This document shows positions 1 through 64,000 of a stretch of DNA of 64,000 nt, piece by piece (positions within the stretch are counted from its first letter, which is position 1; the number at the start of each line of letters is the position of its first letter). The notes under the pieces were generated by a model. That model did no database searches. It saw only the letters and a list, made by a program, of their open reading frames with translations, and was not told the DNA's origin. The position numbers and the translations under genes were made by a program. Location: the NCBI GenBank assembly GCA_016875535.1, contig VGPF01000002.1, positions 73,856 through 137,855 on the forward strand. Reading direction: 5' to 3'. This DNA is from Chloroflexota bacterium. GTDB taxonomy: Bacteria; Chloroflexota; Dehalococcoidia; SHYB01.

Positions 1-535
1 CGGCAAGGGCAGCGCGCGTCTGGTCCGTCAGCTCGCGCACGGCGGCCGAGCCCGTGCCGGAGACGGCCTGGTAGGTGTCCACCACGATGCGCTTGATGGG
101 GCTTGCCTGGCGCAGGGCGTGGAGCACCATCGCCAGCGGCACGGTGGTGCAGTTGGGCGTGGAGACGATGCCGTGGTGGTTCTGCAGCTCGCTTGCGTTG
201 ATCTCCGGCACCACCAGCGGCACCTTGGGGTCGAGGCGGAAGGCCGAGCTATCGTCAATCGCCACTGCGCCCACCCGCGCGGCTGCGGGGCAGTAATCCA
301 CAGAGGCGGCCGTGGTGGCCGAGATGAAGGCGATGTCCGCGCCCAGGAAGGCCTTGGCGGGGTCCGTCTCCTCAACGGTGATCTCCTCACCCCGGAAACG
401 CAGCTTTTTGCCCGCCGAGCGCTGTGTGGCGTAGAGCCGCAGCTTCCGCATGGGAAACTTGCGCTGCTCCAGAACCTTGAGGAACTGCGCGCCGACTGCG
501 CCCGTAGCGCCGACCAGGGAAACGACAACACTCAT
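1..535 (-). CDS. asd: aspartate-semialdehyde dehydrogenase, partial (start codon at 535, 3' end runs off window)
   Basis: Own translation of minus strand from ATG at 533-535: MSVVVSLVGATGAVGAQFLKVLEQRKFPMRKLRLYATQRSAGKKL...IVSTPNCTTVPLAMVLHAL.. matches ASD N-terminal NAD-binding and active-site (NCTT) regions; the supplied ORF 28..531 is a wrong-frame shadow. Confidence 0.85.
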   Translation of the reverse strand, partial: MSVVVSLVGATGAVGAQFLKVLEQRKFPMRKLRLYATQRSAGKKLRFRGEEITVEETDPAKAFLGADIAFISATTAASVDYCPAAARVGAVAIDDSSAFRLDPKVPLVVPEINASELQNHHGIVSTPNCTTVPLAMVLHALRQASPIKRIVVDTYQAVSGTGSAAVRELTDQTRAALA

Positions 536-544
536 CGCAAACTC

Positions 545-1342
545 CTAGAGACCGAGCAGGCGGTCCAAGCCGAATAGGAAGCCTTTGTTGGCGGCGACGT
601 GCTTCACGGCCAGCAGAACACCGGGCACGTAGCAATCGCGGTTGATGGTATCGTGGCGGATGGAGAGCGTCTGTCCCAGGTGGCCGAAGATGACCTCCTG
701 GTGGGCCATCGTCCCCGGCAGGCGCACGCTGTGGATCGTGACGCCGTCCAGCTGGCCGTCGCGGGTGTGCTGGATCGCCACTTTCTCCGGCGTATTGCGC
801 TTGAACGGCTTGCCCCTGGCGCGCGACATCATCTCCGCCGTCGTCTTCGCCGTCCCGGACGGCGCGTCAATCTTCGTCTCGTGGTGCGTCTCGATGATCT
901 CGGCATAGTCGAAGTGCTTGGCGGCAAGCTGGGCCAGGTGCATCATGACCACCGCGCCCAAGGCGAAGTTGGAGGCGGCCATGCCGCCCACCTTGTGCTT
1001 TGCCGAGATGGCCTCCAGCTCTTTCAGCGTCGCATCGGAGAGCCCCGTGGTGCCCACCACGAAGGAAACACCCTTTTGCGCGGCGGCGCGCACGGCGGGA
1101 AGCACCGCATCGGCGGTGGAGAAGTCCACCAGCACGGAGGCCTTCACCTTCCCCAGCAGCTCGTCCACGGAGCGGGCCAGAGGCAGCTCGCCGGGAAGGC
1201 CGGGGATCATGACCCGCTCGCTCTTGGCCATGACGTCAGCCCCGCCGACAACGGCGGTGTCAGGCCCTTTGCCGAGGCCGGCGCACATGGTCTGACCCAT
1301 CTTGCCGAGAGCGCCGTTGACGATGACAGTGACCGGGGACAT
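545..1342 (-). CDS. dapB: 4-hydroxy-tetrahydrodipicolinate reductase
   Basis: VTVIVNGALGKMG N-terminal Rossmann motif and ETHHETKIDAPSGTA DapB signature; start taken as second ATG (MSPVTV) with AAGGAA SD. Confidence 0.9.
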   Translation of the reverse strand: MSPVTVIVNGALGKMGQTMCAGLGKGPDTAVVGGADVMAKSERVMIPGLPGELPLARSVDELLGKVKASVLVDFSTADAVLPAVRAAAQKGVSFVVGTTGLSDATLKELEAISAKHKVGGMAASNFALGAVVMMHLAQLAAKHFDYAEIIETHHETKIDAPSGTAKTTAEMMSRARGKPFKRNTPEKVAIQHTRDGQLDGVTIHSVRLPGTMAHQEVIFGHLGQTLSIRHDTINRDCYVPGVLLAVKHVAANKGFLFGLDRLLGL

Positions 1343-1464
1343 GGGGAGCATTCCTTATGCGAATCGAGAGAACATTATAGCGCAAGAAAAGGGATCGAAA
1401 GGGGGTTGACGAAGGTGCTACTGTACCCCTGAGCATCACCACAGCCACGGCGGAGGAGGCCCCT

Positions 1465-2583
1465 ATGAGTTCCGCGGTCAGCACGGGAAAATACGGATTA
1501 CACACAGGCAAGCCGGAGATCAGGTCCATCGGCCCCATCGCCTTCGGCCCGGAAAGCATCCTCTTCGCGGCTGATAACTCCGGCGCGAAGATCTTCGCCT
1601 TCGATGTTCGCGATACGGATGTCGCCCATTTCACCCGCCCCGTCAACGTGGAGAATCTCGATACCCGGCTGGCCGCTTACCTCGGCTGCTCCCGGGACGA
1701 CCTCACCATCCGTGACGTGGCCGTCCACAAGGCCTCCCAGAACCTCTACCTCTCTGTCATGCGAGGGAGCGGCGCTTCCGCCATCCCCGTCCTGGTAAAG
1801 CTCACCGCCAACGGCGCCCTCTCCGCCGTCAGCTTCGAAAGCATCCCCTTCGCGCAAACGGCAGTGGAAAAGGCCCCTTCGGAAGACGACCCTCGCTTGG
1901 ATGGCCGCGTCGTGCCCGATTCCAGCAAGGAGGGCGAGTTGCGGGTCCTACCGGGAGGCAACCTGCGGCTGGCGCGGGAAAAGCTCCGCACCGTCACCGT
2001 GACCGACCTGGCCTATGTGGATGGCGTCCTCATCGTGGCAGGGGCTTGCAATGAGGAGTTCACCTCCGCCCTCCGCCGCATCCCCTTCCCCTTCAGCGGC
2101 AAGACGGAGATGCACACCGTTGAAATCTTTCACGTCTCCCACGGCAAGTATGAGACGGCTTCGCCCATCCGCAACTTTGTCCCCTTCGCCGGGAACAAGA
2201 GCATCCTCGCCAGCTACACCTGCACGCCCATCGTCCACATCCCGGTGAAGGACGTCGCACCCGGGGCGCAGATCAAGGGCAAGACCGTGGCCGAGCTCGG
2301 CGCGCGCAACACCCCGCTCGATATGGTCTCCTACAAGCTGAACGGCGAAGAGTTCCTCCTCGTCTCCAACGCCCGCCACCCGCTCATGAAGATCGCGGGC
2401 AAGGACGTGGAGCGCCAGGAGGCGCTCACCCAGCCCAAGGAGCCCCTGGGCGTGCCGCGCAAGGACCTGCCGCATCAGGGCGTCACCCGCATGGCGAACC
2501 TGGATTCCGGGCATGTGGTGATGCTGCAGCAGGAGGCCTCCGGAAGCATCCACCTGCGCACCTACCGCGCCGCAGACCTTTGA
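1465..2583 (+). CDS. hypothetical protein (372 aa)
   Basis: Long ORF with GGAGGAGG SD; high GC3; no family recognised. Confidence 0.7.
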   Translation: MSSAVSTGKYGLHTGKPEIRSIGPIAFGPESILFAADNSGAKIFAFDVRDTDVAHFTRPVNVENLDTRLAAYLGCSRDDLTIRDVAVHKASQNLYLSVMRGSGASAIPVLVKLTANGALSAVSFESIPFAQTAVEKAPSEDDPRLDGRVVPDSSKEGELRVLPGGNLRLAREKLRTVTVTDLAYVDGVLIVAGACNEEFTSALRRIPFPFSGKTEMHTVEIFHVSHGKYETASPIRNFVPFAGNKSILASYTCTPIVHIPVKDVAPGAQIKGKTVAELGARNTPLDMVSYKLNGEEFLLVSNARHPLMKIAGKDVERQEALTQPKEPLGVPRKDLPHQGVTRMANLDSGHVVMLQQEASGSIHLRTYRAADL

Positions 2584-3668
2584 GCGAGCCGCGCGCCCTT
2601 CAGCTAGCCTGGTCGGAGCGCGAAGGCCTCGTCTCTCTTGAGGTGCGCGGCTGGACGGCCGAGGAGCTGCGCGCCTTCCAGCGCGGCGGCGACGATGACC
2701 TGAGCCATCGCCTCGCCATCCTGCCCTCTGAACTCGTCGCCGCCATGGCATCCTTCGGCTCCCTCCAGCCCCTCGCGGGCCGCTTCGCCATCATCGGCGA
2801 TAGCCTGCGCTTCACCCCGCGCTTCCCCTTCCTGGATGGCCTGAGCTACTCCCTCCTCGTCCGCCGGGAAAGCGGCCCCGGCTTTGAAGAGTGGCGCATC
2901 CGGCGTCCAGCCCCCAGCGGCGCGCCCACAACCCGTGTTCTTGCCATCTACCCCACCGCTGAAGAAGTGCCCTTTAACCTGCTTAAGTTCTATATCCACT
3001 TCTCTAACCCTATGAGCGAGGGGAAGGCCCTCCGCTCCGTCCATGTCCGCCGCGCGGACACCGGGACGACGCTGGAAGACGTCTTTGTCGTCATGGACGA
3101 GCTATGGGACCCTGAGCGCCGCCGCCTCACCCTCCTCCTGGACCCCGGCCGCATCAAGCGCGGCCTCGCCCCGCATGAAGAGTCGGGCTACCCATTAATC
3201 GAAGGCGTTCCCATCACATTGGCTATAGACACATCCTTCCGGGATGCCTCCGGCATGCCTCTCCAGGCGGCGGCGGAGCGAGGCTACGCCGTGGGCGCGG
3301 CCCTTCGCCTCCGTGTTGACCCCAAGGCCTGGCGCATCCGCCCGCCAAAGGCCGGTTCCAAGGAAGCCCTCGTCGTGGACTTCGATCGCCCGCTCGACCA
3401 CGCCCTCCTTCAGCACTGCCTCTGGGTGCGCGATGGCGCCGGGAAGAGCCTCCCCGGTCACAGCGCCATCGGCCCGCGCGAACAGTCCTGGCGCTTTGAG
3501 CCGGAACGTCCATGGGCAAAAGGCCGCTACACGCTTGTGGTAGACCCACGACTGGAAGACCTGGCGGGCAACTCCCTCACGCGCCTCTTTGACCGCGACC
3601 TCGAGCGCGCCGAGGATGCCCCGGCCGATACGCGGCTCATCGAAATACCGTTCACCTGCGGCCTCTAG
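2580..3668 (+). CDS. hypothetical protein (362 aa), translationally coupled to upstream ORF
   Basis: TTG start overlapping upstream stop (TTGA); coding-like composition; no family recognised. Confidence 0.65.
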   Translation: MSEPRALQLAWSEREGLVSLEVRGWTAEELRAFQRGGDDDLSHRLAILPSELVAAMASFGSLQPLAGRFAIIGDSLRFTPRFPFLDGLSYSLLVRRESGPGFEEWRIRRPAPSGAPTTRVLAIYPTAEEVPFNLLKFYIHFSNPMSEGKALRSVHVRRADTGTTLEDVFVVMDELWDPERRRLTLLLDPGRIKRGLAPHEESGYPLIEGVPITLAIDTSFRDASGMPLQAAAERGYAVGAALRLRVDPKAWRIRPPKAGSKEALVVDFDRPLDHALLQHCLWVRDGAGKSLPGHSAIGPREQSWRFEPERPWAKGRYTLVVDPRLEDLAGNSLTRLFDRDLERAEDAPADTRLIEIPFTCGL

Positions 3669-3685
3669 CCTCAGGATCCGCAGCC

Positions 3686-3720
3686 AAAGAAAAGGCCCCC
3701 GAGAACCGGGGGCCTTTTTG
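3686..3720. terminator. bidirectional intrinsic terminator between convergent genes
   Basis: AAAGAAAA-GGCCCCCG-agaa-CCGGGGGCC-TTTTT: perfect GC hairpin flanked by A-tract and T-tract. Confidence 0.65.
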
Positions 3721-3728
3721 CACTCTCT

Positions 3729-5990
3729 TTAGCGGGGGCCTCTATCGCGGAAGGGAGGCCTGCCGCCGCCATCGCCGCGCGGCGGGCCGCGGGGGCCGCG
3801 ATCCCCGTAGGGGCGCGGGCCGCGGTCACCGTAGGGCCTGGGCCCGCGGTCTTCCCGCGGGCCGCGATCCTCGCGGGGGCCGCCGTCGCTCACGCGCGCG
3901 CCGGAGCTTTGGAGGCCTTCTGAAAGGGCGCGCTTCGATAGGTTGATGCGCCCCATCCGGTCAATCTCCGTCACCATCACCGTGATCTCGTCGCCCACCT
4001 TCACCACATCTTCCACGCGGTTGACCCGCTCGGTGGAAAGCTCGCTCACGTGGACCAAGCCCTCCTTGCCGGGCAGGATCTCCACGAATGCGCCGAAGGT
4101 CATGATGCGCGTCACCTTGCCGGTGTAGATCGTGCCGACCTCCACCTCGCGGGTGAGCCCTTGGATGATCTCGATGGCCTTGCGCGTCCCCTCTTCCGTC
4201 GGCGAGCCGATGAAGACGGTGCCGTCGTCCTCGATGTCCACGGATGCGCCCGTCTGCTCGATGATGGAGCGGATCATCTTGCCGCCTGGGCCGATGACCG
4301 CGCCGATCTTCTCCGGGTTGATGCTGATGCGCGTCATGCGCGGCGCGTACTTGCTCATCTCCGTGCGCGGCTGGGCGATGGCCTCATGCATCTTGCCCAG
4401 GATGAACATCCGGGCCTCATGGGCCTGGGCCAGAGCCTCCGTCATGATGCCCATGGTCAGGCCCTTGATCTTGATATCCATCTGCAGCGCCGTGACGCCC
4501 TTGGCCGTGCCGGCCACCTTGAAGTCCATATCGCCCAGGTGGTCTTCGATGCCCTGGATGTCCGTCAGCACCTTGTACTTCTCGCCCTCCTTGATGAGCC
4601 CCATGGCGATGCCCGCCACAGGCGCCTTGATGGGCACGCCGGCGTCCATCAAGGAAAGGGTGCTGCCGCAGACGCTCGCCATGGAGGTGCTGCCGTTGGA
4701 GCTGAGCACCTCGGAGACGAGGCGGATGGTGTAGGGAAACTCCTCTTCGTTCGGGATCACCGCCAGCAGGGCGCGCTCGGCCAGCGCCCCGTGGCCGATC
4801 TCGCGGCGGCCGGAGCCGCCGATGCGCTTCGCCTCACCAGTCGAAAAGGGCGGCATGTTGTAATGGTGGAGGTAGCGCTTCTCCTCCTCCACGCCGATGC
4901 TGTCCAGCTTCTGCTTCTCGCCGATGGAGCCGAGCGTGGTGATGGTCAGCACCTGCGTCTGGCCCCGGCTGAAGAGTCCGGAGCCGTGGGTGCGCGGCAG
5001 GAGCCCCACCTTGCAGGAGATGGGCCGTATCTCCTTGGTGTTCCGGCCGTCGGGCCGGAGGCCGCGCTCCAGGATGGAGCGGCGGACCGCCGTCTTTTCT
5101 TGCTCGTCTACGGCCTCGTCAATCAGCTCCGACGGGAACTGGTCGCCGATCTTGGCCTTGATATCGGCCTTCAGATCAGCCAGGCCCCGCATCTCCTCCT
5201 GCTTGGTCACCGGCTTGAACATGAAGGTGTCCAGCCGGTTGCCGAAGTGCCCCGCCACCATGCGCTGGAGCTCTTCGGGAGCGGTCTTTTCTTCCCCAAA
5301 GGCGAACTTGGCCCTGCCGATCGCCTTGGACATCTCTTCGATGAGCTCGATGATTTCCTTGTTCACGATCTGGGCCATCTTCAGAGCCTGGAGCAGGATC
5401 TCCTCGGAGACCTCCTTCGCCCCGGCCTCCACCATCACAATGGCGTCCTTGGTCCCGGCCACCACGATGTCCAGCAGGCTGTTCTCCAGCTGCTGGTAGG
5501 TGGGGTTCACCACAAGCTGGTGGTTCACATAGCCGATGCGCACGCCGCTCACGGGCCCGTGGAACGGGATGTCCGAGATGGAGAGCGCGGCCGAGGCGCC
5601 GATGATCGCCAGGATGTCCGGGTCGTTCTCCTGGTCGGCGGAGAGGGTGGTGATGATGATCTGGACATCGTTCCGCAGGCCCTTGGGGAAGAGTGGGCGG
5701 AGCGGGCGGTCCACCAAGCGCATCGTCAGGATGGCGTCTTGGGTGGGGCGGCCCTCCCGGCGGAAGAAGCTGCCGGGGATCTTCCCGGCGGCGTAGAGGC
5801 GCTCTTCATAGTCCACCGTCAGCGGGAGGAAGTCTATCCCGGGGCGCGGCTGGACGGAGGCGACTGCGGTGACCAGGAGGATGGTATCGCCGTAGCGGAC
5901 GGTCACTGCGCCGTTGGCCTGGCCTGCAAGAGAGCCTGATTCGATCTGGAGAATCTTACCTGCGATTTCACGTTCAAAAACACGAGACAT
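3729..5990 (-). CDS. pnp: polyribonucleotide nucleotidyltransferase (PNPase) with Arg/Gly/Pro-rich repetitive C-terminal tail
   Basis: Two RNase PH domains, KH and S1 domains recognisable (…FHGPVSGVRIGY…, …GEKQ…GVTALQMDIK…, S1 VGTIYTGKVTRI…); tail GPREDRGPREDRGPRPYGDRGPRPYGDRGPRGPPRGDGGGRPP. Confidence 0.95.
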   Translation of the reverse strand: MSRVFEREIAGKILQIESGSLAGQANGAVTVRYGDTILLVTAVASVQPRPGIDFLPLTVDYEERLYAAGKIPGSFFRREGRPTQDAILTMRLVDRPLRPLFPKGLRNDVQIIITTLSADQENDPDILAIIGASAALSISDIPFHGPVSGVRIGYVNHQLVVNPTYQQLENSLLDIVVAGTKDAIVMVEAGAKEVSEEILLQALKMAQIVNKEIIELIEEMSKAIGRAKFAFGEEKTAPEELQRMVAGHFGNRLDTFMFKPVTKQEEMRGLADLKADIKAKIGDQFPSELIDEAVDEQEKTAVRRSILERGLRPDGRNTKEIRPISCKVGLLPRTHGSGLFSRGQTQVLTITTLGSIGEKQKLDSIGVEEEKRYLHHYNMPPFSTGEAKRIGGSGRREIGHGALAERALLAVIPNEEEFPYTIRLVSEVLSSNGSTSMASVCGSTLSLMDAGVPIKAPVAGIAMGLIKEGEKYKVLTDIQGIEDHLGDMDFKVAGTAKGVTALQMDIKIKGLTMGIMTEALAQAHEARMFILGKMHEAIAQPRTEMSKYAPRMTRISINPEKIGAVIGPGGKMIRSIIEQTGASVDIEDDGTVFIGSPTEEGTRKAIEIIQGLTREVEVGTIYTGKVTRIMTFGAFVEILPGKEGLVHVSELSTERVNRVEDVVKVGDEITVMVTEIDRMGRINLSKRALSEGLQSSGARVSDGGPREDRGPREDRGPRPYGDRGPRPYGDRGPRGPPRGDGGGRPPFRDRGPR

Positions 5991-6047
5991 TGGGCAAAAC
6001 CTTTCTTGTGCGGGGAGCCGAGGGGGAGAGGACGGTGGGAGAAAGCG

Positions 6048-6075
6048 AAAGACCTCGCGCGATGGCGAGGTCTTT
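6048..6075 (-). promoter_or_regulatory. rpsO-pnp intercistronic stem-loop (attenuator / RNase III-type processing hairpin)
   Basis: AAAGACCTCGC-catc-GCGAGGTCTTT 11-bp inverted repeat directly after rpsO stop and before pnp leader. Confidence 0.45.
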
Positions 6076-6077
6076 GT

Positions 6078-6341
6078 CTACTTCCGAAGGCCCAACTGCT
6101 GCACTACCGACCGATACTTATCTACATCGCTTCGGTGGAGATAGCTCAGCAACCGACGGCGCTGTCCCACAAGCGTGAAGAGACCGCGTCTGGAGATCTG
6201 GTCCTTCTTGTGGTCGCGGAGGTGCTCGGTGATCTGATTGATCCGGTGCGTCAGTAACGCGACCTGAACCTCTGTAGAACCCGTATCCTTCGCCTGCTTC
6301 TGGAACTGGGAGATGACTGCTGTCTTCTTTTCCTTATCCAA
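6078..6341 (-). CDS. rpsO: 30S ribosomal protein S15
   Basis: …[26 protein letters not shown]… S15 signature; TTG start with GGTG SD; classic rpsO-pnp arrangement. Confidence 0.9.
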
Positions 6342-6378
6342 CGACCCCGCACCTTTTACTTTCTTCTATGTTTTTATT

Positions 6379-6406
6379 TTCGAAGGCATTATAGCATGCG
6401 CCCTTG
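6379..6406 (-). promoter_or_regulatory. sigma70-type promoter for rpsO-pnp (TTGGCA-17-TATAAT)
   Basis: minus-strand TTGGCA (6401-6406) / TATAAT (6379-6384), 17-nt spacer, ~35 nt upstream of rpsO start. Confidence 0.45.
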
Positions 6407-6456
6407 GACGTGCCAAACAGGCGATGGCGCAGCGCTGGAAATGCCCCAGGAACGCG

Positions 6457-6903
6457 CTACCCGATCCTGCCTGACCCGCGCTTCTTTACGTCAAGCACCA
6501 CAAGCGTCTCCGTCTTTCGGATGCCCGGCACCTTGGAAAGATAGCTCTCCAGGAAGGTGCGCAGGTCCTCCAGCGTGTGCACAAGGACAAAGCAGATAAG
6601 GTCGTAGCGCCCAGTGGAGACGGCCAGGTACTGCACCTCTTCCCTATCCTCGAGCGACTTCGCCGTGTCCTCAAGCTGGTCGGGCTGCACGTCTATGCCG
6701 ATGAGCGCCGAGGTGTTCAGGCCGAACTTGTTCGGGTTGGGCACGGCGCGGATGGCGAGCGTCCCATCCTCCACCAGCATACGGATGCGCCGGCGGATCG
6801 TCGCCTCGCTCACGCCGATGTCCCGGGCGATGGCGGCATTGGACTGGCGGGCATCCTCTTGAAGGAGACTGATAATCTTGCGATCGGTCTCGTCAATCTT
6901 CAT
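6457..6903 (-). CDS. Lrp/AsnC family transcriptional regulator
   Basis: N-terminal HTH (DRKIISLLQEDARQSNAAIARDIGVSEATIRRR) plus RAM domain. Confidence 0.9.
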   Translation of the reverse strand: MKIDETDRKIISLLQEDARQSNAAIARDIGVSEATIRRRIRMLVEDGTLAIRAVPNPNKFGLNTSALIGIDVQPDQLEDTAKSLEDREEVQYLAVSTGRYDLICFVLVHTLEDLRTFLESYLSKVPGIRKTETLVVLDVKKRGSGRIG

Positions 6904-6968
6904 TGAGCGACTCCTTTAGACGTGCATATTCGAGGCAAAGGCAAACCTCTTGGGGGGGAAAGGAGAAC

Positions 6969-7012
6969 GACGAATATTTAATCAGGACGGCCTGATTTCG
7001 TCAATATTCGTC
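6969..7012. promoter_or_regulatory. AT-rich nested palindrome (candidate Lrp operator overlapping the lrp promoter)
   Basis: GACGAATATT-[AATCAGG-ccgtc-CCTGATT]-…AATATTCGTC; perfect 10-bp outer inverted repeat with inner 7-bp inverted repeat, unusually AT-rich for this genome, overlaps TTGACG-17-TTAAAT. Confidence 0.4.
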
Positions 7013-7152
7013 ATGGCTGGAGCGGGTAATTCGTTGCGTATTCCATCTGAAGAGCCGGGATTCCAGGCGGCTTCGGGCACAGCGACTGGAATGCCACTCC
7101 CCAGACAAGGCGATAGAAAGCGTAATGCCAGCGCTCGGGAGCGCCGAAACGG

Positions 7153-9639
7153 CTATGCGCCCGGCCTCGCCGAGCCGTTTTCCTTTGCCTGCTCGCTCTG
7201 ACCTGTCGCCCCTGCCGCCTTGGCCGCTGCAGCCTGCGCCTTCGCGAACTCCTCCAGACGCTTCTCCACCAAATGATTGATGGTGCCTTCCGGGAAGTTG
7301 CCCTGCCCATCGCGCTCGCCAAAGGGAAGACCAGTCAAGAGCTCAACCCCCTCGGCGATTGTGCCGACGGCATAGATGTGGAACTGGCCTTGCGCCGCCG
7401 CCTCCACCAAATCCTCCCGCAACATCAAGTTGCGAACGTTCTGCTTGGGAATCATCACGCCCTGCTTGCCTGTGAGGCCGATAGCCTTGCAGACGTCAAA
7501 GTGCCCCTCTACCTTCTGGTTCACGCCGCCGATGGGCTGGACCTCCCCCTTTTGGTTCACGGAGCCGGTGACGGCGATGCCCTGCTTGAGCGGAACGCCG
7601 GAGAGGCTTGAGAGGATGGCGTAGATCTCCGTGGAAGAGGCGCTATCGCCGTCAATCCCCTCATACGATTGCTCAAAGCTCACCGTGGCAGAGATGGAGA
7701 GGGGGCGCTTCTGGGCATACATCCATCCCAGGTAGCCGCTGATCGTCAGCAGCCCCTTATCGAACGTCTTGCCGCTCATCTTAGCTTCCCGGTCTATGCT
7801 GATGACACCGCCGCGCCCAAGGAAGGTCTTTGCCGTGATGCGGCTGGGCTTGCCGAAGGAAACATCGCCCAGGTCAAAGACGGCCAGCCCGTTCACCTGG
7901 CCCACCTCGCTGTTCGTCACATCCACCATCAGCGTCCCTTCCTGGATCAGTTCCTGGATGCGCTCAGACACCAGGTTGGATCGGAAGATCTTCTGCTCCA
8001 GCGCCTTCTGGACGTGCGCAGCCTTCACCACGTCCGCGTTGTCCTTGCGCGCCCAGAAATCGGCCTCGATCAGCACATCCAGCAGGAGGCCGAAGCGCGT
8101 CGAAAGTTTGGTCTGGTCGGAGACGATGCGCGCCGCATACTCCACCACCTTCGCCACTCCCGAGGAATCAAGGTGCTTCAACTTGTTCTTCTCGCAGGCG
8201 CTGCAGATAAAACCGGCGTAGGCATCTAAGTTGTTCAGCGTGCGCGGGATCTGGTAGTCAAAGTCCGCCCTGACCTTGAAGGTCTCCCAAAAGTCTTCGT
8301 CGTACGCGGCAAGCAGGTGATAGAGCGAGGCATCCCCCGTCACCACTACCTTCACCTCAAGGGGCATCGGCTCCGGGCGGAGGGTCTGCGGCGCGATGAG
8401 CCCCATCGCATCCATGGGGTCCTCCAAGCGCACCTCCTTATTCTTCACCACGCGCTTGAAGGCCTCCCACACCAGCGGCGCCATCAGCACCTGGCGCATG
8501 TTGAGCACCAGGTAGCCGCCGTTCGCCTGGTGGAAGGCCCCCGGCTTGATAAGCGTGTGGTCGGTCACATAGGCGCCCATCAGGAACTTGCGGTCTATCC
8601 TGCCGAAGAGGTTGGCGTATGTGGGGTTGCTCTCTGAGACAATCGGCGGCCCCTTGGAGGCAGAGTTATCCACAAAGACGTTGACCACGAAGGGGACGAG
8701 CAGCTCCCGCTCCCGGGCGGCTCGCGCCGCCTCCAGCATGGGCGAGGAGGGCTGGCCGTCCTGCCCATCGCGGATGACGTCCATGTGGGAAAGGACGAAC
8801 TCCCGCAGGCGTTTGAGAAAGTCGCCCACCTCTTCATACTGGCCGAACTCCTTCTCCACCTCTTTGAAGGAGCCTGAAGTGGAAAACTCCGCCACCTTCC
8901 GGTCAAGCTCTTCCAGCCTGGCTCCCGCATCGCGCTCCACCTGCTGGGCGCCCTCCAGCGTCTGCTGCACAAGCCCGCTCAACGACCTGCGTCGCTCGTC
9001 CAGGGCGCGCTTCAGTTCGTCCGGGAACTGGGCGAACTCCTCTGGAGTCGCGGGGCGCCCCTCCTTCGTCATCGGCACCAGCGCGATGCCCATCGGCGTC
9101 AGCTGAACGGTGAAGCCCTTCGCCCGCGCCTCCCGGTCAAGCTCCTGAAAGAGGCGGCGCTGGTTCGTCTGCCCGCCCTCAAGCGTCGCCCGCCGCTCCG
9201 CCTGGTACTCCTCGCTGGAGAAGGCGGCGGCGGCGTGCTTCCGCAGGTCGTCTTCCAACTGCTCGAGCTTTGCCTTGAACTCGCGGCCCTTGCCCGCAGG
9301 CAGCTTCACGATGTTCGGCTTGTCAGTGTCTGCAAAGTTGAAGAGGTAGCACCAGTCCGGAGGAGAAGCCGCCGTCCCTGCCGCAATCTTCTTGGCCACC
9401 ACGTCCTCTAAGTGCTGCTTCACGATGGTGGACTTGCCCGTCCCCCCCAGGCCGGTGACAAAGATGTTGTACCCGGGCTGCTCCACCCCCAACCCGAACT
9501 CGATGGCGCCGATCGCCCGCACCTGCCCCACGAACTCCTGCAGCGGCACCAGCTCGTCCGTGCAGCGGAAGGAAAAGGCCTTCTGGTCGCAGCGCCACCG
9601 CAGCTTGTCAGGCGTCAGCTCCAGGTGGTGACCTTCCAT
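7153..9639 (-). CDS. Lon-like ATP-dependent protease (AAA+ ATPase plus C-terminal Lon S16 protease domain; COG1067 type)
   Basis: Walker A VTGLGGTGKST; C-terminal Lon protease fold with …GIDGDSASSTE… catalytic Ser context and …KVEGHFDVCKAIG…; AAAGGAG SD. Confidence 0.85.
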   Translation of the reverse strand: MEGHHLELTPDKLRWRCDQKAFSFRCTDELVPLQEFVGQVRAIGAIEFGLGVEQPGYNIFVTGLGGTGKSTIVKQHLEDVVAKKIAAGTAASPPDWCYLFNFADTDKPNIVKLPAGKGREFKAKLEQLEDDLRKHAAAAFSSEEYQAERRATLEGGQTNQRRLFQELDREARAKGFTVQLTPMGIALVPMTKEGRPATPEEFAQFPDELKRALDERRRSLSGLVQQTLEGAQQVERDAGARLEELDRKVAEFSTSGSFKEVEKEFGQYEEVGDFLKRLREFVLSHMDVIRDGQDGQPSSPMLEAARAARERELLVPFVVNVFVDNSASKGPPIVSESNPTYANLFGRIDRKFLMGAYVTDHTLIKPGAFHQANGGYLVLNMRQVLMAPLVWEAFKRVVKNKEVRLEDPMDAMGLIAPQTLRPEPMPLEVKVVVTGDASLYHLLAAYDEDFWETFKVRADFDYQIPRTLNNLDAYAGFICSACEKNKLKHLDSSGVAKVVEYAARIVSDQTKLSTRFGLLLDVLIEADFWARKDNADVVKAAHVQKALEQKIFRSNLVSERIQELIQEGTLMVDVTNSEVGQVNGLAVFDLGDVSFGKPSRITAKTFLGRGGVISIDREAKMSGKTFDKGLLTISGYLGWMYAQKRPLSISATVSFEQSYEGIDGDSASSTEIYAILSSLSGVPLKQGIAVTGSVNQKGEVQPIGGVNQKVEGHFDVCKAIGLTGKQGVMIPKQNVRNLMLREDLVEAAAQGQFHIYAVGTIAEGVELLTGLPFGERDGQGNFPEGTINHLVEKRLEEFAKAQAAAAKAAGATGQSEQAKENGSARPGA

Positions 9640-9771
9640 AGCGCTCCTTTCGGCGGCCGCCGAAGGCGGGGGCCTTGCCGTCAGTCAATCATAGTTACGC
9701 CTTATACCTGTTGCAAGGGAAATAGCCGTGTGCCACAATGGGTCGCCCCAGGCTTCTATCAGGAGAAAACG

Positions 9772-12192
9772 ATGCCGAAGATCTGCGAAGGTTTGACGGT
9801 GCTGGATGTCAGCCAGGGCATGGCCGGCAGCCTTGCCACCATGGTGCTGGCCGATGCCGGGGCAGAGGTCATCAAGCTCGAACCGCCATCCGGCGATAGC
9901 TTCCGCTCCCACCCCGCCTCTATCATGTGGAACCGCGGCAAGAAGAGCGCCATCCTGGATCTAAAGACATCCCAAGGCAAAACTGCTTTCCAATCCCTGG
10001 CCAAGACCGCCGATGTCGTTGTCTATAGCGGCATGCCGGACGGCGATGCTCGCCTGGGCATAGACTATGCCGCCCTCTCCAAGACCAACCCCGGCCTGGT
10101 CTACTGCAAGATCACCGGCTTCGGTCCCCTCAAAAGCCTCGCCCACCTCAAGGGCTATGACGCCATCGTCAACGCCAAGACGGGCCGCATCCACTCCTTC
10201 GATAAGCAGCTCCCCAAGGACGGCCCCCGCTACGCCGCCGTCATGTGCGGCAGCTATGGCGCCGCCATGCACGCCATCCAGGGCGTCATGGCCGCCCTTT
10301 ACGCCCGCGATAAGTACGGGAAGGGCCAGAAGGTGGAGACCAGCATCACCCAGGGACTCTTCGCCTACGATTGGGGCTGGCTCGGCTGGCAGACGGCGCG
10401 CCGCTCCGCGCTGCCGCCCGCCTTCGTTACCGGCTCTCCCACGCCCCAATACTTCGTCGGCCGCACCAAAGATGGTGTCTGGCTCCAGGGCTCCAACTCC
10501 ATGTCTCATCTCTTTGTAAACTTCCTGGTGGGCATGGAGCTTTCGGAAGTCCTGGCCGAAGAGCGCTACCTGAAACTGCCGAATATCCCTCCCGGCAAGG
10601 ACATGGAAGAGCTCTACGAAAAGATGCACGCCCGCATGCAGGAGAAGACCGCCGATGAGTGGATGGATATCTTTGTGAACAAGGTGGACGCCGCCTGCGA
10701 GCCCTTCCGCACCACCCAGCAGGCCCTCGATCACCCACAGGTCATCCACAACGGGAACGTCATCGAGCTCTTCGACCCAGCCGTCGGCAAGACGCGCCAA
10801 CTCGGCCCCATCGTCAAAGCCGCCGATACCCCCCTGGAGCCACAGGGCCCCAGCCCTGCCCTGGGCCAGCACACCCAGCAGGTGCTGGACTCCATCAAGG
10901 CGCGCAAGCCTAAGGTCTTCGCCAACGGCAGAAAGATGGCCAAACGCCCCTTGGAAGGCGTCACCATCGTCGAATTCGCCACCTGGTTCGCCGCGCCCTT
11001 CGGCACCGCCCTCCTGGGCGAGCTCGGCGCGCGCATCATCAAGTTCGAATCCCTGGACGGCGATTCCTTCCGCCGCTGGGCCAACACTGCCACCAAGCCC
11101 ATGCAGGGCAAGAACAGCATCGCCGTGGACCTCAAACAGCCCGAAGGACAGAAGATCGCCCATACCTTCATCAAGAAAGCCGATATCCTGATGCACAACT
11201 TCCGCCCCGGCGTCACGCCGCGCCTGGGCATTGACTATGAGACGTGCAAGAACCTCAACCCGCGCCTCGTCTACCTCTACGCCGGCTCCTACGGCTCCAC
11301 CGGCCCCATGGCCCACCGCCCCGCCATGCACCCCATCCCCGGCGCCATCTGCGGCGGCGCGCTCTACCAGGCGGGCCAGGGCATGCCGCCCCCGCGCGAT
11401 AAGAAACTCGTCTATAAAGAGCTCCGCGAGATGAGCAGCGCTCTCTTCCAGGCGAACGAAGGCAACCCGGACGTCTCATCCGCCCTCGGCGTCGCCACGG
11501 GTCTCCTCCTGGGCCTCTACGCCCGCGAAAAGACCGGCAAAGGCCAGTACCTGGAGACCACCATGATCGGCTCCTGCCTCTACGCAGAGGCCGATGACGC
11601 GATCCAGTATGCCGGCAAGCCCGAGCGCGCTCTGGCCGATCCGCAGCTCAACGGCCTCAACGCCCTCTACCGCTTCTACAAGGCCTCCCAGGGCTGGGTC
11701 TTCCTCGCATGCCCCACGGAGAAGGAGTGGCATGACCTCTGCGAAGCCATCGGCAAAACGGCCCTGGCCAAGGACCCGCGCTTCGCCGCCAAAGAGGCCC
11801 GCCGTAAGCATGACGCCGACCTCGTCAAAGAGCTGACGCCCATCTTCGCCCAGCGCACCGCCGCACAGTGGGAGGTCATGCTCGCCGAGCATGGCGTCGC
11901 CTGCGCCGAGGCGCGCGACAAGGACTTCGCCGATTTCTCAAATACCGATCCGGAGATGCGCAGCGCCGGCCTGTGGGTGGAGACCAAGCACCCATCCCTG
12001 GACGTCTATCATCGCTACTCCGCGCCCATGACCTTCTCCGACCAGGAGACGGTCCACGGCCCCACCATTTACGTCGGCGAGCACACGCAGCAGCTCCTCA
12101 AGGAGGTCGGCTACAGCGATCAGCAGATGAACGACCTCAAGCAGCGCAAGGTCGTCACCTGGTCCACCCGCGAAGCCGACGACGAGGCATAG
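9772..12192 (+). CDS. tandem-duplicated family III CoA-transferase (two CaiB/BaiF domains fused)
   Basis: N-terminal domain MPKICEGLTVLDVSQGMAGSLATMVLADAGAEVIKLEPP and second copy LEGVTIVEFATWFAAPFGTALLGELGARIIKFESL; supplied ORF start 9412 overlaps the Lon-like gene, true start taken at ATG 9772 with AGGAGA SD. Confidence 0.85.
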   Translation: MPKICEGLTVLDVSQGMAGSLATMVLADAGAEVIKLEPPSGDSFRSHPASIMWNRGKKSAILDLKTSQGKTAFQSLAKTADVVVYSGMPDGDARLGIDYAALSKTNPGLVYCKITGFGPLKSLAHLKGYDAIVNAKTGRIHSFDKQLPKDGPRYAAVMCGSYGAAMHAIQGVMAALYARDKYGKGQKVETSITQGLFAYDWGWLGWQTARRSALPPAFVTGSPTPQYFVGRTKDGVWLQGSNSMSHLFVNFLVGMELSEVLAEERYLKLPNIPPGKDMEELYEKMHARMQEKTADEWMDIFVNKVDAACEPFRTTQQALDHPQVIHNGNVIELFDPAVGKTRQLGPIVKAADTPLEPQGPSPALGQHTQQVLDSIKARKPKVFANGRKMAKRPLEGVTIVEFATWFAAPFGTALLGELGARIIKFESLDGDSFRRWANTATKPMQGKNSIAVDLKQPEGQKIAHTFIKKADILMHNFRPGVTPRLGIDYETCKNLNPRLVYLYAGSYGSTGPMAHRPAMHPIPGAICGGALYQAGQGMPPPRDKKLVYKELREMSSALFQANEGNPDVSSALGVATGLLLGLYAREKTGKGQYLETTMIGSCLYAEADDAIQYAGKPERALADPQLNGLNALYRFYKASQGWVFLACPTEKEWHDLCEAIGKTALAKDPRFAAKEARRKHDADLVKELTPIFAQRTAAQWEVMLAEHGVACAEARDKDFADFSNTDPEMRSAGLWVETKHPSLDVYHRYSAPMTFSDQETVHGPTIYVGEHTQQLLKEVGYSDQQMNDLKQRKVVTWSTREADDEA

Positions 12193-12209
12193 TGCTAGAA
12201 AGAGCCATC

Positions 12210-12863
12210 ATGGCCAGCTTCATCGTCCCGGAAAACATCGAAGGCTACGCCGCGCGCCACACCACGCCCGTCCCCAAGCTCCTCCAGGAGCTGACGGACG
12301 AGACCTTTCGAACGATGGAATCGCCCGCGATGCTCTCCGGCCAGCTGGAAGGGACGCTCCTCCAGTACCTCATCTCCCTCTCTAGCGCCAAGCGCGTCCT
12401 TGAGCTGGGGATGTTCACCGGCTTCAGCGCCCTGATGATGGCCGCCGCGCTGCCGCCGGACGGCAAGCTCATCACCTGCGACGTGAACCCCAAGGCCAGG
12501 GAGTTCGCAAGCCGCTACTTCAGCAGCAGCCCCCACGGGCATAAGATCGAGATCAGGCTCGGGCCCGCCCTTGAGACGATGAAGACCCTCCAAGGCCCCT
12601 TCGACTTCGTTTTCATAGACGCCGATAAGCCGAACTACATCAACTATTACGAGCGCGCCCTGGATCTCCTCTCGCCCAAGGGCATCATCGCAGTGGACAA
12701 CGTCCTCTGGAGCGGCCGTGTCCTTGACCCCAAGGACGAAAGCAGCAAGGCCATCGCCGCCTTTAACGACCATATCGCCAAAGACAAGCGCGTCCAGGTC
12801 GTCATGCTCACCATCCGCGATGGCCTCTCCCTCATCCGCCGCGCGCCTGCCGCCTCAGCCTAG
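12210..12863 (+). CDS. class I SAM-dependent O-methyltransferase (caffeoyl-CoA OMT family)
   Basis: …VLELGMFTGFSALMMAAALPPDGKLITCDVNP…FDFVFIDADKPNY… OMT family 3 motifs. Confidence 0.85.
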   Translation: MASFIVPENIEGYAARHTTPVPKLLQELTDETFRTMESPAMLSGQLEGTLLQYLISLSSAKRVLELGMFTGFSALMMAAALPPDGKLITCDVNPKAREFASRYFSSSPHGHKIEIRLGPALETMKTLQGPFDFVFIDADKPNYINYYERALDLLSPKGIIAVDNVLWSGRVLDPKDESSKAIAAFNDHIAKDKRVQVVMLTIRDGLSLIRRAPAASA

Positions 12864-13025
12864 CGCCGCTACCTCGGCTTGCGATGATGCACAAATAGTG
12901 CAGCACTTCGCTATCTCCCCTAGTACCCGCCCGCTAGAATTGCCCCCAGATTCAGGCGGAAATACAGGTTGCAGTGACCGTCGCTCCGATATAATGAGCC
13001 GAACACCTACGTATGGGAGAGACTG

Positions 13026-13958
13026 TTGTTCGAATTCCTACGCGGACAAATGAAACCCACCTACGAGCGTCACCCGGATAGAGAACTCCTCTTCATCCGC
13101 ATCTCGACTCTTTTTCTCGTCATCGCCCCCTTTGCCGGCGTCATCTGGGCCACCGTTTACTCCTTGAACAACGGCATCGGCGTCAAGGACCTAGGCATCC
13201 TCGCCGGCTTCTACCTCGCCACCGCCTTCGGCGTCACCGTCGGCTTCCACCGCATGCTCACCCACCGCAGCTTCGATGCCAACCCGGTGGTCAAAGCCAT
13301 CCTCCTCATCTTCGGCACCTGGTCCATCCAGGGTGCCGCCATCGGCTGGGCCGCCATCCACTCCAAGCACCACGCCAAGTCCGATGATGTCGGCGATCCG
13401 CACAGCCCCTATTGGAGCGAGTCCGGCAAAGTCGGCGGCTGGCGCGGCTTCTTCCACGCCCACATGGGCTGGATGCTCGGCGGCATCCGCGCCGACCCTG
13501 AGCGCTACGCCAAGGCCCAGATGCAAGACCCCGTCATCCGCTTCATCAGCAAAACGGCCTTCTGGTGGGCTGTGCTGGGCATGTTGCTCCCCTTCTTCAT
13601 CGGCGGCGTCAGCGGGTTCATCTGGGGCGGCCTCGTCCGCGTCTTCCTGGTGCATCACGTCACCTGGAGCGTCAACTCCATCTGCCACATCTGGGGCAGC
13701 CGTGATTACTCCACGGGCAAGGACCGCAGCACCAACAACCGGTTCGTCGCCCTCCTCTCCATGGGCGAAGGCTGGCACAACAACCACCACGCCTTCCCCC
13801 GCTCCGCCTACCACGGCCTCACCCGGTGGCAGGTGGACTTCTCCGCCTACCTCATCCGCGCCCTCCGCGCCGTCCGACTCATCAGCAACGTCTACGAAGT
13901 CCCCAAAGACGTCATCTCCGCCCGCAAGTCTCAGGCTATCAACCGCCGCGCCGCCTGA
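13026..13958 (+). CDS. acyl-CoA/acyl-lipid fatty acid desaturase (membrane, Delta-9 type)
   Basis: Three His boxes HRMLTHR / HSKHH / HNNHH and hydrophobic segments; start could be TTG 13026 or ATG 13050. Confidence 0.85.
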   Translation: MFEFLRGQMKPTYERHPDRELLFIRISTLFLVIAPFAGVIWATVYSLNNGIGVKDLGILAGFYLATAFGVTVGFHRMLTHRSFDANPVVKAILLIFGTWSIQGAAIGWAAIHSKHHAKSDDVGDPHSPYWSESGKVGGWRGFFHAHMGWMLGGIRADPERYAKAQMQDPVIRFISKTAFWWAVLGMLLPFFIGGVSGFIWGGLVRVFLVHHVTWSVNSICHIWGSRDYSTGKDRSTNNRFVALLSMGEGWHNNHHAFPRSAYHGLTRWQVDFSAYLIRALRAVRLISNVYEVPKDVISARKSQAINRRAA

Positions 13959-13985
13959 CACCCACAGATCCCCTCGAACAAAAAT

Positions 13986-14010
13986 GCCCCGAAGGATCGG
14001 GGCTCTTTCC
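13986..14010 (+). terminator. possible intrinsic terminator after desaturase gene
   Basis: GCCCCGA-agga-TCGGGGC followed by TCTTTCC. Confidence 0.35.
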
Positions 14011-14177
14011 GGATCGGATGCAATCAATCCGGGCTGATGTAGGGGCGTCCCAATCCCGTCGGGAAAGCGCGGTCCTTGCTGAAGGACTCTCGGTCTTACG
14101 AGTCCGGACCTATCGGACCGTATGCTGCATCGAAGCCGCACCGGAGCGCGCGCCCTCAAAATTCTGAATGGCGTAGC

Positions 14178-15254
14178 CTACCGAAACTTAAAGACCTTCA
14201 CTGCAATGAAGGCCGTCACGATGATCCACACGCCCAGGATCGCCATCTCCTGTGGGAAATCCCATAGCGGCCTGGCGTCCGTTGCGATACCCCGCATCCC
14301 CTCCAAGAGCGGCGAAAGCGGCAGGTACTGCACCAGCCAGCGCAGGAAGGCCGGCAGCGTATCCGTCGGGAAGAACGTCCCGGAAAGAAACATCATCGGC
14401 AGCGAGACCACGTTCCCCAATCCGCTCGCCGCGCTCACCGTCTTCGCGAACGCCCCCACGATGAACCCCAGGTTCAGAAAGACCAAGTTTCCAAAGACAA
14501 CAAAGACGAGGAGGTAGAAATAGTTGCCGTAGAAATGCGCGTCAAAGAGCAGCATCCCGGAGACCAGGATGATAGCCGCCTGGATGAGCGAAAGGACGAG
14601 GAACGAGACGATGACCGCCGCGAAGAACGTCTGGATCCTCAGCGGCGTCGCCAGCAGCCGCTTGAAGATCTTCTTCTCCCGCCACACGGCGAGGTTCGAT
14701 GCCAGCCCGATGATCGAATAGGTCATCACCCCAAGGCCGATGAACCCCGGCAAGAGGAAATCGAAATAGCCCGTCTGCCTGGACAGGATGCCCTGCGATT
14801 CCAGATTCAACAGCGGCTGCGCATCCGCAAGCTCCAGGTTCGCCCCGTCTACGAAGCGCCGCACCAGCCCGATGATGACGGCGGATACGGCGCTGCTCTC
14901 ATCGTAGATCAGCGTGATCTTCACCGGCCTCTTCGCCGCCACATCCTCCCCCAGTCCCTGGGGAAGGATGAGCAAGAACCGACGCTCCCCGTCCCGCAAG
15001 TCCTGCCTCGCCTTCGCCTCGTCGGCCGCCTCCTCCATCTTCAGCGTCTCGATGTCGTCCAAGCTCTTAACCAGGCTCTTGGAGAGTTGGTCCCGGGAAT
15101 AGTCCACCACCAAGACCTTCGTCGTCGGCGTCTCGTCCAGGTTGAAAAGGCCGAAGACCACCACGAAGATGAGCGGGAAGAGCAGGGCCCAAAAGATAGA
15201 CTGCCGGTTGCGGAAGAGCATCTTCAGGTTCGCGGCTACCAGGTAAAGTAGCAT
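14178..15254 (-). CDS. ABC-2 type transporter permease
   Basis: Six predicted TM helices, ABC-2 permease architecture, adjacent to ATPase. Confidence 0.85.
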   Translation of the reverse strand: MLLYLVAANLKMLFRNRQSIFWALLFPLIFVVVFGLFNLDETPTTKVLVVDYSRDQLSKSLVKSLDDIETLKMEEAADEAKARQDLRDGERRFLLILPQGLGEDVAAKRPVKITLIYDESSAVSAVIIGLVRRFVDGANLELADAQPLLNLESQGILSRQTGYFDFLLPGFIGLGVMTYSIIGLASNLAVWREKKIFKRLLATPLRIQTFFAAVIVSFLVLSLIQAAIILVSGMLLFDAHFYGNYFYLLVFVVFGNLVFLNLGFIVGAFAKTVSAASGLGNVVSLPMMFLSGTFFPTDTLPAFLRWLVQYLPLSPLLEGMRGIATDARPLWDFPQEMAILGVWIIVTAFIAVKVFKFR

Positions 15255-15255
15255 C

Positions 15256-16209
15256 TCAGTCCCTGAGCCCGCGCCCGGTGATCGTCAGAAAGACGTCTTC
15301 CAAGTTGCCGCGCACCACTTCCAAGTGGTCTATCCGCCGCCCGTTGGCGTTCGACCACGCCATCAGCGCCGGCAGCGTCCGCGCCGCGTCCGAAGAGGCG
15401 AGTGTCAATGCGCCGTCCGCCTCCGCCTGCACATTCATCACCGCCTCAAGACCCTTGAACAGCTCCGGCGGCTGGGCCTCGGCAAGCTTGATGCGCACCT
15501 TGTACGGCACCGGTAGCCCTTTGATCAGGCGCTCCGGCGTATCCAGCGCCACGATGCGCCCGCGGTCCATGATCGCCACGCGCTGGCACAGGAACTGCGC
15601 CTCTTCCATATAGTGCGTCGTCAGCACCACGGTGCGCCCCTCGCCGTGGATGCGCTGGATGAACTCCCACAGGTTCCGGCGCGCCTGCGGGTCAAGCCCC
15701 GTCGTCGGCTCATCTAGAAATATGACCTCAGGGTCGTTCACCAGCGCCGCCGCTATGGCGAAGCGGTGCTGCTGCCCCCCGGAAAGCTTCACCACCGGCG
15801 TCTCGATCTTCTCCGCCAGCCCCACCTTCTCCAGCAGCTCGGCGGGAGAGAGCCGCTTCGCGTACAGCCTGCCGAACAGCTCCAATATCTCTCGGAGCTT
15901 CAAGTAGTCGAAGTAGGCCGAAGCCTGCAGCTGAACGCCGATGCGCTCCTTCGCCTTCCACGGCTCCGCCGCCGTGTCTATGCCCAGGACGCGCGTCTTC
16001 CCCGCTGTCGGCTCCTGCAGCCCTTCGATGCACTCCAGTGCCGTCGTCTTCCCCGCGCCGTTCGGCCCCAGGATGCCGAACACCTCTCCGCGCCTCACGG
16101 CAAAGGAAACATCCTTCACCGCTTCCAGCGAGCCGAAGCGCTTCGTCAGCCCCTCAACAACGATGTCATGTTCCGCGTGCTGGGTCGCCATGGGAAAATC
16201 GCACTCCAT
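15256..16209 (-). CDS. ABC transporter ATP-binding protein
   Basis: Walker A GPNGAGKTT, signature LSGGQQHR, Walker B VIFLDEPTTGLD; start taken at MECDFPMATQ (ORF track N-extension unlikely). Confidence 0.85.
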   Translation of the reverse strand: MECDFPMATQHAEHDIVVEGLTKRFGSLEAVKDVSFAVRRGEVFGILGPNGAGKTTALECIEGLQEPTAGKTRVLGIDTAAEPWKAKERIGVQLQASAYFDYLKLREILELFGRLYAKRLSPAELLEKVGLAEKIETPVVKLSGGQQHRFAIAAALVNDPEVIFLDEPTTGLDPQARRNLWEFIQRIHGEGRTVVLTTHYMEEAQFLCQRVAIMDRGRIVALDTPERLIKGLPVPYKVRIKLAEAQPPELFKGLEAVMNVQAEADGALTLASSDAARTLPALMAWSNANGRRIDHLEVVRGNLEDVFLTITGRGLRD

Positions 16210-16240
16210 TGTAGCAATGACTCGCCCCGCGGATATGATC

Positions 16241-16322
16241 TCCCCCTCTCTCGCCCTAAGGAGCGGCGCTGCCTCATCGCCACGACGAACCGGCCTACAC
16301 TGTCTGAGTTGCCCCAGCAACT
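16241..16322 (+). repeat. ~82-bp dispersed repeat, copy 1
   Basis: ccccctctctcgccctaaggagcggcgctgcctcatcgccacgacgaaccggcctacactgtctgagttgccccagcaac; ~83% identical to 18811-18894, includes GTTGC-n5-GCAAC hairpin. Confidence 0.5.
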
Positions 16323-16336
16323 CCTACCCCTTCTAC

Positions 16337-16366
16337 TTGACTTACCAAAACCCCTCTCCCTATCAT
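16337..16366 (+). promoter_or_regulatory. sigma70-type promoter for amidohydrolase operon (TTGACT-18-TATCAT)
   Basis: TTGACT 16337-16342, TATCAT 16361-16366; TAAGGAG SD before ATG 16410. Confidence 0.4.
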
Positions 16367-16409
16367 TTGCCCCCATTCCACGGCCTGAGTCTCTCTCTAA
16401 GGAGATGTC

Positions 16410-17630
16410 ATGAACTACGGATTCAAAGCCGTTGATTCCGATGGCCACGTCTCAGAAGCCCTCATCAACTGGGAAAAGGAACTCCCCGAGCGCTATCGCA
16501 GTTTCGTCGTCCGCTCACCCAACATCTACCACCAGCGCGATGCCAAGGGTCGCCTCGTCACAGGCCAGCTCACACCCAAAGACGCCTCCTTCGTCAACTT
16601 CAAAGGCGTCCGCCGCAACCCCGGCCCCGGCCATCCCAAGACCCACTTCCACGGCCCCGCCAGTGACATCCTCTCCATGCGCAGCCCGGAGATCACCGGC
16701 ATGTGGGACCCCCACGCCCGCATCAAGGACATGGAGCGCGCCGGCACCTGGGCCGCCGTCCTCTTCCCATCCCACGCCATCGCCCTCCCCACCTGGGACA
16801 ACGCCGGTCTAGCCGTCGCCGCGGCAAAAGTCTACAACAACTGGCTCGCCTCCTATTGCAAACCCTACCCTGATCGTCTCTTCGGCCTCGCCGTCCTGCC
16901 CCTCCAGCACCCGGAGGCCGCCGCCGAAGAGCTCCGCCGTTGCGTCACCCAGCTCGGCTTCCCCGGAGCCTGCGTCACCTCCAACATCCGCAACATCCCC
17001 CTCAGCGACCCGATGTTCGATACCCTCTGGGCGGAGGCCTCCCGGCTCAAAGTGCCCATCGGCATCCACGCGGCAACCGGCTCCAAGGGCATCGAATCCG
17101 TCGGCCAGGACCGCTTCGATCGCTTCATCCACACCCACATGGTCTCCCACTCCTTCGAGCAGATCTGCGCCGTCAGCGCCTTCATCCTCGATGGCGTCCT
17201 CGATCGCTTTCCCGGCATGCAGGTCGTCTTCTGCGAAGGCCAGGCAAGCTGGCTCCCCTGGTGGCTCTACCGCATGGAGGAGCACATGGAGAAGCTCCGT
17301 CCCCAGGCATATTGCAATGAAGAAGACCCCGCCGAATACTTCCGAAATGGCCGCTGCTACATCACCTGCGAATCGGACGAGCCCGCGCCTCTCCTCAACG
17401 CCGTCGCCGAGTTGGTGGGAGATAGTTGCGTCTGCTACGCCTCCGATTACGCCCACTGGGACACCTCCTGGCCCAGGGATGTCGAGATGATCGCCACAAA
17501 CCCTAAGCTCTCCACCGCCTACAAGCAGAAGATCCTTGTGGACAACCCCACTCGCGCCTTCAAACTGCCCATCGGCGGGAAGAACGGGAGCGCCGCCAAA
17601 GCGAAGCCTCCCGCCAAGGCACGAGCATGA
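16410..17630 (+). CDS. amidohydrolase-2 family (TIM-barrel metal-dependent hydrolase/decarboxylase) protein
   Basis: DSDGHV… and …YASDYAHWD… PF04909-type motifs. Confidence 0.88.
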   Translation: MNYGFKAVDSDGHVSEALINWEKELPERYRSFVVRSPNIYHQRDAKGRLVTGQLTPKDASFVNFKGVRRNPGPGHPKTHFHGPASDILSMRSPEITGMWDPHARIKDMERAGTWAAVLFPSHAIALPTWDNAGLAVAAAKVYNNWLASYCKPYPDRLFGLAVLPLQHPEAAAEELRRCVTQLGFPGACVTSNIRNIPLSDPMFDTLWAEASRLKVPIGIHAATGSKGIESVGQDRFDRFIHTHMVSHSFEQICAVSAFILDGVLDRFPGMQVVFCEGQASWLPWWLYRMEEHMEKLRPQAYCNEEDPAEYFRNGRCYITCESDEPAPLLNAVAELVGDSCVCYASDYAHWDTSWPRDVEMIATNPKLSTAYKQKILVDNPTRAFKLPIGGKNGSAAKAKPPAKARA

Positions 17631-18769
17631 CAAAGCCCGTCATCGTCTCCAGCGACTCCCACGTCGTCGAGCCGCCCGACCTCTGGACCAAGGGCATCGA
17701 GAAGGCCTACCGCGACCGCGCACCCCGCGTGGACTATAACGACGAAGGCGATTGGTGGGTCTGCGACGGCCTCTGGCTCATGTCCATGACCGGCGGCACG
17801 GACGCCGGCTTCCGTTTCGAAAGCCTGGAGAAGATGCGCCGCGAGGCCAAGTTCTCGGAGGTCGTCAAAGGTGGCTACATCGCAAGCGAAAAGCTTAAGG
17901 ACATGGACGCCGACGGCATCTACGGCGAAGTCGTCTACCCCACCACCGGCCTCGTCATGTGGCGGCTGGAAGATAGCCTCCTCTTCGATGCCGTCTGCCG
18001 CGCCTATAACACCTGGATTGCCGATTTCTGCAAGGAGGATCCCAAGCGCATCAAAGCCGTCGCTATGATCAATACCGATGATGTCGCCGCCGGTGTCGCG
18101 GAGCTCCAGCGCGCCGCCAAGCTCGGCCTCGCCGGGGCCATGATCAGCGTCAATCCCGGCGATCGCGATCAGTACAGCCAGCCTAAGTACGAGCCCCTCT
18201 GGGCCGCCGCGCAAGACGCCCAGCTCCCCCTGACGCTCCACATCGGCACCCACCGCGCCAGGCAAGGCGCCAACTCGCCCATCCGCATCCGCGAGCGGGC
18301 GCGCAACATGATGTCATCGCCGCCCTTCACCTCAACCGCCGCCCACTGGTTCCAGGTCTCCGTCGCCCACATGATCTTCTCCGGCGTCTTTGACCGCTTC
18401 CCCAAGCTCCAGGTCGTCTCCCTGGAGCATCGCGCCTCCTGGGCGCCGCACTTCCTCACCGCCATGGACTACGAATACACTCAGCGCCCGCCGAGCCCCG
18501 ATTGGCCGCGCTTCCGCAGCGCCTCCCTCCCCAGCGATTTCTTCCGGACCAACATCGCCCTCAGCTTCCAGGAAGACGTCCTCGCCGTCCAGCAGCGCCA
18601 CCTCATCGGCATGGACTGCCTCACCTGGGGCGACGACTACCCCCACCCGGAAGGCACATTCCCCAGGAGCCGGGAACGCCTCGCCCTCATGTTCGCAGGC
18701 GTCCCCGAAGCGGACAAAGCCAAGATCCTCGGCGCCAACGCCGCTCGCATCTACCGCTTCGCCTTGTAG
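17627..18769 (+). CDS. amidohydrolase-2 family protein (paralog, translationally coupled)
   Basis: SSDSHVVEP… / …WGDDYPHPEG…; ATGA overlap with upstream gene. Confidence 0.88.
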   Translation: MTKPVIVSSDSHVVEPPDLWTKGIEKAYRDRAPRVDYNDEGDWWVCDGLWLMSMTGGTDAGFRFESLEKMRREAKFSEVVKGGYIASEKLKDMDADGIYGEVVYPTTGLVMWRLEDSLLFDAVCRAYNTWIADFCKEDPKRIKAVAMINTDDVAAGVAELQRAAKLGLAGAMISVNPGDRDQYSQPKYEPLWAAAQDAQLPLTLHIGTHRARQGANSPIRIRERARNMMSSPPFTSTAAHWFQVSVAHMIFSGVFDRFPKLQVVSLEHRASWAPHFLTAMDYEYTQRPPSPDWPRFRSASLPSDFFRTNIALSFQEDVLAVQQRHLIGMDCLTWGDDYPHPEGTFPRSRERLALMFAGVPEADKAKILGANAARIYRFAL

Positions 18770-18810
18770 CGCCGAGGCAAGTCTTTCGATTCGTCGCACC
18801 CGGGTAGAGG

Positions 18811-18894
18811 TGCGCCCCCTCTCGCCCTGAGGAGCGGCCACGCCTCATCGCCACGACGAACGGACCTACGCCGTGTGGGTTGCCCCCGCAACCC
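18811..18894 (+). repeat. ~82-bp dispersed repeat, copy 2
   Basis: gccccctctcgccctgaggagcggccacgcctcatcgccacgacgaacggacctacgccgtgtgggttgcccccgcaac; same orientation as copy 1. Confidence 0.5.
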
Positions 18895-19161
18895 AAATCC
18901 TCCTGGTAGGGGCTGGCCTTCCCCCAGGGCTCCGATTTCAACGGAGAGGCCAGCCCCTCCCCGTCGGGCGCACCACGCGCCCCTCTCCACCCCATTCCCC
19001 TGGGTTGCCCCCCAACCCAGCGCGCACTGGGCTGCACAGCAGCCCCTATCCCTCCCTTCTCAGGGGAGGGACCAAGGTCGAGTCTTCGAGACCCCGATGC
19101 GGCATCGGGGGAGAGGTCTCCCCTGAAAACACCGGCCTCTCCCAACCACGCCGCACACCGC

Positions 19162-19190
19162 TTGACACAGAAGCCTACTATGCATAGTAT
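19162..19190 (+). promoter_or_regulatory. near-consensus sigma70 promoter inside non-coding region (TTGACA-17-TAGTAT)
   Basis: TTGACA 19162-19167, 17-nt spacer, TAGTAT 19185-19190; no ORF follows for ~600 nt. Confidence 0.45.
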
Positions 19191-19878
19191 TGTCTTGTGA
19201 GCGTAGAGATACGCCCACGCCTTCGCCAGGACAGAGAGCCGGGGAGGCGCAAAAACTGGCTGTGTTCCTGGCTCCATGGGCGTGGAACCGGCTGGCCGAG
19301 CGCCTCCCCTTTTCTTTGCCCGCGACCGGGGTCGGCCGCCCTGAGTCACAATGGCGCGGGCACAGAGCGTCGCGCGGGCGGCTTCGGAGCGAAACTACGT
19401 CGGAGCAGAATAATGGCGGCGGTCCGGTAACCACAATCGAATAGCTCACACGCGAGATTGACCGGCAGACGTGAGTCGCTGTGCATGCTTGAAAGAGCGC
19501 CCTGGCCGTTGCAGCCTCGGCCGCAGCCTCCAGGTCGCACCGGCTCAGGGCACCGTGGGCAAGCTCTGGTTTCTACCAGGGCATGCAGCGTCGGCTGTCG
19601 AAAGGTCGGCGGCCGGCGCGTTAGAGTCTCGCAATCTCGGCCCGAGATGCATGTCCCATTTCCCAAACCACCAATAGCAGTTCGAACCACATACCGGACC
19701 GCCCGCGCGACGCTCAAAATCACCGGACAGGAACAACACAAAAGGAGGGAAAACAAAAATGTAGGGGCAACCCGGCGCCTGCCCTGAAGCTCAGCGAAAA
19801 GTGAGGGTGATTGCGTTCCCCGGCACTTGGCGGCGACGCTGCACATCGCTAGGATGTGGCTGTAAAAGCCGCATCCCC

Positions 19879-20628
19879 ATGCCCCACACGCCCCACATCG
19901 CACAGAAATGCCTCTCCCTCTCAGGAGACGGCGCTGAACTCCACGGCGAGCTCTTCACACCGGAAAGCGCTCTGCCGCTCCCCGGCGTCGTCCTCCTCCA
20001 TGACCGGCACGGCCTCACAGGCCATGTCCGTGACACCGCGCGTCGCCTGGCGGCGCAGGGCTATGCCGTTCTCGTCTTCGATCTCTTCTCCCGGGGCGAT
20101 GGCGACCGGCAAGACCCGCCCTCCAGGGAACAATCGCGCAAACTGTCCTTTTTCCCTGATGAGCGCGCCGTCCGCGATGTCCAGGCCGCCCTGGCTCGCC
20201 TTCGCAGCGAACCCGGTGTTGACCCCAAGCGCATTGCCCTGGGAGGCTTCTCCTTCGGCGCGCGCTATAGCCTCCTCACCGCCGGGACCGGCGAAGATGT
20301 GGCCGCCCTCTTCCTCTTCTACCCCGTCATCATCTATCCTGAGCTGCACGCCAGCCGCCCCAGGCAGCCCCTCTCCCTGGTGCACGCCATCAAATGCCCC
20401 GTCATGACCGTCTTCGGAGAGAAAGACTGGATGGTGCCGCTCCCGCACCAGACCTTCATGGAAGCGCTCCGCAAAGGCCACGGCCTGCCCCGCGAATGTA
20501 TCCGCTACCCCAGCGTCGGGCACGGCTTCTTCAACGAGGAGATCAAGCAATACGATAAGGCGGTCGCGGAAGACGCCTTCGCCAGGCTCATCGCTTTCCT
20601 GGAGCGGCATATCAAGCGCACAGGCTAA
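19879..20628 (+). CDS. dienelactone hydrolase family protein
   Basis: …VVLLHDRHGL…, …IALGGFSFGA… (nucleophile elbow), …VGHGF… alpha/beta hydrolase; start taken at MPHTPH (GTG at 19801 possible). Confidence 0.8.
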   Translation: MPHTPHIAQKCLSLSGDGAELHGELFTPESALPLPGVVLLHDRHGLTGHVRDTARRLAAQGYAVLVFDLFSRGDGDRQDPPSREQSRKLSFFPDERAVRDVQAALARLRSEPGVDPKRIALGGFSFGARYSLLTAGTGEDVAALFLFYPVIIYPELHASRPRQPLSLVHAIKCPVMTVFGEKDWMVPLPHQTFMEALRKGHGLPRECIRYPSVGHGFFNEEIKQYDKAVAEDAFARLIAFLERHIKRTG

Positions 20629-21932
20629 ACGGCCAGCGACTCCAGGTCCGCCCAGAAGCGCGGATACGAAACATCCACCGCCTGCGCCTCGTTGATGGTC
20701 GTCTTCCCGGAGGCCACGAGCCCCGCCACAGCCGCGCACATCGCCAGCCGGTGGTCGCCGTGGCTCTCCCACACCGCGCCCGTAAGCTTCGCGCCTCCCT
20801 CGATCACCATGCCGTCCTTCAGCTCGCGCACCTTCGCCCCCAGCTTCGTCAGCTCGGAGGCCGTCGTCGCGATGCGGTCGCTCTCTTTGGTGCGCATCTC
20901 CTCGGCGTCGCGTATCTCCGTCGCCCCCTCTGCCATCGCCGCCGCAACGGCGAGGATCGGCAGCTCGTCAATAAGCCGGGGGATGATGGCGCCGCCGATC
21001 TTCACACCCTTCAGCCGCGATGACGTGACCCGGATATCGGCGACGGGCTCTCCGCCGATAAGGCGCTCCCTCTCGAGGGAAATCTTTGCCCCCATCTCGC
21101 GCAGCACGTCAATGACGCCCGTCCGCGAAGGGTTCACGCCCACCCCGCGGACCAGAACGTTCGCGTTGGAGTGGATCGCGGCTGCAACCATCCAGTAGGC
21201 GGCGGAGCTGATATCCCCAGGGACGGCTACATCCACCGGCTTCAGCACGCCAGGCTGCACAGTGATTCGCAGTCCCTCCACGGAGATCTTCGCCCCCATC
21301 GCCTTGAACATACGCTCCGTGTGGTCCCGGCTGACGGCAGGCTCCTCTACCGTCGTCTCGCCCTCGGCAAAAAGCCCCGCGATCAGAATCGCCGATTTCA
21401 CCTGGGCGCTGGCCACCGGCATGCGGTAGCGGATGCCGCGCAGCCTGCCGCCCCTGATAGTGAGCGGCGCCAGCGTATCGTTCGCCGCGCCGTGGATATC
21501 GGCGCCCATCAGGCGCAGCGGCTCGATCACCCGCGCCATCGGCCGACGCCTGAGCGATTCATCTCCCGTGATCACCGATTGGAAGGGTTGCGACGCCAGG
21601 AGCCCGCTCATCAGGCGCATCGTCGTGCCGCTGTTGGCGGCGTCCAGCGTCTCCTTCGGAGGCTTCAGCCCTTGGCCTCCGCGCCCTGTGATGTGCGCTG
21701 TCCCCTCGCCCTTCTCCTTGATCGTCACGCCCAGCGCGCGGAGACAGCGCATCGTCGCCAGGCAGTCTTCGCCGCGAAGGTGATTGGTGACCGTTGCAGA
21801 CCCGCCGGCGATGGCGTTGAAGATGAAGGCCCGGTGCGTGATGGACTTGTCCCCGGGGACAACAACCTCGCCGCGCAGGAGGCGCGGGCTTGTGACGGTG
21901 CGCGTCGAGACGGGCCGCTCGTTAGCGCCCAT
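20625..21932 (-). CDS. aroA: 3-phosphoshikimate 1-carboxyvinyltransferase (EPSP synthase)
   Basis: …VPGDKSITHRAFIFNAIAGG…LDAANSGTTMRLMSGLLA… EPSPS signatures. Confidence 0.92.
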   Translation of the reverse strand: MGANERPVSTRTVTSPRLLRGEVVVPGDKSITHRAFIFNAIAGGSATVTNHLRGEDCLATMRCLRALGVTIKEKGEGTAHITGRGGQGLKPPKETLDAANSGTTMRLMSGLLASQPFQSVITGDESLRRRPMARVIEPLRLMGADIHGAANDTLAPLTIRGGRLRGIRYRMPVASAQVKSAILIAGLFAEGETTVEEPAVSRDHTERMFKAMGAKISVEGLRITVQPGVLKPVDVAVPGDISSAAYWMVAAAIHSNANVLVRGVGVNPSRTGVIDVLREMGAKISLERERLIGGEPVADIRVTSSRLKGVKIGGAIIPRLIDELPILAVAAAMAEGATEIRDAEEMRTKESDRIATTASELTKLGAKVRELKDGMVIEGGAKLTGAVWESHGDHRLAMCAAVAGLVASGKTTINEAQAVDVSYPRFWADLESLAV

Positions 21933-22938
21933 CCCTCTTCCCTTTGCCCTCGGCGCGCTCTTCGTAGCTCTCCATCAGGGTCCTGCTCTTCTTCGCAAGA
22001 AGATCGCCCAGGAAGACGGTCGAAAGCTGCTGGCCCATGGATGGGACCTTCACCTCGGGGGCCGCGGCGGGGCTCGTCACTGCGCCTGCCTCCCACTTCA
22101 CCCGCTCCTCATGGACAGCGCCGAAGTAGCGCGCCAGGGCCGCCTCGTTCTTATCGCGCAGGGCCTTGCGCAGCTCGAGAAGCTCCGTGATCGCGCGGTC
22201 AATCCACCCGCCGATCTCCTCGGCGTTCGTCATGTAGATATCCCGATTCATCGTCGGGTCGCCCCCGGCTAGGCGCGAAACATCGCGATAGCCGCTGGAG
22301 GCCAGGCGCGCGATCTCATGCCACGATGGGCTCTTTGATGTCGCCGAGACCAGGGCCGATGAAAGAGCGATGGGCAAGTGGCTCGCGGCGGCGACGAAGC
22401 TATCGTGCTCCTGGGGATCAAGGAAATACGGCTTCCCGCCGATGGTTTCAACGATGCCGACGACCGCTTCGACGGCCCAATCCGCGGCGTCCCGACTCGG
22501 GAAGAGACACCAGACCTTATCGCGAAAGAGCGTCGCCTCGCCCGCCTCCGGGCCGGAGGTCTCTTTCCCCGCCATCGGGTGCCCGCCGATGAAGCTCACG
22601 CTCTTCGGCAGGAACTCCTCGGCCCACTTCATCACCTGCTGCTTGGTGCTCCCGGTGTCCGTCACGGCGCACTGGGCGGGCATCTCCCTCCCGATCTCCT
22701 GAAGCACCTCGCGGATCGCGGAGACGGGAGTCGCGATGATGACGAGGTCGGCGCTCCGGACGGCATTGCGAAGGTTGCCCTCGGCTGAGTCTATAGCCAG
22801 CCTCTTGTGGGCCTGGCGCGCATTGCCGTGTTCCACATCGTAGCCCACGATCTTGATGCTCGCCTGTTTCGCGTTCTTTAAGCCAAGGCCGATCGAAGTG
22901 CCGATAAGCCCCATGCCGATGATGGTGATTTGCGCCAT
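21922..22938 (-). CDS. tyrA: prephenate dehydrogenase
   Basis: ITIIGMGLIGTSIGLGL NAD-binding, …FIGGHPMAGKE… PDH motif. Confidence 0.88.
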   Translation of the reverse strand: MAQITIIGMGLIGTSIGLGLKNAKQASIKIVGYDVEHGNARQAHKRLAIDSAEGNLRNAVRSADLVIIATPVSAIREVLQEIGREMPAQCAVTDTGSTKQQVMKWAEEFLPKSVSFIGGHPMAGKETSGPEAGEATLFRDKVWCLFPSRDAADWAVEAVVGIVETIGGKPYFLDPQEHDSFVAAASHLPIALSSALVSATSKSPSWHEIARLASSGYRDVSRLAGGDPTMNRDIYMTNAEEIGGWIDRAITELLELRKALRDKNEAALARYFGAVHEERVKWEAGAVTSPAAAPEVKVPSMGQQLSTVFLGDLLAKKSRTLMESYEERAEGKGKRDGR

Positions 22939-22952
22939 AAAAGACGTCCCTT

Positions 22953-24152
22953 CTACTTCTTCCGTCGCTGCAGGATCGCCGCGACCCGGTCCAAGATTCG
23001 CTGGGCAACCTCATACTTGGGCATCAGCGCCACCGGCTCCTGCTTCCCCTGGGAATCTATGATGACGACTCGATTATTATCCGAAGAGAAACCGGCATCC
23101 CTGGCCGAAACATCGTTGGCGACGATAAGGTCAAGGCGTTTCTTCTGCAGCTTGGCCTTGGCATTCGCGATGAGATTCTCCGTCTCCGCCGCAAAGCCCA
23201 CACGTACCTGACCGCCTTGGACTGTCGCCAGGATATCGGCGGTGGGCTTGAGGTCCACAACGTATGCCGCATCCTTTTTCTTGATCTTAGACTTGGCCGG
23301 GGATGCGGGCGTGTAATCGGCGACTGCGGCGGCCATGATGAGCGCGGATGCCCCCTTCACCACCTTGGCGACGGCATCGCGCATCTGGCGGGCCGTCTCC
23401 ACGTGAACGACATCAACGCCCACCGGGTCGGGCAAGGCCGTCGGCGCGGTGACCAGCGTTACCCTCGCGCCGCGGTCGCGCGCCGCTTCGGCGATGGCGT
23501 AGCCCATCTTGCCGGAGGAGCGGTTCGTGATGACGCGGACCGGGTCTATCGGCTCCTGGGTCCCGCCCGATGTGATCACCACGTGCCTGCCCCGAAGGTC
23601 GCCATCGCGCTTGCCTAGGACCTGGCTGATGGTCCCAAGGAGCTTGGCCGTCTCCGAAAGTCTACCGACGCCCGAGAGTCCCGAGGCGAGGTAGCCCCTG
23701 TCCGGGCCGATGAAGAGGACGCCGCGCCGCTGAAGCGTTTTGACGTTCTCCTGGGTCGCCGGGCTATCCCACATGTGGCCGTCCATCGCCGGAGCAACGA
23801 TGACCGGTGCGGCAGTGGCGAGGAGCGTGCATGTCAGCAGGTCGTCGGCAAGGCCGTGAGCCATCTTGGCCATGATGTTTGCCGTCGCGGGGGCGACAGC
23901 TACCACATCGGCGCGGTTCGCCAGTGCTACGTGCTCAACGCTCGTCTCGGAATCAGGGTCGAAGAGCTCCCGGTGGACGGTGCGATGGGTAAGACTGCTG
24001 AAGGTAAGGGCCGAGACGAACTTCTCCGCCTCACGCGTCATGACTACGTCCACGATGGCGCCCGCCTGGGTGAGCTTGCTTGCCAGGTCGGCGGCCTTGT
24101 AGGCGGCGATGCTCCCGGAGACGCCAAGGACGATGTGTTTCCCCTTAAGCAC
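22953..24152 (-). CDS. coaBC: bifunctional phosphopantothenoylcysteine decarboxylase / phosphopantothenate-cysteine ligase
   Basis: N-terminal flavoprotein domain (KHIVLGVSGSIAAYKA) and C-terminal DFP ligase domain (…VITSGGTQEPIDPVRVITNRSSGKMG…). Confidence 0.92.
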   Translation of the reverse strand: MLKGKHIVLGVSGSIAAYKAADLASKLTQAGAIVDVVMTREAEKFVSALTFSSLTHRTVHRELFDPDSETSVEHVALANRADVVAVAPATANIMAKMAHGLADDLLTCTLLATAAPVIVAPAMDGHMWDSPATQENVKTLQRRGVLFIGPDRGYLASGLSGVGRLSETAKLLGTISQVLGKRDGDLRGRHVVITSGGTQEPIDPVRVITNRSSGKMGYAIAEAARDRGARVTLVTAPTALPDPVGVDVVHVETARQMRDAVAKVVKGASALIMAAAVADYTPASPAKSKIKKKDAAYVVDLKPTADILATVQGGQVRVGFAAETENLIANAKAKLQKKRLDLIVANDVSARDAGFSSDNNRVVIIDSQGKQEPVALMPKYEVAQRILDRVAAILQRRKK

Positions 24153-24930
24153 GAGCGCCTGCCGCCTTTTCGTTCATCTCATAGAGGATGCGCAGGCCGA
24201 TGAGCACCAAGTCATAGTTCACGTGGTCCACCACCTTCGTTTCACTGGCGATGAGCCGGGCAAGGCCCCCGGTCGCCACGACCTTCGCGCCGCCGCCAAG
24301 CTCCTTCTGGAAGCGGGCAACCAGCCCTTCGATGAGGCCAACATACCCGTAGAAAAGCCCCGCCTGCATGCTGGCCACCGTGTTGCGTCCGATGGCCGCC
24401 TTCGGCCGGGCGAACTCGATACGCGGCAGCTTCGATGCGCGCTGGAAGAGGGCCTCCGCAGCGAGATTCACCCCGGGCGCGATCGCGCCGCCGAGGTAGT
24501 CGCCTTCAGCGGTTATCGCGTCAAACACGGTGGCCGTGCCGAAGTCAATCACGATCAGCGGCGCGCCGTAGAGCTTGCGAGCGGCGACGCCATGACAGAT
24601 CCGGTCGGAGCCAACCTCCCGGGGATTTTCATAGAGGACGCGCATCCCGGTCTTCGTCCCCGTGCCGACGACAACCGGGGTGACCTTGAAATACTGCTGA
24701 AAGATTTCCTCGAAAGTCGGGATCAACGGCGGGACGACGCTGCTGAAGATGCCCGCCTTCACATCGGTGAGCGCAAGGCCGTTGTGCTGGAGGATCTGCA
24801 TGCTCATCGCGGCGAACTCATCGGGCTGGCGGCGAACGTCGGTCGCCATGCGCCATGTTGCGCGCAGCTTCTCGCCGTCCCAGACGCCGTAGTTGATGTT
24901 CGTATTCCCAATGTCAATGGCAAGCAACAT
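24145..24930 (-). CDS. coaX: type III pantothenate kinase
   Basis: MLLAIDIGNTN… and …IVIDFGTATVFD… CoaX motifs; start taken at internal MLLAIDIGNT. Confidence 0.88.
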   Translation of the reverse strand: MLLAIDIGNTNINYGVWDGEKLRATWRMATDVRRQPDEFAAMSMQILQHNGLALTDVKAGIFSSVVPPLIPTFEEIFQQYFKVTPVVVGTGTKTGMRVLYENPREVGSDRICHGVAARKLYGAPLIVIDFGTATVFDAITAEGDYLGGAIAPGVNLAAEALFQRASKLPRIEFARPKAAIGRNTVASMQAGLFYGYVGLIEGLVARFQKELGGGAKVVATGGLARLIASETKVVDHVNYDLVLIGLRILYEMNEKAAGARA

Positions 24931-25017
24931 GAAGGTCCTCGCGGTGGCAACCCAGAGATTATACGGACTCCAGAGATGGGGGTGCAAACGGCCCGCTTCA
25001 GTGGGCCAGGGGGAAAG

Positions 25018-26577
25018 CTAGCCCCGAAGCGCCGCGATGGCCCGGGGAAGCCTCTGAAGGAGGTCTGAGGCGATGGCCCCGGTGTCGCCTACCTCCGAGC
25101 GGACCAGCTCACCCGCGGCGCCATGGAGGTAGGCCCCCAGGGCTGCGGCCTTCTCCGAGGACAAGCCCTGCCCCAGGAGGGCCGCCACCACGCCGGCCAG
25201 AACATCGCCTGTGCCAGCGGTGGCCAGGGCCGGGTTGGCAACCGGGTTGACGATAACTGCGCCGCCAGGAGAGGCGGTGAGGGAGTAGGCGCCCTTCAGG
25301 AGGACGACTTTTCCCCATGAGGAGGCCACCTTCTTTGAGATGCCGAAGCGGTTTGTCTGGACCTCTTTCACAGATAGCCTGGCAAGTCGCGACATCTCTC
25401 CGGGATGAGGCGTCAGAATTGCCTCTTTGGGAGTCCTTTTCGGCCAGGAGGGCATCCTCGCAAGGATATTCAGCGCATCGGCGTCTAAGACCACCCTTCC
25501 CCTGAAGGAGGCCGGCAAAGAGGCAAGCAGCTTTCTTATCGCCGTCTCCGCCTGGGGGTGCTGGCCCAGACCACAGCCGATAAGGAGGGCGTCATATCTA
25601 GCTCTAGCGGCTGCTTCCAGAATCTGGTTCGCCGCAGCCTCGCCATGGACGACGCCGTGAGCCGTCTCCTCAAGAGGCAGGTGCGTCGCCTCCGGGAGCA
25701 TCTTGGCGATAAGGGGGGAGAGGCTCTTGGGCGTCGCCAGGGTCACAAGGCCGGCTCCAGCCCTCAGGGCGCCTGCGCAGGCAAGATAGGCCGCGCCGAT
25801 ATAGTCGGCGGACCCGGCAAAGACCAGGACTCGGCCAAAGGTACCCTTGTTGGCATCAGCAGGACGGGACGGCAAGAGCGCCCTGGCCCACTCAGGCGTC
25901 GCCAACTCGATCTTGACGTCCTTGGCGAAGCTCTGCGGGATCCCGATGTCAACAACTTCCAGTCTGCCCACGCGCGCCGAGCCGGGGGCGCAGAAGAGTC
26001 CAACCTTGGGGAAGCCAAGGGTTATCGTGAGATCAGCGTGGGGCGTGGCGGGGTCGCAGGCGCCGGTATCAGCATCAAGGCCGGTGGGAAGATCAAGAGC
26101 GAAGAGTGAAAGCCCGCGACGGCGGGCCTTCTCCTGCGACACCAGGCGCAGGGCATCGCGTATCGCCCCTTGAAGAGGGCGGGCGCGTCCGGTGCCGAGC
26201 AAGGCATCGAGGACGGCACGGGCCGATGGAAGGTGCTTGGCTAAAGCAGCGCGGCTCTTTTCAGGCGGCACGATATCCAGCGCGCGCGCCGCCAGGGAGG
26301 CCATCTTCTCATCCGGCTCCCTGCGCGGGGCGCAGACGACCACATGGACCTTCGCTCCCCGATCGCTCAAGTGGCGCGCCGCGACGAGGCCATCGCCGCC
26401 GTTGTTCCCCGGGCCGACGAGCACCACGATATGCTCGCCCTGAAGACTCCCGATGCTCTTGCGCATCGCCTCCGCGACGGCCAGCCCTGCCTTTTCCATG
26501 AGGCTATCCGTGGAGATGCCGCTCGACTCACATCGCGCTTCGAGCCGCCGCATCTGGTCTATCGTCACGACCTTCAT
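25018..26577 (-). CDS. nnr: bifunctional NAD(P)H-hydrate repair enzyme Nnr (epimerase + ADP-dependent dehydratase)
   Basis: YjeF-N …VVLVGPGNNGGDGLVAARHL… and YjeF-C …AGTGDVLAGVVAALL…. Confidence 0.9.
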   Translation of the reverse strand: MKVVTIDQMRRLEARCESSGISTDSLMEKAGLAVAEAMRKSIGSLQGEHIVVLVGPGNNGGDGLVAARHLSDRGAKVHVVVCAPRREPDEKMASLAARALDIVPPEKSRAALAKHLPSARAVLDALLGTGRARPLQGAIRDALRLVSQEKARRRGLSLFALDLPTGLDADTGACDPATPHADLTITLGFPKVGLFCAPGSARVGRLEVVDIGIPQSFAKDVKIELATPEWARALLPSRPADANKGTFGRVLVFAGSADYIGAAYLACAGALRAGAGLVTLATPKSLSPLIAKMLPEATHLPLEETAHGVVHGEAAANQILEAAARARYDALLIGCGLGQHPQAETAIRKLLASLPASFRGRVVLDADALNILARMPSWPKRTPKEAILTPHPGEMSRLARLSVKEVQTNRFGISKKVASSWGKVVLLKGAYSLTASPGGAVIVNPVANPALATAGTGDVLAGVVAALLGQGLSSEKAAALGAYLHGAAGELVRSEVGDTGAIASDLLQRLPRAIAALRG

Positions 26578-26939
26578 CTATCGCTCCCGACGACTGAGGC
26601 GACGGCGTACTCCTTGGAGTGAGAGAGGCTGATCGCCAGCTCCTTCACCCCGAGGAGCTTGGCACGCTCCTTGGCGCGGCCGTGAAGGTAGACGAGGGGC
26701 TTGCCCCGGCGGTTCGGCAGGACTTCGACCTCCCGCCAGCCGATGCCGCGGATGCCGGTGCCAAGGGCCTTCATCACGGCCTCTTTGGCGGCGAAACGGA
26801 CAGCGAGCTCGTGGATGCGGTCGCGGTACAACGTGATCTCCATCTCCGTGTAGACGCGCTTCAGAAAGGCTTCACCCCGGCGGGCGATGGCCTCTTCCAC
26901 CCGGGGGATCTCGACGATGTCCACGCCGACGGTCAGCAT
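26574..26939 (-). CDS. acpS: holo-[acyl-carrier-protein] synthase
   Basis: MLTVGVDIVEIPRV… and …FAAKEAVMKALGTG… AcpS signatures. Confidence 0.88.
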   Translation of the reverse strand: MLTVGVDIVEIPRVEEAIARRGEAFLKRVYTEMEITLYRDRIHELAVRFAAKEAVMKALGTGIRGIGWREVEVLPNRRGKPLVYLHGRAKERAKLLGVKELAISLSHSKEYAVASVVGSDR

Positions 26940-26951
26940 AGTTGCGCCGCC

Positions 26952-27836
26952 CTAGCGCAGGCCCGCCTGCTTCAATGCCTCGGGGATGAGATGCTCCCAC
27001 CCCATGGCCATCATGTGGACGCCACGGCAGATGGGACGCAGCTCCCTGATGATGCGCGCGGCGATGGCGATAGAGGCGGCCTCCTTATCGCTCGCTGAGT
27101 CTATCTCGGCGATCAAGGCCTCGGGCACGTGGATGCCCGGTATCTTCTCGTTCATGTACCGCGCCTGCTTGGCGGACTTCAAGAAGATGATGCCGGGGAT
27201 CATGGCGGCATCCAGGCCGGGCACATGCTTGATGAAGGCGGCATATTGGCCCGGCTCGTAGACGGCCTGGGTCTGGATGAACTGCGCCCCTGCCGCGACC
27301 TTTTTGCGGAGCTTGACCAGCTCCGGCTCCTGGGTCTTCGCGCCAGGGTTCGCGACGGCGCCGATGCAGAAGTTAGGCGTGCCTTGGAGCTTGTTGCCCG
27401 CTAGGTCCTTGCCCGAATTGAGCTGTTTCACAGTCGCCACAAGGGCGACCACGTCCAGATCGTTAACGGCCTTCGCCTCAGGGTGATCGCCGGTGCCGGG
27501 AGGGTCGCCGGTGAGGCAGAGAACATTGCTGATGCCGAGGATGGATGCGCCGAGAAGATCGCCCTGCATCACGACCCTGTTGCGGTCGCGGCAGGTCATC
27601 TGCATGATGGGCTCGATGCCGCGATCCTGAAGGGCCTTGGCCAGCGCCCAGGGAGAGGCACGCATAACGGAGGCCTGCTGATCGGTGACGTTAAAGGCGT
27701 CAACAATGCCTTTGAGCCGCTCGGCGGCGGCAAGCGGGGCTAGGATATCGGTGCCCTTTGGGGGCGCAAGTTCGGCGGTGACGAGGAACTTCCCGGAAGC
27801 GATGGTGTCAGATAATCGGCTCAACCTATCCTCCAC
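26952..27836 (-). CDS. metF: methylenetetrahydrofolate reductase
   Basis: MTHFR fold motifs …VTAELAPPKG…, …NVLCLTGDPP…, …FIQTQAVYEP…. Confidence 0.82.
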   Translation of the reverse strand: MEDRLSRLSDTIASGKFLVTAELAPPKGTDILAPLAAAERLKGIVDAFNVTDQQASVMRASPWALAKALQDRGIEPIMQMTCRDRNRVVMQGDLLGASILGISNVLCLTGDPPGTGDHPEAKAVNDLDVVALVATVKQLNSGKDLAGNKLQGTPNFCIGAVANPGAKTQEPELVKLRKKVAAGAQFIQTQAVYEPGQYAAFIKHVPGLDAAMIPGIIFLKSAKQARYMNEKIPGIHVPEALIAEIDSASDKEAASIAIAARIIRELRPICRGVHMMAMGWEHLIPEALKQAGLR

Positions 27837-27892
27837 TTCTGCATGCCATTATATGGGCACACCTGGAGTCAGTCCAACGAACTCCCGCTATA

Positions 27893-28558
27893 ATGATGGC
27901 GCTCATGGGACTAGCCGAACGCCTCCGTAGACACGCCGCCGGACTCTGGCGCGCGAACCTTCGCCATCCCTTCGTGCACGGCATCGGCGACGGCTCGCTG
28001 CCCCTGGAGCGCTTCACCTACTTCCTGAAGCAGGACTACGTCTTCCTCATCGGCTACGCCAGGGCGCTCTCCCTGGCTTCAGCCAAGGCGCCGGACCATG
28101 AGGGCATGACGAAGTTCGCAGAACTGGCGCACGCGACACTCTCCCAGGAGATGGCGCTACACCGCCGCTACTGCGCAGGCTTCGCCATCAGCGCGAAAGC
28201 CCTTGAGCGCACCAACCCGGCAAGGGTCACGAGCGCCTATTCAGGTTATCTGATCCGAATCGCCAAGGCCGGCTCCATCCAGGAGATCGCGGCGGCGCTC
28301 TTGCCCTGCCAGTGGGGCTACAGCGACGTGGGGCTGCACCTAGCGAAGACGGGCGACCTTTCACCGAATAATCGCTACCGCGAGTGGATCGCCAGCTATG
28401 CCTCTCCCGAGTTCAAGGCAACGGCCGATTGGCTCCGCGGCTACCTGAACCGGCACGGGAAGGTCGTCACAGCGGCGCAGATGAAACGACTGGATACCAT
28501 CTTTGCCACGAGCGCGCGCCACGAATATGCTTTCTGGGAGATGGCGTGGCGCTCATGA
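27893..28558 (+). CDS. tenA: thiaminase II / aminopyrimidine aminohydrolase (TenA family)
   Basis: …HPFVHGIGDGSLPLERFTYFLKQDYVFL… and …PCQWGYSDVG… TenA signatures. Confidence 0.85.
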   Translation: MMALMGLAERLRRHAAGLWRANLRHPFVHGIGDGSLPLERFTYFLKQDYVFLIGYARALSLASAKAPDHEGMTKFAELAHATLSQEMALHRRYCAGFAISAKALERTNPARVTSAYSGYLIRIAKAGSIQEIAAALLPCQWGYSDVGLHLAKTGDLSPNNRYREWIASYASPEFKATADWLRGYLNRHGKVVTAAQMKRLDTIFATSARHEYAFWEMAWRS

Positions 28559-28586
28559 AGAAACATTGACGGCAACGGGAGCAGAC

Positions 28587-29471
28587 ATGGCAAGCATCAT
28601 TGACGGCAAGGCGATTTCCGAGCAGATTCTCAAGGAATCGGGCGAAGAGGTGACAAAGCTCAGGCAGAATGGCCTCACGCCCGGCCTGGCCGCGGTGCTG
28701 GTGGGCGATAACCCCGCATCTCAAGTTTATGTGCGCAACAAGACAAAGTCCTGCGAGCAGATCGGTATGTTCGCCGAGACGATCCGGATGCCGAAGGAGT
28801 CGCCACAGGAGGCAGTGGTGCAGAAGGTGCGCGGGCTGAATCGAGACCCTCGCTTCCACGGCATCCTTGTCCAGCTACCGCTGCCTTCGCACATAGACGA
28901 AGGGACGGTGGTGAACACGGTCGCGCCGGAGAAGGATGCCGATGGCCTCACTGCCGCCAGCATGGGCAGGCTCGCCTTAGGCGAGCCGATCTTCGTGCCT
29001 GCCACCGCCGCAGGCATCCAGCAATTGCTCCTGCGCACCGGCCACGACCCTGAGGGCAAGCACGTGGTGATCTGCGGGCGGAGCAACATCGTCAGCAAGC
29101 CGCTGGCGCTGCTCCTGGTGCAAAAGGCGAAGGGGGCGAACGCCACCGTGACGATGTGCCACACGCGCACCAAGGACATCGCCTCCTTCACGCGCCAGGC
29201 CGATATCCTGGTGGTCAGCACCGGCGTGGCGCAGTGGGTGAAAGGCGACATGGTGAAGCCGGGAGCTGTGGTGATAGACGTCGGCATCAATCGCATCAAC
29301 GACCCGACAACGAAGAGCGGCACGCGCCTGGTGGGCGATGTGGACTTCGCCAGCGTCAGCACAAAGGCCGCCGCCATCACACCCGTCCCCGGCGGCGTGG
29401 GACCGATGACCGTCGCCATGCTGGTGGCAAGCACCGTAAAGGCAGCGGCGCACTCGCTCAAGGCTAGATAG
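28587..29471 (+). CDS. folD: bifunctional methylenetetrahydrofolate dehydrogenase / methenyltetrahydrofolate cyclohydrolase
   Basis: MASIIDGKAISEQI…, …AAVLVGDNPASQVYVRNK…, …VVICGRSNIVSKPLALLL… ; start at ATG 28587 (track ORF has N-extension). Confidence 0.92.
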   Translation: MASIIDGKAISEQILKESGEEVTKLRQNGLTPGLAAVLVGDNPASQVYVRNKTKSCEQIGMFAETIRMPKESPQEAVVQKVRGLNRDPRFHGILVQLPLPSHIDEGTVVNTVAPEKDADGLTAASMGRLALGEPIFVPATAAGIQQLLLRTGHDPEGKHVVICGRSNIVSKPLALLLVQKAKGANATVTMCHTRTKDIASFTRQADILVVSTGVAQWVKGDMVKPGAVVIDVGINRINDPTTKSGTRLVGDVDFASVSTKAAAITPVPGGVGPMTVAMLVASTVKAAAHSLKAR

Positions 29472-29475
29472 CGCC

Positions 29476-30504
29476 GTGCCGCAGGATCTCCGGACGGCCG
29501 ATTTCGACTACCATCTGCCGCCGGAGCTTATCGCCCAGACACCTATCGAGCCGCGCGACCATTCGCGCCTGCTGGTGCTGAACCGCCGGGACGGCTCCAT
29601 CGAGCACCGCCGCTTTTTCGACCTGCCGTCCTATCTCCGCAGCAACGATCTGCTCGTCTTCAACGATAGTCGGGTTATCCCGGCACGCCTCCTCGGGCGA
29701 AAGGCGGGCTCCCAGGGCAAGGTAGAGCTTCTCCTGCTCCACCGGATAGGACCGAAGCGCTGGCAGGCGCTAGCCAAGCCTGGAAGGCGGTTGGGCCCTG
29801 GCATCAAGGTGGAGATCGAAGGGGCAAAAAAGCAGTACGTCCTCGAAATCGAGTCGAAGAGTGGCGATGGCACGGTGATCGTGCGACTCGACGACGAAGG
29901 CGTGATCGAGGAGTGCGGGCATGCGCCGCTGCCGCCGTACATCCAGGAGCGCCTCAGCGACCCGGAGCGCTATCAGACGGTCTACGCCCGGGTGAAGGGG
30001 AGCGCAGCGGCGCCGACGGCGGGGCTGCACTTTACGCCGGAGCTTTTGCAAAGGATCCAGCAACAGGGCGTGAAGTTCGCCTTCGTGACACTGCATGTTG
30101 GACTGGATACCTTCCGCCCAGTGGACGAGGCGGACCCGCGCGAGCATGTTATCCACAAGGAGTACTGCGAGCTCCCGCTGGAGACGGCAAGGGCCATCGC
30201 CGAGAGGCGCAAGCGGGGCGGGCGGATCATCGCGGTGGGGACGACGACGACGCGGGTGCTGGAGACGGCGGCAAAGGCGGGAGGCGTTGCCCCCTGGAAC
30301 GGCTGGACTTCGACCTATATCCTGCCGGGCCACACCTTCAGAGCGGTGGACGCCCTCATCACGAACTTCCACCTGCCGAAGTCAACGCTGCTGATGCTGG
30401 TGAGCGCCTTCGCGGGGAAGGCCTTGATTGACAAGGCCTACCGGGAGGCGATAGAACAGCGGTACCGCTTCTATAGCTTTGGGGATGCGATGCTGATTGA
30501 GTGA
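29476..30504 (+). CDS. queA: S-adenosylmethionine:tRNA ribosyltransferase-isomerase
   Basis: …DFDYHLPPELIAQTPIEPRDHSRLLVL… and …GRIIAVGTTTTRVLE… QueA signatures; GTG start. Confidence 0.92.
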   Translation: MPQDLRTADFDYHLPPELIAQTPIEPRDHSRLLVLNRRDGSIEHRRFFDLPSYLRSNDLLVFNDSRVIPARLLGRKAGSQGKVELLLLHRIGPKRWQALAKPGRRLGPGIKVEIEGAKKQYVLEIESKSGDGTVIVRLDDEGVIEECGHAPLPPYIQERLSDPERYQTVYARVKGSAAAPTAGLHFTPELLQRIQQQGVKFAFVTLHVGLDTFRPVDEADPREHVIHKEYCELPLETARAIAERRKRGGRIIAVGTTTTRVLETAAKAGGVAPWNGWTSTYILPGHTFRAVDALITNFHLPKSTLLMLVSAFAGKALIDKAYREAIEQRYRFYSFGDAMLIE

Positions 30505-30509
30505 ATGAA

Positions 30510-32489
30510 ATGCCTACACCAGTTGCACGTTCATTCTATTCAAACTCGATAGCAAAATTCCTCACGGAGGAACCTAGCCAAATTCTAGGCAAGCTAGCTG
30601 CGGCTAGTTCCTCCGACGACACTGGCGACCAGAAGAATGCCTGGCTGGAACAAATTAGGCTTCTGCAAAGAACTCTCCCCCCATTTCAACGCGGCCACAT
30701 TCTCTTCGAGTACTCGATCCCAAGAATCGGGAAGCGTATAGACAACATCATAATTCTAGATGGCATCATATTCGTCATCGAATTTAAGGTTCGCAGTTCG
30801 GGAGAAGCAAAACACCAGCTTCCTGATATTGAACAAGTCACCGATTACGCCCTCGACCTCAAGTACTTTCATTCCGCAAGCAGAGATGCCCCGATCATTC
30901 CAATCCTCTTTGATACCCATGCTCAATCGGCAAAGACTGAAGTTCGCATTGCCGAGGACATGGTTTCTAAATGTCTGCCAGCAAATCAAAGCACATTCGA
31001 AGATGTTATGAAGTCGGTGCTAAAGAAGGTTCCAGCCTCACACCTAGACCCGGTTACCTGGGAACGAGCCCATTACAGCCCTACTCCGACAATTATCGAA
31101 GCGGCGTGTGAGCTCTACAGAACCCACGCCGTCTTAGAGATTTCTCGCTCCGACGCAGCAAACCTTACTGAGACAACGGATGCCCTGTCACTGATCATTA
31201 GAGAAGCGAAGTCCAGCTCGCAGAAGTCGATCTGCTTTGTTACAGGAGTCCCAGGATCAGGCAAGACGCTTGCTGGATTAAACCTGGCTATAGCGCAACA
31301 AAATCAGGCCACTGACGAACACGCCACCTTTCTTTCTGGCAATGGCCCCTTGGTTCAGGTTCTTCAAGAGGCGCTAGCCAGATCTACAACTAAAGAGTCA
31401 CAAATCAAAACGACGAAGAAAAGCGCCCTCCGGAAGGTTAATGAGTTCGTCCAACCAATCCACCGCTTTCGTGATGAGGGTCTAAGAGATTTAGAGACTC
31501 CACCTACGGAAAAAGTGATTATCTTTGATGAGGCTCAAAGAGCGTGGAGTCAAGAGCAAACTGCAGACTTCATGAGAAGAAAAAGAAAGCAAGCCGATTT
31601 CTCGCAATCTGAACCTCAGTTCCTTATTAGCTACGTGAATCGTCACAAGAATTGGGCTGTCGTCATCTGCCTGGTCGGCGGGGGCCAGGAAATTAACACC
31701 GGTGAAGCAGGACTCTCCGAATGGTTCAAAGCCTTGGCTACGACATTTCCGGATTGGCACGTGCATGTCTCTGATAGACTTACTGACTCGGAATATGCCG
31801 TAGACGAGATTTTTTTCAAGAGCATCAACCCTTCAAAGTTGCATATCAATAACCACTTACATTTGGCCACTTCTATCAGATCTTTTCGATCTGAACATGT
31901 CTCCAATTTTGTGAAGGCTTTGCTTGATTGCGACATCGCTACCTCAATCGAGATGAAAAAGGCACTGAAAGAGAAATACCCACTAGTGCTGACACGCAAC
32001 CTCGATAGAGCAAAAGAATGGGTAAAGACAAACGCACGAGGGTCAGAGCGCTATGGATTGGTTGCCTCGTCAGGGGCCAAACGGCTAAGACCCTTAGGAA
32101 TCACAGTTCAAGCAGAAATTAATCCAGCAAATTGGTTCCTAAATCCATCATACGATGTTAGGTCATCATATTACCTTGAAGAAGTTGCTACAGAATTTGA
32201 TGTCCAAGGGCTTGAACTCGACTGGACCATCGTTGGATGGGATGCCGATTTTCGGTTCACCGAAGGAGCATGGCGCACTCTCTCATTCAGTGGCTTTAGC
32301 TGGAAGCAAATCAAGAGTCCAGTCCAGCAAGGCTATCGAAAGAACTCTTATCGTGTGCTTCTAACACGTGCTCGTCAGGGCATGGTAATATTCATCCCCC
32401 TGGGGGACTCCAGAGATAACACCCGGCGACCTGAATTCTACGACGGTACTTACAACTACCTGCGGCAAATCGGTGTTGAGGAAATCTAG
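30510..32489 (+). CDS. DUF2075/Schlafen-like P-loop NTPase (SF1 helicase-like) with N-terminal PD-(D/E)xK nuclease-like motif; horizontally acquired, candidate defence protein
   Basis: GC ~47% vs ~63% flanks; Walker A VTGVPGSGKT, DEAQ box KVIIFDEAQRAW, motif-VI-like YRVLLTRARQGMVIF; N-terminal …RIDNIIILDGIIFVIEFKV… D…ExK. Confidence 0.8.
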   Translation: MPTPVARSFYSNSIAKFLTEEPSQILGKLAAASSSDDTGDQKNAWLEQIRLLQRTLPPFQRGHILFEYSIPRIGKRIDNIIILDGIIFVIEFKVRSSGEAKHQLPDIEQVTDYALDLKYFHSASRDAPIIPILFDTHAQSAKTEVRIAEDMVSKCLPANQSTFEDVMKSVLKKVPASHLDPVTWERAHYSPTPTIIEAACELYRTHAVLEISRSDAANLTETTDALSLIIREAKSSSQKSICFVTGVPGSGKTLAGLNLAIAQQNQATDEHATFLSGNGPLVQVLQEALARSTTKESQIKTTKKSALRKVNEFVQPIHRFRDEGLRDLETPPTEKVIIFDEAQRAWSQEQTADFMRRKRKQADFSQSEPQFLISYVNRHKNWAVVICLVGGGQEINTGEAGLSEWFKALATTFPDWHVHVSDRLTDSEYAVDEIFFKSINPSKLHINNHLHLATSIRSFRSEHVSNFVKALLDCDIATSIEMKKALKEKYPLVLTRNLDRAKEWVKTNARGSERYGLVASSGAKRLRPLGITVQAEINPANWFLNPSYDVRSSYYLEEVATEFDVQGLELDWTIVGWDADFRFTEGAWRTLSFSGFSWKQIKSPVQQGYRKNSYRVLLTRARQGMVIFIPLGDSRDNTRRPEFYDGTYNYLRQIGVEEI

Positions 32490-32537
32490 AGTCCCTTCCG
32501 TTTACCCCTCCGCACTTTTGTTTTACACTAGAGCCCT

Positions 32538-32798
32538 ATGCGTGACCTTGAACTCTTAGCGCAGGAGCATTTCAAGCTCTGCCATGCCGAATCGCCACGG
32601 CACCGGGCGGAGCTCATCATCTGGTATGCAGACGTCGGCGTGGCAGTCGAAGGACAGAACGTCCAGTACCACTGCCCCGTGTGCGGCAAGATCGTTCATT
32701 CAACGGTGGACGAATTCGTCCACCACGAGACGCGCTGGGGCCTCACGTGCCCCGAGTGCAGGGCGAAATCGGAGTCTCGCCCCGGAGGCACAGACTAG
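32538..32798 (+). CDS. small hypothetical protein with two CxxC pairs (zinc-ribbon-like)
   Basis: 86-aa ORF, CPVC…CPEC; immediately downstream of the low-GC island. Confidence 0.5.
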   Translation: MRDLELLAQEHFKLCHAESPRHRAELIIWYADVGVAVEGQNVQYHCPVCGKIVHSTVDEFVHHETRWGLTCPECRAKSESRPGGTD

Positions 32799-32800
32799 CC

Positions 32801-33034
32801 ATGGCCGTGAAAGCGTACATCCTCGTTTCGACGGAGCCGGAGCACACGGCGCAGCTTCACGCCAAGCTGAAGAAGCTGAAACGCGTCAAAGAAGTCCACG
32901 AGGTGATGGGCCCCTACGATATCGTGATCGAGGTGAAGGCGAAGGAGCTGGCCGAGGTCACAGACCTCCTCCGGAAGTCCATCCGCCCGATGACGGGCGT
33001 TCGCAACACCACCACCTGCGTGGCGATGAACTAG
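32801..33034 (+). CDS. stand-alone Lrp/AsnC C-terminal (RAM) domain protein
   Basis: MAVKAYILVSTEPEHT…VKEVHEVMGPYDIVIEVKAKELAEV… RAM-domain pattern; start 3 nt after upstream stop. Confidence 0.65.
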   Translation: MAVKAYILVSTEPEHTAQLHAKLKKLKRVKEVHEVMGPYDIVIEVKAKELAEVTDLLRKSIRPMTGVRNTTTCVAMN

Positions 33035-33122
33035 CCGAGGACGCACCGAGTTACCCCGGCAGCCCTGCCCGGGCTTGCTTGCATCTCCTATACTGGGCGG
33101 ACCCCATCCGGTGAGGTTCGCC

Positions 33123-34358
33123 ATGACTACCCAGGATTTCGCAAAGCAGTTGGCAGACACGCACGCCAAGATCACGGACGAAGGCATCGCCAAGTTCCGA
33201 GAGCGCATCGGAGTCGTTGTGCCAAGGGAGAAGCCCTACAACGAGTACGCCGCCATTGACAGCATGCGCCACTTCGTCGAGTCCTACGGCGGTGACAACC
33301 CCCTCTACACCAATCCGGAATACGCCAAGGGCACGCGCTGGCGCAACATGATCGCCTCCCCCGAGTTTCTGACGACCACCGGCGTCAGCGAGGTCAAGGA
33401 GATACGGCCGGAGATCCGCAAGCGCGGCGAGCACGCCCTGGCGGGGGTCCACGAGTTCTTCTCAGGCGACGAGTGGGAGTGGTTCGCCCCTGTCTATGCC
33501 GGGGACTCCTTTATCCGCCGCTACTACCTCTATGACGTTGTGGAGAAGGAGCGGAGCCAGTTCTCCGGCGGCCGCTCCGTCATCACCAAGTACCGCTCCG
33601 ACTACATCAACCAGCGTGGAGAGCTTGTCGCCACGGACCGCTTTTATTTCATCAAAGTGGAGCGGGATGCCGCGGTGAAGACGGGGAAGAACAAGCACAT
33701 CGAGCGGACGCGCTACACGGTCGAGCAGATCAAAGAGATGGACGAGGCCTACAAGAACCAATTCCGTCGCGGGGCGGATGTGCTCTACTGGGAGGATGTG
33801 AAGGTGGGCGATAGCCTGCCGGCCCTAGTGAAGGGCCCCATGACGCTGACAGATATGATCGTCTGGTGCCGTGGCTGGGGCGGCGGCATGCAGCACACCA
33901 GGAACGCCTGGAAAGACCGCTCGCGCCATCCCAAGTTCTACTCCTTGAACGAGTGGGGCGTGCCGGACATCGTCGAGCGGGTGCACTGGGACGACGCCTG
34001 GGCGCAGAAGATCGGCAACCCGCGCGCCTATGATTTCGGCCGCATGCGCAGCGTCTACCTCTCCGAGCTGGTCACCAACTGGATGGGCGACGACGCCTGG
34101 CTATGGAAGCTTTCCAGCCAGTTCCGCGCCTTCAACTTCATGGGCGATGCCACTTGGTTCAAGGGCAAGATCACCGGGAAGAGCGTGACACCGGAAGGCA
34201 ACCACATCGTTGAACTGGAGCTGTGGGGAGAGAACGAGCGCCACGAGGTTACGGCCCCCGGGAACGCCACGGTCATCCTCTGCTCCCGCGAAAAGGGGCC
34301 GGTGCAGCTGCCTCGGCCTTCGGCGAAGACGGAAGGGACCGTGCCGCTGATATACTAG
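33123..34358 (+). CDS. hotdog-fold (MaoC-like) dehydratase/hydratase family protein, ~411 aa
   Basis: Coding-like long ORF; double hot-dog-like length and Trp/Gly-rich C-terminal half; family call tentative. Confidence 0.6.
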   Translation: MTTQDFAKQLADTHAKITDEGIAKFRERIGVVVPREKPYNEYAAIDSMRHFVESYGGDNPLYTNPEYAKGTRWRNMIASPEFLTTTGVSEVKEIRPEIRKRGEHALAGVHEFFSGDEWEWFAPVYAGDSFIRRYYLYDVVEKERSQFSGGRSVITKYRSDYINQRGELVATDRFYFIKVERDAAVKTGKNKHIERTRYTVEQIKEMDEAYKNQFRRGADVLYWEDVKVGDSLPALVKGPMTLTDMIVWCRGWGGGMQHTRNAWKDRSRHPKFYSLNEWGVPDIVERVHWDDAWAQKIGNPRAYDFGRMRSVYLSELVTNWMGDDAWLWKLSSQFRAFNFMGDATWFKGKITGKSVTPEGNHIVELELWGENERHEVTAPGNATVILCSREKGPVQLPRPSAKTEGTVPLIY

Positions 34359-34362
34359 GCGC

Positions 34363-35007
34363 ATGCCTCTGAAGCTCATCGTCTACTCGGACTACATCTG
34401 ACCCTGGTGCTACCTCGCCCTGGACCGGGTCGAGCGGCTGGAGAAGCAGTACGGCCTAGAGGTGGAGTGGCGCGCCTTTGAGCTGCATCCCGAGATCCCG
34501 CCGGAGGGGCGCGTCCTTACCCGCGACCCGGATCGCGTAAAGGCGGGGCGCGAGCGCCTTCTGAAAGCGGCGGCGGAAGACGGCGTGGAGATGCGCTTCC
34601 GCGAGCGAACCTCCAATTCCCGGCTGGCGCTGGAGGCCACAGAATATGCCCGCGACCAGGGCAAGGCCAACGGCTTCCACCACGCCCTCATGAAGGCCTA
34701 CTGGGTTGAGACGCGGGACATCGGCGACAGCGACGTTTTGACGGATGTGGCCGCGGCCTGCGGGCTGGACGCCGCGGAGCTGCGCCAGGCACTCACGGAC
34801 AGGCGCTACTCGGAAGAAGTCCAGCACCAGATAGACCTGGCGCGCCAGTTCAACATCTACGCCGTACCGTCCTTCATCTTCAGCCACAAGTTCCTGGTCC
34901 AAGGCTGCCAGCCGTACGACGTCTTCGAGCGCATCATGGAGGAGCATGTCCTGCCGGACGCCAGGGCGGCAAGGGGCGAGGCACAGAGCGAAGATAGCGC
35001 CTCGTAG
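34363..35007 (+). CDS. DsbA/FrnE-like thiol:disulfide oxidoreductase with in-frame TGA in the CxxC position (candidate selenoprotein, U-P-W-C)
   Basis: MPLKLIVYSDYI-TGA-PWCYLALDRVERLEKQ… continues in frame into the 34462..35007 ORF; TGA at 34399-34401 exactly where the family has the first active-site Cys; hairpin with bulged U begins ~13 nt after TGA. Confidence 0.6.
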
Positions 35008-35031
35008 CGCGCTTCGAGCGTACGAGGCTTG

Positions 35032-35072
35032 GGAAAAGCAAAGGGCCCGCCGGATCGGCGGGCCCTTTTTGT
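35032..35072. terminator. bidirectional intrinsic terminator (ends DsbA-like gene on + and the 16S transcript on -)
   Basis: A-tract-GGGCCCGCCG-gat-CGGCGGGCCC-TTTTTGTT. Confidence 0.65.
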
Positions 35073-35241
35073 TCACCTTAACCGGAGGATAGTAGAAGGA
35101 GTAGGGGTAAAAAGTTCATTTTGGGAGTTTGATCGAGTTATTACATCAATCAAACTTAGAAAAAGGTGCCTTCCGATCGCTCGGAAGGACCGACCTAGAA
35201 GCTAGCCTCTGGAGCCGAAGCTCCGGAGGAAGACTCCCTAG

Positions 35242-36735
<1,494 letters not shown>

Positions 36736-36832
36736 TGATTTACCTTACCTAATTCCTTCTACTATTCTCTTGTTAAGGTGCGCACCCCTCAGAGGCGCAA
36801 ACCACCCGCACAGGAGCGGGTGGAACCTAGTA

Positions 36833-36861
36833 ACTATACCTCGCGCGGCTTCGAGTGTCAA
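36833..36861 (-). promoter_or_regulatory. rRNA promoter for 16S (TTGACA-17-TATAGT)
   Basis: minus-strand TTGACA (36856-36861) and TATAGT (36833-36838) ~90 nt upstream of mature 16S 5' end; leader ATAGTAGAAGG complementary to trailer CCTTCTACTAT (processing stem). Confidence 0.5.
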
Positions 36862-36946
36862 TAGCTTTGGCGGTGACTTGCTCTCTCCATTTCCCCGGGT
36901 TCAGCCATGGGTATGAATCATCCGCGCGAACAATGGGCGCTACTCC

Positions 36947-37555
36947 TTACCGTATCACCGCCCCCGCGATCCGCAGCTCCGCATCGTTCGTGCGGTCCAG
37001 GTAGCCCCGGAGCCGACGCATCCACATCCGCGCCTCCTGGCCCTGGGCAGCTAGCGTGATTTCAGTCCCACCGGGTGCCTCTCGGGCGCCAATTTTGAGG
37101 ATTGCCGCCCGCATGGGGTTCTGCAGCCCTTGAACCAACGCCGCTTCAGCCATCGCAGGCCAGATGAGCTTTGGCCCCTGGTCGCGGCTGTGCTCGCCCA
37201 TCTGACTCGGCTTCATCCGGTTCAATTCGCGCCACATCAAAAAGTGGACGTCCGCCTGGAATTGCATCCCTTGCGGCGAGGTGGTGTTCACAGAGCCTGA
37301 GGCGAAGTTCCCGAAGCCGTTGGAGGTGAACATCTCGCGGATCACAAAGCGCACGGCGCGCGGCGGGAAGAGGACGGCGGTTTGAAGCGGATGTCGCAGA
37401 GGCTTGCGCAGGGTTAGGGCGCCGGCAACTCTGCCGACAGGCGCCCAGCGACGGGCGGTAAGCTCGCGGGACTGCATCTGGAGCCACGCCGCGATGGCCT
37501 CCAGCGCCACAGCCGGGGTCACGTTTCGCCTGAGGACCTCAGTCGCTACATCCAT
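36947..37555 (-). CDS. hypothetical protein (202 aa)
   Basis: High GC3, non-repetitive composition; no family recognised. Confidence 0.5.
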   Translation of the reverse strand: MDVATEVLRRNVTPAVALEAIAAWLQMQSRELTARRWAPVGRVAGALTLRKPLRHPLQTAVLFPPRAVRFVIREMFTSNGFGNFASGSVNTTSPQGMQFQADVHFLMWRELNRMKPSQMGEHSRDQGPKLIWPAMAEAALVQGLQNPMRAAILKIGAREAPGGTEITLAAQGQEARMWMRRLRGYLDRTNDAELRIAGAVIR

Positions 37556-37631
37556 CGTCCGGCACCAGACCAGTCCGCTAAAGAAACAGGCTCCCCGCGC
37601 GGGGAGCCTGTTGTTCCTGCACTATGCGACC

Positions 37632-40127
37632 CTACTTCGCCGGCGCAGCCAACTCGGCTCCGGCGACGGCCGGCGCCTCTCCCTGCTCCTTGCGGAGGAT
37701 GATCTTCTCTTCATCGGCATCCACTACAACAGTGTCGCCCGCATCGAACTCACCCTTGAGCACCGCATCCGATAGGGCATCTTCCACCATGTTCTGGATG
37801 GTGCGGCGGAGCGGGCGGGCGCCGTAGGCCGGATCAAAGCCTTTCTTGGCCAGGAGCTCCTTAGCCGCTTGGGTGGCTTTCATGCCCATGCCCTTCTCCA
37901 GCATGGTCTTGCCGACGACGTTGAGCATCAGGCCGACGATCTGCTGGATGTGCTCCTGGCTCAGGGCGTGGAAGGTGACCTGAGAGTCTATTCTGTTCAA
38001 GAACTCGGGCTTGAAGCGGCGCTTCACCTCACCCAGGACCTTCTCTTTCATCTGTTCGTAGGCGCGCTTGGATTCGATCGCCTCGGTGCCCGTCTGCACA
38101 AAGCCCATGGAAGTGCTCTTGCGGATCAGATCGGCGCCGATGTTGCTGGTCATCACGACGATGGCGTTGCGGAAGTCCACCCTGCGACCTTTGGCGTCGG
38201 TCAGGTGTCCATCGTCAAAGATTTGCAGGAGGATGTTGAAGACCTCATCGTGGGCCTTCTCGATCTCGTCCATGAGGATCACGCAGTAGGATTTGCGGCG
38301 CACGGCTTCGGTGAGCTGGCCGCCCTCGTCATAGCCCACATAGCCGGGAGGCGCGCCGACGAGCCGGGCTACGGTGTGGCGCTCCATGAACTCCGACATA
38401 TCGAGGCGGATCATGTTTTCTTCGCTGCCGAACATGAACTCAGAGAGAACGCGCACAAGCTCAGTCTTGCCCACGCCGGTAGGGCCAAGGAAGAGGAAGG
38501 CGCCGATGGGCCGTCGCGGGTCCTTGAGGCCTGCACGGGCGCGGCGGATAGCCTTCGAGATAACGGTGATCGCCTCATCCTGGCCGATGATGCGCTTGTG
38601 GAGATACTCCTCCATCTGGAGGAGGCGCGCCGTCTCTTGCGTGGCCAGACGCGTCACGGGGATACCTGTCCACATGGCTACGACCTGGCTGATGTGCTCG
38701 GCGGTGACCTCCGGGCGCTCCTTGGACTGCTCGCTCTGCCACTCCTTTTCAAGTTGCTCCAGGCGCTCGTTCAGCTTGAGTTCGCGGTCGCGAAGCTCGG
38801 CGGCATACTCGTACTGCTGGCCGCCGATGGCCTCTTCCTTCTCCTTGCGCACCTTTTCCAGCACCTGCATCGCCTCTTTCACGGAGAGCGGCGTGGTGGC
38901 GCTGCTGATGCGCACACGAGAGGAGGCTTCGTCCATCAGGTCAATGGCCTTATCGGGCAGGAAGCGGTCGGAGATATAGCGGGAGGCGAGTTGCGCGGCG
39001 GCGCGCAGAGCCTCGTCCGTGATGGTGAGCTTGTGGTGCTCCTCATAGCGGGCCTTGATGCCGCGGAGGATCTCCACCGTATCGTCAACGCTGGGCTCGT
39101 CCACCGTCACAGGCTGAAAGCGGCGCTCGAGGCCGGCATCGCGCTCCACGTACTTACGGTACTCGTCCAAGGTCGTGGCGCCGATGCACTGGAGTTCGCC
39201 GCGAGAGAGGGAGGGCTTCAGGATGTTTGCGGCATCTACAGCGCCTTCAGCCGCGCCTGCGCCGACCATGGTGTGCATCTCATCAATGAACAGCACACAG
39301 TTGCCTGAGGCCTTGATCTCTTCGATGACTTTCTTCAGTCGCTCCTCGAACTCGCCGCGGTACTTGGTGCCAGCAACGAGCGCGCCCATATCGAGCGTGA
39401 CGAGGCGCTTATTGAGGAGCGTCTCCGGCACTTCGCCACCGACGATGCGATGGGCGAGAGCCTCGACGATAGCCGTTTTGCCTACTCCAGGCTCACCGAT
39501 GAGCACCGGGTTGTTTTTGGTGCGGCGGCTCAAAATCTGAACTACACGTTCGATCTCCTTGTGGCGGCCGATAACCGGATCGAGCTTGCCTGCGCGGGCG
39601 GCAGCGGTCAGGTCAATGCCGAGCTGATCCAGGACCGGTGTGCGCGTTTGGGGGCGCGCCCCCTGGCCTTGCTGCTGGGACATCGTCTGGCTGAGGATGC
39701 GGCTGGTCTCGTTGCGCACCTTCTCCAAAGTGACGCCGAGGCTCTCGAGGACACCTGCGGCAACGCCCTCACCTTCGCGCATAAGGCCGATGAGCAGATG
39801 CTCCGTGCCGATGTAGCTGTGATTGAGGCGGCGCGCCTCGTCAACAGCAAGTTCGATGACCTTCTTGGCGCGGGGCGTCAGGCCGATCTCGCCGGGCACA
39901 GCCTTTTCGCCGCGGCCGATGATGAATTCAACTGCGGAGCGAACCTTGCTCAACTCCACGCCAAGGTTGGAGAGGACACGGGCGGCAACGCCTTCGGTCT
40001 CGCGGGCAAGACCCAGGAGGATGTGCTCCGTCCCGATATAGTTGTGGTTAAAGCGCTGGGCCTCTTCCTGAGCCAGGGAGAGCACCCTTCGTGCCCGCTC
40101 CGAGAATTTTTCGAATCTACTTGCCAT
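37632..40127 (-). CDS. clpC: ATP-dependent Clp protease ATP-binding subunit ClpC
   Basis: Double Clp-N repeats (…[16 protein letters not shown]… twice), two AAA modules ([18 protein letters not shown]), UVR-like linker; start at MASRFEKF with GAGGAG SD. Confidence 0.92.
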
Positions 40128-40247
40128 TGTTTTGGCTCCTCGTCGAAGTATTCCGGGCCAATCCTCGCATCTCCGCACATCCCATTTGCTTCGCCCGCAT
40201 TCGCGGCAAGGTCTCGACCCCCAGCCGCAAGCTATATGCTCTTAAGT

Positions 40248-41492
40248 TTATGCCTGGGGCTGCCCCTCACTTGAGGCAACAGCCTCGGCGATCTGTGCGG
40301 CCATCGCAGTGCTGAGCGCAGGCCGCTCGACCCTTCTGTCGTCTTCGCCGCTCTTGTACTTGGCGAACAACTCCTCCGCTTCGGTCGTCTTCACTTGCTT
40401 GATACTTAATCCGATGCGGCGGCGCTCAGGTTCGATTCGCACAACCTTCACGGCAACCTTATCGCCCTCTCTAACGACATCTTTAGGGTGTTGAACCATT
40501 TTATCTGAAAGCTCAGAGATATGGATAAGGCCCTCGACGGACCCGTCCAACTGGGCGAAGGCGCCGAACGTCGCGAGTTTGCTGATGGTAGCAGGGATTA
40601 TCTGACCGATGGTATACGTGCTGGCCACCGCGGCCCACGGCTCCGCCTGGGTGCGCTTCAGGCTCAAGGCGATGCGCTTGGCCTTCCTGTCCACCTTGAT
40701 GACATAGACATCCACTTCATCGCCAACCTTAACTACCTCTTCAGGAGAACGGACGGACTTCCAGGAGAGCTCCGAGATGTGGATGAGGCCGTCTGCCCCG
40801 CCAAGGTCAACGAAGGCGCCGAAGCTGGTGACGCCGCTGATCCGACCTTTGCGGATATCCCCCTCTTTCAGCTCGTCCATGAGGCGGGTCTTTTTCGCCT
40901 GTCGGACTTCCTGGCTGGCGGCCCGCTCAGAGAGGATCGCCCGATTACGCTTCTTGTTGACCTCGATGAACTTAAGGTGCAGCTTCTTTCCCACAAGGCC
41001 GGAGAGGTCCGGGACCTCCGTGCTCCCGGCAGGCATGCGTGGAACGGAGGATATTTGTGAGAGAGGGATGAAGCCCTGCACGCCCTCCACCATCACGACG
41101 GCACCGCCTCTATTGTGGCCGATGACCTGTCCCTCGATGGCCCCGCCGGATTCGGCGTATTCCTGCAGTTTGCGCCAGCCTACTTCCCCAGCCGCGCGGT
41201 CCAGGGAGAGGATGGCATGCCCCTCTTCAGATTCAGGGCGGATGACGGTTACGACGATCTTGCCGCCGGGCTTGAACTGGTCCCAGGAATCCATCGGCAC
41301 ACTGCGCATCTCACGCGCGGGGACGACCCCTTCCGTCTTCTGGCCGACGTTCACAAGGAGGCCGTCCTTGTCCACCTTCATAATGACGCCGTCTACAACC
41401 TGGCCGCGTTCAAGTGACGTGAAGGTTCGATCAGCTTCATCAAGCAGCCGATCCATCTGGGCGCCGTCATCAGACGGGGGTTTAGTGACCAT
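40248..41492 (-). CDS. rpsA: 30S ribosomal protein S1 (four S1 domains)
   Basis: Four repeated S1 OB-fold domains (…GQVVDGVIMKV…, …IEGQVIGHNRGG…, …IRKGRISGVTSFGAFVDLG…, …GQIIPATISKLATFGAFAQL…). Confidence 0.9.
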   Translation of the reverse strand: MVTKPPSDDGAQMDRLLDEADRTFTSLERGQVVDGVIMKVDKDGLLVNVGQKTEGVVPAREMRSVPMDSWDQFKPGGKIVVTVIRPESEEGHAILSLDRAAGEVGWRKLQEYAESGGAIEGQVIGHNRGGAVVMVEGVQGFIPLSQISSVPRMPAGSTEVPDLSGLVGKKLHLKFIEVNKKRNRAILSERAASQEVRQAKKTRLMDELKEGDIRKGRISGVTSFGAFVDLGGADGLIHISELSWKSVRSPEEVVKVGDEVDVYVIKVDRKAKRIALSLKRTQAEPWAAVASTYTIGQIIPATISKLATFGAFAQLDGSVEGLIHISELSDKMVQHPKDVVREGDKVAVKVVRIEPERRRIGLSIKQVKTTEAEELFAKYKSGEDDRRVERPALSTAMAAQIAEAVASSEGQPQA

Positions 41493-41523
41493 CGCAGTCA
41501 GCCTTCTTCACCAGATTACAAGC

Positions 41524-41552
41524 ATTATAGTTTAGACCCCACCCGGTGTAAA
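41524..41552 (-). promoter_or_regulatory. sigma70 promoter for rpsA (TTTACA-17-TATAAT)
   Basis: minus-strand TTTACA (41547-41552), TATAAT (41524-41529); GAAGG SD before ATG. Confidence 0.5.
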
Positions 41553-41660
41553 GGTGGCGAAAAGAGGAAATGCCTGTACTCAACCATACGCTCCGGGCCC
41601 GCTCGCGGATGGGCTGCGCTTCCTGTAGACAAGCGAAGGCCGTCTGTTTAGGAAGCTGCT

Positions 41661-41693
41661 GGAAAATCGAAAGGCTCAGCTTGCGCTGAGCCT
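41661..41693 (-). terminator. intrinsic terminator immediately after 5S rRNA
   Basis: AGGCTCAGC-gcaa-GCTGAGCCT followed by TTTCGATTTTCC on minus strand; a second imperfect hairpin follows. Confidence 0.55.
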
Positions 41694-41699
41694 TCTAAA

Positions 41700-41822
41700 G
41701 TGCCCTGGCAGTGGCATATTTTCCGCGGAGACTTCCGTCCCTAGTATCGTCTGCGCTGGTGCGTTTCACTTCCGTGTTCGGGATGGGAACGGGTGGGTCC
41801 ACACCGCTCTGACCACCAAAGC
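41700..41822 (-). rRNA. rrf: 5S ribosomal RNA (solo, not adjacent to 23S)
   Basis: Minus strand GCTTTGGTGGTCAGAGCGGTGTGGACCCACCCGTTCCCATCCCGAACACGGAAGTGAAACGCACCAGCGC…CTGCCAGGGCAC; matches 5S helix I-V pattern and the conserved CCGAAC…GAAGTGAAACG block. Confidence 0.9.
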
Positions 41823-41828
41823 CTATGT

Positions 41829-41857
41829 AGTATACCCCATCCCGTGCCCTCGCTCAA
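41829..41857 (-). promoter_or_regulatory. candidate promoter for 5S rRNA (TTGAGC-17-TATACT, TSS at 5S 5' end)
   Basis: minus-strand TTGAGC (41852-41857), TATACT (41829-41834), 6 nt before the 5S 5' G. Confidence 0.4.
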
Positions 41858-41947
41858 CCAGCTCCACCATATCTGATGATTCCTTGACACCCCAAGATTG
41901 GATACCTGAGAATACACAAGCCTACTACTTCCGAAAGAGGCCTCCCC

Positions 41948-43135
41948 ATGGACAAACCAGTCATCATTGACGGTGCGCGCACGGCGATCGGCCGCTTCGG
42001 CGGCGGCTTCAAAGACTTCTCCGCAGCCGATCTCGGCGGCGTGGTCATCAAAGAAGCGTTGAAGCGCTCCCACGTAGACCCCGCGCAGGTGGACGAGGTG
42101 ACGGTCGGCAACGTCCTCCAGATGAACAACGATAGCTATACGGCCCGTCTCGCCTCCCTCAGCGCGGGCGTTCCCAAAGAAGTGCCGGCCATGACCATCA
42201 ACCGCTGGTGCTCCTCCGGGCTGGAGGCCATCAACTTCGGCGCGCAGCTCATCATGACGGGAGAGGCGGAGACCGTCGTAGGCGCGGGCACGGAGAACAT
42301 GAGCCAGACGCCGTACCTTGTGCCATATGTGGCTCGGTGGGACGGCCTCCGCCTCGGCGATGCCACTCTCAAGGACGGCCTTGTGGGGGCCCTCAACTGC
42401 CCGGTGAACCACTACCACATGGGCGTGACTGCGGAGAACGTCGCCTCTCGCTATGAGGTGAGCCGGGACGAGCAAGACAAGTTGGCCCTTCTCAGCCAGC
42501 AGCGCGCCGGTCGTGCCCAAAAAGATGGCAGGTTCAAGAAGCAGATCGTCCCTGTCTCCATCCCCCAGCGCAAGGGCGACCCGAAGATCGTGGAGACGGA
42601 CGAGCATGTCCGCGCCGATACGACGATGGAGGGCCTGGCCAAGCTCCAGCCCGCCTTCAAGAAGGGCGGCACAGTAACCGCCGGCAACGCTTCCGGCCTG
42701 AACGATGGCGCGGCGGCCGTGGTGATGATGTCCGCCGCAAAGGCAAAGAGCCTGGGCCTCAAACCGCGCCTGCGCTGGTACGCTCGCGCCGTAGCAGGGG
42801 TCGACCCCAGCGAGATGGGGACAGGTCCGGTGCCTGCGGTCCGCAAACTGCTTAAGAAGACCGGCATGTCTATCAAGGACATTGACGTCATTGAGCTGAA
42901 TGAGGCTTTTGCCGCCCAGGCCGGTTACTGCATCCGGGAGCTTGGCCTGGACATGGAGAAGACAAACATCAACGGCAGCGGCATCTCCTTGGGGCATCCC
43001 GTAGGGGCCACCGGCGCCATCATGACGGTGAAGGCGATGGAGGAGCTGGAGCGCACAGGCGGCGAGTTCGCCCTGGTGACGATGTGCGTGGGCGGCGGCC
43101 AAGGCGTTGCCACGCTGTTCCAACGCTTGAACTAG
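41948..43135 (+). CDS. acetyl-CoA C-acetyltransferase (thiolase II)
   Basis: …[14 protein letters not shown]… active-site Cys, …[13 protein letters not shown]…, C-terminal …CVGGGQG…. Confidence 0.92.
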
Positions 43136-43170
43136 CGCTGGGCATCTCCGACAATAGACTGGTTGCGCAT

Positions 43171-43245
43171 GGGGCTGTAGCTCAGCGGTAGAGCATCCGG
43201 TTTGCATCCGGGGGGTCAGGGGTTCAAATCCCCTCAGCTCCACCA
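43171..43245 (+). tRNA. tRNA-Ala (anticodon TGC), CCA encoded
   Basis: Cloverleaf: acceptor GGGGCTG/CAGCTCC with G3:U70 Ala identity pair, D-arm GCTC-AGCGGTA-GAGC, anticodon loop TTTGCAT, T-arm AGGGG-TTCAAAT-CCCCT. Confidence 0.92.
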
Positions 43246-43257
43246 TGCCTTGCCACG

Positions 43258-43911
43258 CTACGGATCCAACTCTCCGTGAGGGTTCCGCCCATGCAGCGCG
43301 CTCAAATAGTGAGGAAGCACACGGGCCTTGTAGACACCCTCTAACTTGTCCATGAGTGCATAGGGGGCCGATTCATAGCAGACTACGGCCTTAGTCTCTT
43401 TCTTCACAATCTCTATGACGGTGCCTAGGCTATCGGCAAGGCCGCCTGTGCCTTCCAACACACCGATGACTTTGCCCTCTTCATAGGCGATAGCAAACTC
43501 TCCAAGAGTGCCCGAACGTCCGCCTGCGAAAACCACCACGTCGCAGCTTCTGATGTTCTCGATTTCGCGTCCCATCAGCCCGCTGCCAGTGTAGATAATC
43601 GTGTCATAGCCAAAGGTTGGTGAGCGGTATTTGGTCACGTGCTCTTCAAGGTTATGGCCGGGTGAAATGCCGACAACAAAGCCGCCGATCTCTTTAGCCC
43701 CGGCAACGGCCTCGTGAGGCAGTCCAGGACAGGCTCCCGTGATGAGCACATGCCCGCGCTGAGCGATGGCTCTGCCTAGGTCGCGCAGCACACGGCGTAT
43801 TCCGTCCGAAATGCTCCCTCCCGCCGACCCCATAACTCCAACAGTCATCCGTGGCAGGAGCACGGGCTGAGGCACGACTGCCGCGTCACGCTGCATGCGC
43901 ATATGGGTCAT
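43258..43911 (-). CDS. TIGR00725/LOG-family Rossmann-fold nucleotide-binding protein
   Basis: …VGVMGSAGG…GHVLITGACPGLPHEAVAGAKEIGGFVVGISPG…; start at MTHMRMQ with GGGAGA SD. Confidence 0.75.
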   Translation of the reverse strand: MTHMRMQRDAAVVPQPVLLPRMTVGVMGSAGGSISDGIRRVLRDLGRAIAQRGHVLITGACPGLPHEAVAGAKEIGGFVVGISPGHNLEEHVTKYRSPTFGYDTIIYTGSGLMGREIENIRSCDVVVFAGGRSGTLGEFAIAYEEGKVIGVLEGTGGLADSLGTVIEIVKKETKAVVCYESAPYALMDKLEGVYKARVLPHYLSALHGRNPHGELDP

Positions 43912-44216
43912 TTGGTCTCCCTCTAGCAGAACACGGCCTCTGCACATCTCTCACGAAAGGGGACACTTTCCTTCTTCAAGCTTCCCTGAAAAGGTCTCGC
44001 TTGCCCACGGTGCCGGCACCTAATGTGGAGTGAGGGCGTGCATGGTCTCTCCGCTATCTTCCACTCCGGCCGTGGCCCTAAGAACATTCACACCGCCTTC
44101 ACATTCCACCATCCTTTCTTCACTTCTATCTCACGTCTCTTCATGAAACTTAAAAGGTCGCTCACGTTCAGCCGTCGGCGGATAGAGGCTTAGCGGCGAC
44201 AGAAGGGACAGCTCTC

Positions 44217-46781
44217 ATGCAGATACTAAAGCTGCGTGTACTTGCAGTAGTCACGGTGCTCGCTCTAGCCCTAAGCTTGATTACCTCAACCATCGTTCTC
44301 AGCGCCCCCAGTGCACAAGCTCAACAGCCTCCGCCTCAGGTCCCCAATCCTCAGATACCGACACCCCCGATCCCGGCGCCTCCAACACCTTCGGTCCCAA
44401 CTCCGCCGCCCCACGGCGGGCCTCCCGATATCAACATCGAGATCCCTAAGGGTACCGGGATTGATATCCCAGCCTTCGCCAAGGAAGCACTCTCCGACCA
44501 AGAGTTTATTGACGTCTTCTGCGCAACGGCGCGCTGGCAGACGCAAATCTTCTTCGATGTGATGGACGTGATGAGCGCCGCCATGCCCAAGGTGCACGCT
44601 GCAGCGAAGAGGTCGGGCGTTGACCTCACGATCCCCGATATCGGTAAAGCGAAGAGCGAAGGTGAAGCAAAGCTCAGTGCGCTCTGCGCCGTGAAAACTG
44701 TCGCGCAAGCCCAAGACAGCCTCACGGACTTGCTGACGTTCGCGAACGATCAGCGCACCCTATTCATGGGCATGGGCCAGTTGATTGAGCAGCAGATGAC
44801 GGCCGCAGGGACACGGCTGCAGGCCTCGATCGAAGGGCAGCTCACCCAGTTCGTCAACGCGGAAGCATCACGCCTCCAGGCAGAGATCGAAGGTGCGGTT
44901 TCGGGCTTCGTCGCCTCCGCTCTCGCCGCCGCCGGCCCAAGGCCGAACCCGGCCGCGATCACCGCTGCCGTCACGGCACAGGTGAACGCCTTAGTGGCGC
45001 AGAAAGAGACAGAACTGACCCAGCGCATCCAAGCGCGTGTGGATAGCATCGTGGCCGCGGAGACGGGGTCTCTGCGCGAGATCGAAGAAGTGCTGACGGA
45101 AATGGGCAAGCAGATTGACCCGTTGATCCTCAACGGTTCGGCGAAGGCCCAGGCCTACAAGAAGCAGGCGCTGGATAAACGGAAAGCCCTTGTCAGCAAG
45201 ATGATTGATGCGAACATCGCGAAGGCCAGGGCCCAGATGGAGCCCTATCGGAAGGACCTTGATGCCGCAAAGGCGAAGGATCCCACTGTTAAAAGCATTG
45301 ACGATATCACCGCCCAGCTGAACAGTGAACGCCGGACGCTTGAGCGCACTATTGACGAACTCTTCGCGCCAAACATCATCAGCGCCGAAGCTGAGGCACG
45401 ATTCCGCGCAGCTGTGGAAGAGTTCGCCCAGCGATGGGAGAACCTCTCCAAGGAAGCCGGCAAGACCAAGATAAGCTGGGCGACCCTTATCCAGATTGTG
45501 CGGCCTCAGCTTGCAGCGGCTAAGGCCCAATTGCAGCAAGCCCTCCAGGAAATCAACCAGGTCCAAGCCCAGGCGACAGGCAAGACAGACTCCCAAAGCC
45601 TGGCCGTCAATGCGCTTGCCTCCGACCTCAATGCCCTCAAGGGCCGAATCAACGCGCTGGTCACTCGCGTTGATTCAGCTATCTCCACGCTGGATGGGCC
45701 CGCGCCCGCCGAACTGCCCCAGTCCTTCCTTGACCAGCTCACCGCACTACAGAAGGACGGCGAAGCTCTCTTAGCTGATGTGAAAGGCGTGGACTACAAG
45801 GCCACAAAGCGGCTCTCTCTGCTCATCCAAGCAGAAGACCAGTTCGCTGCATCAGTCGCACGGCCGGGCACCTCTTGGGACTCCACCGAGGAAGTGCGTC
45901 CATCCTGGAGGAAGGATTGGATAGGGACTGGGGATTGGTACCTCTCGCGCGGAGGGGACAAGCTCTCCTATCGCTTCGATGTCCCGAACGATGGCGTCTT
46001 TTACATCTGGGTGAGGGACATGCGCGACGATAAACACCCCTACGGTGCACGCAGCATCAATATCGCCATAGACGGCAAGCTCCTAGGTGAATTCAACGAA
46101 GTACAGCAAGCCAATGATCGCTTCCTCTGGCACCGTTTGACTGCCCAGGGCGATGCGACCAGACCCTTTACCGTCGCCATTTCCGCGGGCTCACATGTCA
46201 TGGAAGTCTCCAAGGCGCGGACGACCTCAGCCGCCGCTGTTCTGGACGCCTATTACTTCACCACAGATGCACAAGAGACACCCCCGACGGTGTTGCCCAC
46301 CCAGCCGAAGCCTCCGAAAGTAGAGAGTATCCTGCGGCAAGCTGAAGATGAAACGTCCGCCTCCGTAGCCAAGCCGGGCACGTCATGGGACTCACGCGAG
46401 GAGATCCGCCCATCTTGGAGGCCGGGCTACACCGGCGAAGGCGTGTGGTACATCTCCCGCCGGGGCGATAAGCTGACCTACCAATTCACGGTCCAATCTG
46501 ACGCTGAGTTCTACCTCTGGGTCCGCGATCTGGACGATGGCAAACACGCACCGGGCGCCCGGAACGTCATCTTGGACATTGATAACGGAGCGTATCGCTT
46601 CAATGCGGGAGACGCGGTCACAAAGGACAACCAGTTCCACTGGAGACGGGTCGGCCAGAGCATCCGCATCCGCCTCAAGCCCGGCACCCATACGCTGGTC
46701 ATCGAAAAGCCGGCGACTACATCCGCGGCCTTTGTGATTGACGCCTTCCTCCTCACTACTGACCCCCAGGCGGTTCCCTAA
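44217..46781 (+). CDS. large secreted protein: signal peptide, Pro-rich linker, long Ala/Gln-rich coiled-coil-like region, two tandem ~150-aa C-terminal beta-domains
   Basis: N-terminal MQILKLRVLAVVTVLALALSLITSTIVLSAPSAQA; C-terminal repeats SVARPGTSWDSTEEVRPSWR…FYIWVRDMRDDKHPYGAR… and SVAKPGTSWDSREEIRPSWR…FYLWVRDLDDGKHAPGAR…. Confidence 0.75.
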   Translation: MQILKLRVLAVVTVLALALSLITSTIVLSAPSAQAQQPPPQVPNPQIPTPPIPAPPTPSVPTPPPHGGPPDINIEIPKGTGIDIPAFAKEALSDQEFIDVFCATARWQTQIFFDVMDVMSAAMPKVHAAAKRSGVDLTIPDIGKAKSEGEAKLSALCAVKTVAQAQDSLTDLLTFANDQRTLFMGMGQLIEQQMTAAGTRLQASIEGQLTQFVNAEASRLQAEIEGAVSGFVASALAAAGPRPNPAAITAAVTAQVNALVAQKETELTQRIQARVDSIVAAETGSLREIEEVLTEMGKQIDPLILNGSAKAQAYKKQALDKRKALVSKMIDANIAKARAQMEPYRKDLDAAKAKDPTVKSIDDITAQLNSERRTLERTIDELFAPNIISAEAEARFRAAVEEFAQRWENLSKEAGKTKISWATLIQIVRPQLAAAKAQLQQALQEINQVQAQATGKTDSQSLAVNALASDLNALKGRINALVTRVDSAISTLDGPAPAELPQSFLDQLTALQKDGEALLADVKGVDYKATKRLSLLIQAEDQFAASVARPGTSWDSTEEVRPSWRKDWIGTGDWYLSRGGDKLSYRFDVPNDGVFYIWVRDMRDDKHPYGARSINIAIDGKLLGEFNEVQQANDRFLWHRLTAQGDATRPFTVAISAGSHVMEVSKARTTSAAAVLDAYYFTTDAQETPPTVLPTQPKPPKVESILRQAEDETSASVAKPGTSWDSREEIRPSWRPGYTGEGVWYISRRGDKLTYQFTVQSDAEFYLWVRDLDDGKHAPGARNVILDIDNGAYRFNAGDAVTKDNQFHWRRVGQSIRIRLKPGTHTLVIEKPATTSAAFVIDAFLLTTDPQAVP

Positions 46782-46791
46782 GGGGACAGCC

Positions 46792-47709
46792 ATGAACACC
46801 CACAGCAACTCACGGATCGCCATACTAAAGTTCGCCGTCCTCGGCCTTCTGTTGGTCGCTCTCCTCGCGCCCACAGTCGCCCATGCCCAAGCGAAAAAGC
46901 CGCCGACACTTAAGATTGACAAGCCCGCCAACGGCGCCACGGTGCGCGACACGGTCACTGACCTGAAGTTCAAAGTCTCCAATTTCAAGCTCAGCACAAA
47001 GGGCATCGGCGGTGCACCGAAGAGCGGCGAAGGCTACTTGCGCATCGAAGTGAACGGCGCGCTGCTCGCGGCGACAGCCGGCACAAGCATGAAAATCACA
47101 GGCTACACTGTTGGAGCAAATACCATCGTGGCCGAGTTGATGGACTATGACCGCACGCCCCTTGAGCCATCCGTTCGCATCGAATCGTCCTTCACCTACC
47201 AGGCGACGGGGAGGACCGTGAAGCCCGATAGCAAGACCCTCCACGTTCAGAGCGCCCTTACCGCGATTCCGACGACGGCCCCGACGGCACGGCCGACGCT
47301 TCCTGCCGCACCACCCCCGCCTTCCACAACATCCACCCCAACGTCGCCTCCTGCCCTCACCCCATCTCGCCCATCCTCACCAACGGCCGCGACGCCGCCA
47401 ACGGCGACACCCAGCGCAACCGTTGCGCCCACGCCGACAGGCCCGACATTGACGAGCGCCCTTGGCAACCTCTCCACTTTTAGTTTCGGCAACCTTCAGC
47501 CAACCCCGGGATTCGATAGCGTCTCCGGCTTGAATGTTGGTGACGTCTCCTTGCCCACCGGCTACCTCTCACCTACCGGTTCGAACCTGAACTTCAACTA
47601 TCAAAGCTTCTACGCGCTGCAAACGCCGACCATCCCCCAAATCACCATCCCTCCGGGCATCCCCACTGGCCCGGGAGGCGGCTTCCCAATGCCTCCGCCT
47701 GGGTTCTAG
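46792..47709 (+). CDS. secreted protein with Pro/Thr-rich low-complexity C-terminal region
   Basis: Signal peptide MNTHSNSRIAILKFAVLGLLLVALLAPTVAHAQA; AAGGGGA SD; immediately downstream of 44217..46781. Confidence 0.7.
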   Translation: MNTHSNSRIAILKFAVLGLLLVALLAPTVAHAQAKKPPTLKIDKPANGATVRDTVTDLKFKVSNFKLSTKGIGGAPKSGEGYLRIEVNGALLAATAGTSMKITGYTVGANTIVAELMDYDRTPLEPSVRIESSFTYQATGRTVKPDSKTLHVQSALTAIPTTAPTARPTLPAAPPPPSTTSTPTSPPALTPSRPSSPTAATPPTATPSATVAPTPTGPTLTSALGNLSTFSFGNLQPTPGFDSVSGLNVGDVSLPTGYLSPTGSNLNFNYQSFYALQTPTIPQITIPPGIPTGPGGGFPMPPPGF

Positions 47710-47822
47710 GGCTACGTTAAAACCGTGGCTGCACCACAAGCCCGGAATCTCCCGGGCCTGTCGCTCTTCCATGGGTTGCCTTCCTCGATTGACGGCAATA
47801 GACTAAGAGGTACCCTCTCCGG

Positions 47823-48032
47823 ATGTGCCATCTCATGAGCCTCACCGCCGCGGAACGAACCGAACTAACCACCCTCTTCAGCAACCTTGTCGCTCGCATC
47901 CATGACCTCCCGCTTTCCAACATCCAGTCGCTGTGGGACATTGACGAGCGTATGAAGAGCGACCGCCTAACCGCTGACGACTTGAAGCGCCTCCGCGAGT
48001 TGACCGCGCACATTGCCTCAAAGCCCAGATGA
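47823..48032 (+). CDS. small hypothetical protein (65-69 aa)
   Basis: ORF overlapping start of next ORF (ATGA); weak SD. Confidence 0.4.
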   Translation: MCHLMSLTAAERTELTTLFSNLVARIHDLPLSNIQSLWDIDERMKSDRLTADDLKRLRELTAHIASKPR

Positions 48033-48325
48033 AGACGTTAGAGATCGCCTTCCTTGGCGATGCCACCTACCGCCCGAGCGAGATCGTTGCCGATCTGCGC
48101 AACGCCACGGAGAGCTTCTTCCATCCCATGCGCATCGTCGGCTATTGGGACGACCCTTCGAACGATCATACCTGCCCGCAATCCCTCTTCGGCCGGAGAT
48201 GCCCCCATGTCCTGCCGCAGGGAGACGCCGGGCGCGTGGACTACCTAGAGACAGTCCAGCGAGACCTCAACGCCGTCCTGCACATCCACTATCCGCACGC
48301 TCGCGTCCATTTCTATCTGGGATAA
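48029..48325 (+). CDS. small hypothetical protein (98 aa)
   Basis: coding-like composition, coupled to upstream small ORF. Confidence 0.5.
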   Translation: MKTLEIAFLGDATYRPSEIVADLRNATESFFHPMRIVGYWDDPSNDHTCPQSLFGRRCPHVLPQGDAGRVDYLETVQRDLNAVLHIHYPHARVHFYLG

Positions 48326-48340
48326 TGTGAGCGACCCCTC

Positions 48341-49978
48341 ATGAACCCCCTCCATTCTCCGGCAACCTCCCAAGCGCCTCGCGTTGTTATCCTCGGCGGA
48401 GGCTACGGAGGCATCTACGCCGCCCTTGGGCTACAGAAACAAGCAAAACGCGGACACATCGCCCTCTCCTTGATCAGCCGGGACAATTACTTTCAGTTCC
48501 AACCCATGCTGGCTGAGGTTCTCTCCGGAAGCATCGAGCCGCCGCACGTCGTGAACCCCATCAGGCGACTCTGCAAGCATCTGGACTTCCACCAGGCAGA
48601 AATTATTGGTGTTGACACCAAGAACCGATGTGTGAGCGTCCGCTATCCCGGGCAAACGTCCGATCACACGATCTCCTACGACCACCTGCTCGTAGCCGTC
48701 GGCAGCGGCAGCGACCTTACGATGCTCCCAGGCATGTCTGAACATGCCTTCGCCTTCCGCAGCATCGGCGACGCCTTCCGCCTCCGGAACCACATCATCG
48801 GCATCCTGGAAGAGGCCGAGGTGGAAGAGAACCCGCTCCGCAAGCAGGCGCTGATGACCTTCGTTATCGCCGGAGGCGGGTACACAGGCATCGAAGTGGC
48901 TGCGGAGATCAACTCCTTCGTGAAGGAAGCGGCCAAGAGCTATCGCAAGGTCCGCCCGTCAGATGTGAAAGTCATCGTGCTTCAAGCCATGGACCGGATC
49001 CTCCCAGAGCTTACACCCGACCTGGCCGCATTCAGCCATCGCATCCTCGAACACCGCGGTATCGACATCCGCCTGAAAACGCTCCTTAAGGGAGCGACAG
49101 CCGAACGGGCCATACTCGCCGATGGAACCGCGATCCTCACCCGTACCCTTGTGGCCGCCATCGGCTCCTCCACGAATCCCGTTGTACGCACACTGAGCGG
49201 CGAGCACGATAAGAAGGGCCGCCTGGTCACCGATGAGCTGCTCCGCGTCCGCGGTCTGGAAAACGTCTGGGCTGTCGGCGATTGCGCCTCCATCCCAGAC
49301 CTCGTAACCGGCGGCGCCTGCCCGCCGACTGCCCAATACGCTCTTCGTGAATCGCGGCACGTCGCGAAGAACATCAAGGCAGTTGTCAGCGGCAGACAGC
49401 CCAAGCCCTTCCGATTTAAGATCCTCGGCGTCTTTGTCCCGCTCGGAAGGTTCACCGGAGCTGCGCAAGTCTTCAACCTGCGCCTCTCCGGCTTTGTCGC
49501 GTGGTTCCTCTACCGAACCTATTATCTCTATCAATTGCCGCGCGTGGAACGGAAGCTTCGCGTCCTGATCGATTGGAATCTGGAACTCTTCTTCCGCCGC
49601 GATATCGTCAAGCAAGAGGTCCACGCCAGCGACGCCGTCGCCCGCGCCCATTATGAAGAGGGGGAGACGATCTTTTCGGAAGGTGAAATCGCCAACCGCT
49701 TCTATATCATCCTGAAGGGCAAAATCCAGATATCACGCCTGCGCAACAGCCACCGGGAGGAAATCGCGACCCTGGGTCCGGGTGAGTTCTTCGGCGAAGT
49801 TTCTCTCTTGCGCGGGGGGATGCGCACTGCAACCGTTCGCGCCGTCACGCCGGTGGATCTCCTGACGATGGACGGGACCGACTTCCGCGCCATCGCCAGC
49901 ACATCGAAGCAGTTCAACGAGATGATCGAAGAGACGATTCGCCGCCGGGCTCAGATGCCCCCGCAGCAGCATAGATAG
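48341..49978 (+). CDS. type II NADH dehydrogenase-like FAD/NAD(P)-binding oxidoreductase fused to C-terminal cyclic-nucleotide-binding domain
   Basis: GxGxxG dinucleotide motifs VVILGGGYGGIYAA and FVIAGGGYTGIEVA; C-terminal cNMP-binding signature …FFGEVSLL…RTATVRAV…. Confidence 0.85.
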   Translation: MNPLHSPATSQAPRVVILGGGYGGIYAALGLQKQAKRGHIALSLISRDNYFQFQPMLAEVLSGSIEPPHVVNPIRRLCKHLDFHQAEIIGVDTKNRCVSVRYPGQTSDHTISYDHLLVAVGSGSDLTMLPGMSEHAFAFRSIGDAFRLRNHIIGILEEAEVEENPLRKQALMTFVIAGGGYTGIEVAAEINSFVKEAAKSYRKVRPSDVKVIVLQAMDRILPELTPDLAAFSHRILEHRGIDIRLKTLLKGATAERAILADGTAILTRTLVAAIGSSTNPVVRTLSGEHDKKGRLVTDELLRVRGLENVWAVGDCASIPDLVTGGACPPTAQYALRESRHVAKNIKAVVSGRQPKPFRFKILGVFVPLGRFTGAAQVFNLRLSGFVAWFLYRTYYLYQLPRVERKLRVLIDWNLELFFRRDIVKQEVHASDAVARAHYEEGETIFSEGEIANRFYIILKGKIQISRLRNSHREEIATLGPGEFFGEVSLLRGGMRTATVRAVTPVDLLTMDGTDFRAIASTSKQFNEMIEETIRRRAQMPPQQHR

Positions 49979-49984
49979 CTTCGG

Positions 49985-50776
49985 CTATTTCAGTTTCTTC
50001 AGCACATCCGTGTAGCGCTTCACACAAGCCTTATCGCCTTTGCCCATCATCGTCTCAGGGCGGTATTGGATATGCATCGGCAGCCCGTGGTTCACGCCCT
50101 GAAAGAGCGAGGTTCTCGCCCCGCACATCATCTGGCACACCACTTCCTTGTGTACCTGTTCCCGGGGCGCTCGCGCAACATACGGGCAGTGCCAGTTGGT
50201 CACCTTCACCTGGTGCGGGCTGACCTCCACGGTGGACTGGATGTCCATGGCGCGAAAGCTCACGTTCATCATATCCGCCAGCTCGGTGAGGCTCTTCAAT
50301 TCGCCGCCGCGGGCGCTCATCATCTCCCACATCCACCGCCTGCCCGATTCGCTCAGCCCCTTCGCCACGATCAGCTCCGCGTCATGGGCCGGCATCGTTG
50401 TTTTCAGGTCGCGGTAATAGCCTAGGGTCAGATTGCCCACGAATTGGAGCGTATGGTTCCACTTCACTTCAGACGGCACCGGCATGCGAACCATCATCCC
50501 TCGCGCAAGCCTCTTAAAGGGGCGCATGGCGAGATTGAAGACAGGCGTTAGGAGAAGCACAAGCCGCGCAACGAGGAGCAAGAGCCAGACACCGACCTTC
50601 CGTAGCCCCATGATCGGAAGCAACAGAATGGTGAGGAGGACTTTGCCGGGATGGCTCTTGGCGTCCTCCACAGCGCTCTCCTCCACCGCTTCCGGAGTCT
50701 GGAAGATCGGGGGCGGCAGGTGCTGCGGTCGTGCTCCCGCCGGTCGCTCACGCAGTTTGGTCGCTGATGTGCTCAT
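49985..50776 (-). CDS. hypothetical protein with one N-proximal TM helix and Cys-rich C-terminal region
   Basis: TAGGGG SD; …WHCPYVARAP…VVCQMMCGART…; family uncertain. Confidence 0.6.
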   Translation of the reverse strand: MSTSATKLRERPAGARPQHLPPPIFQTPEAVEESAVEDAKSHPGKVLLTILLLPIMGLRKVGVWLLLLVARLVLLLTPVFNLAMRPFKRLARGMMVRMPVPSEVKWNHTLQFVGNLTLGYYRDLKTTMPAHDAELIVAKGLSESGRRWMWEMMSARGGELKSLTELADMMNVSFRAMDIQSTVEVSPHQVKVTNWHCPYVARAPREQVHKEVVCQMMCGARTSLFQGVNHGLPMHIQYRPETMMGKGDKACVKRYTDVLKKLK

Positions 50777-50793
50777 GTCATGCCCCTACAGTG

Positions 50794-52101
50794 CTATAGA
50801 CGGATCGCCAGGATCGAAGCGATGAACGCGGCTATTGCGGCAATCACGAAGGCAGGGAAGTAGCCGAAAAATCCGGCTACCTGGCCGCCGACGATCGCTC
50901 CAGCCGCCAGCGCCATAAAGCTGAATGCAGTGAAATGCCCGGAGGCCGTGCCTTTTTGACCTGCCGGTGCGAGGTAGACCAGGCGGTTGCCTCCGGACGT
51001 CGCCGTTGCCGCCCACGTCAACCCGGAAAAGGCCATCAGGCCGATCACCGCTAGGTGGGCCGGAGTGCCGGTCAGCACAAGCCCCACGAGCCCGATGCAC
51101 AGGAACGCGGCGCTGCGCCCCAGGCTTCCCAGGGCGTGAAGGCGCGCCGGCATCATCTTGCCCATGTTGTGCGCCACATGAGGCATCGCAAGCCCCGCCG
51201 CCAGGTTGAAGACCGTGGAGCCGATGACAACCTTGTACACCTCTGCATCAAGCTCCTGCATCATGTAGGCGGGATAGATGCCGCCCATAATGCCGATGCC
51301 GAAAAAGAGAACCATCGTTGTAAGAAAGAGATTCTTCAGGCCATCGCTATACGCTGTCTTGTGTTTCCAGGTGATCGGGCCGCTCTTCGCCATCGAGGCG
51401 GGCTTCGCGAGGGCCGCAGACCGTGGTGGCGCCGTCTCTTGACCTCCGGAAGCCCCGTGCTTCTGATGGTCCGCGGGGCGCAGCCACAGCAATGCAAAGG
51501 CGATGGCGATGCAGCACATGATCGCGCCGAGTACGAAAAGGATGCGGATGCTGTTCGCCTCGCCGATCATCCTCCCTCCCACAAAGAGCCAGAGCACGCA
51601 CAGGCCGAAGGCCGTGGCGGTGCCGAGGGAGTTCATGGCGCTCAATCGCGCCTGCTGGGTCGCCCACTCGGACCGCCGGAAAAGACGGGTTAAGACGATA
51701 GGCACTACAGGCCCAGCGGAAACAAAGACGATTCCCCACCCGATACACAGGACAACCAACACCATGGGATTGTTTGTGATGGCAAAAGCAATCATCAGGG
51801 TCGCGGCTGCGGCAAAGACCATAGTCAGATACTTCCGCGGCGATTGCACCCGATCAACGACCTTACCCACCCCGAACGGCGCGATGGCTGAAAGCATATC
51901 TCCAAGGGCCTCAATCAACGCAACCACCCCGACCCCCGCTCCCAGTGCGGAAGCAAAAACAAGAAGGAGAGAATCGGCGGTGTTGGTGGCCATCGAGTAG
52001 AAGTTAAAGGCGAAGGGCCACCGCTTCAGCCTGCTGGCCTGGATGTGCTCAGCGGCTGTCCGCAGTTGCAGCGAACTGAAGGTCCGGGACGTTGTGGCCA
52101 T
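50794..52101 (-). CDS. MFS transporter
   Basis: 12 predicted TM segments; MFS-like loop after TM2. Confidence 0.85.
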   Translation of the reverse strand: MATTSRTFSSLQLRTAAEHIQASRLKRWPFAFNFYSMATNTADSLLLVFASALGAGVGVVALIEALGDMLSAIAPFGVGKVVDRVQSPRKYLTMVFAAAATLMIAFAITNNPMVLVVLCIGWGIVFVSAGPVVPIVLTRLFRRSEWATQQARLSAMNSLGTATAFGLCVLWLFVGGRMIGEANSIRILFVLGAIMCCIAIAFALLWLRPADHQKHGASGGQETAPPRSAALAKPASMAKSGPITWKHKTAYSDGLKNLFLTTMVLFFGIGIMGGIYPAYMMQELDAEVYKVVIGSTVFNLAAGLAMPHVAHNMGKMMPARLHALGSLGRSAAFLCIGLVGLVLTGTPAHLAVIGLMAFSGLTWAATATSGGNRLVYLAPAGQKGTASGHFTAFSFMALAAGAIVGGQVAGFFGYFPAFVIAAIAAFIASILAIRL

Positions 52102-52211
52102 GACATCTCCCCTGGTGAGCAGGGAACAAGCTAGTTTTGAACCAGTTCAATACCAAGTCTATCATTAGGCCGCCCCAGGGTCAATCTTCAGAGCCCGCAC
52201 CCGGTGCTATT

Positions 52212-52766
52212 ATGGTGCCTCAGCCCATGATTACCGTCGGCATCCTTACCATCAGTGACGCCGCGTCCCGAGGTCAGCGTGTGGATACCAGCGGCGAAAA
52301 TATCGCCAAGCTCGTATCCAGGCTGGATGCCGCCGTCAAGGCACGCAAAGTCATCCCGGATGAGGCTGCCCAGATCGCCGAGACATTCAGGACTTGGGCG
52401 GACGTTGAACACCTCGACCTCATCCTTTCGACAGGCGGCACCGGTCTTGCCCCTCGAGATGTCACGCCCGAAGCCACCCGCCAAGTGATAGATCGCGAGG
52501 TGCCGGGACTCGCCGAATGGATGCGCGCCGAGAGCGCCAAGCGCAACATTCATGCCGTCCTCAGCCGGGGAGTGGTTGGAGTGCGGGGCCAGACGCTTAT
52601 CGTGAATCTTCCAGGCAGCCCCAAAGGCGTCAGCGAGATGCTGGAACTGATCATGCCCGTCTTACCCCATGCCATCCAAATCATGAAGGGCGTTCAGGAC
52701 GACCACACTCCTCCCAAGGCTGACTCGCACAAGCACCACGACCACAGAGAGCACCACCACGACTAG
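52212..52766 (+). CDS. MoaB/MogA-family molybdenum cofactor biosynthesis protein with His-rich C-terminus
   Basis: …ITVGILTISDAASRG…, …LILSTGGTGLAPRDVTPEAT…, …LPGSPKG…; C-terminal HKHHDHREHHHD; start 52212 or 52227. Confidence 0.8.
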   Translation: MVPQPMITVGILTISDAASRGQRVDTSGENIAKLVSRLDAAVKARKVIPDEAAQIAETFRTWADVEHLDLILSTGGTGLAPRDVTPEATRQVIDREVPGLAEWMRAESAKRNIHAVLSRGVVGVRGQTLIVNLPGSPKGVSEMLELIMPVLPHAIQIMKGVQDDHTPPKADSHKHHDHREHHHD

Positions 52767-52772
52767 GCCCGC

Positions 52773-53519
52773 ATGAAGATTTCAGTTCTTACGCTCTTCC
52801 CCGGCATGTTCACGGGGCCGCTTACCGAAAGCATCCTTAAGCGGGCAGTGGAATCCGGCATCGTCACGATCGCCCTCAGCAACATCCGAGACTTCACCCA
52901 CGATAAGCACAACGTAGTGGACGACACCCCGTACGGCGGCGGACCCGGGATGCTCATGAAGCCCGCCCCGCTTGCAGAGGCCATAGAAGTCGCCAATCGT
53001 ACCGCAAAGGATAAAGCGCGGGTGATTCACCTCTCTCCCCAGGGCCGGGTGCTCACGCAGGGCCTGGTAAAGGAACTCGCGAGAGAAAAACATCTCATCC
53101 TGGTCTGCGGCCACTATGAGGGGGTAGATGAGCGGGCCGCCGCAACACTCTTTGATGATGAGGTGAGTATCGGCGACTACGTTCTCACCGGCGGGGAGCC
53201 TGCCGCCTGGGTGCTCATAGATGCCGTGGTCCGCCTCCTGCCGGGCGCGTTGGGCGACCCCGGCTCGCCCGCACACGATACCTTCTCCGACGGCCTCATC
53301 CAGTACCCACAGTACACACGCCCGCCGAACTTCAACGGCATGCCCGTGCCTGATGTTCTCCTCAGTGGCGACCACCGGGCCATCGCTAAATGGCGCAGGA
53401 GGCAGTCTATCCTGCGAACACTGACCCGTCGTCCTGACCTACTGGAAGGGGCGGGCATCTCCCCGGAAGAAGTGGCCGATGCCCTCCGTTGGGCCTCTGA
53501 ACAGAAGAGTGACACCTAA
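52773..53519 (+). CDS. trmD: tRNA (guanine37-N1)-methyltransferase
   Basis: MKISVLTLFPGMF…, …DDTPYGGGPGMLMKP…, …LVCGHYEGVDER… TrmD signatures. Confidence 0.92.
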   Translation: MKISVLTLFPGMFTGPLTESILKRAVESGIVTIALSNIRDFTHDKHNVVDDTPYGGGPGMLMKPAPLAEAIEVANRTAKDKARVIHLSPQGRVLTQGLVKELAREKHLILVCGHYEGVDERAAATLFDDEVSIGDYVLTGGEPAAWVLIDAVVRLLPGALGDPGSPAHDTFSDGLIQYPQYTRPPNFNGMPVPDVLLSGDHRAIAKWRRRQSILRTLTRRPDLLEGAGISPEEVADALRWASEQKSDT

Positions 53520-53603
53520 GGCTGTCCCGCAGCCTAGAGGTGTGGTATCCTATCCGAGTGCCCGCCTCTTGGCGGACGTTATTTTTCCTGAAGGCAAACT
53601 GCT

Positions 53604-54017
53604 ATGGACGCACGCAAACTTTTCGAGATTAAGGCAACCATCAAGGTCCCGGACCTGAAGCCTGGAGACACGGTCAACGTCAAGTCCCAGGTCAAGGAAG
53701 GCGATAGGACACGCTCCCAATCCTTCCAGGGCGTTGTCGTCCGGGAAGGCGGCTCCGGCCCCTCCAGGTCTTTCACCGTCCGCCGCATCGCCCACGGTGT
53801 CGGCGTCGAGCGCACCTACCTGGTGCACTCGCCGCTCCTTGAGTCCGTGGAACTCTTGCGCAAAGGCTCCGTCCGCCGGGCAAAGCTTGGCTACCTGCGC
53901 GGCCTCTCCGCCCGCGATGCCCGCATCAAGGAAAAGGGCAGGCTCGCTGCTGAAGAGGCGGCCGAAGCTGCGCCTGCCGCAGAAAAGCCAGTCGCTCCGG
54001 CCGAAGCCAAGAGCTAA
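53604..54017 (+). CDS. rplS: 50S ribosomal protein L19 (with Ala/Glu/Lys-rich C-terminal extension)
   Basis: …PDLKPGDTVNVKSQVKEGDRTRSQSFQGVVV… L19 signature. Confidence 0.9.
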   Translation: MDARKLFEIKATIKVPDLKPGDTVNVKSQVKEGDRTRSQSFQGVVVREGGSGPSRSFTVRRIAHGVGVERTYLVHSPLLESVELLRKGSVRRAKLGYLRGLSARDARIKEKGRLAAEEAAEAAPAAEKPVAPAEAKS

Positions 54018-54055
54018 CCGCTTCCAGACTCCCTTAATCCGCTGCGTAGGAGCGC

Positions 54056-56521
54056 GTGATGACCTACGCGGAAATCGCCGTTGACGCCCCTGCCGGTCAG
54101 GGTGACACCTTTACTTACAGCGTCCCTGCCGGGCTGCGCCTTCGTCCAGGCCAGCTTGTAGAAGTCCCCTTCGGCCCGCGTCAGGCCCCAGGCTTTGTCT
54201 TCACCCTCTCAAAGACCACGGCGTACCCCGGTGAGCTCCGTCAGGTCACCCGGGTCATTGACGAACGGCCCTGGCTCTCGGATGTCCAGATCGCGCTCGC
54301 CAAATGGGTCTCCACCTACTATCGCTCGCCCGCCTATGCCGCCGCCGCCCTCGTCGTCCCGCCCGACCTTCGCCAGCGTGTGACCACTATCTATAGCCCG
54401 GTGCCCCAGCCCACATTAGAACAGGTCCGCGGCATCAAAGAGCCGGCGGCAAAGCTCCTTGGACACCTCGCCTCCTCCGGTCCATCAGCCCAGGGGGCTC
54501 TGGAGAAGCGCTTCGGCAAACGGCTTGCCGCTTCGGCCCTCCGCATCCTTGTCTCTCGCAATCTCGTCCAGCGCTCATGGCTCTTCGCCAAGCCCAAGGT
54601 GGGGCCGAAACTTGCCCCGGTCGTCTTCCTTGCCGTCTCCCTGCCAAAGGCTCTCGCCGAAGTATCGCGCCTCGAATCCACCGGCAAGCCCGCCGAAGCA
54701 AAGCAGGCGCTGCTCCTTCTTGATATCGCCCTTTCCGGCGAAGAAGGAGCCTTCGAATCTAGCCTCCGCCGGAGCCATACGGCCGTCACAACAACCCTTG
54801 CCTCCCTTGAAAGGCGCGGCCTGGTCCAACGCTCCCGCACGCGCGTCATGCGCGACCCGCTGGCAAACATCAGCCCTGCAAAGAGTGCGCCCCTTACATT
54901 GACGGCTGAACAGCAAGCCGCGTGGAACGCCGTAGAAGCTGCGATCGCCGCCAAGCCGTCCGCGCGAAAACCCCTGCTCCTCTTCGGCGTTACAGGCAGC
55001 GGCAAGACCGAGCTCTACATACGCGCCCTTGAGCGCGTCGTCCGGCAAGGCAAGCGCGGCATCGTGCTTGTCCCGGAGATCGCGCTGACGCCGCAGATCG
55101 TGGAGCGCTTTGCAGAGCGTTTCCTTGGGCGGGTCGCCGTCCTCCACAGCGGCCTCACGCCAGGTGAGCGCTTCGATGAGTGGTGGCGCATCCATGAGGG
55201 CGAAGCGAGCGTCGTCATCGGCTCGCGCAGCGCCATCTTCGCCCCACAGCCCGATCTCGGACTTATCGTCCTGGATGAAGAGCACGAATGGACCTACAAG
55301 CAGGAAGAGAACCAGCCCCTCTATCACGCGCGCGACGTGGCCTTGAAGCTCGCCGAACTGACCGGCGCCACCGTCATCCTTGGAAGCGCCACACCTTCGC
55401 TGGAGAGCTACCACTGCGCCCTCACCGGCCGGTATCAGCTCCTAGAGCTGAAGGAGCGCATCGGCGCCTCGCTTGAGACCGGGAAATCAGGCGCCCTTGC
55501 CCAGGTCAGCATCGTGGATATGCGGGAAGAGCTGAAAGGCGGCAACTCCAGCATCTTCAGCAACGCCCTCCGCTCCGAGATGCACCGCGCCCTTGCCGCT
55601 GGCGAGCAAGTGATCCTCTTCCTCAACCGCCGAGGCGCGGCGACCTTCGTCCAGTGCCGCGATTGCGGCTACGTCGCCAGGTGCCGCCGCTGCGATTCGC
55701 CCCTCACCTACCACAGCGATGCCGCCGACCTGGAGTGCCATCGCTGCGGCTATCATGTGCGCGCCCCAAGCCTCTGCCCCGAATGCGGCGGCAGGCGCAT
55801 CCGCTACATGGGCCTCGGCACCCAGCGGCTGGAGGAAGAGACGGCTCAGGCATTCCCTGCGGCGCGCCTCCTGCGGTGGGATCGCGATGTGACGCAGGCG
55901 CGCGGCTCCCATGAGGCCATCGTCCGCCGCTTCATCGCCCACCAGGCGGATGTGCTCATCGGCACGCAGATGCTCGCCAAAGGCCTGCACATCCCCAGCG
56001 TCACTCTCGTCGGTGTCGTCAATGCCGATATCGGTCTCCACTCGCCGGATTTTCGCGCCGCCGAGCGCGTCTTCCAAGTCCTCACCCAGGTGGCTGGGCG
56101 TTCCGGACGCGGCGAGCGTCCGGGCCGGGTCATCTTCCAGACCTATTCCCCGGACAACTATGCCATCCTGGCCGCCGCGACCCAGGACTACCCCGCCTTC
56201 TTTGCAGATGAGGTGCGGCGTCGCATGGAGCTTGGCCTCCCGTTGCTTACGCGCATCGCCCGCCTCCTCTTCCAGCACACGAACCGGCAAGCCGCCCAAG
56301 AAGAGGCTGAAAAGACGGCCAACCACCTTTCCGTCACTGCAGATACGCTTGGTCTTCCTGGAACAAAAGTGATTGGGCCTGCCCCTGCGCCCTACGAACG
56401 CCTGCGGGGACGCTATCGCTGGCAGGTGCTGGTCCAAGGCCTTGACCCCAACGCCCTGCTCGATGCCGTCAAGCTCTCCAAAGAATGGCTGGTGGACATA
56501 GACCCGCAGCATATGATGTAG
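54056..56521 (+). CDS. priA: primosomal protein N' (replication restart helicase PriA)
   Basis: 3'BD N-terminus, helicase motifs (GVTGSGKTE, DEEHE), Cys-rich Zn-binding insert CRDCGYVARCRRCDSPLTYH…CHRCGY…CPECGG. Confidence 0.92.
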   Translation: MMTYAEIAVDAPAGQGDTFTYSVPAGLRLRPGQLVEVPFGPRQAPGFVFTLSKTTAYPGELRQVTRVIDERPWLSDVQIALAKWVSTYYRSPAYAAAALVVPPDLRQRVTTIYSPVPQPTLEQVRGIKEPAAKLLGHLASSGPSAQGALEKRFGKRLAASALRILVSRNLVQRSWLFAKPKVGPKLAPVVFLAVSLPKALAEVSRLESTGKPAEAKQALLLLDIALSGEEGAFESSLRRSHTAVTTTLASLERRGLVQRSRTRVMRDPLANISPAKSAPLTLTAEQQAAWNAVEAAIAAKPSARKPLLLFGVTGSGKTELYIRALERVVRQGKRGIVLVPEIALTPQIVERFAERFLGRVAVLHSGLTPGERFDEWWRIHEGEASVVIGSRSAIFAPQPDLGLIVLDEEHEWTYKQEENQPLYHARDVALKLAELTGATVILGSATPSLESYHCALTGRYQLLELKERIGASLETGKSGALAQVSIVDMREELKGGNSSIFSNALRSEMHRALAAGEQVILFLNRRGAATFVQCRDCGYVARCRRCDSPLTYHSDAADLECHRCGYHVRAPSLCPECGGRRIRYMGLGTQRLEEETAQAFPAARLLRWDRDVTQARGSHEAIVRRFIAHQADVLIGTQMLAKGLHIPSVTLVGVVNADIGLHSPDFRAAERVFQVLTQVAGRSGRGERPGRVIFQTYSPDNYAILAAATQDYPAFFADEVRRRMELGLPLLTRIARLLFQHTNRQAAQEEAEKTANHLSVTADTLGLPGTKVIGPAPAPYERLRGRYRWQVLVQGLDPNALLDAVKLSKEWLVDIDPQHMM

Positions 56522-56615
56522 CGAACCCATAAGCCCTCCTTTGCGAAGGGGAAATGCCTCCCCTATAATCAGGTTGAACGTAGCGTCCGTCACGCGTCCC
56601 TTGAAAGGTATCCAA

Positions 56616-57131
56616 GTGGCCGTCCATCCAGTCCGCCAAGCGCCGGACCCGGTGCTGAGCACAAAGACAAAGCGCGTCACAAAGATCGACGCCAAGATCA
56701 AGCGATTGATCGAGGATCTATTCGATACGATGGTCGCTGAGCATGGTGTCGGTCTTGCCGCGAATCAGATCGGCGTGCCTCTTCGCGTGGCCGTCATCGT
56801 CATCCCTGCCGCGGAGGATGCGCCGGAGGAGCGCTACGTCCTTATCAACCCGGAGTTCGTGAAAAAGGGCGGTCAACGAACGATCAGCGAGGGCTGCCTA
56901 AGCGTCGCAGGCTACCGGGGAACGATCACCCGCTCCGAATGGGTCAAGGTCAAAGCGCTGAATGCAGAAGGCAAGGAGTTCCGCCTGAAGGCGGAAGGAC
57001 TTCTTGCCCAGGCCTTGGAGCATGAGATAGACCACTTAGACGGCGTCCTCTATGTGGATCGCCTCCGCGAGCAGGGCGGGCTCGAGACGTTGCAAAAGGT
57101 CGAAGAGACGCCCGAGCCGGTAGAGGCCTAG
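56616..57131 (+). CDS. def: peptide deformylase
   Basis: Motifs GVGLAANQIG, EGCLSV, HEIDHLDG; start taken at GTG 56616 with GAAAGG SD (track ORF has N-extension). Confidence 0.85.
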   Translation: MAVHPVRQAPDPVLSTKTKRVTKIDAKIKRLIEDLFDTMVAEHGVGLAANQIGVPLRVAVIVIPAAEDAPEERYVLINPEFVKKGGQRTISEGCLSVAGYRGTITRSEWVKVKALNAEGKEFRLKAEGLLAQALEHEIDHLDGVLYVDRLREQGGLETLQKVEETPEPVEA

Positions 57132-57181
57132 GTCCCCCCATCGGCGGTCAAGCCTCAAGTAAGAGACTCGGAGGAATCGCC

Positions 57182-58642
57182 ATCCGCATTCCTGCCGATA
57201 CCGTAGCCCTCCTCACCCATGTTCGCGCTATCCTTGCCGCCCACAACGCGGAAGGCTTTCTCGTCGGCGGCGCCGTCCGCGATCTGGTCATCCCGCGCCC
57301 AACCGCTGATCTTGACGTGGCCGTCTCCGGCAATGCGCGCCATCTGGCAGAGAGCCTCGCAAAAGCCCTCGATGGCCACTTCGTGCCTCTGGATGAAGAG
57401 CGCCACGTCTACCGCATCGTCCTTCCTTCCAATAGCCACTATATTGACCTCAGCGCCCTCCAGGGGAGTCTGACGCAGGACCTCAGGCGGCGCGACTTCA
57501 CCATTAACGCCCTCGCCCTTCCGCTTGAACACGTAGAAGCGCCTGACATCAAAAGGCATGTCGTTGATTTGGCCAACGGATCAGACGACATCACAGCTCG
57601 CCGCATCCGGCTCGTCTCCGATGAGGCGCTCCGCGACGACCCATTACGCCTCCTCCGCGCCGTCCGCCTCGCCACGCAGCTTGGCTTTACGATAGACGGC
57701 TCTACCGAAGCCGCCATCAAACGGGAGGCCCACCGCATCGCCACGGTAGCTCCCGAACGCGCCCGTGATGAGTTCTCCAAAATCGTCGGCTTTCCAGGGG
57801 CGGCCGCACGCCTCCAGCAGTTGGACGATTACCGGCTTCTTACCACCCTGATCCCGGAACTGGAAGAGGCCCGTGGCTGCGGCCAGCCGAAGGAGCACTA
57901 CTGGGACGTTCTCCAGCACTCCATGCAGATCGTCGGTTATGTGGAGCGTGTTGCCCGCCAATCACTCCCGGAGGACTCGCCTATCGGCGATGTTCCGTGG
58001 GACCAAGCGTACATTAACTACTTTGGCGAAAAGATCAGCGGCGGCAGAGACCGGCTCTTCCTGCTCAAGCTTTCCGCCTTACTCCACGATGTCTCAAAGC
58101 CCGCTACCAAAACCGTGGAAGCCGGCGGACGCATCCGCTTTTTTGGCCACCCCAAAATAGGGGCTGATGTCACGAAAAACATTATGGAAAGACTGCGCTA
58201 TAGCAACCGGGAGACGCGCATCGTCGTATCTACAGTATTGGAACACCTTCGCCCCGGCCTTATCACCCGGGAGGCAACGGGCCCCACCAGGCGCGCCGTC
58301 TACAGATTCTTCCGAGATGCCGGAGAGGCCGCTGTAGACACCCTCTTTCTCAGCTATGCCGACTACCTGGCGGCTAGAGGCCCCCTCCTGGACATGAAAG
58401 ACTGGAAGCAGTATTCCAAACGGATTTCTGGTATCCTGGAGGCTTGGCGGCAGGCTTCACCAGAAGTCAGGCCGCCGAAACTTATTGATGGACATGACCT
58501 TATTCGAGAGCTTGGCATGGACCCCGGCCCAAAGGTAGGCACTCTTCTGGAGGCTGTCTACGAAGCCGAGGCGGCGGGCGAAGTGGCAACCCACGCCCAG
58601 GCCATCGCCCTCGCGAAGCGGTTGAAAGACCAAGCCCGATAA
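57182..58642 (+). CDS. cca: CCA tRNA nucleotidyltransferase (class II NTase head + HD domain); start codon non-canonical/uncertain
   Basis: …GFLVGGAVRDLVIPRPTADLDVAV… catalytic motif lies upstream of the first in-frame ATG/GTG (57317); GGAGGA SD at 57170-57175 followed by ATC 57182 / ATT 57188; HD domain …LLHDVSKP…. Confidence 0.7.
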   Translation: MRIPADTVALLTHVRAILAAHNAEGFLVGGAVRDLVIPRPTADLDVAVSGNARHLAESLAKALDGHFVPLDEERHVYRIVLPSNSHYIDLSALQGSLTQDLRRRDFTINALALPLEHVEAPDIKRHVVDLANGSDDITARRIRLVSDEALRDDPLRLLRAVRLATQLGFTIDGSTEAAIKREAHRIATVAPERARDEFSKIVGFPGAAARLQQLDDYRLLTTLIPELEEARGCGQPKEHYWDVLQHSMQIVGYVERVARQSLPEDSPIGDVPWDQAYINYFGEKISGGRDRLFLLKLSALLHDVSKPATKTVEAGGRIRFFGHPKIGADVTKNIMERLRYSNRETRIVVSTVLEHLRPGLITREATGPTRRAVYRFFRDAGEAAVDTLFLSYADYLAARGPLLDMKDWKQYSKRISGILEAWRQASPEVRPPKLIDGHDLIRELGMDPGPKVGTLLEAVYEAEAAGEVATHAQAIALAKRLKDQAR

Positions 58643-58670
58643 CGCGAAATACTCTCACAAAGAGGCGAAG

Positions 58671-60035
58671 ATGCCTGTGCGCCTGACCAAGAAAAGACTC
58701 CAGCTCCTCTTCGTTGCCGTCTTGATCGGCCTCTCCCTCACCGTCCTGGTGATGAAGACGATTTCCATCGGTGATTTCGAGCGCGGCTCCAACGACACCC
58801 CTCTGGGTCTGCGGCTCGGCCTCGATCTCCAGGGCGGCACTCACCTCGTCTACCGCGCGCAGACCGGCGGCGTCACCAAAGACCAGATGCGCGGCGTCGC
58901 TGACGCTATCGAGCGGCGGGTCAACGGCTACGGTGTTGCTGAAGCCGTTGTCCAGCTGAAGGGGGCCAATGAAGTTGTCGTCCAGCTTCCCGGCATCAAG
59001 GACATTGACGAAGCGAAGCGACTCATCGGCAGCACGGCCCAGCTCGATTTCCGGCGCTGCGCGGTCCCCAATAGCTCGGCGGCTGCCTGTCCCAACTGGG
59101 TTCCCGCCACCGGCAGAGGGAACGGCGGCATAGAAAAGCACCTCACGGGCAAGTTCATGCGGCCCACCTCCCAGCTAGTGAACGATCCCCAGACAGGCCT
59201 CCCGGAAGTGGCCTTTGAATTCAACAACGAGGGTGCGGGCATCTTCGAACAGATCACCAGCTCCCTCATCGGCCAACCCCTCGGCATCTTCCTGGATAAC
59301 CAGCTCATCTCCGCCCCCACGGTCCAATCAACCATCTCCGATAGAGGCCGCATCACCGGCTTGACCTCTCAGGAAGGCCGCCGCCTCGCCATCCAACTCA
59401 ACGCTGGTTCGCTCCCCGTTGACGTCCGCGTTGTTCGAGAGGAGGCCGTCTCCGCCACCCTCGGGAAAGACTCGCTGGACAAGAGCTACGTCGCGGCCGC
59501 CATCGGCCTCGGGCTCGTTATGCTCTTCATGGTTCTCTACTACCGCCTGCCTGGGCTGGACGCCGCGATCACTATCGGCATCTATACAGTGATCGTCCTT
59601 GCCATCTTCAAGATGCTGAACGTGACCCTTACCCTGCCCGGCATCGCGGGCTTCGTCATCTCCGTCGGTATGGCCGTTGACGCAAACGTCATCATCTACG
59701 AGCGCCTGCGCGAAGAGCTGCGCGGCGGACGCGGCCTCGGCGGCGCCATCGCCACCGGCTTCGACCGCGCCTGGAACGCCATCCGCGATAGCAATATCAC
59801 CACCATCATCACCATGGCCATCCTTTGGTGGTTCGGCGATCGGCTGGGAGAGCCGAAGGTGACCGGCTTTGCCATCACCCTCATCATCTCCCTCCTCGTC
59901 GGCATGTTCTGCGCCCTCTTTATCAGCCGCCTCTTCTTGCGGCTCTTCGTGGGCACCAAGTACGCGGACCGAACGAATCTCTTTGCCCCAGTGAAAACAT
60001 CCGAAACATCCGCCCGCACAGCCTTGGGCGCGTGA
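58671..60035 (+). CDS. secD: protein translocase subunit SecD
   Basis: N-terminal TM, …LGLDLQGGTHLVY… SecD signature, C-terminal 5-TM bundle. Confidence 0.9.
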   Translation: MPVRLTKKRLQLLFVAVLIGLSLTVLVMKTISIGDFERGSNDTPLGLRLGLDLQGGTHLVYRAQTGGVTKDQMRGVADAIERRVNGYGVAEAVVQLKGANEVVVQLPGIKDIDEAKRLIGSTAQLDFRRCAVPNSSAAACPNWVPATGRGNGGIEKHLTGKFMRPTSQLVNDPQTGLPEVAFEFNNEGAGIFEQITSSLIGQPLGIFLDNQLISAPTVQSTISDRGRITGLTSQEGRRLAIQLNAGSLPVDVRVVREEAVSATLGKDSLDKSYVAAAIGLGLVMLFMVLYYRLPGLDAAITIGIYTVIVLAIFKMLNVTLTLPGIAGFVISVGMAVDANVIIYERLREELRGGRGLGGAIATGFDRAWNAIRDSNITTIITMAILWWFGDRLGEPKVTGFAITLIISLLVGMFCALFISRLFLRLFVGTKYADRTNLFAPVKTSETSARTALGA

Positions 60036-60048
60036 AGCAGGAGCCGCC

Positions 60049-62742
60049 GTGATCGACTTTGTACGCTATCGGAAATGGTACTTCCGCCTCTCGCTGGTGA
60101 TCGCGGTCGTCTGCATCATCGCTCTGGCCGTCCCCAAGCACCTCCCCTTCGGCCTGGAGTTCTCCAGCGGCAGCTCCATCACCGTTGACTTCAAGGAGCC
60201 CGTTGAGATAGACCAGGTGCGCGCCAAGCTTGCCGCCGTCGGCATCGAAGACGCCACCATCCAGAAGACGGGCGACACTTCCTTCTTCATCCGCACGGAA
60301 ATCATCGAAGAAGGCCTCGCCGCTATCCTGGAAAGGGACTTCGGCAAGGTCACCATCACGAGCCTTGAGGACGATGCGGCGAACCTCGCTTTGAACATCG
60401 TCTTCACGGATGCCGTGCCGCTCCGGGAACTCCGGGAAGGCTTCGGTTCGACGAAGCCCACGGGCCTCATCGCTGAACGCGCGGGAGCCAACACCTACTT
60501 CGTCAGCTCCCTACAACTGAGCAAGGAGACCTTGGATAAGGCCGCCGCCCTCTGGGAGCAGAAGTACGGCAAGACCGAGCGCATCACCTTCGAAGCCGCA
60601 GACGACTTGGCTATCACCATGAAGTTCAAGGCTGCCGTCACAGCGGCCGACGCCTCCAAGGAACTGACCGACCGCGGGATCCAGGGCGTCGTGACCGCCA
60701 ATACAGCCGCCGATACCCTGATTGTCGCCGCGCGCACCGTCACCGCGGAAACCCGCGAGACGCTTATCAAGACCCTCACGGACAAGTTCGGCGAGGCCGA
60801 GCAGGCCCCCTTCCCCTTCGATAAGGGCCAAGCTGTCATCTTCCGCTTCACAGACCCCGTTTCCCTGGAGAGCGTCGTGACCGCCCTTGGCGGCGCCCGG
60901 TTGAGTGAGCTGGCGGGCGAAAACGTGACCCTCTTCCGCCTCAACGATGGCTCTTACATCACAACGGCTTCGGCCATGACGGAGGAAGAGGCGGCCGCCC
61001 TCGTGAAGCGGTTCGAAGATGCCCTGGGAACGGTAACCCGCGTCAATCTGACCGCTCAAGACCTGGCCGTCACGGTGAACTTCGGAGCGGCCTTCAGTCT
61101 AGATACGCTTCGTCAGCATGTGAATCGCTTCGGCGCGGGCAAGGGCTTCTCCGACCCCTTCGGCACAAAGGGCCAGGCCGCCTCCCTCGTTGTTGAAGAG
61201 ATAAGCGCTACGGACCGCGAAGGCCTTCTGACGGCGATCAAGGAGAGCTTCGGCGAGGCCAATCGCACCGTCTTTGACGGCCCGGAGGGCTTCGCCTCCA
61301 TCTTCCGCTTCACGGCGCCTCCGGCAACCGTGACGGCGGCCGACGTAGAGGCTGAGCTGAAGTCCGGCGGCGTAGAGGGCGCTTCTGTGGTTGCCGCAGG
61401 CGAAAACCGCTTCTTCATCGGCATCGCGGCGATTGATACAGGCGCCAAGGCCCTCACTACACAGCGGCTCCAGGGCCGCTTCGGCCCGGCTGAGATAACG
61501 CCCCTAGACCTGACGAAGTCGCTCGCTCTCACCCTCGATTTCGGAGAGCCTTCGATAGCCCGCAACAACCTTGTCGCCTCGATCGAAGATGTCTTCGCTG
61601 AAAAGCAGGTCTCCGTGCTCCACAGCGCCGCCAACACCTTCACCCTCGTCGCGCGCGGCGTCTCAGCGGCCGACCAGGAGAAAATCCTCAAGCAACTCGA
61701 AGGCGAATTCGGCGTTGCGGTGAAGACCCAACTCGTCACCGATGCCGGAAAGGCCTTCACGGTCGCCTTTACTGATAGCGCGAAGGTCTCAGCCGCGGCG
61801 CATGAGTCCTTCATCATCCACAAGACCGGCCCTAACGCCTTCTTCCTTGGCGGCACCAAGGTGTCTGCCACACAACAGGCGGCTGCGCTGCTCGGCCTTG
61901 CCCAGACTCACGGCCCTATCGGCCAAAGCAGCTTCAACTACGTCACAAGTCTCGCGCAGCAGCTCACCTTAACTCGCGCCGTCACACCGGACGAGTTGAA
62001 AGCCGCCATCGAGCCCTTCGGCTACAAGGACACGACGATTGAGGCCCGCGATGGCGGCCTCTTCATCCGAGGTCCGCGCCCGCTCGATGACCAGCGGAGC
62101 ACCATCCTCCGCACCCTTGAGGGGATCGCCCCCATCAACCGCGACACGGTTGAGTTCTCCTCCGTTGACTCGGAGATCGCCAAACGCTCCATCCTCAACA
62201 CCACCTGGGCCGTCCTCGCAGGTATCATCGGCATCCTTATCTACCTCTGGTGGGCCTTCCGGAAAGTGCCCAAGTCCTACCGCTACGGCGTCGTCGCGAC
62301 CATTGCCATGTTTCAGGACGTCCTCATCGTCCTCGGGGCCTTCGGCATCCTCGCCAAATTCACCGAGGTCGAAATCAACTCCCTCATGGTCGTCGGCATC
62401 CTCTCTGTCATCGGCTATAGCGTCAATAACACCATCATCGTCCTCGACCGCATCCGCGAGAATCTCGCCGATAGGACCGCTCGGGATTTTGAAACCTACG
62501 TAAACATCGCACTGAACCAGACCCTCACGCGCAACTTTAACACCAGCATCACCACCCTCATCACCATCCTCGCTGTCCTCTTCTTCGGCGGCCCCACCGT
62601 GCATGACTTCATGTACGTCTTTCTTATCGGTGTGCTCGCGGGCGTTTATAGCTCCCTCTTCATCGCGCCGACGCTCCTTGTCTCCTGGGAGAGGGGCGAG
62701 CTGAGAATGCCGTTCTCCTCCAAAAAGAAGGCGGCGGCCTAG
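60049..62742 (+). CDS. secF: protein translocase subunit SecF with ~670-aa repeat-expanded periplasmic domain
   Basis: N-terminal MIDFVRYRKWYFRLSLVIAVVCIIALAV and C-terminal 5 TM helices (…FQDVLIVLGAFGIL…, …YSVNNTIIVLDRIRE…) are canonical SecF; between them ~8 degenerate ~75-aa modules each with (D/E)xFGxxxxT motif. Confidence 0.85.
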   Translation: MIDFVRYRKWYFRLSLVIAVVCIIALAVPKHLPFGLEFSSGSSITVDFKEPVEIDQVRAKLAAVGIEDATIQKTGDTSFFIRTEIIEEGLAAILERDFGKVTITSLEDDAANLALNIVFTDAVPLRELREGFGSTKPTGLIAERAGANTYFVSSLQLSKETLDKAAALWEQKYGKTERITFEAADDLAITMKFKAAVTAADASKELTDRGIQGVVTANTAADTLIVAARTVTAETRETLIKTLTDKFGEAEQAPFPFDKGQAVIFRFTDPVSLESVVTALGGARLSELAGENVTLFRLNDGSYITTASAMTEEEAAALVKRFEDALGTVTRVNLTAQDLAVTVNFGAAFSLDTLRQHVNRFGAGKGFSDPFGTKGQAASLVVEEISATDREGLLTAIKESFGEANRTVFDGPEGFASIFRFTAPPATVTAADVEAELKSGGVEGASVVAAGENRFFIGIAAIDTGAKALTTQRLQGRFGPAEITPLDLTKSLALTLDFGEPSIARNNLVASIEDVFAEKQVSVLHSAANTFTLVARGVSAADQEKILKQLEGEFGVAVKTQLVTDAGKAFTVAFTDSAKVSAAAHESFIIHKTGPNAFFLGGTKVSATQQAAALLGLAQTHGPIGQSSFNYVTSLAQQLTLTRAVTPDELKAAIEPFGYKDTTIEARDGGLFIRGPRPLDDQRSTILRTLEGIAPINRDTVEFSSVDSEIAKRSILNTTWAVLAGIIGILIYLWWAFRKVPKSYRYGVVATIAMFQDVLIVLGAFGILAKFTEVEINSLMVVGILSVIGYSVNNTIIVLDRIRENLADRTARDFETYVNIALNQTLTRNFNTSITTLITILAVLFFGGPTVHDFMYVFLIGVLAGVYSSLFIAPTLLVSWERGELRMPFSSKKKAAA

Positions 62743-62804
62743 GCCCGAGTCGAACGCAAGGGAGAACCTGTGTTTGGTGCTCCCGGAGGTGCAGGAGAAG
62801 GCCG

Positions 62805-63677
62805 TTAGCGCCTGCCCGTCTCTTCGCGCACCTGCCGCGTATACGCCTTCTGCAGCTCTCGCGTCACCGGGCCGGGATTGCCGCCGCCGATCGGCCTGCC
62901 GTCCACCTCAACCAGCGGCATCACTTCAATGACGGCGTTGGTGAGAAAGGCCTCTTCCGCCAGCAAAAGCGCCCACCGGAGGAGCTTCCCCTCATGCACG
63001 CGCCGTTCCGTCGAACGGGCCAGTTCAAGGACCGTCTTCCGCGTGACGCCGGGCAGGATGCCGCAACCCAAAGACGGGGTGTACAGCGTGCCCCGTCGCA
63101 CGAAAAAGATATTGCTCGTCGCCCCTTCGGCTACATCGCCCTGCTCATTCAGCAGCAGCGCCTCATCAGCTCCGCTCTCCCTGGCCTCAGCGCGGGCCAT
63201 GAGATGCTCTACGTAGCTCGTCGCCTTGACCCTTGCCGCGCGCGACGTGCTGCTCCTTCGGACGGAGGCGAAGATCGCCGTGTACCCGGATCGAGCGACC
63301 TTTTCAAGGCCGGGAGGAAGCTCAGCGCACGTCACAAAGACGTTCGGCGACCCCTTGGCCGGAAATACCGGCCCGTCGCCCCCGGACCCCGCCGTCACCG
63401 TCACGCGGATCCGCGCCTCTCGAAGCCTGTTGCGGCTCAGAACCCCGGCGATGGCCCCGGCGATAGCTTCACGCTGCCCCCGGATAGCTATGCCGAAGCT
63501 ATCGGTGTTCGCGATGAGCCTGTCCAGGTGATCGCCCAACCGGAAAACGACGCCGTCATAGGCCCGCATCGTATCGAAGACCCCGTGGCCGTAGAGGACG
63601 CCTTGATCAGTGATCGGAAGGCTGGCCCTTTCGATACTCATGTACCGGCCGTTGAGATAGACGATTGGGGATGGCAT
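62805..63677 (-). CDS. class IV aminotransferase (branched-chain/D-amino-acid aminotransferase or ADC lyase family)
   Basis: …ITDQGVLYGHGVFDTMRAY… and …EGATSNIFFV… fold-type IV PLP motifs. Confidence 0.85.
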   Translation of the reverse strand: MPSPIVYLNGRYMSIERASLPITDQGVLYGHGVFDTMRAYDGVVFRLGDHLDRLIANTDSFGIAIRGQREAIAGAIAGVLSRNRLREARIRVTVTAGSGGDGPVFPAKGSPNVFVTCAELPPGLEKVARSGYTAIFASVRRSSTSRAARVKATSYVEHLMARAEARESGADEALLLNEQGDVAEGATSNIFFVRRGTLYTPSLGCGILPGVTRKTVLELARSTERRVHEGKLLRWALLLAEEAFLTNAVIEVMPLVEVDGRPIGGGNPGPVTRELQKAYTRQVREETGRR

Positions 63678-63782
63678 TGGGGCTCCTTGCAGTCTTTATT
63701 CTACGGCACACCCTATGTTTCGCCTTGTTCCCCCCTCTGGCGCTATGCTACGATTCCCCGGCACTGCATCCAAGGACACCTC

Positions 63783-64000
63783 ATGAAAGCCGAAATCATT
63801 TCCATTGGGACCGAACTCCTGCTCGGCGAAATCACGGATACCAACGCCGCCTACCTCTCCTCCGAACTGCCCGCCTTGGGCATAGACCTCTTTTACGTCT
63901 CCCAGGTCGGCGACAATATGGACCGCCTCTACGAAGTCTTTCACCGCGGCTGGTCCCGTTCCGATATCCTCCTCTGCACCGGCGGTCTCGGCCCCACTGA
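63783..64000 (+). CDS. cinA: competence/damage-inducible protein CinA, N-terminal (MoCF-like) domain, partial (runs off window)
   Basis: Own translation: MKAEIISIGTELLLGEITDTNAAYLSSELPALGIDLFYVSQVGDNMDRL… CinA N-terminus. Confidence 0.8.
   Translation, partial: MKAEIISIGTELLLGEITDTNAAYLSSELPALGIDLFYVSQVGDNMDRLYEVFHRGWSRSDILLCTGGLGPT

Follow-up and report, generated by a model that had tools for sequence, protein, structure and literature searches.

In the window, by which we mean the whole 64-kb stretch of DNA that was analysed, a pair of amidohydrolase genes is followed by a dienelactone hydrolase (DLH) gene. The stop codon of the second amidohydrolase lies at 18767-18769 and the ATG of the DLH gene at 19879. 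The DLH product, a protein of 249 aa, has an exact match on record in the protein collection, and a scan of genome contigs with it gave only matches of 25-29% identity from unrelated bacteria. An earlier note had described the intervening spacer (18770-19878) as non-coding, rich in hairpins and equipped with a promoter, and all of the sequence features that it listed were found, with coordinates exact or off by 1-2 nt.

The spacer does lack a coding signal. The spread of GC content among codon positions is 0.04-0.2 across 18725-19850, as against 0.3-0.5 in the flanking genes, three-base periodicity is absent from every 150-nt window of the spacer, and a Pfam search of its six frames at E ≤ 1 gave no match. 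With the exception of the 16S gene, it is the longest non-periodic stretch in the window. In an exact look-up of the spurious open reading frames, only the 196-aa frame that runs across the hairpin array was on record, and that record leads to the strain variant L024. We also observed that assemblies tend to break at this spacer, with several contigs ending within it, three of them (L003, L006 and L009) at 19219-19225.

Insertion into an ancestral gap

Relatives with the same gene order, in which the second amidohydrolase is 87% and the DLH 67% identical, have a gap of only 60-70 nt at this position, taken up by the stop codon, a short spacer, a conserved DLH promoter and the ATG. In L021/L022 the gap is 62 nt long, in L016 (of the pair L016/L017) it is 60 nt, and in L014 (L014/L015) about 70 nt separate the remnant's stop from the DLH ATG. 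Removing 18782-19823 restores colinearity between the window and the relatives L021, L014 and L016, through the stop codon, the short spacer, CACTTGGCG, TAGGAT and the ATG. The DLH gene's own promoter, TTGGCG-17-TAGGAT (19827-19855, plus strand), lies outside the removed segment and is kept in position and sequence in the same three relatives. Because the relatives have a gap of 60-70 nt, about 1,040 nt (approximately 18782-19823) constitute an insertion; the spacer is therefore an ancestral gap carrying a young insertion, not an old intergenic region. The insertion is common only to a relative that is about 95% identical in DNA, in which both ends are seen (L023 and L018-L020), and it would have entered the gap in a recent ancestor of this lineage. 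Compared by eye, its ends (about 18782-18810 and 19795-19823) show neither an inverted repeat nor a target duplication.

The insert has two parts, a hairpin array and a promoter-led core, whose features are as follows.

18782..19823 (boundaries ± 10 nt): lineage-specific non-coding insertion of about 1,042 nt, between the amidohydrolase-2 stop with its short ancestral spacer and the ancestral DLH promoter
16240..16323, plus strand: second occurrence of the ~82-nt repeat, on the 5' side of the amidohydrolase-1 promoter
18803..18897, plus strand: copy of the ~82-nt repeat (family A), 85% identical to 16240-16323, ending in the small hairpin GGGTTGCCCCCGCAACCC (18877-18894)
18905..18961: long hairpin headed by GTAG (family B), GGTAGGGGCTGGCCT...AGGCCAGCCCCTCCC
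19000..19020: second copy of the small hairpin (family C), CTGGGTTG-CCCCC-CAACCCAG
19020..19146: strain-variable block with the hairpins CCCTCCC..GGGAGGG (19050-19070), CCCCGATGCGGCATCGGGG (19092-19110) and GGGGAGAGGTCTCCCC (19108-19123)
19162..19190, plus strand: sigma-70-type promoter TTGACA-17-TAGTAT, predicted start near 19197
19197..19771, plus strand: core, a candidate structured RNA of about 575 nt, either an independent RNA or a long leader read through into DLH
19365..19381, plus strand: 5' arm of a long-range inverted repeat, a perfect 17 nt whose partner is 19699-19715
19500..19660, plus strand: hairpin cluster with strand-specific stability, for example 19588-19619 with 14 pairs including 3 G-U
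19674..19771, plus strand: conserved 3' stretch, 98 nt identical in the ~95% relative (L018-L020), A/C-rich, mostly unpaired in the predicted fold, holding the SD-ATG-TAG
19699..19715, plus strand: 3' arm of the long-range helix, closing a domain of about 317 nt
19744..19764, plus strand: start-stop GGAGG-10 nt-ATG TAG, identical in the 95% relative
19761..19784: hairpin headed by GTAG, GTAG-GGGCA-ACCCGGCGCC-TGCCC, followed on the minus strand by a T-run (terminator-like)

The hairpin array

The chain of GC hairpins that the earlier note had placed in the first part of the spacer is present, and it differs from strain to strain: contigs whose remaining sequence agrees to 99.9% or more fall into at least four structural haplotypes. 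One of these contigs, L008, departs from the window after 19019, and 19020-19146 is swapped there for a 77-nt block with a second GTAG-headed family B hairpin, this one with a perfect GTAGGGG/CCCCTAC closure; the arms of the family B hairpin in the window (18905-18919 and 18947-18961) are 15 nt long and 93% complementary. L024 is missing 18785-18814 and has 8 SNPs in 18778-18896, half of them within the family A copy (18832-18896). The family C hairpin is polymorphic in L003 (19012, 19020 and 19022) and in L008 (19012), and further variants of the hairpin part occur in L003 and in L023. In L023, which represents the 95% relative and from which the family A copy is about 15% diverged, the A repeat is followed by a family B-related unit, GTAGGGGCGGTCCGATTACATCGGAC, and a variant of the CCCGAT..ATCGGG hairpin lies upstream of amidohydrolase-1.

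The "82-bp dispersed repeat" of the earlier note is real as a repeat, although one other copy only was seen, and that copy is likewise absent from the relatives. Neither 15 kb of the genome past the window ends nor the relatives' contigs yielded another, and the repeat modules were not seen again in about 79 kb of the genome outside the two spacers that flank the amidohydrolase pair. The shared motif GGGTTGCCCC(C/G)CAACCC does occur twice in the region (18877 and 19002), as had been stated, and once more at 16306. The modules were also absent from the metagenome and viral collections searched, including a scan of viral contigs for the family B hairpin. A metagenome scan with the core of the 82-nt repeat returned two matches inside coding DNA at chance level, which were rejected. 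Readings of the hairpins as integron attC sites or as tRNA-like or tmRNA-like elements were discarded by eye, as the motifs do not fit.

The folding excess of the array over shuffled sequence is significant on both strands (z of -5.4 and -3.7). This part does behave as a patchwork of short palindromic modules that strains acquire, lose and exchange. We picture the stretch from about 18800 to 19150 as GC-rich modules of the REP/BIME kind, palindromic at the level of DNA, which in transcripts of the amidohydrolase operon may form stable hairpins at the 3' end.

Promoter, fold and conservation of the core

The TTGACA-17-TAGTAT promoter proposed in the earlier note is present on the plus strand at 19162-19190, with a score of 10/12 and a 17-nt spacer. 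It is the only such sigma-70 site in 1.6 kb, where 0.1 are expected. It overlaps a perfect 14-nt palindrome, TACTATGCATAGTA (19176-19189), which spans the -10 hexamer and possibly controls the promoter. Other matches of at least 10/12, at 16337, 27876 and 36861 (the 16S rRNA), lie directly upstream of genes and in the right orientation on the gene map. A match at 41552 was read likewise as upstream of a gene. These matches, upstream of real genes, are no better than the promoter of the insert.

In contrast to the hairpin array, the core shows a folding excess that is strand-specific, with z of -6.9 on the plus and -1.95 on the minus strand; four coding controls ranged from +1.0 to -2.0. The 120-nt windows across 19500-19660 repeat the pattern, with z of -5.4 and -3.9 on the plus versus -2.1 and -1.0 on the minus strand. 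Of the 17 pairs in the long-range helix, 15 have probabilities between 0.77 and 1.0. This one perfect 17-nt inverted repeat accounts for part of the folding excess of the core, and the repeat could equally well belong to the level of DNA, for instance as the end of a transposon or the product of an inverted duplication; no target-site duplication flanking the repeat (19365/19715) can be read from the sequence.

Among close strains the core varies little. It is unchanged in L006, L009 and L024, and there is one SNP (19664) in L001/L007; the single SNP of L008 (19153) is located upstream of the promoter. The two variable sites of the core, 19664 and 19673, are both at predicted unpaired positions. 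Comparison with the 95% relative is a single pairwise one that covers 19670-19878, and hence about the last 100 nt of the core. Whereas the third codon positions of neighbouring genes have diverged by 5.5-9.6% from this relative, and the flanks of the spacer by about 15% (18770-18894) and about 25% (19772-19822), the last 98 nt of the core are unchanged. If sites changed at an estimated rate of 8%, 102 nt would show no more than one change with a probability of about 0.002; at 10% the probability is 0.0003. It should be added that recent recombination between the two lineages could mimic such conservation of the 3' end.

The start-stop element at the end of the core was also confirmed, with GGAGG at 19744-19748, ATG at 19759-19761 and TAG at 19762-19764. 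Its ATG is preceded by a tail (19716-19758) composed of 39% A, 32% C, 18% G and 11% T, with an unpaired probability of 0.82. Functional start-stops have been documented in E. coli (bioRxiv 10.1101/520783). However, GGAGG and AUG are 10 nt apart, further than the roughly 4-5 nt judged by eye in the ribosome-binding sites of neighbouring genes, and the TAG is at the same time part of the GTAG that heads the following hairpin (GTAGGGGC, 19761-19768). This double role weakens the reading of a designed start-stop, and the element may be accidental. The stem of that hairpin is not kept in the 95% relative, in which 19772 and 19782 are changed. In the window, the ATG-TAG is in frame with DLH; we dismissed this, as indels lie between the two in the 95% relative.

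The proposal that the region does not look like a known RNA family holds. In a scan of the window, none of the 4,227 models of Rfam (release 15) matched the region at its gathering score, matches on the region at E ≤ 10 or E ≤ 5 were at chance level (the best, AS1726, reached 25.7 bits against a gathering score of 50, with E of 0.075-0.15), and ARAGORN found no tRNA or tmRNA in the region. Neither PLSDB nor INPHARED returned a match to blastn in its "distant" mode, leaving an origin from a plasmid or a phage unsupported. With the stop-free minus-strand frame of the core as the query, nothing was found in viral contigs or in JGI metagenome contigs, the latter being a weak negative, as the window's own population was not returned either. 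A HMMER search with the same frame against 1.84 billion representatives gave two repeat-rich or low-complexity proteins, which were rejected. A concatenated six-frame query (1,951 aa) against a set of 5.8 billion proteins had no scoring match among 8,000 candidates, probably having been swamped by low-complexity words. Scans of viral contigs found nothing for the start-stop region, and nothing for the long-range helix with a gap of 280-310 nt, a range that does not include the true gap of 317 nt. An origin from an rRNA leader was rejected as well, the core having no similarity to the 16S or 5S flanks. The core is therefore an orphan, with no homologue in any of the collections searched.

Possible functions and related systems

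Three observations make 19162-19771 look like a transcribed, plus-strand structured RNA, as predicted from one sequence: the promoter is credible, the folding excess is strand-specific, and the 3' end has changed less than synonymous sites have. Under this model the segment would be a transcription unit whose RNA starts near 19197 and folds compactly, with a 5' hairpin domain followed by the ~317-nt domain closed by a helix of 15-17 bp, and it would end in an unstructured A/C-rich tail with a Shine-Dalgarno sequence and AUG-UAG. As no intrinsic terminator was found on the plus strand between 19190 and the DLH gene, the RNA is most likely read through into DLH. Beside its own conserved promoter, the gene would thereby acquire an additional and stronger one further upstream, together with a long structured leader. 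We therefore favour, at roughly even odds, the reading of the insertion as a hairpin-repeat mosaic of the REP/BIME kind joined to a promoter-driven structured RNA that is probably read into DLH. Of the "structured RNA / MITE graveyard" suggested in the earlier note, both halves thus appear to be partly right, each for a different part of the insert. From these features we infer that the core is transcribed and read through into DLH, and that its structure, the palindrome or the start-stop may have some part in regulation. In a check of the core as a cis-regulatory leader, the insert was found to be missing upstream of the orthologous DLH in L021/L022, L014/L015 and L016/L017. Since relatives with 87% protein identity do without it at this locus, DLH expression does not in general depend on it.

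It is possible, with odds well below even, that the 1,040 nt are non-functional and accumulated as small selfish or palindromic elements inserted themselves, were duplicated and recombined. The promoter would then be a leftover or fortuitous, the 17-nt repeat would represent the ends of a dead miniature transposon, and nested palindromes would account for the folding excess. This is in line with the absence of the insert from the relatives' locus, the lack of a homologue in the collections searched, the turnover of the adjoining hairpin array between strains, the TAG that belongs to a GTAG hairpin head and the missing plus-strand terminator. However, DNA palindromes would not be expected to give the asymmetry between -6.9 and -1.95, the palindrome array being significant on both strands, nor would debris explain a 3' end that has stayed unchanged while synonymous sites and flanking spacer diverged. 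The 17-nt repeat is without a target-site duplication, and the promoter equals those of real genes here. If the insert were debris after all, long hairpin-dense, promoter-bearing spacers in GC-rich metagenome-assembled genomes would alone be no evidence of a conserved RNA.

Two further readings, each of which we consider unlikely, give the exposed tail a function. In one, the core acts in trans as a non-coding RNA in its own right, about 575 nt long, whose A-rich SD-AUG-UAG tail binds ribosomes or another partner. The 3' end would then be formed by Rho, the tail being unpaired, rich in C and A and poor in G, or else through processing at the GTAG hairpin. Its near-consensus promoter resembles that of the 16S gene, the structure is strand-specific, conservation is known for the tail, start-stop included, and the composition and accessibility of the tail, like the E. 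coli precedents, suit such a role. However, no terminator, homologue or target is known, an RNA of this kind without a terminator would have no defined 3' end, the AUG-UAG overlaps a hairpin head and may be accidental, its distance from GGAGG exceeds that in neighbouring genes, and the core is confined to one shallow lineage. In the other reading, as improbable as the first, the core is a young, lineage-restricted RNA gene that arose by insertion, and the SD and AUG-UAG of its tail are a working ribosome-loading site. Such a site would control the RNA's own fate, for example through protection from Rho, or the read-through into the hydrolase gene, and the locus would then hold a large structured RNA near its birth rather than an ancient conserved family.

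That the core is what remains of the 5' control region of a gene that was once acquired and then lost its coding part, with the ATG left fused to the next hairpin, seems very unlikely to us. The order of a promoter with a palindrome, a leader, an SD and an ATG is that of a regulated gene start, no source of the insertion is detectable in the window, and the ATG-TAG sits at the exact end of conservation with the relative (19771). On the other hand, no related leader with a gene was found in the collections searched, a leader of 560 nt is unusually long, and a useless remnant would not be expected to be conserved below the synonymous rate. A decayed protein gene, or a diverged known RNA (RNase P, tmRNA, SRP, 6S, a riboswitch, a group I/II intron or OLE), has the size of the gap alone in its favour and is scarcely credible, in view of the absent periodicity and Pfam matches, the chance-level Rfam scores and the negative ARAGORN search. 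The earlier note had named a hit to a known RNA family and a decayed reading frame as findings that would speak against its proposal; since the tests for both were negative, neither was encountered.

The favoured reading, a palindromic mosaic next to a promoter-driven structured RNA, has counterparts in several known systems. The hairpin part resembles REP/BIME elements in its short, GC-rich, imperfect palindromes, arranged head to tail in an intergenic position directly 3' of an operon. Two hairpins of the insert (18906 and 19761) have an unpaired 5' GTAG, as in GTAG-tagged REPs, and one variant closes as GTAGGGG...CCCCTAC. These heads, together with the enrichment of GTAGGGGC (7 occurrences in the window versus 1.7 expected, two or three of the seven followed by a hairpin), fit the description of GTAG-tagged REPs (PMC3733652), and in REP/BIME elements, as here, modules recombine and vary between near-identical strains (PMC3733652; PMC2817692). 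In contrast to classical REPs, with more than 100 copies per genome, there is one other site with a shared module in about 79 kb; the family B hairpin is 57 nt long, whereas REPs are typically 20-40 bp; most of the modules carry no GTAG or CGTC tag, which is absent from the C, D, E and F hairpins; and the Chloroflexota, the apparent phylum, are outside those best known for REPs. The mosaic would extend REP/BIME-like gain and loss at the strain level to an uncultured freshwater lineage, which appears to be one of the Chloroflexota if the names given to homologous proteins, the sole basis for this, are a guide.

MITEs and other small repeats, for example the Correia elements of Neisseria, bring outward-facing promoters with them. 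The insert is similar in being non-coding, rich in inverted repeats and located just upstream of a gene, with a strong promoter pointing into DLH. Presence/absence differences are seen in its sub-modules (L008 and L024) and, against the relatives, for the insert as a whole, and multiple copies for the 82-nt repeat only (two). It differs in that its ends, inspected by eye, have no terminal inverted repeats or target-site duplication, and in that the promoter lies in the interior of the insert, 690 nt away from the DLH gene. Should the core be a functional RNA, a single insertion step would have given a gene both a new upstream promoter and a large structured leader.

The end of the core resembles the start-stops of Meydan et al. 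(bioRxiv 10.1101/520783) in having an SD-like sequence, an AUG, an immediate stop and an accessible A-rich context. The E. coli cases lie inside genes and ribosome binding has been shown for them, while the present one is known from sequence alone and its stop codon doubles as the head of a repeat hairpin, which makes a chance juxtaposition plausible.

OLE, GOLLD, ROOL and raiA are large structured non-coding RNAs of long GC-rich intergenic regions, all of them represented in Rfam. The core is like them in its length of several hundred nucleotides, its lack of an open reading frame, its strong promoter and its predicted multi-hairpin fold with long-range pairing. It differs in that no family matches it, and whereas those RNAs are defined by conservation and covariation over many genomes, the core is known from one shallow lineage. 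If it is indeed an RNA, it would be a rare case of a structured RNA of several hundred nucleotides in a very shallow lineage, and would bear on the question of how such RNAs originate.

The spacer between amidohydrolase 2 and the dienelactone hydrolase gene

The region at 18770-19878 lies between two genes of the same strand:

17627-18769, + strand: amidohydrolase 2 (PF04909), whose stop borders the region
19879-20628, + strand: dienelactone-hydrolase-family gene (DLH), whose ATG borders the region

This region is non-coding, as the earlier note had claimed. The spread of GC among the three codon positions, which is 0.3-0.5 in the neighbouring genes, never exceeds 0.2 in 150-nt windows across 18725-19850 and in most of them stays under 0.12; the 16S rRNA gene excepted, no longer stretch of the 64 kb lacks coding periodicity. 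In agreement with this, its six-frame translations matched no Pfam family. The features previously listed are all present: the five GC hairpins, the GGGTTGCCCC(C/G)CAACCC motif (twice), the TTGACA-17-TAGTAT promoter at 19162-19190, the 14-nt palindrome there, and the start-stop element GGAGG-N10-ATG-TAG at 19744-19764. The Rfam search proposed in that note returned no family matching the region. It holds no tRNA or tmRNA and has no plasmid or phage similarity, and protein collections queried with its spurious-ORF translations yielded nothing. Degenerate seeds found no relatives in viral contigs or in JGI metagenome contigs, a set that lacks the window's own population.

Gene order around the spacer (CoA-transferase, methyltransferase, fatty-acid desaturase, two ABC-transporter genes, amidohydrolase 1, amidohydrolase 2, DLH, and EPSP synthase) is kept in distant relatives. 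In all of the more distant relatives compared, the gap before DLH is short: 62 nt in L021/L022, whose amidohydrolase 2 is 87% identical, 60 nt in L016, and ~70 nt in L014, counted from the stop of an amidohydrolase 2 remnant. Each has a stop codon, 15-40 nt, CACTTGGCG-17-TAGGAT/TAGAAT, and then ATG; sequence comparison places this shared DLH promoter at 19827-19855 in the window. With 18782-19823 removed, the window is colinear with the relatives (alignment A1), so ~1,040 nt have been gained by insertion after the stop codon, ahead of the DLH promoter. Judged by this alignment, the spacer is a young insertion rather than an old intergenic gap. Both ends of the insertion were found in a relative of ~95% DNA identity (Logan runs ERR14789950/51, ERR14822406), whose contigs cover 18770-18894 (L023) and 19670-19878 (L018-L020).

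The remnant in L014 (L014:6966-7083, ~120 nt, matching window 17627-18769) fuses the first ~12 codons of amidohydrolase 2 (MAKPTIISSDSH) to the last ~25 (...GGNAARMYHFT*), an internal deletion having taken almost the whole gene. On the other side of the spacer, DLH (+) runs towards the EPSP synthase gene (-), and their ends overlap by 4 nt (20625-20628), with no terminator room between them. A hairpin within the insertion (19784-19765), with a T-run behind it and a terminator-like score on the - strand, sits just past DLH's far end on that strand; its stem is not kept in the ~95% relative. Other, weaker consensus matches lie in aroA itself.

Palindromic modules in the first third of the insertion

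The first third of the insertion consists of palindromic modules in a mosaic that varies among strains:

18803-18897: ~82-nt unit, 85% identical to another copy at 16240-16323
18905-18961: GTAG-headed hairpin of 57 nt
three copies: small hairpin GGGTTGCCCC..CAACCC
19050-19123: three more short palindromes

Across aligned parts, contigs from this population (L001-L009, L024) match the window at 99.5-100% identity, and the structure of the array varies among contigs with genes at least 99.9% identical. In L008, 19020-19146 is replaced by a second GTAG hairpin copy that closes perfectly (GTAGGGG...CCCCTAC). L024 lacks 18785-18814 and has eight SNPs in 18778-18896 and zero in the following 1,574 nt, L003 differs at three positions within 19012-19022, and several assemblies end inside the array. 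In L023 a different GTAG hairpin follows the 82-nt unit, and a CCCGAT..ATCGGG hairpin variant lies upstream of amidohydrolase 1. The sequence GTAGGGGC occurs seven times in the window against 1.7 expected. Folding of the array is significant on both strands (z of -5.4 and -3.7 against shuffled sequence), as expected of DNA palindromes. Extra copies of any module were not found in the rest of the window, in ~15 kb of genome beyond its ends, or in metagenome and viral collections.

The 82-nt copy at 16240-16323 is itself inserted relative to L021 and L014, and the spacer that holds it, upstream of amidohydrolase 1 (16190-16410), has gained ~100 nt in all; other hairpin modules occupy this spacer in L023. 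Together with the mosaic downstream of amidohydrolase 2, this gain identifies both spacers flanking the pair as sites of repeat turnover. At 3780-3890, tandem GC-rich hairpin repeats with CCGTAGGG motifs, in units ~24 and ~42 nt apart, adjoin a terminator-like hairpin and T-run (~3695-3720) and overlap the 3' end of an ORF (3729-5990, - strand); they may be another GTAG-type repeat cluster.

The promoter and the predicted RNA of the core

Beyond the array lies a core (19162-19771) composed of the promoter and a candidate structured RNA of ~575 nt (19197-19771, + strand):

19162-19190, + strand: promoter TTGACA-17-TAGTAT, unique within 1.6 kb (0.1 sites expected)
spanning its -10 hexamer: perfect 14-nt palindrome TACTATGCATAGTA
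19365-19381/19699-19715: perfect 17-nt inverted repeat, pair probabilities near 1
19588-19619, + strand: predicted hairpin of 14 pairs, three of them G-U

The sigma-70 consensus matches of 10/12 or better that were compared with the gene map each stand immediately before a gene and point towards it: those at 16337, 27876, and 36861 (TTGACA-17-TATAGT) precede amidohydrolase 1, a gene, and 16S rRNA, respectively, and that at 41552 was read as gene-upstream like the others. Because these matches sit at gene starts, the one at 19162 is credible, with a predicted start near 19197. The 16S gene (35242-36735, - strand) is solitary, with its own promoter (36861-36833) and terminator (35188-35169), as is the 5S gene (41703-41820, - strand), with its own promoter (41857-41829) and a hairpin and T-run behind it. 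The rRNA genes are unlinked, the 64 kb are without any 23S gene, and tRNA-Ala(TGC) (43171-43245, + strand) stands alone on the strand opposite to both. An origin of the core from the 16S or 5S flanks was rejected, as no similarity was found.

The + strand of 19197-19770 has a predicted folding energy of -273 kcal/mol, where dinucleotide shuffles give -229 +/- 6 (z = -6.9); for the - strand over this stretch z is only -1.95, inside the range of four coding stretches folded on both strands (+1.0 to -2.0); separate runs gave -7.0 and -3.2. As DNA palindromes should score alike on both strands, the asymmetry points to G-U-dependent pairing and to RNA on the promoter's strand, and in these models the core looks like a structured RNA transcribed from that strand. 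The strand-specific signal is localised to 19500-19660, and the 17-nt inverted repeat is predicted to enclose a domain of ~317 nt. The final ~110 nt are A/C-rich (A 39%, C 32%, G 18%, T 11%); this tail, predicted to be mostly unpaired (0.82 across 19716-19758), holds the start-stop. Three independent contigs break at one place inside the core, with L003 ending at 19219 and L006 and L009 starting at 19225, a possible sign of a variant in the population or of another left junction.

Divergence of the window from the ~95% relative
third-codon positions, four neighbouring genes: 5.5-9.6%
18770-18894, left flank of the insertion: ~15%
19772-19822, 50 nt past the core: ~25%
19674-19771, 98 nt at the 3' end of the core: zero changes, with one at 19673

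At a neutral rate of 8%, our estimate from third-position divergence, the probability of at most one change in 102 nt is ~0.002, and at 10% it is 0.0003. The core varies within the population by one SNP (19664), and both variable sites (19664, 19673) are unpaired in the predicted fold. This suggests constraint on at least the core tail, in a single pairwise comparison in which a recent recombination tract could look alike. The start-stop is identical in the ~95% relative. Its TAG is part of GTAGGGGC (19761-19768), which forms the GTAG head of the hairpin that follows (19765-19784), so the ATG-TAG contact may have come about incidentally, when a repeat hairpin landed beside an A-rich, ribosome-binding-like stretch. 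Since E. coli has working start-stops (bioRxiv 10.1101/520783), function of the element at 19744-19764 is conceivable.

Possible origins and known counterparts of the insertion

The reading that we favour, at roughly even odds (about 0.5), is a composite insertion that joins a hairpin mosaic of REP/BIME-like type, lying where the amidohydrolase operon ends, to a structured RNA of the + strand driven by the inserted promoter. As no + strand terminator was found between this promoter and DLH, the RNA would most likely run on into DLH as a long leader, and DLH would gain a second, stronger promoter while retaining its own. Neutral debris of nested dead repeats is a possible but rather unlikely origin, hard to square with the strand asymmetry of folding and with the conserved core tail. 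An independent trans-acting RNA using the exposed start-stop tail is improbable, and we are equally doubtful of a large structured RNA that arose only recently and uses a working start-stop as its ribosome-loading site. There is little to recommend a left-over control region of a lost acquired gene, and a decayed gene or known RNA family is very improbable indeed.

The earlier label, a candidate novel structured RNA or a MITE graveyard, is best divided: the RNA reading would apply to the core, with its strand-specific fold and promoter, and the repeat reading to the first third, each in part. Judged by its sequence, the core fits no described family, and it is limited to a single shallow lineage of an organism not in culture. 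Each component has counterparts of a known kind: mosaics of palindromic repeats, inserts that carry promoters, and structured non-coding RNA. A GTAG tag adjoining a palindrome characterises one REP superfamily (PMC3733652), and BIMEs are REPs arranged in mosaics downstream of genes (PMC2817692). The hairpin array clearly resembles both and, by this analogy, is a candidate member.

Follow-up and report, generated by a model that had tools for sequence, protein, structure and literature searches.

A Nhi-like (PDC-S41) nuclease-helicase gene behind queA in a Chloroflexota chromosome: a candidate single-gene phage defence

A 64,000-nucleotide stretch of Chloroflexota DNA (the window, meaning the whole stretch that was analysed) carries, directly downstream of queA, a gene whose product joins by its sequence an already known defence family, PDC-S41/Nhi-like, and not a new kind of system. 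The product combines a predicted PD-(D/E)xK nuclease with a DUF2075 helicase, and the gene, taken as a whole with the mechanism proposed below, is probably a single-polypeptide PDC-S41 nuclease-helicase defence gene. An earlier note made from the sequence alone had suggested a candidate single-gene defence factor at this position, a suggestion now supported by the PF09848 match, the PDC-S41 match (5e-276) and 30% identity to the verified Nhi-like protein.

The gene occupies positions 30510..32489 of the forward strand, on which queA also lies, and its stop codon is at 32487-32489. The single open reading frame of about 660 aa reported earlier exists, with a length of 659 aa from an ATG at 30510 or 662 aa from an alternative in-frame GTG at 30501, and it contains all four motifs first quoted from it. 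The ATG, five nucleotides past the queA stop codon (30502-30504), is probably the start; it is the one annotated for NCBI MBM4404816.1 (659 aa, 100% identical to the window protein) and fits the family alignment. A start overlapping the queA stop, as originally described, is obtained with the GTG but not with the likelier ATG. The upstream host gene queA (29476..30504; PF02547, 1.8e-132) is intact, and alignments with relatives extend to residue 341/342. The junction of the two genes shows no promoter- or terminator-like site, and the same 5-nt spacing recurs in a sister lineage (L177). Since its start lies so close behind the queA stop, the defence gene is probably co-transcribed with queA by read-through.

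Three regions make up the protein. The N-terminal PD-(D/E)xK nuclease core (30510..30917; about residues 1-136) is modelled as helix 39-55, strands 63-70, 75-83 and 86-93, helix 104-120 and strand 129-135, an alpha-beta-beta-beta-alpha-beta topology (AF2 model pLDDT 85.4, pTM 0.82). It carries the catalytic motif D78 ... E91-F-K93 (RIDNIIILDGIIFVIEFK; 30741..30788), with E67 upstream (codon at 30708-30710); E67, D78 and E91-x-K93 are invariant in the alignment of 47 family members, the model puts D78 on strand 2 and E91/K93 on strand 3, and the verified Nhi-like protein keeps the motif as RRPD...IECK. Structure matches to this domain are almost exclusively PD-(D/E)xK nucleases, which together with the fold model and the invariant residues substantiates the nuclease core proposed earlier. 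Sequence searches of the PDB with the full protein found no match, and those with an N-terminal profile found nothing above noise. The middle helical region (30918..31214; about residues 137-235) has invariant columns at W184, a Y189-x-PTPTI-x-EAA stretch and R213, and the model pLDDT falls at residues 205-218.

The remainder is a DUF2075/Schlafen-group-3-type SF1 helicase domain (31215..32486; about residues 236-659; PF09848, 4.5e-82). Its Walker A/motif I, G246-VPGSGK252-T253 (31245..31268), is invariant at G246, V247, P248, G251, K252 and T253; its Walker B/motif II, D340-E-A-Q343 (31527..31538), lies within FDEAQRAW, invariant from F339 to W346 and with the DEAQ kept in the verified Nhi-like protein; and its motif VI-like arginine segment, Y614-RVLLTRARQG624 (32349..32381), is invariant throughout. 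The P-loop, DEAQ box and motif VI read as a DUF2075/Schlafen-type SF1 ATPase in the earlier note are thus all present and intact. In Foldseek searches of the PDB, the whole model matches SLFN11 best (1.3e-8), with SLFN14 also among the top matches, and further matches RecD (6e-8), Dna2, Upf1 and nsp13. NCBIfam gave no match to the 659-aa protein, and PHROGs returned a weak P-loop match to Zot and nothing else. The profile searches proposed earlier therefore return DUF2075 and defence models, and not a RecD-like housekeeping helicase.

Assignment to the family follows from the PADLOC PDC-S41 model, which residues 10-662 of the GTG form match over positions 3-653 of 657 (5.1e-276, 915 bits). PDC-S41 is a 'candidate' label, and no mention of the name was found in the literature searched. 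The functional reference is SG141, the 611-aa Nhi-like protein of Bacillus cereus FSL H8-0482, marked as verified in supplementary file 11 of the study in which one member of the Nhi-like family conferred phage protection on Bacillus (Millman et al., bioRxiv 10.1101/2022.05.11.491447). SG141 itself scores 6.5e-76 against PDC-S41, and its first 399 aa, a stretch that takes in the nuclease motif, linker, Walker A and DEAQ, are 30% identical to the window protein (E 3e-47). A full-length 611-aa orthologue on a Bacillus plasmid (L176) is likewise 30% identical (E 2e-76; PDC-S41 1.6e-116). Nhi-like has been classed as PD-(D/E)xK plus SF1 (bioRxiv 10.1101/2025.07.10.664194). The window protein falls in a large ~655-aa clade, comprising ~950 clusters at 50% identity (E <= 1e-30) from Bacteria and Archaea and conserved at 53-59% identity across bacterial phyla as well as Archaea; the PDC-S41 model seems to be centred on this clade. 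Placing this clade, the top scorer on a candidate model, in one family with verified Nhi-like provides a testable function for thousands of proteins annotated as 'DUF2075 domain-containing'.

The window protein shares with SG141 the PDC-S41 assignment, homology from end to end (via L176), the D...ExK nuclease, a PTP-x-I-EAA linker, Walker A, DEAQ and motif VI, and a single-gene organization. It differs in its low identity, its membership of the longer clade and its setting, which is a Chloroflexota chromosome with read-through from queA rather than a Bacillus plasmid or defence island. With 30% identity to the sole verified relative, the window protein may differ from it in trigger and specificity; phage protection, shown for that Bacillus protein only, is by analogy a candidate function here. 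Nhi of Staphylococcus epidermidis (SERP2475; Bari et al. 2022), also a nuclease-helicase (bioRxiv 10.1101/776245), has the same layout of an N-terminal PD-(D/E)xK nuclease followed by a DUF2075 SF1B-like helicase in one nucleic-acid-targeting protein. However, the PADLOC Nhi model matches the window protein in the P-loop region (1.4e-5; residues 239-375, model positions 196-301 of 470) and not over its whole length, and Nhi and Nhi-like show no sequence identity (Millman et al., bioRxiv 10.1101/2022.05.11.491447). Nhi is reported to degrade phage DNA while host growth continues.

Eukaryotic group III Schlafens (SLFN5/11/13/14) have a C-terminal PF09848 helicase, in keeping with SLFN11 as the best structural match, and an antiviral role, which for the window protein is a candidate one; their N-terminus is a tRNA-cleaving Schlafen/AlbA_2 domain, whereas that of the window protein is a predicted PD-(D/E)xK DNase fold. 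Pfam gave no match to a Schlafen core or AlbA_2 RNase domain. As the prokaryotic Schlafens that defend against phage are defined by the RNase domain (PMC13056530), the window protein is not counted among them. The motor of the Type IV system McrBC is the AAA+ GTPase McrB, and that of Type I HsdR is an SF2 helicase acting with HsdM/HsdS; the window motor is SF1B/DUF2075, with no McrB partner and no partner subunits. An HsdR identity was rejected: ResIII scores only 4.8e-4, below the cut-off, and the gene is flanked by queA and a Zn-ribbon gene, not by hsdM/hsdS. Hna and Hachiman HamAB use SF2 helicases (bioRxiv 10.1101/2025.07.10.664194) and not SF1; in Hna the helicase is N-terminal, where the window protein has its nuclease, and Hachiman takes two genes instead of one. 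DdmD and Upx are nuclease-helicase defences counted as different in helicase superfamily and domain order.

In the proposed mechanism, the ATP-driven motor would load on or move along invading DNA and deliver or license the nuclease, which would nick and degrade phage DNA; one protein would both sense and destroy it. The predicted nuclease residues (E67, D78, E91, K93), the Walker A K252, D340/E341 of the DEAQ and motif VI are all intact. By analogy, the discriminator is most likely modified (methylated) phage DNA, because escape from Nhi-like maps to loss of a phage DNA methylase (bioRxiv 10.1101/2022.08.27.505566). A methylated-DNA trigger would make the protein a Type-IV-restriction-like motor nuclease; no modification-reading domain was recognised in it. 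Alternatively, the trigger may follow the mode of S. epidermidis Nhi (SERP2475), whose specificity is tied to phage SSB, with phage replication intermediates marked by this protein. The methylation trigger builds on one sentence about Bacillus Nhi-like escape mutants.

The gene is compositionally foreign to its surroundings. Between about 30400 and 32400 windowed GC drops from 0.63-0.66 to 0.42-0.51, and it has recovered by about 32600; the gene has a GC content of 0.478 between flanks of 0.641 (left) and 0.618 (right), and a GC3 of 0.488 against 0.76-0.885 in eight neighbours (MTHFR, TenA, FolD, QueA, ZnR, RAM, FAS1DH and DsbA). Among 2-kb tiles of the window it is the lowest in GC and the most deviant in tetranucleotides (0.526; median 0.224, 95th percentile 0.288). 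The GC drop behind queA that was first noticed is thus real, GC is not uniform across the region, and a foreign origin is supported by composition. The foreign segment had been drawn to ~32535, but since the gene stops at 32487-32489 it ends at 32489; the 48 bp that follow (32490..32537) are conserved host sequence, the intergenic region 5' of the Zn-ribbon gene and the right border of the segment. Nucleotide homology with L088, which has the Zn-ribbon block but no DUF2075 gene ahead of it, begins at 32490, and that between L088 and L177 likewise begins directly past the DUF2075 stop. At the gene borders, direct and inverted repeats do not exceed chance 10-18-mers, and no tRNA was found nearby.

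Acquisition had also been called recent, and this part of the claim fails. Sister lineage L177 (QueA 79% identical, 77% nucleotide identity overall) carries the gene in the identical position, with the 5-nt junction unchanged and an equally low GC3 (0.49), and 4-fold-site identity between the two lineages is 0.51 for the gene and 0.49-0.50 for FolD and QueA, near saturation. By these comparisons, acquisition predates the split of the two lineages and was followed by vertical inheritance with the neighbours. No homologue of the DUF2075 gene lies within 7 kb of queA in any of 80 Chloroflexota species representatives, and the conserved occurrence at this position in relatives that would have told against a foreign gene is not seen. 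A literal empty site, with queA immediately ahead of the Zn-ribbon gene, was looked for in relatives and not found; in L001 queA is followed by DsbA without the Zn-ribbon block, and in L088 this block stands behind a different, divergent gene.

A small CxxC...CxxC protein and a solo RAM-domain protein follow the gene, as first described (an 86-aa Zn-ribbon ORF and an ORF matching PF01037). Their suggested association with it does not hold: they have host-like GC3, remain together with FAS1-DH/DsbA in L088, which lacks the upstream DUF2075 gene, and never stand beside homologues in the other contexts examined. Both belong to the host block. No conserved partner gene was found: neighbours differ in all nine homologue contexts examined. 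Two partner candidates were discarded, namely an 86-aa convergent ORF over the 3' end, present only in L168 and L172 (68% mutual identity) and missing from the window and the other contexts, and an HTH_3 gene that abuts the start in L172/L173 only. A functional link to queuosine or 7-deazaguanine metabolism was likewise dropped, because queA adjacency occurs in only three related lineages and in none of six other contexts.

Elsewhere the gene is patchily distributed, in defence islands, on plasmids or alone. One homologue lies between Kiwa and a type II-A CRISPR-Cas locus, another beside HNH, an OLD-family ATPase, PDDEXK_1 and a type IIG-like methyltransferase, and the Bacillus plasmid homologue near HNH and Shedu; no other defence genes occur in three of the homologue contexts examined, nor in the window. 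Homologues are AT-rich relative to their flanks in four of five other hosts. Occurrence on 51 plasmids and one phage-like contig, a homologue adjoining a MazE-PIN toxin-antitoxin pair, another directly after an HTH_3 regulator and the persistent AT-richness of the gene would also suit a selfish or inter-MGE gene, such as an abortive-infection toxin or a plasmid/phage exclusion factor, stranded in the chromosome. This reading, which largely overlaps with a defence gene and does not exclude defence, is quite unlikely given the vertical descent with its neighbours since the L177 split, and no integrase, transposase, att-like repeats or other MGE genes were found flanking the gene in the window.

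Some natural alleles are interrupted by an rve-type IS at 32269..32270, an insertion that the window lacks. The right junction of the IS at 32269/70 is seen in L083, L085 and L086, its transposase C-terminus matches rve_3 (1.8e-9), the left junction appears in 598-aa alleles (P0122/P0123) that run ...FTEGA587 and then ERWLRKTGQWG, and the assembly of L175/L084 breaks at 32269. Disrupted alleles occur in at least five contigs from several samples and the L177 copy is frameshifted, which marks the gene as dispensable and in the course of loss, through the IS in part of the population and through the frameshift in the sister lineage; recurrent inactivation could mean that this lineage no longer benefits from it. 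An inert relic, intact here by chance and neither expressed nor selected, would fit these alleles, the lack of a promoter of its own, and an amino-acid identity to the sister copy of 69-75%, below that of FolD (92%) and QueA (79%). It is nevertheless very unlikely, because an intact 659-codon ORF with every family-invariant residue is not expected without purifying selection at near-saturated synonymous divergence from L177; intact alleles also recur in independent assemblies (L081/L087, L175 with L084, and L082), and the 5-nt spacing behind queA permits coupled expression. A housekeeping repair or recombination nuclease-helicase (RecD-, Dna2- or AddAB-like), behind queA by chance, is highly improbable: RecD, Dna2 and Upf1 are structural neighbours of the motor and two lineages keep the gene at one site with an identical tight queA junction, but the 0/80 result, a GC3 of 0.49 where host genes have about 0.8, the absence of a NCBIfam housekeeping match, the patchy cross-domain spread at 53-59% identity with plasmid and defence-island contexts, the disrupted alleles and the lack of adjacent RecB/RecC-type partners all speak against it.

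Read as a defence gene, the locus documents one such gene as a natural time series, from gain before a lineage split through vertical inheritance with foreign composition to loss, and is useful for asking what defence genes cost and how they turn over in uncultured Chloroflexota. In another lineage, a second, phylogenetically separate copy stands right after queA, and the site downstream of queA has apparently been used twice independently. It is conceivable, though unlikely, that low GC is a maintained property and this spot a preferred landing site: the window and L177 copies both retain a GC3 of ~0.49 beside neighbours of ~0.8 despite ~50% 4-fold-site identity, and the gene is a bare ORF, without promoter, repeats or recombinase. 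If so, there could be selection for low-GC coding, for example to throttle a dangerous nuclease or allow its silencing, or an unrecognised cassette-like insertion route for single-gene defences.

The DUF2075 gene directly downstream of queA (29476–30504) encodes a new, divergent member of the known PDC-S41/Nhi-like kind of protein. In a sliding profile, GC falls from 0.63–0.66 to 0.42–0.51 at ~30400 to ~32400 and is ~0.62 again by 32600. The gene has a GC of 0.478 and a GC3 of 0.488, with the GC3 of all eight neighbours (MTHFR-like, TenA, FolD, QueA, Zn-ribbon, RAM, FAS1-like dehydratase and DsbA-like) at 0.76–0.885. Among 2-kb tiles of the 64-kb window, its tile has the lowest GC and the maximum tetranucleotide deviation (0.526; median 0.224, 95th percentile 0.288). 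Profile, GC3 and tiles thereby confirm the low-GC tract behind queA described in an earlier note made from the sequence alone. The trough is occupied by a single ORF, read from GTG (30501–32489; 662 aa) or ATG (30510–32489 (+); 659 aa), in which all motifs quoted in that note are present. Translated from the ATG, the protein is 100% identical to NCBI MBM4404816.1, annotated as 'DUF2075 domain-containing protein [Chloroflexota bacterium]' on a 160-kb MAG contig, and agrees with the start of the family alignment, so the gene most likely begins 5 nt past the queA stop, without overlap; the overlapping start proposed earlier would be possible from the GTG, but is less likely.

The protein matches PF09848 (SLFN-g3_helicase, formerly DUF2075; 4.5e-82) and, over its entire length, the PADLOC candidate single-gene system PDC-S41 (5.1e-276). 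The PADLOC models AbiO and Nhi reach its P-loop region only, which sets it apart from Staphylococcus epidermidis Nhi, and searches of NCBIfam, PDB (by sequence) and PHROGs returned nothing useful. In an alignment of 47 family members (mean column identity 67%), the N-terminal invariant residues are E67, P71, R72, R76, D78, E91-F-K93, Q109 and D112, and Walker A (GVPGxGKT; K252), FDEAQRAW (D340/E341/Q343) and YRVLLTRARQG (614–624) are likewise invariant. An AlphaFold2 model built from this alignment (pLDDT 85.4, pTM 0.82) gives residues 39–135 the topology alpha-beta-beta-beta-alpha-beta and places D78 on strand 2, E91 and K93 on strand 3. Matches of the whole model to SLFN11, SLFN14, RecD, Dna2, Upf1, nsp13 and HsdR indicate an SF1B-like motor. 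Because profile matches, invariant residues and model agree, the proposed PD-(D/E)xK nuclease and SF1 ATPase architecture is upheld in both sequence and fold.

The closest link to experiment is Nhi-like, the 611-aa protein SG141 of Bacillus cereus FSL H8-0482, which is marked as verified in the supplementary table of Millman et al. (bioRxiv 10.1101/2022.05.11.491447). Its name derives from a domain organization shared with S. epidermidis Nhi, without sequence identity. Comparisons with SG141 rest on its first ~400 residues, which match PDC-S41 at 6.5e-76 and PADLOC Nhi at only 6e-7. This part is 30% identical to the window protein (E 3e-47), and the alignment takes in the nuclease motif (RRPD...IECK versus KRID...IEFK), the PTP-x-I-EAA linker, Walker A and DEAQ. 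A 611-aa B. cereus plasmid orthologue, nearly identical to SG141 across the comparable part of the alignment, is 30% identical to the window protein end-to-end (E 2e-76), matches PDC-S41 at 1.6e-116 and has genes for an HNH endonuclease and Shedu SduA nearby. The PDC-S41 scores and the identity to SG141 thus place the window protein and the verified defence protein in one family. The window protein is a divergent member: PDC-S41 fits its ~655-aa clade far better (915 bits, versus 388 bits for the Bacillus protein).

Homologues are numerous and scattered. A word-indexed search recovered at least 8000 homologous proteins; among the matches listed, the best full-length relatives are only 53–59% identical and belong to Planctomycetota, Deltaproteobacteria, Cyanobacteria, Lentisphaerae, Nitrosopelagicus and Aenigmarchaeota. 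An exhaustive search of cluster representatives yielded 4735 50%-identity clusters at E ≤ 1e-3, 2879 at 1e-10 and 954 at 1e-30. One homologue has Kiwa (KwaA/KwaB) on one side and a Cas9-Cas1-Cas2-Csn2 locus on the other; another is followed by HNH_2, an OLD-family ATPase-TOPRIM protein, PDDEXK_1 and an N6_Mtase/Eco57I gene. Others have MazE-PIN downstream or an HTH_3 gene upstream, follow LexA or stand alone amid housekeeping genes. Homologues are also carried by 51 plasmids on record and by a single phage-like contig. In four of the five other hosts compared, the gene is AT-richer than the sequence around it, and no partner gene recurs across the contexts examined. Together, these features fit the profile of a mobile defence module made up of one gene. 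On two homologue contigs, an 86-aa ORF without a Pfam match converges on the homologue 3' end with ~30 nt overlap (L168, 9942–10202 (-); L172, 9945–10205 (-); 68% identical to each other); it was not found in the window or other homologue contexts.

The possibility that homologues are universal beside queA is dismissed by the Chloroflexota species representatives, in none of which (0/80; QueA 52–67% identical) does a DUF2075 gene lie within 7 kb of queA. Nor is the acquisition recent, as had been proposed from composition. L177, a metagenomic contig of a sister lineage, is colinear with window 26662–32751 (77% nucleotide identity) and carries the gene at the same site, with the same 5-nt spacing between queA stop and ATG and similarly low GC3 (0.50 and 0.49 in the two copies versus 0.76–0.83 in FolD/QueA). 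Identities to the window are 85% for MTHFR, 72% for TenA, 92% for FolD, 79% for QueA, 69% for DUF2075 and 76% for Zn-ribbon. At 4-fold degenerate sites, the DUF2075 gene is as diverged as FolD and QueA (49–51% identity in all three), so it has co-diverged with its neighbours since the window-L177 split, and the insertion is older than this split. That low GC3 has not been ameliorated despite near-saturated synonymous divergence may reflect slow amelioration or maintenance.

In a third lineage (L178-L180; protein P0002, 59% identical), the QueA C-terminus likewise lies directly upstream of a homologue, with a 138-nt AT-rich spacer between them and MazE-PIN downstream. P0002 groups with P0004, P0005 and P0007 (67–70%), at least two of which are away from queA, and in a neighbour-joining tree the window and L177 proteins are the sole sister pair. 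A single old insertion at queA followed by allele replacement is possible; the simplest reading is two independent insertions downstream of queA, and insertions may favour the 3' flank of this gene as a hotspot. The persisting AT-richness, repeated use of this site and natural loss-of-function alleles add modestly to the interest of the gene.

The foreign segment spans 30505–32489, essentially a bare ORF, because homology with the relative L088 resumes at 32490, the first base past the DUF2075 stop; what L088 carries upstream of this point is the start of a divergent gene. Between L088 and L177, which are closely related (Zn-ribbon 99% aa, 89% nt), homology likewise begins right past this stop. 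The queA stop thus stands as the left border, whereas the right end falls at 32489 rather than ~32535. The Zn-ribbon and RAM genes, earlier suggested to belong to the island, lie outside it: their GC3 (0.76 and 0.885) is host-like, and L088 keeps the Zn-ribbon-RAM-FAS1DH-DsbA order (FAS1-DH 91% aa, ~80% nt) without a DUF2075 gene upstream. In the closest species representative, L001 (7001–8652; QueA 67%; order TenA-FolD-QueA-DsbA), the DsbA-like gene, whose window counterpart is at 34462, directly follows queA, so the whole Zn-ribbon-RAM-FAS1DH block, beyond the defence gene alone, is variable between queA and dsbA. A more distant relative carries the FAS1-like dehydratase (window 33123–34358) as two tandem paralogues (L089, 2709–5164), 66% and 49% identical to the window protein. 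The segment borders showed neither repeats nor a tRNA or recombinase gene, and the junctions no promoter- or terminator-like sites, so expression would proceed by read-through from queA.

Contigs 99.9–100% identical to the window occur in several metagenomes. Three (L083, L085 and L086) break exactly at 32269, with an IS end upstream of the break; the C-terminus of the IS transposase matches rve_3 at 1.8e-9. Two 598-aa proteins (P0122 and P0123; same 90% cluster) are native through A587 and continue as ERWLRKTGQWG, the left junction. GGTGGCTCCG is common to the codons at the left end and to the right IS end when reverse-complemented, as would be expected for IS terminal inverted repeats. With each junction seen in independent contigs and samples, some members of the natural population carry an rve-type (DDE) IS, not present anywhere in the window, in codon ~587 (32269–32270). 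SRR7990526 yields a contig that stops at 32269 and a second that begins at 32240 (L175/L084); this is a branch in the assembly graph, which coexisting intact and disrupted alleles would produce. The L177 copy (3860–5839, equivalent to window 30510–32489) is probably a pseudogene, with a local frameshift and five in-frame stops within residues 486–517, and is split by the gene caller into 488-aa and 112-aa pieces. Given the IS-disrupted alleles and the L177 frameshift, the gene is dispensable and repeatedly inactivated, as often seen for costly accessory genes.

The analysis establishes the two folds with their nuclease and motor motifs intact, membership of the family and an accessory, defence-type distribution; the feature is real, and the core of its original interpretation, a foreign nuclease-helicase and candidate defence factor, is correct. 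In the proposed mechanism, a PD-(D/E)xK DNase would degrade invading DNA, coupled to an SF1 motor that runs on ATP. Modified phage DNA is tentatively favoured as the trigger, by analogy with Nhi-like, for which escape by loss of a phage DNA methylase is reported (bioRxiv 10.1101/2022.08.27.505566). The main alternative is the mode of Nhi, which is reported to nick and unwind phage DNA (bioRxiv 10.1101/776245) and for which variation in phage SSB determines how sensitive a phage is. As to sensing of modified DNA, no modification-reading domain was identified in the window protein, and the conserved middle region (residues 137–235) is a candidate sensor.

Elsewhere in the window, the rRNA genes appear unlinked. 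No 23S rRNA was detected at Rfam gathering thresholds across the 64 kb, and ~5 kb containing protein-coding ORFs separates 16S rRNA (35242–36735 (-)) from 5S rRNA (41703–41820 (-)). A lone tRNA-Ala(TGC) (43171–43245 (+)) is located nearby on the opposite strand.

Follow-up and report, generated by a model that had tools for sequence, protein, structure and literature searches.

The 'DsbA-like protein' family of UxxC selenoproteins (COG2761, the FrnE-type COG; PF01323) was described from Sargasso Sea data in 2005 (Zhang, Fomenko, Gladyshev; PMC1088965). Members have been reported from Anaeromyxobacter, Desulfotomaculum reducens and Desulfovibrio (PMC1794560), the family was counted in 41 organisms in 2016 (PMC5029168), and it is named 'DsbA-like protein form 1' in a review of 2026 (PMC13188914). 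A gene located in a 64-kb stretch of contig VGPF01000002.1 (64,000 nucleotides, hereafter the window) shares with this family the PF01323 domain, a UxxC motif with selenocysteine (Sec) in the first position, widespread Cys homologues, and a predicted bacterial SECIS (bSECIS) element with a G in the apical loop directly past the UGA. Owing to its DSBA domain, its Sec/Cys pair and its TGA-bearing orthologues with the frame conserved on both sides, the window gene is, as far as sequence features define the family, a member of the UxxC group known since 2005; the existence of such a group had been stated in the initial annotation and is borne out by the literature (PMC1088965; PMC13188914), where AACY01178397 and NIP15863.1 are published examples, and the likeness is one of described features. 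The host, an uncultured Dehalococcoidia-like member of the Chloroflexota, is unlike the earlier hosts of the family, although loci related to the window gene include those of Peptococcaceae and Myxococcaceae, lineages that figure in the earlier reports.

The closest solved structure was that of Deinococcus radiodurans FrnE (5CNW/5CP1; E = 5e-25, residues 4–186 against 13–209), a cytoplasmic disulfide isomerase/reductase of the DsbA family whose CPWC motif aligned with the UPWC of the window protein. The two proteins have in common the β1–CPWC entry, the helical insertion and the lack of a signal peptide, and differ in that FrnE carries Cys and is 260 aa long, whereas the window protein carries Sec and has 214 aa. 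The C-terminal tail of FrnE contains a CxxxxC motif. In the window protein the Cys/Sec residues are at positions 13, 16, 133 and 182 and the tail (residues 193–214) has none; hence the protein is FrnE-like in fold and active site but not a FrnE orthologue in that respect. No signal peptide was found in the 214-aa product, which begins directly in strand β1, and the protein is therefore probably cytoplasmic, by analogy with FrnE. The only NCBIfam match was below threshold, to NF041057 (Rcas_1661 family thioredoxin-like (seleno)lipoprotein), which scored 47.5 bits where 190 is the cutoff and covered residues 84–194 only. This family shares with the window protein a thioredoxin-like fold and has Sec members in Chloroflexota, but the window protein lacks a lipoprotein signal and belongs to a different family.

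The list of open reading frames begins the window gene at a GTG and yields a 181-aa product. As stated in the initial annotation, the frame is open further upstream, to an ATG, and a TGA is the sole break in the resulting 214-codon frame. Since the frame is closed upstream by another in-frame TGA at 34348–34350, the ATG at 34363 is the sole possible start. The 12 codons that follow from it encode MPLKLIVYSDYI, CCC TGG TGC (P-W-C) stands directly 3' of the internal TGA, and the frame ends at a TAG at 35005–35007. With the TGA read through (U to C), the product matched Pfam DSBA (PF01323) with E = 2.4e-37 over profile positions 2–189 of 191, so that the 12 upstream codons and UPWC complete the domain and are integral to it; a full-length DSBA domain was obtained only with this read-through. 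The 201 codons 3' of the TGA are intact and of high GC3. A product of about 21 kDa had been forecast; this is close to the 20.6 kDa of the shortened ORF from the GTG, whereas the full product has a predicted mass of 24.6 kDa. The ORF-list annotation is thereby corrected: the gene encodes a selenoprotein of 214 aa whose redox site is intact, and is neither a 181-aa fragment nor a pseudogene. The coordinates of the features are given in Table 1.

Table 1. Predicted features of the DsbA/FrnE-like locus in window coordinates
Feature	Position	Strand	Description
DsbA/FrnE-like selenoprotein CDS (predicted)	34363..35007	+	214 codons ending in TAG, codon 13 for Sec, 24.6 kDa predicted
In-frame TGA, U of U-P-W-C	34399..34401	+	site of the N-terminal nucleophilic Cys of CxxC
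Bacterial SECIS-type hairpin (predicted), within CDS	34414..34434	+	CUCGCCC-UGGACC-GGG-U-CGAG, 12 nt past UGA
GTG start of the ORF-list product, 181 aa	34462..34464	+	annotation artefact, not the real start
Intrinsic-terminator-like hairpin	35040..35073	+	13 bp, -26.7 kcal/mol, then TTTTTGTT

A scan of species representatives, in which each species counted with a single genome, found the gene at 80 loci, mostly from Chloroflexota. The active-site codon was TGA in 67, TGC in 12 and TGT in one, and neither TAA, TAG nor any other sense codon occurred at this position among the 80. The hosts were mainly Dehalococcoidia and Anaerolineae, with Thermomicrobiales, Limnocylindria, Dormibacterota, Peptococcaceae and one member of the Myxococcaceae, and the TGA was conserved across Dehalococcoidia, Anaerolineae, Thermomicrobiales, Dormibacterota, Peptococcaceae and Myxococcaceae. 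Relatives found in the scan of genome contigs had at most 60% identity to the window protein, and look-ups of the exact protein hit metagenome contigs only (samples with the organism include ERZ27247963, ERR14822406 and SRR7990525/6). The four closest orthologues (L001–L004; ∼60% identity, Dehalococcoidia MAGs) carry TGA at the same codon in the context SDYI-TGA-P-F/Y-C-Y, with an upstream frame that is open and diverging; the 12 codons before the TGA evolve as protein in the orthologues (VKLTVWSDYI, VKVTIYSDYI). The proposal that a lone nonsense mutation could account for the codon was thus put to an alignment of orthologues and came out negative. The TGA at the active-site codon is, by this comparison of sequences, under selection.

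A search of ∼5.8 billion predicted proteins returned 120 homologous clusters. U-P-W-C aligned with the CPWC or CPFC of about 54 Cys-form clusters, which, together with the alignment to FrnE, bears out the earlier placement of the TGA at the first Cys of CxxC. The N-terminus and the active site were missing from about half of the 120 clusters, and the remainder had CPWC or CPFC. In each of the six closest clusters (56–99% identity) the predicted start lies shortly after the CxxC position, and the entries without an active site start at differing, non-homologous positions just past it. Gene callers were expected from the outset to shorten such genes; since loss of the active site in about half of the clusters is what would be seen if callers stop at the UGA, the statistics of the family and the functions predicted for it are systematically distorted.

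The hairpin that the initial annotation had noted at the position of a SECIS element was recovered as the minimum free energy (MFE) fold of its stretch (-9.1 kcal/mol). Its conserved core consists of 34415–34421 paired with 34427–34433 around an apical loop at 34422–34426 (GGACC). The window sequence can adopt two registers, one with CCC/GGG, a bulged U34430 (U32) and the loop UGGACC (-9.1 kcal/mol) and another with a 1 × 1 internal loop and the loop GGACC (-6.4 kcal/mol). According to the bSECIS model, the apical loop has 3–9 nt with at least one G in its first two positions, the upper stem has 4–16 bp, the spacing from UGA to loop is 16–37 nt, and the MFE is -7.5 kcal/mol or lower (PMC13188914, Fig. 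2). The window hairpin has a loop of 5–6 nt beginning with GG, a stem of 7–8 bp, a spacing of 19–20 nt and an MFE of -9.1 kcal/mol; 63 of the 67 Sec loci pass the limit of -7.5 kcal/mol. The E. coli fdhF-type SECIS is likewise a hairpin within the CDS just past the UGA with a small loop starting G-G, but has no primary-sequence similarity to the window element, which differs from the fdhF-type and bSECIS model also in an unpaired U in the 3' strand of the stem. No Rfam SECIS family matched in the window, and none that was relevant appeared in 34340–34500 at permissive thresholds.

Folding of the single sequence 34399–34460 (62 nt) gave structures no better than those of shuffled sequences (z = 0.12 and 0.60), and support for the SECIS element was therefore sought by comparison across genomes. 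In a gap-free alignment of 64 distinct TGA-bearing sequences (columns numbered with the U of UGA as 1), a recurrent 7-bp helix paired columns 17–23 with 29–35 around a 5-nt loop beginning G24-G25, of which G24 was nearly invariant and G25 invariant. Standard pairs filled 96% of the helix cells, compared with 24–52% after sliding the 3' partners by 1–3 columns, and 36 cells had changed on both sides. The covariation score, uncorrected for phylogeny, was 0.268 against 0.131 ± 0.013 for shuffled alignments and was reached by none of 500 shuffles. Pair 23–29 occurred as A-U (31), U-G (17), C-G (10) and U-A (2), and pair 22–30 as C-G (53), U-A (7) and U-G (3); between the window and its closest orthologues, the outermost pair shows a compensatory change from C-G to A-U. 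Because pair 20–32 is a C/U mismatch in the window sequence and its closest orthologues, the inner stem has no unambiguous register in this subclade.

As the helix lies inside coding sequence, synonymous sites were compared between Sec and Cys forms. All 63 Sec forms had C at columns 18 and 21, both third codon positions, whereas among the 13 Cys forms only 3 had it at column 18 (Fisher p = 3e-10, uncorrected for phylogeny). One Cys form (L035) encodes the identical peptide YVGQGVV and has kept only 4 of the 7 helix pairs. Synonymous sites of the stem are therefore fixed where the gene has TGA and free to vary where it has Cys, which indicates, at the level of sequence comparison, that an RNA-level constraint on the stem depends on the presence of the UGA. 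Part of the covariation signal could be co-variation at the protein level, the stem overlapping codons. Compensatory conservation of the hairpin was found specifically in the TGA genes, phylogeny being uncorrected.

No tRNA-Sec was found in the 64-kb window, where ARAGORN and Rfam at gathering thresholds detected only tRNA-Ala, and Pfam scans of ∼40 of its ORFs revealed no SelA, SelB or SelD domain. A tblastn search of the window and 85 loci for selD and selA was also negative, which is weak evidence as the E. coli probe sequences were unverified. Among 25 in-frame TGAs with GC3-rich flanks in the window, only that at 34399, with its believable peptide and redox motif, was credible, and no second selenoprotein gene was seen there. 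In one Peptococcaceae MAG (L019), the orthologue has a tRNA-Sec 5.6 kb upstream (ARAGORN; Rfam RF01852, 64 bits). In BSepDB, two Dehalococcoidia MAGs rank among the ten most selenoprotein-rich bacteria, with 46–49 genes (PMC13326102). We infer that the host of the window gene decodes UGA through SelB and tRNA-Sec; the gene itself implies that this uncultured Dehalococcoidia-like organism reads UGA as Sec. Genome-wide reassignment of TGA was ruled out: of the window's 59 long ORFs, 21 end in TGA, and many of these 21 have GC3 above 0.8; the frequency of TGA as an ordinary stop shows that the standard genetic code is in use.

The conserved TGA, the Sec/Cys pair and the SECIS element with covariation uphold the selenocysteine reading of the initial annotation, and 34363–35007 is very probably a genuine selenoprotein gene with UGA-encoded Sec at the first Cys of CxxC. 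Were the locus a decaying pseudogene instead, derived from a Cys-form frnE/dsbA-like gene by a TGC-to-TGA nonsense mutation, the shortened ORFs of the gene callers and the lack of visible Sec machinery in the 64-kb window would be accounted for; this is highly improbable in view of the TGA in 67 of 80 species with only TGC or TGT elsewhere and never TAA or TAG, the intact, GC3-rich 201 codons with a full-length domain match, and a downstream hairpin that appears to be under RNA-level selection in TGA forms only. A single wrong base (C to A) would be enough to turn a true TGC into TGA, yet an error of sequencing or assembly is of negligible probability: an independent Logan assembly made from another run (SRR7990526; L005) shows TGA in exactly the same context, by which sequencing error, raised as a caution in the initial annotation, is excluded, a 99%-identical JGI cluster (P0001) is shortened at the same place as the window ORF, and all close orthologues have TGA. 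Two separate products, namely a leader peptide of 12 residues that stops at the TGA and, starting at the GTG, a 181-aa DsbA-like protein without active site, are what standard ORF finding delivers and the form that most database entries take. Such an arrangement is extremely unlikely, as a thioredoxin-fold oxidoreductase without β1 and CxxC would have no catalytic site, the shortened homologues start at non-equivalent positions, the residues from TGA to GTG (PWCYLALDRVERLEKQYGLE) show conservation at the protein level and fit the Pfam profile, and the DSBA domain needs 33 residues upstream of the GTG.

Deliberate recoding of UGA to Cys is reported in some bacteria. At the window gene, the UGA might be read as Cys by a SelB/SECIS-dependent, Cys-charged tRNA-Sec-like tRNA, or as Trp by a near-cognate tRNA; the inserted amino acid is indistinguishable by sequence analysis, Cys forms are functionally acceptable (13 of 80 loci), and the Sec machinery was not seen in the 64-kb window. 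Against this stand the fit of the hairpin to the standard bSECIS model, the standard tRNA-Sec (RF01852) near the Peptococcaceae orthologue, the documented heavy use of Sec by Dehalococcoidia, and the use of TGA as a normal stop in the rest of the window. Decoding as Cys or Trp is without positive support and very unlikely. A 2017 mBio paper on SepRS/SepCysS, considered as a source for UGA-to-Cys recoding in Dehalococcoidia, was set aside because UGA is not its topic.

In the selenoprotein reading, the UGA at 34399 would be bypassed as a stop during translation. The mRNA hairpin at 34414–34434, with its GG loop ∼20 nt past the UGA, would recruit SelB-GTP with Sec-tRNA(Sec) to the ribosome, Sec would be inserted as residue 13, and translation would run 201 more codons to the TAG. 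Sec13 would occupy the nucleophilic N-terminal Cys position of the FrnE CxxC, and Sec13 and Cys16 may cycle between selenol/thiol and selenenylsulfide, a cycle that could reduce, isomerise or form substrate disulfides. We infer this redox chemistry of the Sec-Pro-Trp-Cys protein by analogy. The window gene leaves knowledge of how selenoproteins work unchanged.

According to reviews, Cys forms are in general much the commoner of the two, but in the mostly Chloroflexota sample there were 67 Sec forms and 13 Cys forms. A neighbour-joining tree of 81 genes placed Cys forms among Sec forms, nested at no fewer than five points. Parsimony required about 7 events (6–10 in 25 bootstraps) when only Sec-to-Cys changes were allowed and about 15 (11–24 in 25 bootstraps) when only Cys-to-Sec changes were allowed; the tree is crude and the sample of 81 genes is biased towards relatives of the Sec-form query. 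Five Cys forms (L034, L039, L048, L064 and L067) retain the hairpin in full, with its 7 pairs and its GG loop, and these intact hairpins look like relic SECIS elements. The nesting together with the relic hairpins suggests repeated reversion from Sec to Cys in Anaerolineae, so far as the compared sequences can tell. The wider proposition, that in Chloroflexota the Sec form is ancestral and dominant and the Cys forms were derived ∼6–10 times among the 81 genes, some with a fossil SECIS, is evenly balanced between being right and wrong. Bacterial Sec-to-Cys reversions are rare and concern mainly FdhA and SelD (PMC13188914); if the proposition is true, a thiol oxidoreductase family joins the few documented cases. 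The family forms a well-sampled mosaic of Sec and Cys forms with homologous SECIS elements, convenient for finding out which way, and how often, Sec and Cys are exchanged.

The window and the four closest orthologues have in common the gene order YjeF, ACPS, TenA, FolD, QueA, ... FAS1_DH, DsbA, and the upstream gene with the FAS1_DH domain is common to only eight Dehalococcoidia loci. Among the loci compared, no operon partner was conserved across the family, and no conserved neighbour pointed to a specific substrate or partner. Downstream, a terminator-like hairpin (35040–35068, followed by a T-run) begins 33 nt past the stop codon; it was not among the results of a consensus terminator scanner, and it is the end of the transcription unit ahead of the convergent 16S rRNA gene.

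The search of the public protein collection returned 120 homologous protein clusters, of which about 64 started right past the CxxC; their start codons lie at sites that are not equivalent to one another. The N-terminal truncation of the Sec (TGA) forms by gene callers is systematic in this collection. A CPWA variant was present at full length in one cluster (P0120), and another (P0028) showed the aberrant N-terminus TYSDHTWTDCY, which may have resulted from a frameshift.

Among the loci of related genomes, five Cys (TGC) forms (L034, L039, L048, L064, and L067) were observed to keep all seven pairs of the SECIS stem as well as the GG loop within the first 45 nt from the TGC. These genes were found nested among Sec forms, and their hairpins look like relic SECIS elements. 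Parsimony analysis required ∼7 Sec-to-Cys reversions as compared to ∼15 independent Cys-to-Sec gains, reversion being the route with fewer events. In a Peptococcaceae MAG (locus L019), the UxxC DsbA-like gene is preceded by a tRNA-Sec at a distance of 5.6 kb; the ORFs flanking this tRNA showed no match to unverified E. coli SelA/SelD probe sequences.

Features identified in the window and in locus L019
Feature	Location	Strand	Details
Single 926-aa ORF	window 9412-12192	+	two stretches match CoA-transferase family III (PF02515, E=1.2e-157)
Low-GC3 insertion	window 30501-33114	+	GC3 0.49-0.53 vs ~0.8 in neighbouring genes
Hairpin	window 35040-35073	+	fold: 13 bp, G+C-rich, -26.7 kcal/mol, then TTTTTGTT
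16S rRNA gene, complete	window 35242-36735	-	Rfam
ClpB-like protein gene	window 37632-40178		between 16S and 5S
S1-domain protein gene	window 40248-41492		between 16S and 5S
5S rRNA gene	window 41703-41820	-	Rfam
Interval given together with the rRNA genes	window 43171-43245	+	
tRNA-Sec, anticodon TCA	L019 4344-4427	+	Rfam RF01852, 64 bits

The terminator-like hairpin separates the dsbA-like gene from the downstream 16S rRNA gene, which is convergent to it and has its 3′ end on this side; the hairpin was absent from the output of a consensus terminator scanner. The rRNA genes of the window are unlinked, with 5 kb and the two intervening protein genes separating 16S from 5S, and no 23S rRNA was detected in the whole 64 kb at Rfam gathering thresholds. 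A conserved cluster of spurious "ORFs" suggests that rRNA sequence adjoins the dsbA-like gene in seven related loci too.

Upstream, the low-GC3 insertion, flanked by queA and an FAS1_DH gene, codes for a 662-aa protein with a Schlafen group-3 DNA/RNA helicase domain (PF09848, E=4.5e-82) and has a second ORF of 176 aa without family assignment. At the corresponding place, the Dehalococcoidia relative L001 harbors a MazE/PIN toxin–antitoxin pair and an AsnC regulator instead. The insertion is probably a horizontally acquired island, possibly related to defence. Farther upstream, the CoA-transferase ORF stems from a tandem fusion, or else the mechanical ORF definition has joined two genes.

What the first reader, a model, noticed from the sequence alone, without database searches (positions are those of the whole stretch)
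60049..62742. SecF with a periplasmic domain expanded ~5-fold by about eight tandem degenerate ~75-aa modules
The canonical SecF elements are intact: the N-terminal TM helix (MIDFVRYRKWYF…) and the C-terminal 5-TM bundle with the conserved …NTIIVLDRIRE… motif. Between them, the periplasmic segment is ~670 aa instead of the usual ~120-150. It is built of repeated modules, each carrying a (D/E)xFG-x4-(I/V)T-like core:
- ERDFGKVTITSLED
- EQKYGKTERITFEA
- TDKFGEAEQAPFPF
- EDALGTVTRVNLTA
- KESFGEANRTVFDG
- QGRFGPAEITPLDL
- EGEFGVAVKTQLVT
- IEPFGYKDTTIEAR
These resemble the single ferredoxin-like P4 subdomain of ordinary SecF. An 897-aa SecF built by iterated duplication of its periplasmic head is highly atypical. 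It may reflect a thick or unusual cell envelope, or substrate-handling specialisation.
Basis: partly seen in the sequence, partly recalled or inferred. Interest (0 to 1): 0.55.

Follow-up and report, generated by a model that had tools for sequence, protein, structure and literature searches.

The report
SecF with nine tandem P4 domains
This is a real protein-export gene (secF) whose small outward-facing domain was copied into nine tandem copies long ago and kept by selection in a rare group of Chloroflexota bacteria, an unreported and extreme variant of a well-known machine whose added function is still unknown.

Summary
The 897-aa ORF at 60049-62742 (+) is a genuine SecF. It scores 239.6 bits on TIGR00966 (cut-off 160), has six TM helices and lies 13 nt after a normal 454-aa secD.

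Its periplasmic loop is about 670 aa; the median in 112 ordinary relatives is 83 aa. The loop consists of nine (not eight) tandem ~73-aa modules. Leave-one-out HMMs beat all shuffles. Each module position matches the P4 profile of ordinary SecFs (HHalign 89-99%). AlphaFold2 gives nine beta-alpha-beta-beta-alpha-beta units at pLDDT 80-92.

It is not an assembly artefact. There is no DNA-level repeat, the identical protein occurs in two independent assemblies, and position-by-position orthologues exist in Thermoflexus and Dehalococcoidia MAGs. dN/dS of the array is about 0.16.

The form is rare: 11 of 1.84 billion representative proteins at E<=1e-30, with 9 or 11 modules where full-length. At the same syntenic locus, related bacteria carry SecF with 1, 2 or several units, or instead an expanded SecD next to a normal SecF.

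The function of the array is inferred only. I propose a both-ends-anchored exoplasmic scaffold added to the proton-driven SecDF motor. No paper found describes it. Verdict: a new variant of a known kind, of moderate interest.

The parts
58671..60035 (+). secD, 454 aa, ordinary architecture. It is the partner subunit and is encoded immediately upstream of secF.
   Evidence: TIGR01129 at 356 bits (cut-off 244). Pfam SecD_1st, SecDF_P1_head and SecD_SecF_C. The TM4 Asp is present in GMAVDAN at aa 333-339.
60039..60043 (+). AGGAG ribosome-binding site, 5 nt upstream of the GTG start of secF.
   Evidence: Read directly from the sequence.
60049..62742 (+). secF ORF, 897 aa, with a GTG start.
   Evidence: An identical protein occurs in two independent assemblies.
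60070..60174 (+). TM1 (aa 8-27) and the GG-motif linker (aa 31-42, LPFGLEFSSGSS).
   Evidence: AlphaFold2 helix H8-27. Weak Sec_GG Pfam match at aa 31-52. Aa 3-72 align to D. radiodurans SecDF 443-511.
60175..60381 (+). Module 1 (aa 43-111), next to the membrane. It is the most conserved module and the best match to the ordinary P4 domain.
   Evidence: Leave-one-out score 37.7 bits. HHalign 99.1% to the ordinary-SecF P4 profile. DSSP: E41-48 H54-63 E70-73 E78-84 H87-98 E101-105. 49-54% identity in three of the four deep comparisons (38% in the fourth).
60388..60606 (+). Module 2 (aa 114-186).
   Evidence: Leave-one-out 17.1 bits. HHalign 96.4% to P4. DSSP E-H-E-E-H-E.
60610..60828 (+). Module 3 (aa 188-260).
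   Evidence: Leave-one-out 46.4 bits. HHalign 97.1% to P4. Stand-alone AlphaFold2 model at pLDDT 87 with a ferredoxin-like fold.
60835..61065 (+). Module 4 (aa 263-339).
   Evidence: Leave-one-out 18.0 bits. HHalign 96.6% to P4.
61066..61290 (+). Module 5 (aa 340-414).
   Evidence: Leave-one-out 20.5 bits. HHalign 95.7% to P4.
61297..61521 (+). Module 6 (aa 417-491).
   Evidence: Leave-one-out 29.9 bits. HHalign 97.9% to P4.
61525..61749 (+). Module 7 (aa 493-567).
   Evidence: Leave-one-out 29.2 bits. HHalign 94.8% to P4.
61753..61950 (+).
   Evidence: Found by an HMM that was not trained on it (iE 4.6e-6). Leave-one-out 21.7 bits. HHalign 89.2% to P4.
61954..62172 (+). Module 9 (aa 636-708), next to the membrane and leading into TM2. 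It carries the C-terminal half of the canonical SecF P4 match.
   Evidence: TIGR00966 stretch aa 644-880 matches profile positions 49-279. HHalign 98.3% to P4. Leave-one-out is only 8.9 bits. 47-51% identity in three of the four deep comparisons (37% in the fourth).
62170..62691 (+). TM2-TM6 bundle (aa 708-881), containing the NTIIVLDRIRE motif.
   Evidence: Pfam SecD_SecF_C at 3.3e-47. PDB sequence matches to 3AQP, 5XAN and 5MG3_F. AlphaFold2 helices H708-736, 744-772, 778-807, 814-846 and 849-881.
62428..62430 (+). Codon for Asn794, at the position of the TM10 Asp reported as essential (esAspX, Thermus thermophilus D637).
   Evidence: Residue-by-residue alignment to 3AQP. Asn in 30 of 30 family members and in 111 of 120 nearest ordinary SecFs. 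Essentiality as reported in PMC5974789.
62530..62532 (+). Codon for Arg828, the conserved TM11 Arg (esArgXI, Thermus thermophilus R671).
   Evidence: Alignment to 3AQP. Invariant in the family alignment.

Best explanation
This is the SecF half of a SecD/SecF protein-export motor in a Thermoflexus-like Chloroflexota bacterium.

Shown:
- The single ferredoxin-like periplasmic P4 domain has been amplified by ancient internal duplication into nine tandem, complete beta-alpha-beta-beta-alpha-beta domains joined by linkers of 0-2 residues.
- The array starts right after TM1 and ends right before TM2, so it is a loop tethered to the membrane at both ends.
- The nine-module order was fixed before the Thermoflexus-like and Dehalococcoidia-like members diverged. 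One subgroup added two more central modules, giving 11.
- The array is under purifying selection. The two membrane-proximal modules (1 and 9) are the most conserved.

Inferred mechanism:
- The TM bundle, together with SecD, still runs the ion-driven cycle. The SecD TM4 Asp and the SecF TM11 Arg are both present.
- Modules 1 and/or 9 play the role of the ordinary P4, packing against the SecD P1-base sheet.
- Modules 2-8 project outward as an extra exoplasmic scaffold. It may hold or guide emerging unfolded proteins, or keep a working space open in the wall zone of these probably single-membrane bacteria.

The identity and evolutionary origin are well supported (about 0.9). The proposed function of the array is a guess (about 0.3).
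For: Identity:
- TIGR00966 at 239.6 bits against a cut-off of 160; Pfam SecD_SecF_C.
- PDB sequence matches to SecDF entries 3AQP, 5XAN and 5MG3_F. Foldseek on the full model ranks SecDF first and RND pumps next.
- secD lies immediately upstream.

Repeats:
- Self-match offsets are multiples of ~75 aa.
- Leave-one-out HMM scores exceed all shuffles.
- 35 of 36 module-position pairs reach >=83% HHalign probability, in register.

Module equals P4:
- All nine position profiles match the P4 profile of 112 ordinary SecFs at 89-99% over ~69 columns (45 columns for module 8).
- In a search of 1.84 billion proteins, the module profile hits the single TM1-TM2 loop domain of ~300-aa SecFs and of SecDF fusions.

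Fold:
- The AlphaFold2 full model shows nine E-H-E-E-H-E units at pLDDT 80-92.
- The single-module model has pLDDT 87 and matches ferredoxin-like folds at TM 0.55-0.63.
- P4 is described as having this same topology (PMC8277102).

Age and constraint:
- No DNA-level repeat.
- Orthologous modules match position by position: 9 of 9 against P0021 and 8 of 9 against P0033.
- Full-length members have 9 or 11 modules.
- dN/dS is 0.16 for the array and 0.11 for the TM region.
- At deep divergence, modules 1 and 9 are 37-54% identical, internal modules 14-38%.

Catalytic residues: SecD GMAVDAN and SecF R828 are present.

Parallel expansions at the syntenic locus suggest selection for extra periplasmic modules in the complex.
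Against: - No direct evidence bears on what the array does, and no partner or substrate is known.
- The tools returned no coordinates or inter-domain error estimates. pTM is only 0.53, and the two junctions to the membrane have pLDDT below 50. The loop, hairpin or ring geometry, and which module contacts SecD, are therefore unknown.
- The TM10 Asp reported as essential is Asn, so the ion-coupling chemistry may differ. The same Asn is found in most ordinary-length relatives, so it is not linked to the expansion.
- Module 9 is only weakly detected from the paralogues within this one protein (8.9 bits).
- Foldseek with a single module ranks HMA and PII domains, not SecDF, and all E-values exceed 0.01. 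The link to P4 therefore rests on sequence profiles.
- dS is close to saturation (1.1-1.3), so the dN/dS values are approximate.
Confidence: 0.8

Rival explanations
1. Assembly artefact: a collapsed or expanded repeat, or a chimeric contig, produced a falsely long secF.
For: Tandem repeats are a classic source of misassembly, and the data come from metagenomes.
Against: - There is no DNA-level tandem repeat with a period near 225 nt. Only short similarities of 14-38 nt at 61-94% identity exist.
- The identical 897-aa protein is found on contigs from two independent runs, SRR7990526 and SRR7053297.
- Orthologues of 882-902 aa at 36-78% identity exist, including on chromosome-level MAGs of 2.8-3.7 Mb.
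- The reading frame is intact and under purifying selection.
Confidence: 0.01
2. The array is a foreign ferredoxin-like domain family (for example HMA-like or PII-like) inserted into SecF, not duplicated P4.
For: Foldseek with one module ranks HMA domains, PII-like proteins and designed ferredoxin folds first, not SecDF. The PDB sequence-profile search with the modules does not reach SecDF.
Against: - All those structural matches have E>0.01 and reflect the generic fold only.
- The modules contain no Cys at all, so the metal-binding CxxC motif of HMA domains is absent.
- Every module position aligns in register to the P4 profile of ordinary SecFs at 89-99%.
- In 1.84 billion proteins, nearly all hits that were inspected are SecF, SecD or SecDF proteins (or N-terminal fragments consistent with SecF). 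The exceptions are a few unrelated repeat proteins.
Confidence: 0.03
3. The extra modules are tolerated, essentially neutral repeat growth with no specific role; only modules 1 and 9 matter.
For: Internal modules are far less conserved (14-38% identity) than modules 1 and 9 (37-54%) at deep divergence. Other lineages show quite different expansions, which suggests this loop tolerates insertions.
Against: - Module number and order are conserved across lineages sharing only 30-40% identity.
- dN/dS of internal modules 4-8 is 0.16.
- Every module keeps a confidently predicted complete fold. No decayed or truncated copies are seen.
- Repeated independent expansion in SecF or SecD at the same locus looks like convergence.
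Confidence: 0.1
4. The same protein, but the array works as an envelope spacer or anchor, or as a docking platform, rather than handling substrates. It would bind wall, S-layer or sheath components or partner proteins such as YidC, foldases or signal peptidase, positioning the translocon in a single-membrane envelope.
For: - In E. coli, SecF contacts the YidC periplasmic domain, and the SecDF periplasmic domains are proposed to reach BAM (PMC8669966).
- In strands such as AITMKFK, hydrophobic and polar residues alternate, as expected for a strand with one buried and one solvent-exposed face (read).
- Own knowledge, unverified: Chloroflexota are generally regarded as having a single membrane.
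Against: No binding motif, partner gene or envelope correlation was found. The neighbouring genes are housekeeping genes (priA, def, a CCA/poly(A)-polymerase-family gene, an aminotransferase). The tools used here cannot distinguish this from the holdase idea.
Confidence: 0.25

Closest known systems
Canonical SecF / the SecF half of SecDF (T. thermophilus 3AQP, D. radiodurans 5XAN/5XAP, E. coli 5MG3_F; TIGR00966)
   Same: - Six-TM RND-type half-transporter encoded next to secD.
- The TM2-6 bundle aligns over ~170 residues (1e-24 to 3e-34).
- The TM11 Arg is conserved.
- The loop between TM1 and TM2 is made of the same ferredoxin-like P4 domain type.
   Different: - Nine P4 domains instead of one; a loop of ~670 aa against a median of 83 aa.
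- The TM10 Asp (D637) is Asn794.
- Where both SecD and SecF halves of an enlarged NCBIfam SecDF model were matched, the gap between them leaves room only for a P4 of about 130-160 aa (profile coordinates). This is an inference.
Porter (PD) subdomains of RND pumps such as AcrB, MexB and CusA
   Same: They share the beta-alpha-beta-beta-alpha-beta fold and belong to the same superfamily. RND pumps already carry two such subdomains per periplasmic loop (PMC8277102). The full model hits AcrB-type pumps after SecDF.
   Different: RND pumps have two subdomains per loop plus a docking domain, and they form trimers with substrate channels. Here nine subdomains lie in one loop of a SecF, with no docking domain.
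Other expanded SecF and SecD proteins of Chloroflexota found here (unnamed)
   Same: They sit at the same syntenic locus (def, a PolyA_pol/CCA-enzyme gene, secD, secF; priA upstream in three of the four loci and an Aminotran_4 gene downstream in three of the four). The extra units match the same module profile.
   Different: - Unit length and number differ: 2-module SecFs (~366-398 aa), 49-aa units (P0043), 35-aa units (P0044, P0087), ~85-aa units (P0050).
- In some the expansion is in SecD (P0045, 925 aa) with a normal 324-aa SecF.
- They fall outside the 9/11-module clade in a rough TM-domain tree, except the 2-module P0042, which is its sister.
POTRA-domain arrays of BamA/TamA/TpsB (a functional analogy only)
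   Same: Tandem small alpha/beta domains on the exoplasmic side of a protein-transport machine, thought to chaperone unfolded substrates. This rests on my own knowledge and was not tested.
   Different: A different fold (beta-alpha-alpha-beta-beta), no homology, and tethered at one end only. The analogy is a lead, not evidence.

Membership tests
SecF (TIGR00966, protein translocase subunit SecF) | Scores above the curated family cut-off. | tested here: met
   239.6 bits against a cut-off of 160, matched in two stretches (the larger is aa 644-880 against profile positions 49-279).
SecF (TIGR00966, protein translocase subunit SecF) | Six TM helices with one large loop between TM1 and TM2. | tested here: met
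   AlphaFold2 helices H8-27, 708-736, 744-772, 778-807, 814-846 and 849-881. The hydropathy scan agrees.
SecF (TIGR00966, protein translocase subunit SecF) | Encoded next to, or fused with, SecD. | tested here: met
   secD (TIGR01129, 356 bits) ends 13 nt upstream. The same pairing is seen in all related loci.
SecF (TIGR00966, protein translocase subunit SecF) | Conserved TM11 Arg (esArgXI). | tested here: met
   R828 aligns with T. thermophilus R671 and is invariant in the family.
SecF (TIGR00966, protein translocase subunit SecF) | Conserved TM10 Asp (esAspX), reported as essential. | tested here: not met
   N794 aligns with T. thermophilus D637. It is Asn in 30 of 30 family members and in 111 of 120 nearest ordinary SecFs, so this is a lineage trait and not a sign of a pseudogene.
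SecF (TIGR00966, protein translocase subunit SecF) | A single ferredoxin-like P4 periplasmic domain of about 80-110 aa. | tested here: not met
   Nine tandem P4-type domains and a ~670-aa loop. This is the variant feature.
SecF (TIGR00966, protein translocase subunit SecF) | Ion-motive-force-driven stimulation of Sec translocation together with SecD. | not testable with these tools
   Needs biochemistry or genetics.
RND superfamily | RND-type TM fold with ferredoxin-like periplasmic (porter-type) subdomains. | tested here: met
   Foldseek on the full model gives SecDF at E 2e-12, then AcrB, MexB, MexY and CusA at E 1e-7 to 1e-5. SecD shows weak MMPL and ACR_tran Pfam matches.
HMA (heavy-metal-associated) domain | Ferredoxin-like fold plus a metal-binding CxxC motif. 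| tested here: not met
   The fold resemblance is TM ~0.6 at E>0.01. No module contains any Cys (sequences). There is no Pfam HMA hit.

The most novel reading that the evidence does not exclude
The nine (or eleven) P4-type domains, together with the homologous SecD P1-base, assemble into one ordered superstructure: a long arch, ring or tube of 10-12 ferredoxin-like units tethered at both ends. Driven by the TM ion cycle, it would carry or shield secretory proteins across the wall zone of single-membrane Chloroflexota. That would be an envelope-reaching version of SecDF. The fact that sister lineages expand SecD instead of SecF at the same locus would then mean that selection acts on the total number of periplasmic modules in the complex.
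Probability: 0.15. Interest if true: 0.75.

Novelty: new variant of a known kind. Interest (0 to 1): 0.55.

Why it matters
The role of the P4 and P1-base part of SecDF is the least understood part of this export motor. Here nature has multiplied exactly that element nine- to eleven-fold and kept it under selection. Related bacteria made parallel expansions in SecD or SecF at the same locus.

This gives a graded natural series for asking what P4 does: SecF with 1, 2, 9 or 11 complete modules, plus several SecFs carrying repeats of other unit lengths. It could also show how secretion is adapted to the poorly known envelopes of Chloroflexota.

A relative, Thermoflexus hugenholtzii JAD2, is cultured. 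A MAG assigned to that species encodes a 71%-identical (best tblastn segment), truncated orthologue, so experiments are conceivable.

Public databases currently label these proteins simply as 'SecF', with no flag for the unusual architecture.

Tried and rejected
- Plain BLASTP of the protein against itself returned only the identity hit. I switched to 100-aa fragments and HMMs.
- The PDB sequence search with the nine-module profile gave only sub-threshold hits (L7/L12, ATP synthase delta, PII; E>=0.05) and did not reach SecDF.
- A first canonical-P4 profile built from six distant SecDF/SecF sequences linked only to modules 1 and 9. A profile of 112 ordinary Chloroflexota SecFs linked to all nine.
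- Foldseek with one module did not single out SecDF P4. It showed only the generic ferredoxin-like fold.
- The module HMM does not detect E. coli SecF or Bacteroides-type SecDF fusions.
- Six literature searches combining terms such as SecF, SecDF, Chloroflexi/Chloroflexota, Dehalococcoidia, Thermoflexus hugenholtzii, P4 domain, ferredoxin-like, tandem repeats, domain duplication and RND superfamily found no description of this architecture. The Thermoflexus genomics paper only lists SecD/F as present.
- The TM-only homologue search did not list the family itself, presumably because of the word-index candidate selection. It did give the length distribution of the nearest ordinary SecFs.
- I considered and rejected an assembly artefact, a foreign-domain insertion and a domain-swapped single P4 carrying an insert. 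Against the last: AlphaFold2 gives modules 1 and 9 each a full set of strands and helices, although the match to the TIGR00966 profile is split between the N-terminus and aa 644-880.
- The geometry of the array could not be assessed, because the tools return no coordinates or PAE.
Full report
**1. The observation**

The ORF at 60049..62742 (+) is present exactly as described: 897 aa with a GTG start. An AGGAG ribosome-binding site lies 5 nt upstream. The gene starts 13 nt after the stop of a 454-aa secD at 58671..60035. GC content is even across the gene at about 0.60-0.64.

**2. Identity**

NCBIfam TIGR00966 (SecF) scores 239.6 bits against a curated cut-off of 160. The match is in two stretches; the larger is aa 644-880 against profile positions 49-279. 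Pfam finds SecD_SecF_C at aa 697-881 (3.3e-47) and a weak Sec_GG match at aa 31-52. It finds nothing between them.

The upstream gene is an ordinary SecD, with TIGR01129 at 356 bits and the SecD_1st and P1_head domains. A PDB sequence search hits only SecDF/SecF entries (5XAN, 5XAM, 3AQP, 5MG3_F). Aa 3-72 align to the start of the SecF half of D. radiodurans SecDF, and aa ~700-882 align to its TM8-12.

**3. The repeats are real, and there are nine**

- BLASTP of 100-aa fragments against the whole protein gives off-diagonal matches whose offsets cluster at multiples of ~75 aa: 72-74, 150-154, 219-228, 307 and 376.
It weakly finds a ninth at aa 642-669.
- In leave-one-out tests, modules 1-8 score 17-46 bits, while 300 shuffles of each never exceed 13 bits. 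Module 9 scores 8.9 against a maximum of 6.1.
- With profiles built from orthologous modules of ten family members, 35 of 36 module-position pairs align in register at >=83% HHalign probability.

The modules are aa 43-111, 114-186, 188-260, 263-339, 340-414, 417-491, 493-567, 569-634 and 636-708, joined by linkers of 0-2 residues. Module 8 was missed.

**4. Each module is a P4 domain**

I built a profile of the TM1-TM2 loop from 112 ordinary ~305-aa SecFs, the nearest TM-domain relatives. It aligns to every one of the nine module-position profiles at 89-99% probability. The alignments cover ~69 columns in register; module 8 aligns over 45 columns. That set has a median loop length of 83 aa (range 74-111), so the expansion is about 8-fold.

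Independently, I searched a 67-sequence module profile against 1.84 billion representative proteins:
- Only 161 proteins match at E<=1e-3.
- Many are ~300-aa proteins with a single match at aa ~42-115, between TM1 and TM2. Two of these that I tested score 262 and 268 bits on TIGR00966.
- Others are SecDF fusions matched at the equivalent place in the SecF half.

**5. Structure**

AlphaFold2 on the full protein with a 20-sequence family alignment gives mean pLDDT 79, with 80-92 across the array. DSSP shows nine consecutive E-H-E-E-H-E units followed by five long helices. Module 3 modelled alone has pLDDT 87 and the same topology.

Foldseek on the single module returns generic ferredoxin-like folds (HMA, PII, designed ferredoxins; TM 0.55-0.63; all E>0.01). 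The fold is therefore shown by structure prediction, while homology to P4 rests on sequence profiles. P4 is described in the literature as a classic beta1-alpha1-beta2-beta3-alpha-beta4 domain, like RND porter subdomains, that forms an 8-stranded sheet with the SecD P1-base (PMC8277102; PMC5974789). Foldseek on the full model ranks SecDF first and RND pumps next.

The two junctions between the array and the membrane have pLDDT below 50, and pTM is 0.53. No coordinates were available, so the geometry of the array is unknown.

**6. Not an artefact, and old**

- There is no DNA tandem repeat with a period near 225 nt. Only short imperfect similarities exist.
- The identical protein is encoded on contigs from two independent sequencing runs.
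- Relatives of 882-902 aa (36-78% identity) and of ~1047 aa exist.
- A scan of one genome per GTDB species found 13 loci: a Thermoflexus hugenholtzii MAG (71%), one MAG labelled only Chloroflexota bacterium, and Dehalococcoidia MAGs including chromosome-level assemblies (28-38%).
- A module HMM counts nine modules in every full-length member except one subgroup with eleven (P0004, P0005, L008, L012).
- Modules are orthologous position by position: 9 of 9 best matches on the diagonal against P0021, and 8 of 9 against P0033.
- Against four deeply diverged homologues, modules 1 and 9 are 37-54% identical (47-54% in three of the four), the internal modules 14-38% and the TM bundle 59-67%.
- dN/dS against the Thermoflexus MAG gene is 0.16 for the array (also 0.16 for internal modules 4-8) and 0.11 for the TM region. 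dS is near saturation, so these values are approximate.

**7. Wider context found on the way**

The nearest ordinary SecFs by TM domain (47-56% identity, Dehalococcoidia/Chloroflexota) are 292-341 aa. The nine-module form is therefore a rare departure: 11 representatives at E<=1e-30 among 1.84 billion proteins.

It is not the only expansion. The same search found:
- SecFs with two modules (P0042, 388 aa, and others of ~366-398 aa).
- SecFs with other repeat periods: 49 aa in P0043, 35 aa in P0044 and P0087 (684 and 708 aa), and ~85 aa in P0050.
- SecD proteins of 836-925 aa carrying ~73-aa modules (P0045, P0048, P0054, P0094).

The gene order def, PolyA_pol/CCA-enzyme gene, secD, secF is shared by all four loci compared. 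priA lies upstream in the window, L017 and L018; an Aminotran_4 gene lies downstream in the window, L018 and L019.

| Locus | SecD (aa) | SecF (aa) |
|---|---|---|
| Window | 454 | 897 |
| L018 | 440 | 708 |
| L019 | 451 | 388 |
| L017 | 925 | 324 |

A rough neighbour-joining tree of the TM domain, without support values, places the 9- and 11-module proteins in one clade with the 2-module P0042 as sister. The other multi-unit SecFs fall among ordinary ones, which suggests several independent expansions.

**8. How it most likely works**

Shown: it is a SecF paired with a normal SecD. The SecD TM4 Asp (GMAVDAN) and the SecF TM11 Arg (R828) are present. The array is tethered at both ends, is made of complete P4-type domains, and is under purifying selection. 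The membrane-proximal modules are the most constrained.

Inferred: the TM core runs the usual ion-driven cycle. Module 1 and/or 9 substitutes for the ordinary P4 against the SecD P1-base. Modules 2-8 form an added exoplasmic scaffold. Whether that scaffold holds emerging unfolded proteins, spaces or anchors the translocon in the wall zone, or docks partners cannot be decided here. I give the substrate-handling scaffold reading about 0.3 and the spacer/docking reading about 0.25.

One caveat applies to 'canonical elements intact'. The TM10 Asp that the SecDF literature calls essential (T. thermophilus D637; PMC5974789) is Asn794 here. The same Asn occurs in 30 of 30 family members and in 111 of 120 nearest ordinary-length SecFs. 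It is therefore a lineage trait unrelated to the expansion.

**9. Novelty**

Six literature searches found no description of a multi-P4 SecF. The Thermoflexus genome paper only lists SecD/F as present. NCBI and JGI name these proteins plainly 'SecF'.

This is a new variant of a known kind and not a new system. It is of interest because it amplifies the least understood part of SecDF, and because related lineages offer a natural series of module numbers in either subunit.

Noticed in passing
window 62428-62430 (SecF codon 794): The TM10 Asp reported as essential for SecDF (esAspX, T. thermophilus D637) is naturally Asn. It is Asn in all 30 family members and in 111 of 120 nearest ordinary-length Chloroflexota/Dehalococcoidia SecFs. 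Other Chloroflexota SecFs have HD or ND at this spot.
   Followed up: partly
L017 5001-8752 (protein P0045 and its neighbour): At the same syntenic locus (priA, def, a PolyA_pol/CCA-enzyme gene, secD, secF), another metagenomic bacterium has an expanded SecD of 925 aa next to an ordinary 324-aa SecF. By eye the SecD carries about six ~73-aa P4-like modules; the module HMM detects four locally, and the 1.84-billion-protein search reports six matched stretches. P0048, P0054 and P0094 are similar SecDs.
   Followed up: partly
P0044, P0087 (L018 5001-7127), P0050, P0043, P0042 (L019 4001-5167): Other Chloroflexota SecFs carry different repeat architectures in the same loop: 35-aa units in P0044 and P0087 (probably beta-alpha-beta half-units), 49-aa units in P0043, ~85-aa units in P0050, and two-module forms of ~366-398 aa. 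In a rough TM-domain tree most lie outside the 9/11-module clade, which suggests independent expansions.
   Followed up: partly
P0004, P0005, L008 6001-8496, L012 6001-8490: One subgroup has 11 modules. The two extra modules sit between the positions of modules 2 and 4 and most resemble the central module types 3, 5, 6 and 7. Both counts seen in full-length members (9 and 11) are odd; the reason is unexplained.
   Followed up: partly
P0015 (1047-aa SecDF fusion, aa ~556-858): A SecDF fusion protein from another lineage has about 300 aa between TM7 and TM8 that the module profile does not match. It may be a different kind of P4 enlargement.
   Followed up: no
window 35242-36735 (-), 41703-41820 (-), 43171-43242 (+): The window holds a complete 16S rRNA gene and a 5S rRNA gene on the same strand about 5 kb apart, with the 5S upstream of the 16S. 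No 23S rRNA match appears anywhere in the 64 kb, so the rRNA genes seem to be unlinked or unusually ordered. A tRNA gene lies nearby.
   Followed up: no
window ~54056-63677; L014, L015, L017, L018, L019: The gene order def, PolyA_pol/CCA-enzyme gene, secD, secF is conserved across the window and all related loci compared, whatever the SecD or SecF length. priA lies upstream in the window, L014, L015, L017 and L018. A class IV aminotransferase gene lies downstream on the opposite strand in the window, L014, L018 and L019; it is absent in L017.
   Followed up: yes
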